From contig OZ024741.1 in assembly GCA_964016885.1 (NCBI GenBank), forward strand, positions 93,558,001 to 93,622,000: 64,000 bases of DNA, in the 5' to 3' direction. Numbering within the stretch: position 1 is the stretch's first letter; every line of letters begins with the position of its first letter. Of the stretch, positions 1 through 64,000 are shown in pieces. The stretch comes from Eledone cirrhosa. Lineage: Eukaryota. The notes under the pieces are model-generated. The model saw only the letters and a list, made by a program, of their open reading frames with translations, searched no databases and had not been told where the DNA came from. Made by a program: the position numbers and the translations under genes.

Positions 1-649
1 CATATCAAGAGTGTACCTGGTGCATTTTATCATAGTCAGTTTACCTTGAATGTTGTAAGGCTAAGGGGGATACTCTGCTCATTCAAGGTACATGACCAGG
101 AAGGTGATTTATAGAGAGGGAATGACAGAAGTACCAGGGAAAGTTAAGCAAAGTGGGGTGCAAAAGCTTAATGGGAGACACGGGGCATAAAAGGAGAGAG
201 ACTGTTGGGGGAGGGGACATACAGAAGCAACAGTATTGAGAGAAGGGAGCAAGGGTATGATAGAAATGATTGTTATAAATAGATGTGATGCACTAATATG
301 TAACTACTGAGATACAGGAGCAAAAAGAACTGATAAGAACTCTAAAGATATCTCTTGATGGCATGTTGCAATGTAGGTGGGTGAGGAGATTGTTGAACAG
401 CTCCAATGCTCTCCCTGATTATGTGGATAGTAAGGTACAGTGAATAACATGGGAGAATTAAGGGGAGACTCAATGTAGATATATCTCCCAGTTTCAAACA
501 TTACTACCATTTTAATGTTCCTTTTGCCATGCTTGCACAAAAGGGTGGAAGGCTGATTTAATCCAGCTCCATACATAGCTAATCATTGCAGTCTCTTGTC
601 AATTCAGTTGTGGGGTAAATCTTCACTGAGTTCCATTCACTTTGAGTGT

Positions 650-1430
650 CTTGCACTCCATTATACAACTGTCACCCTTCATACACATCACATACCCACA
701 TCAGCTCTTTCTTGCACACATCTGATTTCTTTTATGCAGTTTTTCTCTCAGTTCATTTCTACTTTGTTGTTTGTGTACATTAACATTACACATCCACTGG
801 ATTAGGCTCACTTTTTTTTTCTAGTCTTCACAAATACTCTGTATTCAAGGCACATGTCTCACTACTATTCAGCATTACGCTTTGTACAGAAGCAGAGAGA
901 AACCCTTTGTTGCCTGCAGTGGAAATAGTTCCTTGAACCTCTTACAACCACTTCTTAATTTAGCTACTATATTTTCAGAATACCCACCTCCATTGTTAAT
1001 TAGGCTACTCAAGTAACAAATGCTGTCTGAGCATTTGAGAGAATGTATTTCATTTGTGCTCTCAGTGCATCTACTGCATACACAACTGATATTCTTTATT
1101 TGTCTGTCTGTAATCTCACTGCATATTTTCTGTGGCCATGATTTATACTGGATACATAGTATAGAATTCCTCCCTACTCTTTTGCTGTATACTGAACAGA
1201 TTAATTTTCTGTGATGGTATGAGGGACTTGCCTTGTTTCTTGTTTGTTAGAACATTAGTCTTTGATAAATTTACCTCAAGGTCTTTCAATTCCAAGTTTT
1301 GCTATAAGAACCATACATCAGTGTATGGTGTTCACAACCCGCTTTAGTTTATCAGAGTCTTCTGGGTCGTAATCGAGGAGCTTAAGACTTACTGTCCATA
1401 GGAATATCTATATGCTGATGTCATTGCTTT
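650..1430 (-). mobile_element. Old, degenerate RTE-type LINE fragment
   Basis: The reverse complement near 1150-1200 reads CSVYSKRVGRNSILCI, matching CSVCRKGVGRNSILCP of the younger RTE at 12185. Many stops and indels; boundaries approximate. Confidence 0.6.
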
Positions 1431-4103
1431 TATAATTCATCTGTACATTAAATTTATTGTAGTTTTTGTTAATAATTACACCTTGCTGGTTACACTCCTG
1501 TACGTGGCACCAGCACTAAGGAGATTGTCATGTCTTCAACATAGCTAAAAAGTCCTCCTGACCCTTTGTTTGGCATGTTTTCAACAGCTGGATGCCCTTC
1601 CTAAGTAAAGAAATGGCTAAGAATTCATCATCATCACCGTTTAGCGTCCATTTTTCCATGCTTGCATGGGTTAGACAAGTCGTCCACGCTAGGAGGCAAA
1701 GGTGGCCACACCGTATTTTGCTCTGACGAGGCCTATAAATTTGGCCAGGTATTTTACAGCTGGATGCCCTTCATAAATTAAGGAATAATATTAATTGCCT
1801 ATGTTTCAGAAAAAAAATAATAGTATCAAGCAGATTGATACTTGACTAAGATGCACATGTTTCCTAAATGAATGCCAACAACTGAAGTGAAATAGCATCA
1901 GGTAAAGATGAGAGAGAGAAAGAGAGAGTGGTCAATGATAAAGAATGTAATCTGGTACTTAACAGCTGCTTTGTGTATTTTACTCAACTGTGAGAGATTT
2001 TATGATGGTGGCAGTCACTTAAACTTAATAAAGTCAACAAGAAAATAGGTAGTATAACCAAGAAATTTTATTTAACTTCATCTCAAATGACATAGCTCTT
2101 TCAAAGAAATATAAATCTAATCCAGAACAAACAAATACATCTACATAAATGCCTTTGCATCAAAGACAGCCAGGAAAGAAAGAGAAAAAAAAAGAGGCAT
2201 GGACATTTAGATCATTTTGGAAGCATTGTCATGCTGTCACAGCCATAACCTAGAGACATTTGTATAAACAATAGGAAACAATCGTTTGTCAAAACAATGA
2301 TTTGTCAAAACTAATTGAATAGCTTTTAAAAGCTATATTTGATTAGGTGACATCTTGTTTTTAATTTTTTTTTTAGCTGCAATAATAAAGATGTGCTGAC
2401 CCACATGGAGATATCTCATATTTCTCAAGTGCAATATAGAAAATGTTTTGACTGATGCGAGATACAGTATTTCGTTTCTTCTCTCTCTTTTGGAACAATA
2501 TAGATGTATTAAGAAGTGTGGGTGTAGGGAGGAAACATAGTTCTCAGGGGTAATGATACTAAGTTGAGAACTCGGAACGGTTTGTTGAGCATAATGGTTT
2601 GGTGATAACATTTGAAAGAAACAATTTAATGAAGTGTCTACAAAATGTGTGTCATTGTTAATTTAGCACATCTTGGAAACATGTACAACTGAGCAACAAA
2701 TGCCTTGTATCCATATTAAGGAGCTGAGATTATTGACATTTGGTAAAAATAAGATTAAAAAACTCAACAACAACAAAACCATGACATTTTTTTTTTCTTC
2801 AAAACAGCAGTTTACTTTCAGGGAGGGGTGTTGATGGACTGGTGAAATATTTAAAAGCAGGACCTAATTTCAGGAAGACTGAATTTGTATTTCTTTATAT
2901 TAATAATATATATCTATTCATGGAAAAGAAAAAAAAAGTACTGTTAACCTTGTCTAATTCCCTTTGTTCAAGTATGGTATTAACTGTTTTAAGGTGAAAA
3001 TTAACAGATAAGCATGCAAAATCTCCATTCATACTTCTGTTCCCAAACATATCTCATCATATTTGTAATGAAATACACACTATTTCAATTAAGAGGGATT
3101 TACTAAAATTATTTATTATTCATTACTAAGATAGTAACTTCTTGACACATGATTCTTATATAAAATTTTGTTGGAAGATTTGATTAAAATAGGGACATAG
3201 CTGGTTTTGGCTGGGTTGGTATCAAAAGAGTTAAACTTTCTATAAATCAGATAATGTGTGTTCTTCATAATTAACACAAGTAAATTCACAATTGTTATCA
3301 TGCCTCAAGAAGGATTTGTGATGAAGCTTTCATGAACAATTAACCTTATTATTACTTTAAAACCTCAGTGAAAAATAAATTTTCACTTCTTCCTATCTGG
3401 ATTATGAGATCGGCCTTACAAGAGTAGTATAAACAATTCGCACCCTTTCCTTATTAATGCAATATGTAATTGATGGGGGCACTTCTAACTTAAGGCTACT
3501 TTTCAGCAAGGAACCTCTTTGCGGTTGCTAGACAATAATAGCAACCAAATCTGCCACAAATCACACTCTAACATCTTAAAGGAAAGGAAGAATAACATTG
3601 GACAATGTAATCAAGGATATACAAAAAAACAGGATGATCACAGCTGGAATGCCTTTGCTTATAGGTCTGCTTGATCAGGGTTGATTTTGAGCTAAATAGC
3701 AAGACAGTAACTAAGTATTTCATGAATTTGCACAGCTGGGTTCAAATACTTTCATAGCTAAAACTTTAATATTTCAAATAGATATCACAATCAGCTAGTG
3801 TATATTCCAGCATGTTTCATTATCTCAAGAGGAAACCTTTCAGAGACACATGACATGTGTAATGAAACATATGTAATGAAAGACCTTGCTCAAATTAGTT
3901 TTAAGCGACAATACCATGCTGATTGACAATACATCCTGAATACAGTGGCCTAAACACTGCTATATGAATGACCTAGACTCATATTTCCCATCACTTACCT
4001 AAACACTGTTATACTGTAACAGTATCCCAGCTCTTTCCTAAACCTCTCATTCTAGTTATATGTTGCTTTAAAATCATAAGAAATGAATGTTACAAATGCT
4101 TAG

Positions 4104-5000
4104 ATAACATTATAAATTGCTCGCAATTCTTTCAGAAAGATATATTCTTTTAATGTTGCAATATTAAAGAAAATGTAAAGGGAGAGGTGAACAACCGAGC
4201 CAACACCAGAGCAAAAGACAGCAGCAAGGGGTACTGGGCAACCTCTCTAATAATTTTTAAGGCAAGCCAGCACACTCGCAGTGTTGCCTCGGGTGATGGC
4301 GAGGCTAATGCGCTGGATCAACCAAGCGCCCTCACAAGATTCGCCAGTTACCTCTATTAGGCGAGCCGTCAGTGAAGAGAGGAACCTTGTAGTCAGTGGC
4401 CCGACTCACCCAAACGTCTCGAAAGCCACAGGCTGAAAAATGTAGCTGGCCGACAGATCAGAGTATTTGAGGGTCTTACTCCGCTCAGCTCCGGAAGCTG
4501 TGGCTCTCGTCCTAACCGCAGTATCCAGGATGGAGAAAGAGCAAAAGAGTCACTAACAATAACGTTCCAGACAAGGCACCTGCTTCTCAACCAGGGGCAC
4601 AGGGTAAAGCCGTCAGGTCTTTTGCCATCACTTCTGGACAACCCAGATGGTTCTAAGATTGAGGGGATGTTCGCCCGGGCCAAAGCTCTCTTGAGAATAA
4701 GGTTTAGCTCTGTGTGACGCACGAAGCGGCCAGCATTCAGGCAGCAAGAAAGAGCGCGGAGGCCTGTGGAGTCGAGGAGTTTGCCGCATTGGCACCTCAA
4801 ACCCATGGAGATGTCTGCTCCCACTCTGACAGCGATGGAGACATGAAGTTCGTCCAGGCTGAGTAGGCCACTCACGTTGCTGCTGTCTTTTCCTCTGGTG
4901 TTGGCTCGGTTGTTCACCCCTTCCTTTACATTTTCTTTAATATTGTAACATTAAAAGAATATATCTTTCTCAAAGAATTGCAAGCAATTTATAATGTTAT
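4104..5000 (-). mobile_element. 3' fragment of a CRE-like non-LTR retrotransposon (restriction-like endonuclease) bracketed by a 124-bp inverted repeat
   Basis: ORF 4393-4917 has CQCG...RH..LN..LKRAL...EPSGLSRSDGKRPDG...PW...LVW. After a frameshift it reads QRISLAITRGNTASVL. Inverted repeat arms 4104-4227 and 4877-5000. Confidence 0.75.
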
Positions 5001-5699
5001 TTTTGTATATATTTAAAACATATTGTTATGTTATTCTACTGTAAATTTATCTATATGCTCTGTTTATATTTTCATTCTGAAAGAATTGCAAACGATTTGT
5101 AATGTTATTTATACAACAGTGAATAAAATTTTCCATTTTGCTATTTTCTTCACCAGAAATGAATGAATTTCTCAGAGTTAATAAACACCATTCTAGTAAT
5201 AGCAGTTGTAGTTTTGTTTGATATTGTGTGAATGGTGGAATCATGATAAAATCATGGATGAGATTAAATGGAAAAAAGACAAAGTTAACAGCAATTCTTA
5301 CTACATCACTTAAATGCTATAATAATGTCACACGGTAGATCGATGATGATTCTTCAACAGCTGAAATAGTAAATAACAAAAATATATATAACGAGATTCT
5401 CCTCTCCACTAAGCATATATCAGAGGATGGTGGTGGTATAGGTGAAGACTGGAAGGTATCATGAAATGTTTGAAAAAAGAGATTTTAAAAAGTTGCACAT
5501 AAACAATCTGATTCCATCTCTGCAAAGTTTAAATGGTTGTCAAGTTTTCCAAATAAAGTTAGACATCATCACCGTTTTATGTCTATTTTCCAAAGTGTGT
5601 TTAAAAGTGGATGAAGTTTCCTTTGAATTTTTGATTGTCTGTGTGTGTGTCTACAGAGATATTCAGGTATTTCGGTATGATTATATACTTGTGTACATT

Positions 5700-5705
<6 letters not shown>

Positions 5706-5777
<72 letters not shown>
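5706..5777. repeat. (GT)n microsatellite
   Basis: Direct reading. Confidence 0.95.
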
Positions 5778-5778
<1 letters not shown>

Positions 5779-5815
5779 ATTTCCATATTTATATATCATA
5801 TTATATACATATATG

Positions 5816-5865
<50 letters not shown>

Positions 5866-6082
5866 TCAATAATTGAATGAACATACAGAAACGAACATAC
5901 AGAAACGATCGTAAAATAATGTGTTTTACTATGAATTAATAGTTTTGTGTTTAATTTCATTGTTTTAATATTTATATATATATATATAGTAATAATAATA
6001 AATGTGAAGACTAAAATCCAAAGAGGGCTTGATAAGGATAAATATATATCGAACATATAAGAACCTAGAGCAAATATTTATT

Positions 6083-6208
6083 AAAATAACGGATTAAAGT
6101 TTAAGCAAAGAATCGCTGACCTCACCCTTAACGGGAACTTCTGAAACTGAGTTTCAGAAGATTCCGTTAAGAGTGAGGGCAGCAATTCTTTGCTTAAACT
6201 TTAATGTT

Positions 6209-6213
<5 letters not shown>
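6083..6213. repeat. Imperfect palindrome / foldback with arms of about 60 bp
   Basis: attaaagtttaagcaaagaat...cttctgaaact-g-agtttcagaag...attctttgcttaaactttaat; few mismatches. Confidence 0.85.
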
Positions 6214-6253
<40 letters not shown>

Positions 6254-6256
<3 letters not shown>

Positions 6257-7330
6257 TGGCCAGGAGGGAAGCTAGGAGACAAGTGTACTTCGCAAGAAGG
6301 GAAGCAGAGGAAAGAAAGTTCAAGCATGTTCTACAACGCGAGGACCAAAAACGTGAGGTGTTCAGGATTGCTAGGCAATGTGTCAAGGAAAACCGTGATA
6401 TTGTCGGGGAGAAGTATGTCCTTAATGATGATGGTGTACTTGCCATCACTGACGCTGATAAGAAGGTAGCTTGGAAGTGTCACTACGAAAGGCTACTAAA
6501 TGAGGAGAATAATTGGGAGAAAGATAGTCTCCCCCACATCGATCCAATAGAGGGACCAGCAGTGTTAGTCGAGGGGAGTATAATAAGTAAGGCGATCAAA
6601 GACATGAAGACAGGCAAGGCGGCTGGGCCTCCGGAAATAGTTGCTGAAATGCTGAAAGCATCTGGAACGGTGGGACACATTATGGTCAACCGGATAGTAA
6701 ACCCCAAGTCATACAGAATGGGGTCGTTCCGAAGGACTGGCGTAGCAGCATCATTAACTGCTATAAGGGTAAAGGAGATGCCCTAGATAGGGGAAACTAT
6801 AGAGGCATTAAATTAATTGACCAGGTCATGAAGGTCACAAAAAAAGTAATAGCGCAACTAATCAGAGAGCGAATTGATCTAGATGAAATGCAGTTCGGGT
6901 TTGTGTCAGGTAAAAGTACAACAGACGCTCTTTTCATTGTACGACAACTACAGGAGAAGTACCTAGCTAAAAGTAAACTCCTATACTTAGCTTTTGTTGA
7001 CTTGGAGAAAGCCTTTGACAGAGTACCCTGCTCGATTATCTGGTGGGCTCTTAGAAAACTAGGTGTTGATGAATGGCTTGTGAGAGCTATACAAGCCATG
7101 TATAAAGAAACAGTCAGCAAGGTTAGAATTAACAATGAATATAGTGAAGAGTTTAGTGTAAAAGTTGGTGTTCATCAAGGCTCTGTCCTTTTCTCCCTAC
7201 TATTTATTATTGCCCTTCAGGCTATAACAGAGGAGTTCAAGACCGGCTGACCATGGGAACTCCTATATGCAGATGATCTAACGCTCATAGCTGAATCAAT
7301 GGCTGAACTCGAGAAGAAATTCCAAACATG
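6254..7330 (+). mobile_element. RTE-clade LINE internal fragment (RT region, frameshifted)
   Basis: ORFs 6256-6786 and 6828-7250 contain QFGF, FVDLEKAFDRV and GVHQGS, with YADD following. Near-identical to the copy at 10461. Confidence 0.9.
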
Positions 7331-9552
7331 TATTTATCCAGTTCGACATAGAGAGCTACTATGCTTCAATCACCTTACCGCTACTTACTGCCGCCTTGGA
7401 CTTCGCCGAAGCACTTGTGCCCATCACCGACCAGGAAAGAAAAATCATCCTCCACGCCAGGAAGACAGTCTTACTCTTTGACAACTCCAAATGGATAAAA
7501 AGAGCTCCCGACTCACCCTTCGACGTCAGCATGGGCGTGACGGATTCGGCGGAGGTCACAGATCTTATAGGGTTATTCCTTATAGCCAAACTCACCGATA
7601 TGTTTCCTGCTTTCGGTGGTGGATTGTACCTTGATGATGGGCTCCTTACCCTTAAAGGGTACAACCCCAGTAGTACAGATCGGGTCCGTAAACAATTAAT
7701 CAGCTTCTTCCGCGACTGGGGATTTAAAATAACCCTACAAACGTCTCTGACCCGAGTTAACTTCCTGGACGTTACCCTTGACCTCAATAATGACCTGTAC
7801 TACCCATACAGGAAACCCAATGACAACCTGCACTACATCCACCGCCGATCTAACCATCCTAGGAACATCAACATCCTGGTCAAAAACATCTCCCTCCGCA
7901 TATCCCGTTTGTCAGCTAATGAGAAGATATTCGATGAACATGCGCCTTACTACAACCAGGCCCTCAAGCGGAGTGGTTTCCGGGAGGAAATATCCTACTG
8001 TCCAGCTCCCATTAGCGGAACCAGCAGGCGACACCGCCGCTCACGCTATGTAACATGGTTCAATCCTCCCCACAACGCCGACAGACAACTCCCATTGGGA
8101 AAATTTTCTTTAGGCTCATTGAAAAACACTTCCCACTACAACACCGCTACCACTACATAATTAACAAAAATACCATCAAACTCTCTTACAGCACTACACC
8201 TAACTTCGCACAAAACATCGTCTCCTCCAACAACAAAAAACTCAACCCCGATGGAAGAAACAACCTAAATAGCAGTGGAGAGCCGACCAGGAGGTGCAAC
8301 TGTCCTGATAGATCCAGTTGCCCCCTCGACAACAGATGCAGAGACCGTAATGTGATCTACCAGTGCAACGTGAGCACGGACACCTCCAACAAAGCTTATA
8401 TAGGATTAACTGCATGTGACTTCAAGACCCGGCTATACCAACACAGACATACCTTCCGAAACCCGGCCCGGCGTCACGCCACCACACTTTCGGGCCACAT
8501 ATGGGACCTCAAGGACAACAACATCAACTATGATCTCACTTGGAAATTACTGTCCAGAGCCAACTCTTACACGGGAGGACGCCGTCCGTGCAATTTATGC
8601 TCGGAGGAAACTTTACAAATGGGGGTTCTGTATTAATTTTCCGTTCTTTACTTTTACTTCGTACGATCCTTCATGTAGCTTGTATAAGACTTTTTGTTTC
8701 GTAGCGGTACCCTTAGAGTTAGCATTAGTATTTTTTTGCGGGACCCTGAATTATATTCTTGTACTAGTTTACTTTCTTGCACTGGATGGTTGCTGGCCCT
8801 GTAGAAACCCTTATTATTTCGTGGTAGTCTCTTTAGTATTTTGGCCCCCCCTTTGTTGACCCGTCACCGTACGATACACGCACTTATACCTCGTATAAGG
8901 GTCCCTTTATTTCCGTCCCGCCTAGTTTATTTTTATTATTATTATTTATTTATTTATTATATTTTTTTTTAAATTTATTTTTCTATTCTTTTATTCACTT
9001 ATTTGTTTATTTATTTATTTATGTATTTCTTTAGCCTAGCAATAGCGAGAGACTTAAGTCTTAGTAACCAGACTTGGCTTATTTTTTTTTTTTCATTCTC
9101 AGTACTTTCTATAGTTTTACCCTTCATTGTTCTACTTACCGTTTCAACTTCCTCCCCCTCCCACTCCCCAGTATCCTCTTTGACCTCACGCCCAGCTGTA
9201 GCTGGCACTACCAACGCATGAATGGGTCTACTCCACCCCCTCTCCCTTTTTCTCCTACTGGCAGGTTTAACTACCCCTTCCCCCACCAATTTGCCATCAC
9301 AGATTTACTACTAACTTGTGATGTGACCAATCCCGGTGATTATCTCTTTGACCATATATGGAATTACCCCTTGATAAGCTCGGCCATTTAAATACCAGAA
9401 TAAATTTTCATTCAGTCCAGAATTAGCCGTTGAAACGGCTTGAGCTCAGCCGTCGGGGTCTTACTTGTTCCTATTACCCACTCTACTACCCTAAGTATTG
9501 AGTACTTTGGTGCGTTATGGTCCACCTGGTTCCTTACCACTTTTCCTTCGTT
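7331..9552 (+). mobile_element. 5'-truncated Penelope-like element (RT C-terminal half + GIY-YIG endonuclease, frameshifted) with 3' UTR/pLTR
   Basis: FIQFDIESYYASI at the 5' junction, FDVSMG, YLDDGL, NFLDVTL, then CPLDNRC..VIYQC...YIGLT..FKTR...CNLC. Ends at a (TA)n tract. Confidence 0.85.
9366..9459 (+). ncRNA. Type I hammerhead ribozyme motif, U3-A8 core variant
   Basis: Stem I ACCCC/GGGGT, core TTGATAA, long weak stem II, GAAA at 9432-9435, stem III ACGGCT/AGCCGT, GTC triplet at 9452-9454. Confidence 0.6.
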
Positions 9553-9896
9553 ATATATATATACATATATATATATACATACATATATATAAACATATAT
9601 ATACACATATATATACACATATATATACACATATATATATACATATATATATACATATATATATACATATATATATACATATATATATATACATATATAT
9701 ATACATATATATATACATATATATATACATATATATATATACATATATATATACATATATATATATACATATATATATACATATATATATATACATATAT
9801 ATATACATATATATATACATATATATATACATATATATATATACATATATATATACATATATATATATACATATATATATACATATATATATATAC

Positions 9897-9991
<95 letters not shown>

Positions 9992-10058
9992 TATATACAT
10001 ATATATATATATGTATATTTATATATATATGTATATATATATATATATATAAATATAC

Positions 10059-10134
<76 letters not shown>

Positions 10135-10251
10135 GCATATATATATATAAATATACATATATATATATATATATATATAAATATACATATATATATATGC
10201 ATATATATATATAAATATACATATATATATATATATATATATAAATATACA

Positions 10252-10331
<80 letters not shown>

Positions 10332-10342
10332 CATATATATAC

Positions 10343-10389
<47 letters not shown>

Positions 10390-10400
10390 CATATATATAC

Positions 10401-10460
<60 letters not shown>
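9553..10460. repeat. (TA)n/(TACA)n microsatellite tract
   Basis: Direct reading; source of the spurious YI-repeat ORFs. Confidence 0.95.
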
Positions 10461-13366
10461 TCTGTGATGCAAATAACCTAGCCGTCTGTAACACTAACTT
10501 CAAAAAACGTGACAGTCACCTGATCACCTATAGATCCGGGGAACACACAAGCCAGGTAGATTATATCCTTACCAGAAGACGTGACAGAGTGTCTGTTGTT
10601 AACACTAAATCCCTCCCCCATGAAGAATGCACCTCCCAACATAGACTGATAATTAGCGACCTCATGGTCAGGACGAGACGTACTCGACAACAGAGGAGGA
10701 CTATCCTCAGGAGGAAAATGTGGAAGCTAAGGGACCCCACAGCCAGGAATAAATTTCAAAGCATATTGCTTGATGCTTTCGACAGTGAGGAAGAACATTT
10801 AGAGTCGGACAATATAGAGGGAGAGTGGGAATTTCTGAAAGCAAACCTGCTGTTGGCGACAGACGAGGTCTGTGGCTGGAGCAGGCCTGTAGGCAGGAGG
10901 AGAGTAACATGGTGGTGGAACAGTAAGGTGGAGGGGTCAATTAAGGCCAAAAAGCAGGCTTGGAAAGTATGGCGGGATGGGGGAAGTAGAGAGGACTATC
11001 AAGTGGCCAGGAGGGAAGCTAGGAGACAAGTGTACTTAGCAAGAAGGGAAGCTGAGGAAAGAAAGTTCAAGCATGTTCTACAACGCGATGACCAAAAACG
11101 TGAGGTGTTCAGGATTGCTAGGCAATGCGTCAAGGAAAACCGTGATATTGTCGGGGAGAAGTGTGTACTAAACGACGATGGCACACTTGCCATCACCGAC
11201 GCTGATAAGAAGGTAGCTTGGAAGTGTCACTATGAAAGGCTTCTAAATGAGGAGAATAATTGGGAGAAAGGCAGTCTCCCCCATATCGACCCAATAGAGG
11301 GACCAGCAGTGTTAGTCGAGGGGAGTATAATAAGTAAGGCAATCAAGGATATGAAGACTGGTAAGGCGGCTGGGCCTTAGGAAATAGTTGCTGAGATGCT
11401 GAAGGCATCTGGCACGGTGGGACACACCATGGTCACCCGCATAGTTAACCAAGTCGTACAGAACGGGGTTGTTCCGAAGGACTGGCATAGCAGCATCATC
11501 GTTAACTGTTATAAGGGTAAAGGAGACGCCCTAGATAGGAGTAACTATAGAGGCATTAAATTAATCGACCAGGTCATGAAGGTCACGGAAAGAGTAATAG
11601 CGCAACTAATCAGAGAGAGAATTGACCTAGATGAAATGCAGTTCGGGTTTGTGTCAGGCAAAAGTACCACAGACGCTCTTTTCATAGTACGACAACTACA
11701 GGAGAAGTACCTAGCTAAAGGTAAACCCCTCTACTTAGCTTTTGTCGACTTGGAGAAAGCCTTCGACAGAGTCCCCCGCTCCATTATCTGGTGGGCTCTT
11801 AGAAAACTAGGCGTTGACGAATGGCTTGTGAGGGCTATACAAGCCATGTATAAAGAAACAGTCAGCAAGGTTAGAATTAACAACGAATATAGTGAAGAGT
11901 TTAGCGTAAAAGTCGGCGTCCATCAGGGCTCTGTTCTCAGTCCACTACTATTTATTATTGCCCTTCAGGCTATAACAGAGGAGTTCAAGACAGGCTGCCC
12001 ATGGGAACTCCTATACGCAGACGACCTGACACTCATAGCGGAATCAATGGCCGAGCTAGAGAAGAAATTCCAAACATGGAAGCACGGCCTAGAGTCAAAA
12101 GGACTTAAAATTAACCTGGCTAAGACCAAAGTACTAGTTTGTAGGAAAGAAAACAAGGCGGCGGTCCCTTCGGGGAAATGGTCGTGCTCGGTGTGTAGGA
12201 AAGGCGTAGGTAGAAACTCCATTTTATGTCCTAAATGCAAAGTATGGGTGCATAAAAGATGTAGTGGGATCACAGGTAAGCTAACTAAGAACATAGATTT
12301 TACATGTGGCCGGTGCTCTGGTGCAATAAGTAGCAGCAAGTGCCCACAAACTACTAGCTCTTTCAATTGCGCAGAGGGTTCTATAGAAATAGTGGACAGC
12401 TTCCGTTACCTGGGCGATAAAATCAGCAGTGGGGGAGGGTGCTCTGAAAGTACTGTAGCTAGAGTCAGAACTGGTTGGAAAAAGTTCAGAGAGCTTATAC
12501 CACTATTAGCTGCTAAAGGGTTCTCACTAAAAATGAAAGGCAGGTTGTACGATGCCTGCATACGAACAGCAATGCTGCATGGCAGTGAGACCTGGGCATT
12601 GTGTGCAGAGGATATACGCAGAATAGAGAGGAACGAAGCTTGCATGCTCCGCTGGATGTGTAACAGTAATATACGTGAACGGCAAAGCATAAACGAACTA
12701 AGGAATAAATTAGAGATAAGAGGGATCAGATGTTGTTTACTCGAGAGAAGGCTACGTTGGTATGGACACGTGATGCGCATGAAAGTCGATAGCTGTATAA
12801 CAAAGTGCAGGGCAATAAAGATAGACGGTAGTCACGGAATAGGCAGACCTAGAAAAACCTGGGACGAGCTGATAAACTCCGACATCACACACTTACACCT
12901 CTCCAAGACAATGTCACTGGACCGAGACCTTTGGCGGTACTCAGTAACAGAGAAGACCCGCCTTACCTAAATATATAGTAAAACCTACTCCAGCCAGTAG
13001 GCATCTCTAACAAAATACACCCCGTCCCACCACCCCCACCCCCACCCGATCCACACCACCCCGTTCTATGTAAAGTTATGTTGGTGCCGCGCCATCGAGG
13101 CCGAAACAAATGAGATCGTGTAGGTGTCACGACAAAAAAACACACAGTCCACGCTGTAATGTGGCCGTGTAGGCAACACGGTAAAAACCTCCCAGACCCA
13201 CACTGTAAATGTGGTTGGTGTTAGGAAGGGCATCCAACTGTAGAAAACCTGCCAGACAGTCCTATGCGAGCAAGACAATCACTCTTGCCTCAAGTGGGAC
13301 TACCCCCGTCCAAACCCATGCAAGCGTGGAACACGGACGTTAAACGTTGATGATGATGATGATGAT
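10461..13366 (+). mobile_element. RTE-clade LINE, 5'-truncated, one in-frame stop (11378-11380), with 3' UTR and (GAT)n tail
   Basis: End of the APE domain, RT (ORF 11396-12970: FVDLEKAFDRV, QGSVLSPLLF, YADD), PHD-like finger, RLRWYGHVMR and GRPRKTW C-terminus typical of RTE; flanked by (TA)n. Confidence 0.93.
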
Positions 13367-13390
13367 ATATATACATATACATATATATAC

Positions 13391-13436
<46 letters not shown>

Positions 13437-13441
<5 letters not shown>

Positions 13442-14104
13442 TTGAAATAGGATGAAACGAAATTTCATTTCTCACTCTTAGTACGGCACTAGTACATCGT
13501 TCCTGTGTCAGTGTTGAACAAAAAGGTGACGTGGTTGCCTTAACACCGTACGGCATGAATCAGGCTGTTCCGTTTGTTTACAAATGGACAAAGCAGGCGT
13601 TATAATAAACGTCCGCTAAACTGATACGTACATATATATATGTGTACCTGTATGTATATATATATATATATATATGCATACTACTGTACGTCTGTATACA
13701 TATATGTATGTACGTATACATACATACTTACATTTAAGTAAGTGCCGTACTAAGAGTGAGAAATGAAATTTCGTTTCATCCTATTTCAACTTATCGTTTT
13801 CGGTGCGCCTGGCCGACTGAACTCACTCGATATGCAAATTAGGCTGCTCAGCCGTTAATTTTCATAAGGAAAGTATATACTTTCGAACGTTCAACCATCT
13901 GGCAGAAGGGTATACGGTGCTGATGATAGCTAAGAAGCTTGAAACTAGTACATCGTTCCTGTGTCAGTGTTGAACAAAAAGGTGACGTGGTTGCCTTAAC
14001 ACGTACGGCATGAATCAGGCTGTCCGTTTGTTTACAAATGGACAAAGCGGGCGTTATAATAAACGTCCGGTAAACTGATACGTACATATATATATGTGTA
14101 CCTG

Positions 14105-14146
<42 letters not shown>

Positions 14147-14199
14147 TACTACTGTACGTCTGTATACATATATGTACGTACGTATACATACATACTTAC

Positions 14200-14200
<1 letters not shown>
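13437..14200 (+). mobile_element. Dispersed, diverged copy (about 1.5 units plus an inverted 54-bp end) of the hammerhead-containing repeat
   Basis: Clear homology to the unit of the 53208-56217 array. 13437-13490 is the reverse complement of 13741-13794. Confidence 0.9.
13914..13956 (+). ncRNA. Type I hammerhead ribozyme
   Basis: ACGGTG-CTGATGA-TAGCTAAGAAGCTT-GAAA-CTAG-TA-CATCGT. Confidence 0.8.
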
Positions 14201-14242
<42 letters not shown>

Positions 14243-14319
14243 TACATATATATATAAATATACATATATATATAAATATACATATATATATAAATATACA
14301 TATATATATATATATATAA

Positions 14320-14372
<53 letters not shown>

Positions 14373-14378
14373 TATATA

Positions 14379-15334
14379 CAGCAAGCAGGATACAGCCACA
14401 GGAAACAAGTACCACCAATCTCTGGGAGGGCTCTGTAGAAACAGTAGACAGCTTCTGCTACCTAGGTGACCGAATTAGAAGCGGAGGTGGGTGTTCAGAA
14501 AGTACAATAACTAGTGTAAGAACGGGATGGAAGAAGTTCACGGAACTACTGTCACTGCTAGCTGCAAAAGGCTTCTCCCTCAAAATGAAAGGCAGACTGT
14601 ATGATGTGTGTATCCGAACAGCAATGTTACATGGTAGTTAAACCTGGGCGCTGAAGGTGGAAGATTTACGTAGATTAAAGAGAAACAAAACCTGCATACT
14701 CCGATGGATGTGTAACAGTAATATGCGTGAACGACAAAGCATAAATGAATTGAGAGAGAGACTGAGCATAAGAGGAATCAAATGCTGTGTGCAGGAGAGG
14801 CGGTTGCGTTGGTATGGACATATGATGCGTATGAAGGATGACAGCTGCATAAAAAGGTGCAGAGCACTAGAAGTCGATGGAAACCACGTAGTGGGGAGAC
14901 ACATGATGACCTGGGATGAGATGATAAAAGTCGACCTTACCCAATTACACCTCTCAAAGGCGATGACACATGACCGTGACCTCAGGCGTCACGCAGTAAT
15001 ACAGAGTACCCTACCTCCCATGGGTACAAGCTGAAGCATATAGACAATATGCCCCCACACCCTCCTACTGCAAGGTGGTCGTGGAGGTGCCACGGCAAAA
15101 AAGAACCCAGCCCACACTGTAAAGTGGACGTGTAGGCGCCACGGCAAAGCACCCAGAACTCACTGTAAATGAGGTTGGTGTTAGGAAGGGCATCCAGCTG
15201 TAGAAATCAAGCCAAATCAGTTCCTGTATGAGCAAGGCATGGTCAGCCGACCAGACACTGCCCACAACAGGACAACTCATCTAACCCATGCTAGCATGGA
15301 AGAACGGACGTAAAACGGTGATGATGATAATGAT
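14379..15334 (+). mobile_element. RTE LINE 3' fragment, second subfamily, degenerate
   Basis: ORF 14657-15034 contains RRLRWYGHMMRM; distinct 3' UTR; (GAT)n tail. Confidence 0.85.
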
Positions 15335-15479
15335 ATACATATATATATACACATATATATATACATATATATGTACATACATATATATATATATATACAT
15401 ATATATATACATACATATATATATATACATATATATATACATACATATATATATACATACATATATATATATATATACT

Positions 15480-15512
<33 letters not shown>

Positions 15513-15520
15513 ATACATAC

Positions 15521-15868
15521 ATGGAGGCAGATGGCTTAGTGGTTAGAGCATTGCCCTTGCAATCGAAAGGTTGTGAGTTCAATTCTCAGACCGGGTGATG
15601 TGTTGTTTCCTTGAGCAAGACACTTTATTTCACATTGCTCCAGTTTACGCAGCTGTAGAAATGAGATGATAGGGACTGGGGTCCCTATCATTCCACTGCA
15701 AAGTGGTCGTGGAGGTGCCACCACAAAAAAGCACCCAGCACTCACTGTAAATGAGGTTGGTGTTACGAAGGGCATCCAGCTGTAGAAATCAAGCCAGAAT
15801 CAGTTCCCGTCCCACCCTTGCAAGCAGGGAGAAAGTGGACGTAAAATGAAATGAAATGAATGAAATGA
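15521..15868 (+). mobile_element. tRNA-derived SINE with CORE-like middle and RTE-derived 3' part
   Basis: A box TGGCTTAGTGG, B box GAGTTCAATTC, CCTTGAGCAAGACACTT central motif; 3' part shared with the RTE 3' UTR at about 15066-15225. Confidence 0.8.
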
Positions 15869-16508
15869 TACATATATATAGATACATATATATATGGTGG
15901 CTGCCAACTCGTTTTCGAGTACGGCTACTACTTTATATCCATGTAGGAGAACCCCTTCCGATGCGCTGAAAGAGTGTGACTTTTTAATCCAGCCAGCGAC
16001 TTGAAAACTCTGGTACAAACACTACACCTATGACAATTATTGTCACATAGTGCTGGGCCCATGGTACCATGTGACGACAAGTGCAGAGAGATCTCCAGAT
16101 ATAAAGCAATGCCTGTGCCGTGAAGCTTTTATAGTGAGCAAAGGCACTGCACAAAGCCAGTCCCACTCTCTTAACCAAGATGATATTTACCAAAAAGAAG
16201 AACAAGTCAACATCATTGGATTCCATCAGAGTTACAGGTGTTATATCAGAGTTTTCGTTCTCCTAGAATTCTGCCCTAACAAAGGCTAAGGGGTCATCTC
16301 TCACGGATATATATATACATATATATATATATACATACATATATATATATACATACATATATATATATATATACATACATATATATATATACATACATAT
16401 ATATATATACATACATATATACATATACATACATATATACATATACATACATATATACATACATATATACATACATACATACATACATACATACATACAT
16501 ACATACAT

Positions 16509-16833
16509 ACCCGACCTCCCATGGGTACATGCTGAAGCATATAAACAATATGCCCCCCCCCCCCCACCGCAAGGTGGTCGTGGAGGTGCCACGGCAAAAA
16601 AGCACCCAGCCCACACTGTAAAGTGGACGTGTAGGCGCCACGAAAAAGCACCCAGCACTCACTGTAAATGAGGTTGGTGTTAGGAAGGGCATCCAGCTGT
16701 AGAAATCAAGCCAGATCAGTTCCTGTATGAGCAAGGCATGGTCAGCCGACCAGACACTGCCCACAACAGGACAACCCGTCTAACCCATGCTAGCGTGGAA
16801 GAACGGACGTAAAACGGTGATGATGATGATGAT
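16509..16833 (+). mobile_element. Short 3' end of RTE subfamily 2
   Basis: Near-identical to 15008-15334; (GAT)n tail. Confidence 0.85.
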
Positions 16834-16865
16834 ACATACATACATACATATATACATACATACAT

Positions 16866-17208
16866 CGTTGTCAGAAAAATACAGGAGAAGGAGGACATCT
16901 ACGGACCATTGATGAGGAGCTTACAAATCCAGTATCCAAGATACACCTTTAGCTTCATACCCATCATTATTGGTGCTACGGGTTATATACCAACCCGCTT
17001 GGACCAAAGTATGACCGAACTTGGATTTGCGGACAAAAAGCGCAGCTCCCTAATTCATAGTCTACAAATGGCTGCGATAGCTGGCACCTTCAAAATATGC
17101 AAAACATTCTTGCGATTCAAGGGATGACAATTTCTTTTCTTTTACAACCTTGCCACCAGGAAGGTGGCCGGTCAAAAAAATATACTCGAAATTAAGAGAA
17201 AGAGAAAA
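16866..17208 (+). mobile_element. Short 3' fragment of an R4/Dong-type retrotransposon
   Basis: Near-identical to 23005-23347. Confidence 0.85.
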
Positions 17209-19765
<2,557 letters not shown>

Positions 19766-19806
19766 ATATATATATATACCATATATATATACATACATAT
19801 ATACAC

Positions 19807-19837
<31 letters not shown>

Positions 19838-19849
19838 TATATATATATA

Positions 19850-20183
19850 CATCATCATCATCATTTACGTCCACTTTTCCCTGCTTGCAAGGGTGGGACG
19901 GGAACTGATTCTGGCTTGATTTCTACAGCTGGATGCCCTTCCTAACACCAACCTCATTTACAGTGAGTGCTGGGTGCTTTTTTGCCGTGGCACCTCCACG
20001 ACCACTTTGCAGTGGAATGATAGGGACCCCCAGTCCCCTATCATTTCTACAGCTGAGTAAACTGGAGCAATGTGAAATAAAGTGTCTTGCTCAAGGAAAC
20101 AACACACCACTCGGTCTGAGAATGAACTCACAACCTTTTGATTGCAAGGCCAATGCTCTAACCACTAAGCCATGTGCCTCCAT
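19850..20183 (-). mobile_element. tRNA-derived SINE (same family as 15521)
   Basis: Reverse complement is near-identical to 15521-15850. Confidence 0.85.
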
Positions 20184-20281
20184 ATATATATATACACATA
20201 TATATATACATACATATATATATACGTACACATATATATATATACATACATATATATATACATACATATATATATATATAC

Positions 20282-20315
<34 letters not shown>

Positions 20316-20360
20316 ATATACATACATACATATATATACCATACATATATATATATATAC

Positions 20361-20394
<34 letters not shown>

Positions 20395-20410
20395 ATACAT
20401 ACATATATAC

Positions 20411-20515
<105 letters not shown>

Positions 20516-20685
20516 CATACATATATATATATATATATATACATATATATACATATATATATATATATACATATATATACATACATATATATATATATAC
20601 ATACATATATATATATACATACATACATACATATATACATACATACATATATATATATATACATACATATATATATATACATACA

Positions 20686-20767
<82 letters not shown>

Positions 20768-20834
20768 CATACATATATACACATATATATATATATACAT
20801 CCATATATATATATACACATACATACATACATAC

Positions 20835-21400
20835 TTTTTTTTTTTTTTTTACCTGTTTCAGCCATCCGGCTGAGGCCATGCTGGGGCACCGCCCTTGTTG
20901 CTACACATTTTATCTCCAGCCTGTATAGGTTGGCCACTGGTGTAGGAGGGAGTTTGTTGCTGCTGCCCTTAGGTTTCCCTCGTGTCTTGCTGTGGGCTCA
21001 TCCGGGATCCTGGATAACAAGGTGTCGAGATGTTTCTTAAAGACATCCACCTCCATGTCATGCAAGTCTCGCAGATGCCTCGGCAGCCTGTTGAAGAGTT
21101 GAGGGCCCTTGAATCCCAGGCTATTGCAATACCTGCTCCTTATTCTAGATGTGGAAGACGGGACCTTTGGCACCACACAGTAACATCCTGTTCGACGGTT
21201 GGTCCAGCTCCCAATGCCAAAGTTTGGTGCTAGTCCCTCCAGGATTTTCCACATGTAGATCACTGCGTATCTCTCCCGTCTTCACTCCAAGGAGTAGAGG
21301 TTCAGTTCCTTCAGCCTCTCCCAGTAGCTTGTCTCCCTCATCTTGGCAATCCTCTTGGTGTAGCTTCGCTGGATTGCCTCAAGCTCCGTGGTTAATTTGA
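20835..21400 (-). mobile_element. 3' fragment of a CR1-group LINE with poly(A) tail
   Basis: [12 protein letters not shown]...[18 protein letters not shown]...GPQLFNRLP...FKKHLD; T-run at 20835-20850. Confidence 0.85.
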
Positions 21401-21829
21401 CACTATGGTTAGTTTGACACATACATATATACACATATATATATATACATACATATATATATATACACATATATATATATACATACATATATATATACAT
21501 ATATATATGCACATATATATATATACATACATATATATACATATATATACATACATATATATATATATACATACATATATATATAGATATATACATATAT
21601 ATATACATACATACATATATATATACATACATACATATATATATACATACATACATACATATATATATACATACATACATATATATATAGATACATATAT
21701 ATATACATACATACATATATATATATACATACATACATAGATACATACATATATATATACATACATACATATATATATATACATACATACATATATATAT
21801 ACATACATACATATATATATACATACATA

Positions 21830-23347
21830 GTCCAAGTGTGCATATTTGGCAGTAAAACGTGGAAGAGCTGTGCTCTCCTCTAGAAATCTAGATATGAACG
21901 GCCTGACAATACAACCTCTGCAGTCAGGTGACAACTACAGATATCTTGGACAGGATGAGAATGTCAGATATGATGGACCCATAAATAAGGAGAGAACCAG
22001 AACTGAATACCTCAGAAGAGTAAAAAAAATATGGTCATCAGAACTGTCAGCATACAACAAATACATTGCCCACAATACCTATGCTGTGCCAATTATAACG
22101 CCAACATTTGGCCTACTGAACTGGTCATTGCAAGAACTAAGTGAGATGGATGTTAGAACTCGTAAACTTCTCAGTGTTACTGGGAACTTTAACATCAATG
22201 GTGATGTGGATAGGCTATACTTCTCACGCAAGGAAGGTGGCCGGGGTCTAAAATCAATATTAACAACATATGAGACCCGGATAGTAACACTGAAGCAACA
22301 CCTTCAACAGAGGAAAAAGGTTGGCGACCATCTTGCTCAGGTTTATGAGCATGAAAAAAGAAATATCATTAGAATAGCGACTGATCTGGAGGAGAGATAT
22401 GGAATAAAGCCTGATATAAATCTCTCACCCAGAGAAATCGGAAGATCCTATTCAATGTTCAAACAAGAACAAGAAAAAAAAATTGACCAATTTACAGAGA
22501 AAGTTGTGCATGGATAAAACACAGGCGTAAAACACAGACCATAGAGGGGATAAACCACTCAAAAAGCCTGGCATGGAGTTCCGACAAGTTTATGACATCA
22601 CACCTTGAGGGATATCTCTATGCAATACAGGAACAAGAACTCCCTACCAAATATCTGCTGCACAAAAGAGGAGGGCCAGCAGCTGACAATAAATGTAGGC
22701 TATGTAAAACAAAGATCGAGGATGTAAGCCACATTGTTGCCAGCTGCGAAAGAATGTCATCTCGCTACTACCTCCCCATGAGACACGATGGGATAGCTAG
22801 AACTATCTGGAACGCACTTCGGAAAACAAAATTAACAACAAACGAGGAAGAATATATTGAGACAGATGGCACTAAGGAATACTGGTGGAACCTGAAAATA
22901 AAAACTGCCACCAAATTAAAGCACAACCGGCCTGATATTGTAGTTTGGGACCACACATTGAAAACGTGTTCTGTTGTGGAGATCAGCTGCCCACTTGATG
23001 TAAACGTTGTCAGAAAAATACAGGAGAAGGAGGACATCTACGGACCATTGATGAGGAGCTTACAAATCCAGTATCCAAGATACACCTTTAGCTTCATACC
23101 CATCATTATTGGTGCTACGGGTTATATACCAACCCGCTTGGACCAAAGTATGACCGAACTTGGATTTGCGGACAAAAAGCGCAGCTCCCCAATTCATAGT
23201 CTACAAATGGCTGCGATAGCTGGCACCTTCAAAATATGCAAAACATTCTTGCGATTCAAGGGATGACAATTTCTTTTCTTTTACAACCTTGCCACCAGGA
23301 AGGTGGCCGGTCAAAAAAATATACTCGAAATTAAGAGAAAGAGAAAA
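21830..23347 (+). mobile_element. 5'-truncated R4/Dong-type non-LTR retrotransposon (RT thumb, CCHC, REL endonuclease)
   Basis: RLYFSRKEGGRGL, AIQEQ, CRLC...HIVASC, RHD, NRPDIVVWD...VEISCP...K. Broken ORF; flanked by (CATA)n. Confidence 0.85.
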
Positions 23348-25306
<1,959 letters not shown>

Positions 25307-28300
25307 GGGTGGAGTAGGAATCATGGTAGCAGAAAAGTGGGCAGATAAGATAATAGACGTAAATAGAGTGAACGACAGAATAATTAAAATACGACTTGTC
25401 CTCAATAGAACTACGGTGACAGTAATATCTGCGTACGCACCCCAATCTGGACTGCCCGGCACTATAAAAGACAGATTCTATGAGACACTGATGCTCACTA
25501 CCTCCCAAATAACCGACAGTGACTATATAATTATTGCAGGCGACCTAAATGGTCACGTTGGACAACATTGTGACGGCTACGACGAAATCCATGGAGGCTA
25601 TGGGTTTGGTACTAGAAATGAGGAAGGCTCCAGAATCCTGTGACGCAAATAACCTAACTATCTGTAACACTAACTTCAAAAAACGTGACAATCACCTGAT
25701 CACCTATAGATCCGGGGAACACACAAGCCAGGTAGATTATATCCTTACCAGAAGACGTGACAGAGTGTCTGTTGTAAACACTAAATCCCTCCCCCATGAA
25801 GAATGCACCTCCCAACATAGACTGATAATTAGCGACCTCATAGTCAGGACGAGACGTACTCGACAGCAGAAGAGGACTATCCTCAGGAGAAAAATATGGA
25901 AGCCAAAGGACCCCACAGCCAGAAATAAATTTCAAAGCATATTACTTGATGCTTTCGACAGTAAGGAAGAGCATTTAGAGTCGGACAATATAGAGGGACA
26001 GTGGGAATTTCTGAAAGCAAACCTGCTGATGGCGACAGACGAAGTCTGTGGCTGGAGCAGGCCAGTAGGCAGGAGGAGAGTAACATGGTGGTGGAACAGT
26101 AAGGTGGAGGGGTCAATTAAGGCCAAAAAGCAGGCTTGGAAAGTATGGCGGGATGGGGGAAGTAGAGAAGACTATCAAGTGGCCAGGAGGGAATCTAGGA
26201 GACAAGTGTACTTCGCAAGAAGGGAATCAGAGGAAAGAAAGTTCAAGCATGTTCTACAACGCGAGGACCAAAAACGTGAGGTGTTCAGGATTGCTAGGCA
26301 ATGTGTCAAGGAAAACCGTGATATTGTCGGGGAGAAGTGTGTACTTAATGATGACGGCGTACTTGCCATCACCGACGCTGATAAGAAGGTAGCTTGGAAG
26401 TGTCACTATGAAAGGCTACTAAATGAGGAGAATAAATGGGAGAAAGACAGTCTCCCCCACATCGACCCAATAGAGGGACCAGCAGTGTTAGTCGAGGGGA
26501 GTATAATAAGTAAGGCAATCAAGGATATGAAGACGGCTAAGGCGGCTGGGCCTTCGGAAATAGTCGCTGAGATGCTGAAGGCATCTGGCACGGTGGGACA
26601 CACCATGGTCACCCTCATAGTTAACCAAGTCGTACAGAATGGGGTTGTTCCGAAGGACTGGCATAGCAGCATCATCGTTAACTGTTATAAAGGTAAAGGA
26701 GATGCCCTAGATAGGAGCAACTATAGAGGCATTAAATTAATCGACCAGGTCATGAAGGTCACGGAAAAAGTAATAGCGCAACTAATCAGAGAGAGAATTG
26801 ACCTAGATGAAATGCAGTTCGGGTTTGTGTCAGGCAAAAGCACCACAGACGCTCTTTTCATTGTACGACAACTACAGGAGAAGTACCTAGCTAAAGGTAA
26901 ACCCCCCTCTACTTAGCTTTTGTCGACTTGGAGAAAGCCTTCGACAGAGTCCCCCGCTCCATTATCTGGTGGGCTCTTAGAAAACTAGGTGTTGGCGAAT
27001 GGCTTGTGAGAGCGATACAAGCCATGTATAAAGAAACAGTCAGCAAGGTTAGAATTAACAACGAACATAGTGAAGAGTTTAGCTGAATCAATTGCCGAGC
27101 TAGAGAAGAAATTCCAAACATGGAAGCACGGCCTAGAATCAAAAGGACTTAAAATTAACCTGGCTAAGACTAAAGTTCTAGTTTGTAGGAAAGAAAATAA
27201 GGCAGCGGTCCCTTCTGGGAAATGGCCATGCTCAGTGTGTAGGAAAGGCGTAGGTAGAAACTCCATTTTATGTCCCAAATGCAAAGTATGGGTGCATAAA
27301 AGATGTAGTGGGATCACAGGTAAGCTAACTAAGAACATAGATTTTACATGTGGCCGGTGATCTGGTGCAATAAGTAGCAGCAAGTGCCCACAAAATACTA
27401 GCTCTTACAACTGCGCAGAGGGCTCTATAGAAATAGTGGACAGCTTCCGTTACCTGGGTGACAAAATCAGCAGTGGGGGAGGGTGCTCAGAAAGTACAGT
27501 AGCTAGAGTCAGAACTGGATGGAAAAAGTTCAGAGAGCTTATACCACTTTTAGCTGCTAAAGGGTTCTCCCTAAAAATGAAAGGCAGGTTGTATGATGCC
27601 TGCATACGAACAGCAATGTTGCATGGCAGTGAGACCTGGGCATTGTGTGCAGAGGATATACGCAGACTAGAGAGGAACGAAGCTTGCATGCTCCGCTGGA
27701 TGTGTAACAGTAATATACGTGAACGGCAAAGCATAAACGAACTAAGGAAAAAATTAGAAATAAGAGGGATCAGATGTTTATTCAAGAGAATAACGTGATG
27801 CGCATGAAAGTCGATAGCTGTATAACAAAGTGCAGGGCAATAAAGATAGACGGTAGCCACGGAATAGGCAGACCTAGAAAAACCTGGGACGAGCTGATAA
27901 ACTCCGACCCCACACACTTACACCTCTCCAAGACAATGTCACTGGACCGAGACCTTTGGCGGTACTCAGTAACAGAGAAGACCCGCCTTACCTAAATACA
28001 TAGTAAAACCTACTACAGCCAGTAGGCATCTCTAACAAAATACACCCCGTCCCACCACCCCCACCCCATCCACACCACCCCCTTCTATGTAAAGTTATGT
28101 CGGTGCCACGCCATCCAGGCCGAAACAAATGAGATCGTGTAGGTGTCACGACAAAAAAACACACAGTCCACGCTGTAATGTGGCCGTGTAGGCAACACGG
28201 TAAAAACCTCCCAGACCCACACTGTAAATGTGGTTGGTGTTAGGAAGGGCATCCAGCTGTAGAAAACCAGCCAGACAGTCCACGCTGTAATGTGGCCGTG

Positions 28301-28611
28301 TAGGCAACACGGTAAAAACCTCCCAGCCCCACACTGTAAATGTGGTTGGTGTTAGGAAGGGCATCCAACTGTAGAAAACATGCCAGACACCCCACGCTGT
28401 AATGTGGCCGTGTAGGCAACACGGTAAAAACCTCCCAGCCCCACACTGTAAATGTGGTTGGTGTTAGCAAGGGCATCCAACTGTAGAAAACCCGCCAGAC
28501 AGTCCTATGCGAGCAAGACAACCACTCTTGCCTCAAGTGGGAAAACCCCCGTCCAAACCCATGCAAGCGTGGAACACGGACGCTAAACCTGATGATGATG
28601 ATGATGATGAT
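25307..28611 (+). mobile_element. RTE LINE, 5'-truncated, defective (frameshifts; deletion of about 134 bp removing QGS-YADD); 112-bp segment of the 3' UTR triplicated
   Basis: APE motifs [18 protein letters not shown]; near-identical to the 10461 copy. Deletion junction near 27081 has TAGC microhomology. Confidence 0.92.
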
Positions 28612-28751
28612 ATATATATGTATGTATATATATATATGTATGTATATATATATATATGTATGTATATATATATATGTATGTATATATATATATGTATGTA
28701 TATATATATGTATATATATGTATATATATATATATGTATATATATACATAA

Positions 28752-28811
<60 letters not shown>

Positions 28812-28930
28812 ATATATATATATGTATATATGTATATATGTATATATGTATATATGTATATATATATATATGTATATATGTATATATATATATATGTATA
28901 TATGTGTATATATATATATATGTATATATG

Positions 28931-28967
<37 letters not shown>

Positions 28968-29161
28968 GTATATATATATGTATATATATATGTATATATA
29001 TATGTATATATATATATGTATATATATGTATATATGTATATATATATATATATATCGTTTGCCTCGGGAAAACTCCCGTCCAAACTCATGCAAGCATGGA
29101 ACACGGACGTTAAACGATGATGATGATGATGATATACATATATATATATATACATATATAT

Positions 29162-29422
29162 GTAACTTTGAATAACTTTGAAATGTTTTGGCCAGTATTG
29201 GCCCAGGCCATGTCTAACTTAATAGCACCACCTGGCGAAGTCTTTCAATTCAGGATTTGGGCACCATGGCCCATTCGAGAAGAGAATTACTGTTTGCGGA
29301 GACATATCCGGGTGTGGGTGGTTTGTCCGGGATTACTTGGAGGAATTTGTCCAAAGACTTCTTGAATTTTGTGTGGTCAGTTTCTGTTTTGACGTGTCCT
29401 GGTGTGATGTTGAAGAGAGAAT
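29162..29422 (-). mobile_element. Short 3' fragment of a CR1-group LINE
   Basis: [26 protein letters not shown]-terminus. Confidence 0.65.
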
Positions 29423-32090
<2,668 letters not shown>

Positions 32091-32321
32091 TACACATACA
32101 TACACACACACGAGTTGTATGTATAATTATAGAACATGTAAAGTTTGGATAGCTTGACATGTTATGATAATCTATTTGCATGTGTTATAAAAAGGTGTGT
32201 AGAGCATGTGTATATGTGTAAAAAGTGTAAAGGAATGTGTATATGTGTATACTGTAAAGGAATGTGTATACTGTAAAGGAATGTGTATACCATGGTGATT
32301 GGTGATATATAAATACCTTTA

Positions 32322-60657: not shown

Positions 60658-63600
60658 CTCTCTCCCTCTCTCTAGATCAACGAGCTCTCTCTCTCTCTCT
60701 CTCTATCTCCTCTCTCTCCCTCTGACCTTCCCCCCCACTCTTCCCGCTATCTCTCTCGCTCCCCTCTTCTGTCTCCCCCTTTTCTTTTCTGTTCTTCTGT
60801 TTCTCTTTCTTTTTCTCGCTGGAGTTATATCTCTATCTCCCTCCCTCCCTCTCTAACCTCTACCCTACACTTCCCACTGTCTCTCTTTCTCCCCTCCTCA
60901 GCGAAATGGACTGCATGCAGGAGAAAGGTGAAATCAGGAGTCAACGAAACTGGTCAAAGATGGAACTAGCGGTTTTGATCAAGGGGTGGACCATGGCTGA
61001 TGGGTCTCTACCAAGCAAAAAGATGGCGGAGACCCTGAAGAGCCATGGGTTTCTGAGGACCCTGGCACAGATAGAGAGAAAGAAAAAAGAAATTGAGAAG
61101 GCGTATGTCCTCATAGCGCCACATATGGCGATGCTAAGCCGTGTCCTCAGGGAGGAGAAAACCGAAGGGAGGGATGAGGAGAGGGAGAGGGAGGAGGGGA
61201 GAAAAGGAGGAGAGCACAAGCATGGACCTGAAAGAAAATGATATACCCTCCGCCACAGGCAGGGAGGGCAGGCCGGGCAACCAACAAGCTAAGGGCAAAG
61301 GTGAAAAGCGAAATCACCTTCCGAAGGAGAACCAAGCGCAGAGGGACCAGTGGACAACTGTTCAAAGAAAGAACAGAAAGCACCGAGACACTGGGAGCAA
61401 AAAACCCCAAGTAATGTGCAAGTTTTTCAAGAACGGGACATGCTGGCATGGAGAGACAGGGATGGGATGCAGATTCGCCCACCCTAGGTCTCAAACGAAC
61501 TATGCCCATCATACTCGCGCAACATGCCCCAGCCAAAGCCGAAATAAGCCGCTCCAGAAGTATGCTGATGTCGTGCGTGCTGCACCAACAAGGAGAAGGC
61601 ACGCACATGCTGACGAGATACAGATGGCAGCAGCAGATCAGAAAAATTTTTTAGTGATGGCAGAGAAGATTGTGGGACAGCTGACCTGGCTGCATCGTCT
61701 CCAGAGCCAGGGTCATCCACACCAGCACTCGAGACCACTGCAGTTAAGGGACCCAGAGTGGTCGCCGCTGACACCAGACCAGGTGTCATACCGACAGCCA
61801 TTACTGGCACCCCAAAAGTCACACCAGTGCTGCTGCTGAATGTCAGGGGCCTGGTGAAACTCAGCAACATGAGTAAAATTTCCTACCTGGGAGACTTAGC
61901 CATAAGCAATCAAGCACTATGCATGGCACTAACCGAAACGCACCTGACAAGCAGTATAGCAGATGCAGAAATACATATACAGAAATATACTGTATTTCGT
62001 TCGGACAGGAAGGAGAGAACTCATGGTGGGGTTGCTCTGTATATCCGTGAAGATGTCACACCAATTGTACTGTTGACACATTCAAACTCAGTCTGTGACA
62101 CACTGATAATACATATGAAGCAACTACAGACGGTAATATGTGTCACATATCGGCCGCCCGATGCCCCCAGTCATGAGGGTAAATTTGAGGATAGCCTAAG
62201 TAGGATAGAAGGTCCTTGACAAACTGGACCAGGGTCTCAACATCCTACTGCTGGGAGACTTCAACCTACCAAAGGTCAAATGGCCTGAGGGCCACCTCCT
62301 CCCTGGAATGACGTCAATAGAACAGAGACAGACGGAATCCCTGCTGGCCCTCACACACAGGCTGTTCATGGAGCAAGCAATACTCCTCCCAACAAGAGGC
62401 GAAAATGTCCTGGACCTCTGTTTTACAAACAACGAAGTGCTCATCCACAATGTAAAGGTGACACCAACAATTCTCTCGGATCATAACTTAGTAGAGCTAA
62501 TGATATGTGGTCCAAGAGAACCAACAGAGACAAAACCACCAAGAAGCTCCGGGACGCTATCCAACCTTAACTTCTACAAGGCTAACTGGAAAAAGATTAA
62601 GAGTGAAATCCGGAAGCAAACATGGAGTGAAATCATCGCCACACAAGACACTAACACACAATTTCAACACTTCATGACAACGATACACACCATATGCAAA
62701 AAGTGTGTCCCGGAGAAAGAGGCAAACAGACACAAAAATCTTATTCCCAGAGATAGGAAAATCCTTATGAGACGTAGAACTAAACTCTCAAACCAGTTGA
62801 ATAGTCAACAAAACCAAAACAAGAAGGAATCCTATTTGAAACGTGCACTACTTGACACCGAGATTGCACTCAAACTTTCACATGAGAATGAGAGGGCAAA
62901 GAAAGAGAACAGGGCCATAGAAAACATTAAAACAAACCCTAAGGCCTTCTTTAAATTTGCAAAAGAAACTGCCTCAGTACACTGCAAGATTGGACCACTC
63001 TTCCACACGGACGGTTCATTAACCGAAAATCCCCAAGAGATATGTGAAATACTGAACGAACAGTACAAAAGTGTCTTCACATGTCCACTGAGGCACATGC
63101 AAATAACGAAGCCAGAGGAGTTCTTTGATGCCACAACACTACATCAAGAAATGGCAACCATCAACCACATAGACATAACGGAGGAGGATGTGGTGTACGC
63201 CATTGATGAAATTAGAACAGACTCGGCTGCTGGACCTGATGGATTCCCAGCAGTTCTCCTAAAAATATGTAAGCGGGCCTTAGCAACTCCACTGAAGATG
63301 CTCTTCAGAAGCTCCTTGGCTAGCGGTGTACTACCCAGGGAGCTGAAAGAAGGCACAATATGCCCTATCCATAAAGGAGGTAGTAGAGCGGAGGCCAAGA
63401 ACTATAGGCCAGTCTCCCTGACGTCGCATATCAGTAAGGTCATGGAGCGAGTCGTCAGAAAGAAACTAATCACTTTCCTCGAAGAAAATGACCGCCTGAC
63501 TAGCACGCAACATGGCTTCCGCCCAGGAAGAAGCTGCCTTACACAGCTGCTACATCACTACGACTGGGTACTGAGACAACTACTAGACAGCTCACATGTA

Positions 63601-64000
63601 GACGTGATATATCTTGACTTTGCGAAGGCCTTTGACAAGGTCGACCACGGAATGATATGTCACAAACTACACGGACTCGGCATAACTGGAAAAGTAGGTG
63701 AGTGGCTGCATGGCTTCCTAAGGGACAGAAGCCAGGCAGTCGCAGCAAATGGGGCCCTCTCGAGGGAAACACCGATAACAAGTGGGGTGCCCCAGGGGAC
63801 AGTCCTGGGACCACTACTGTTTTTGGTGGCTTTCTCAGACATGCCCTCTGTGGTGCATGCAACAACATCCCTCACTAGCTATGCTGATGACACTAAGGTA
63901 GCACAGGCAATCAAAAACCCGGCTGACGCTGCCCTCTTACAGCAGGATCTGGATGCCATATACAGATGGGCGGAAGAAAACAACATGCAGTTTAATGCTG
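60657..64000 (+). mobile_element. CR1-group LINE, 5' part: CT-rich 5' UTR, ORF1 region (Myb/SANT-like + CCCH finger), ORF2 APE + RT running off the window
   Basis: APE motifs LNVRGL, LTETHL, GGVALY, YRPP, GDFN, LDL, SDH with a frameshift near 62210. RT motifs QHGFRPGRSC, YLDFAKAFDKV, GVPQGTVLGP, YADD. Confidence 0.9.

What the first reader, a model, noticed from the sequence alone, without database searches (positions are those of the whole stretch)
13437..14200. Dispersed copy records a retrotransposition event: twin-priming-like inversion breaking at the ribozyme, and a 3' end shared with the array
Seen: the copy is the inverted last 54 nt of a unit (13437-13490) joined, through ACT microhomology, to sense sequence starting at ACTAGTA/CATCGTT. 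That start is 4-7 nt before the predicted cleavage site. The sense part stops 7 nt short of where the inverted piece begins. The inverted piece ends at TTTCAACTTAT next to (TA)n, the same unit position at which the array ends (TTTCAATTTAT, 56217). The hammerhead core, extended stem I and octamer are conserved while the flanks diverge. Inference: there is an RNA intermediate with a fixed 3' priming point distinct from the ribozyme cut, target-primed at TA repeats. This argues for a mobile element rather than a simple satellite.
Basis: partly seen in the sequence, partly recalled or inferred. Interest (0 to 1): 0.75.

Follow-up and report, generated by a model that had tools for sequence, protein, structure and literature searches.

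The report
Hammerhead retrozyme with Penelope insertion footprint
This is one of many thousands of copies of a 456-base non-coding repeat with a predicted self-cutting RNA motif, whose copies end at two fixed sites about 61 bases apart next to TA repeats, the mark of Penelope-type jumping genes that likely copied it from RNA; the break near the ribozyme in this copy is likely chance.

Summary
The anatomy is as described, but the sense arm is 1.56 units long and reads through an intact hammerhead. The family has more than 15,000 units genome-wide. 64 of 65 scorable two-armed insertions pair S1 with S2 (replication set 18 of 18). This is the published Penelope-like (PLE) footprint: head-to-head arms, (TA)n targets, a 'tail' between two RT start sites. 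The break at the ribozyme is not general: 8 arms stop within 10 nt of the cut and 229 read through, the background rate. Two insertions carry runs of A-to-G changes that look like RNA editing. Two of 217 insertions are chimeras with a young Hydra-type PLE that obey the same short/long rule, a lead to the mobilising enzyme. A circular template is not shown. Verdict: a non-LTR retrozyme, new member of a known kind. This scan reported the same footprint before on other hammerhead repeats in this genome.

The parts
13365..13436 (.). (TA)n target, left flank
13437..13490 (-). Inverted arm: unit 300 to 247, the 'tail' only, outer end at fixed site S2
   Evidence: (54 of 54 identical)
13488..13490 (.). 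ACT microhomology at the head-to-head junction
   Evidence: family-wide microhomology
13488..14201 (+). Sense arm, 714 nt (unit 450-456, a full unit, then 1-239), outer end at fixed site S1
13495..13950 (+). One complete 456-nt unit, predicted cut to predicted cut
13617..13734 (+). Long AT-rich hairpin (predicted) with internal TA run; carries an excess of A-to-G variants; S1 lies at its 3' base (13733)
13734..13794 (+). Tail between S1 and S2 (61 nt), with conserved short hairpin 13760-13779
13832..13839 (+). Octamer ATGCAAAT, conserved; promoter role untested
13889..13975 (+). Type I hammerhead motif: extended stem I (13889-13919 with 13951-13975), core CTGATGA..GAAA 13920-13950, palindromic stem III, predicted cut 13950/13951
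   Evidence: no Rfam hit at gathering score; cleavage not tested
14202..14378 (.). (TA)n target, right flank
53208..56217 (+). One-armed 6.5-unit array of a sister subfamily (420 of 474 alignment columns identical), ending at S2; five full units differ by one substitution and a 12-nt indel
57750..60618 (+). 5'-truncated Hydra-type Penelope-like element (ORF 57750-59399, own hammerhead motif 60430-60487, long end 60618 at (TA)n); candidate mobiliser family

Best explanation
The copy belongs to a family of non-coding 456-nt hammerhead repeats with more than 15,000 units, inserted in (TA)n as head-to-head arms that end at two fixed sites, and it was likely written into the genome from RNA by a Penelope-like element's enzyme. 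Shown: copy number, two fixed ends (S1, S2), one of each per two-armed insertion, TA targets, microhomology at the inner junction, read-through of cut sites. Inferred: a PLE protein cuts both strands of a TA repeat; one DNA end primes reverse transcription at S2, the other at S1; both cDNAs run towards the RNA's 5' end for variable lengths and are joined through a few matching bases. In this copy the S2 cDNA stopped after 54 nt, at about S1 (a recurrent class, as expected if both ends primed on one RNA), and the S1 cDNA ran 714 nt and happened to end near a cut site. The template was not a cut linear monomer; it was a circle or an uncut multimer (about even odds). The enzyme most likely comes from a Hydra-type PLE (about 0.5).
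For: Copy number: 23,291 exact tail 23-mers, 15,130 exact cut-site 25-mers, reversed controls 0. Ends: 213 of 252 at S1/S2 against 8.6% expected; 144 of 171 in the consecutive C1 subset. Pairing 64 of 65, 18 of 18 in new loci. TA flank at 63 of 63 S1 and 115 of 126 S2 ends, 5 of 24 other ends. S1-S2 spacing 61-62 nt in 56 of 58 full units. Microhomology of 2 nt or more in 17 of 22 flush junctions, null 19%. Tail-only S2 arms 14 of 55; 6 of 34 in the C1 subset against 7% expected. A-to-G runs: L118 16:1, L072 15:0 and 12:0 (A>G:T>C); no arm of 277 has more than 4 T>C. Autonomous PLEs of this genome show the same two-end pattern (4 of 4 two-armed Hydra-type insertions short+long). Chimeras L129 and L186. 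Literature: PAc cuts and extends both strands and starts at two internal sites that bound the tail (PMC11167929); inverted arms, tail and (TA)n targets (PMC8557442).
Against: No enzyme, RNA or cleavage was observed. No PLE with sequence homology to the unit was found among 50 GIY-YIG loci and 38 Hydra-type loci. The tail (61-62 nt) matches neither the published 30-40 nt nor the Hydra-type family's about 88 nt. Chimeras are 2 of 217, none in the 56 replication clusters, and four one-armed copies abut LINE sequence. In 12 of 64 insertions the two arms differ by more than 5%, so one RNA does not always give both arms. 70 of 161 insertions are one-armed. Part of the sample was chosen on the tail motif, which favours S2. 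A-to-G excess by distinct site holds in the hairpin (9 of 29 against 1 of 31) but not outside it (11 of 98 against 9 of 98).
Confidence: 0.85

Rival explanations
1. The template is an RNA cut by the hammerhead; reverse transcription runs off at the cut, so inversion junctions lie at the ribozyme.
For: This copy's junction is 4-7 nt from a cut site; 2 of 30 non-A cut-site variants are junctions exactly at the cut.
Against: 8 stops against 229 read-throughs (3.4%; background 4.5% per 20 nt); 5 against 78 (6.0%; background 5.2%); only 1 exact junction among all 18 matches on the 443-Mb contig C1. This very arm reads through the cut at 13950. The junction lies before the cut, in bases a cut RNA would lack.
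Confidence: 0.05
2. A LINE (for example the RTE-like family in this window) mobilises the repeat by ordinary target-primed reverse transcription with L1-type twin priming.
For: LINEs are abundant; inversion with microhomology resembles L1 twin priming (model recalled; PMC2837659 seen as listing only); four one-armed copies abut LINE coding sequence.
Against: Both outer ends are fixed and internal to the unit, strictly one of each; no A tail or LINE-like 3' tail; the same two-end pattern is on the genome's PLEs.
Confidence: 0.06
3. The repeat is a satellite spread at DNA level (extrachromosomal circles, break-induced template switching in TA repeats).
For: Tandem arrays exist, one of about 40 kb with higher-order repeats; L072's arms were partly copied from one another.
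Against: DNA-level spread gives no reason for two fixed ends paired one of each, nor for sense-strand A-to-G runs.
Confidence: 0.04

Closest known systems
Metazoan non-LTR retrozymes (PMC7229834; 10.64898/2026.07.22.740005)
   Same: Non-coding tandem unit with one type I hammerhead; size within the 51-972 bp range of the preprint; monomers, dimers and arrays; co-occurs with PLEs; U.U at the base of stem II and one-pair stem III with palindromic tetraloop as in the axolotl motifs.
   Different: The parts read propose PLE mobilisation from co-occurrence and pLTR homology; they do not describe insertion ends. Here the ends carry the PLE footprint, but no homologous pLTR was found. Expression and circles are not shown here.
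Penelope-like elements: PAc Poseidon (PMC11167929); structure of PLE insertions (PMC8557442)
   Same: Two internal start sites bounding a tail present at one end only; inverted 5'-truncated arm; AT-rich or (TA)n targets; hammerhead cut not marking copy ends.
   Different: No ORF; tail 61-62 nt against 30-40 nt; S2 lies 300 nt from the cut, against about 90 nt in PAc; arms are made of repeated units.
Hydra clade PLEs (PMC8557442, section 11)
   Same: (TA)n insertion; in this genome a young 821-aa family with the short/long end rule, an AU-rich 8-bp hairpin about 14 nt before its long end like the unit's, and two chimeras with the repeat.
   Different: No significant sequence similarity to the unit; tail about 88 nt; differently built hammerhead.
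L1 twin priming (recalled; PMC2837659 listing only)
   Same: Both target ends prime; head-to-head junction with microhomology; small gap between the arms in RNA terms.
   Different: Second start is fixed, not variable; no poly(A); arms often overlap in unit position and exceed one unit.

Membership tests
Non-LTR retrozyme | Tandem non-coding repeat with a type I hammerhead in each unit | tested here: met
   core in all six array units and the dispersed unit; stems paired in 55-58 of 58 distinct copies at most pairs. Rfam gathering scan negative.
Non-LTR retrozyme | Structure kept by compensatory change | tested here: inconclusive
   one pair changes on both sides (GU 28, UG 13, AU 13), two on one side, one pair is broken in 38 of 58; copies are related; R-scape not run
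Non-LTR retrozyme | Self-cleavage of the RNA | not testable with these tools
   One-pair stem III suggests dimer-dependent cutting (PMC4209133 passages); 1 of 9 predicted elements cleaved in the 2026 preprint
Non-LTR retrozyme | Expressed as linear and circular monomers | not testable with these tools
   No RNA holder listed
Non-LTR retrozyme | Dispersed, high copy, no LTR or ORF | tested here: met
PLE-type insertion | Tail at one end only, between two fixed ends | tested here: met
   length 61-62 nt, outside the published 30-40 nt
PLE-type insertion | Inverted 5'-truncated arm | tested here: met
   91 of 161 insertions two-armed
PLE-type insertion | Microsatellite (TA)n target | tested here: met
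Autonomous PLE | RT plus GIY-YIG ORF | tested here: not met
   no ORF in the unit; it works like a PLE substrate but is not a PLE
PLE pLTR derivative | Homology to the pLTR of an autonomous PLE | tested here: inconclusive
   none among 88 PLE loci, a small part of more than 10,000 candidates
Hydra clade (for the neighbouring PLE) | DKT, CxCx5C linker, CxxC and CxH in the endonuclease, RWK, (TA)n target | tested here: inconclusive
   DKT, CxCx5C, CxxC, CxH and TA targets present; RWK absent; no tree built

The most novel reading that the evidence does not exclude
A Hydra-type Penelope enzyme acts as a two-headed complex that always starts once at a short and once at a long site, and can do so on two different RNAs in one event (its own and the retrozyme's, as in chimeras L129 and L186, or two retrozyme subfamilies), running round a small RNA circle. 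This would name the enzyme that spreads animal retrozymes and define a structural start signal that works in trans without sequence homology.
Probability: 0.3. Interest if true: 0.78.

Novelty: new member of a known kind. Interest (0 to 1): 0.5.

Why it matters
PLE mobilisation of animal retrozymes is proposed in the papers read but argued from co-occurrence and homology. Thousands of insertions with the two-start-site footprint are direct genomic support, and give a ready substrate (S1, S2, TA target) and a candidate intact 821-aa enzyme for an in vitro test. The strict one-short, one-long pairing also constrains how PLEs themselves integrate. The single-copy claim about the ribozyme does not hold, and the kind of element is known.

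Tried and rejected
Rfam gathering scan: no hit. Expression: no RNA holder listed. Laying four contig sets of unknown kind: 5,469, 0, 5 and 26 contigs; contigs show no starts or ends, not used as evidence. Partner search: GIY-YIG family search, 50 of 150 listed loci read, and Hydra-type protein search, 30 loci plus 8 wider stretches: no pLTR homologous to the unit; the repeat pieces in L245 and L292 are ordinary neighbours. I first took the hammerhead at window 56380/57517 for the Hydra-type pLTR; it belongs to a separate short two-armed family. Circle test by private A-to-G changes shared among units: 10 against 2 T>C, but six come from L072, whose arms share one 5' junction and were partly copied from each other; counted by insertion it is 8 against 5, so rejected as evidence for a circle. 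Apparent end clusters at unit 26-29, 72, 84, 108, 178-183, 205 and 225 are artefacts of subfamily divergence or of masking the TA zone. A first hammerhead regex failed and was redone. Literature searches: retrozyme + octopus, PLE + non-autonomous + hammerhead + tail + satellite, retrozyme / reverse transcription / twin priming: no paper describing retrozyme insertion ends was listed; subscription journals and preprint supplements were not visible. An snRNA-type promoter with octamer in newt satellite 2 is recalled; one search found no paper for it.

Full report
Observation. The window holds two insertions of one repeat family: the copy at 13437-14201 and a 6.5-unit array at 53208-56217. With unit position 1 set at the first base after the predicted hammerhead cut (unit = 13495-13950, 456 nt), the copy is an inverted arm covering unit 300 to 247, an ACT overlap, and a sense arm of 714 nt from unit 450 through a full unit to 239, between two (TA)n tracts. 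The sense arm passes an intact hammerhead at 13920-13950. The motif is type I: CTGATGA, a four-pair stem II with a U.U at its base, GAAA, a one-pair stem III with palindromic loop, and a stem I extended to about 23 pairs. Rfam gave no hit at gathering score. In 58 distinct copies most pairs hold in 55-58; one pair changes on both sides and one is broken in 38.

Family. The own genome (3.0 Gb; an animal, cephalopod by earlier scan notes, not tested here) has 23,291 exact matches to a tail 23-mer and 15,130 to a cut-site 25-mer, with 0 for reversed controls. I fetched 220 loci, merged them to 155 regions and mapped arms on the unit: 177 clusters, of which 16 were dropped (at a locus edge or in one large array on C2), leaving 161. 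91 are two-armed, head to head; 70 are one-armed.

Ends. Of 252 outer 3' ends, 127 lie at S2 (unit 286-302) and 86 at S1 (225-246), 85% against 8.6% for a flat distribution; in the consecutive C1 subset 144 of 171. Sampling on the tail motif favours S2 but cannot make S1. Of 65 two-armed insertions with both ends at S1 or S2, 64 have one of each; the other 26 two-armed ones have an end in the TA zone or elsewhere. In 60 new loci chosen on one end, 56 clusters were scored and 18 of 18 scorable pairs were S1+S2. Genome-wide there are 8,428 S2-(TA)n and 5,495 S1-(TA)n junction matches, controls 5 and 1. The two sites are 61-62 nt apart in 56 of 58 full units. S1 is at the 3' base of a long predicted hairpin, S2 about 15 nt after a conserved short hairpin.

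The ribozyme claim. 8 of 256 5' ends lie within 10 nt of the cut, 11.2 expected; 8 arms stop there and 229 read through, against a background of 4.5% per 20 nt. Part of that sample was chosen on an intact cut site, so two independent checks matter: the end-anchored set gave 5 stops and 78 read-throughs, background 5.2%; and of 216 genome matches with a non-A before the cut, 30 were read and 2 are junctions, 28 point variants, with 1 junction among all 18 on C1. The junction in this copy is therefore likely coincidence, and the template was not a cut linear monomer.

Inner junction. Of 93 head-to-head junctions 46 could be scored to the base; 22 are flush or overlap and 17 of these share 2 nt or more (null 19%); 24 have extra or unmatched bases. 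In 14 of 55 simple two-armed insertions the S2 arm is only the tail, as here; 6 of 34 in the C1 subset against 7% expected (p 0.04) and 2 of 15 in the replication set. This fits both ends priming on one RNA in part of the events. Against that as a rule: in 12 of 64 insertions the arms differ by more than 5% (median 1.9%, against 6.6% to other insertions).

RNA stage. Of 277 arms, three in two insertions carry runs of sense-strand A-to-G changes (16:1, 15:0, 12:0 against T>C); no arm has more than 4 T>C. In the hairpin 9 of 29 A sites but 1 of 31 T sites carry the transition in five or more insertions; outside it there is no difference. Sharing of private changes among units did not survive counting by insertion, so a circle is not shown. 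No RNA run was listed.

Known mechanism. PMC11167929 (parts 1-2 of 4 read) shows that a Poseidon PLE protein cuts and extends both strands of AT-rich DNA, starts at two internal RNA sites that bound the 30-40-bp tail, and does not need hammerhead cleavage. PMC8557442 (passages and section 11 read) describes inverted 5'-truncated arms, a tail at one end only and (TA)n targets. PMC7229834 (passages, parts 3-4 of 6) and 10.64898/2026.07.22.740005 (parts 1-3 of 5; supplements not visible) define non-LTR retrozymes and propose PLEs as mobilisers; in the parts read neither reports insertion ends. PMC4209133 (passages) covers palindromic stem III and dimer cutting. Five searches listed no paper on retrozyme insertion ends.

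Partner. PLEs are abundant (10,597 GIY-YIG candidates) and show two ends too, with tails of about 37 nt (one family) and about 88 nt (a young family with intact 820-821-aa ORFs in 8 of 8 stretches fetched; lengths counted by hand). The latter has DKT, CxCx5C, CxxC and CxH but not RWK, so it is Hydra-type by motif; 4 of 4 two-armed copies pair short with long. No PLE is homologous to the unit. Two insertions are direct chimeras bounded by (TA)n: L186 has the PLE's short end, a switch into the repeat, and the repeat's S2 end; L129 has the repeat's S1 end, a switch into PLE coding sequence, and the PLE's long end; in neither is the displaced remainder found beyond the insertion. L104 joins an S2 arm head to head with a related PLE. 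These are 2 of 217 clusters, none in the replication set, and four copies abut LINEs, so this is a lead.

Verdict. A non-LTR retrozyme inserted with the PLE two-start footprint (0.85). The kind is known, and this scan noted the same footprint on 310-, 422- and 467-nt hammerhead repeats of this genome; those notes are unchecked AI notes and are not counted as support. Interest 0.5.

Noticed in passing
window 56252-56880 (-) and 57420-57551 (+); L093, L016, L299: A second hammerhead family (canonical type I) with two fixed ends about 68 nt apart at (TA)n; short, two-armed and apparently non-coding in L093 and L016. In the window it sits in the array's TA flank, and its right piece joins an inverted Hydra-type piece 4 nt after its cut site.
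   Followed up: partly
window 57552-60618; L301-L338: Very young Hydra-type PLE family: many identical endonuclease domains, intact 821-aa ORFs, oversized hammerhead, tail about 88 nt, far longer than the published 30-40 nt.
   Followed up: partly
L291:5150-5365, L183, L011: Another repeat ending at (TA)n about 16 nt after a related hairpin (AAACGAAA..TTTCGTTT), with weak likeness to the unit; possibly a related retrozyme sharing the S2 signal.
   Followed up: partly
G000:C2:122.635-122.676 Mb (L031-L048) and C3:12.27-12.32 Mb: Large arrays of the unit; the first has a higher-order repeat with recurrent internal junctions (258 to 440), the second carries a G at the cleavage position in many units, which is predicted to block cutting.
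   Followed up: no
L072, L118: Hyper-edited-looking arms; L072's two arms share one 5' junction and are mosaic between subfamilies.
   Followed up: partly
L117, L118, L122, L060: Some ends abut (TC)n rather than (TA)n.
   Followed up: no
window 7291-8636, 50056-51910, 52200-52368: Further PLE fragments: a second Hydra-like ORF pair, an RT plus GIY-YIG pair (weak Pfam hits), and a pLTR-like end of another hammerhead family.
   Followed up: partly
window 10181-12970, 14400-14960, 25549-27900: RTE-like LINE copies with a PHD finger after the RT; the finding lies in a TA tract after a (GAT)n-tailed short repeat at about 13000-13365.
   Followed up: no
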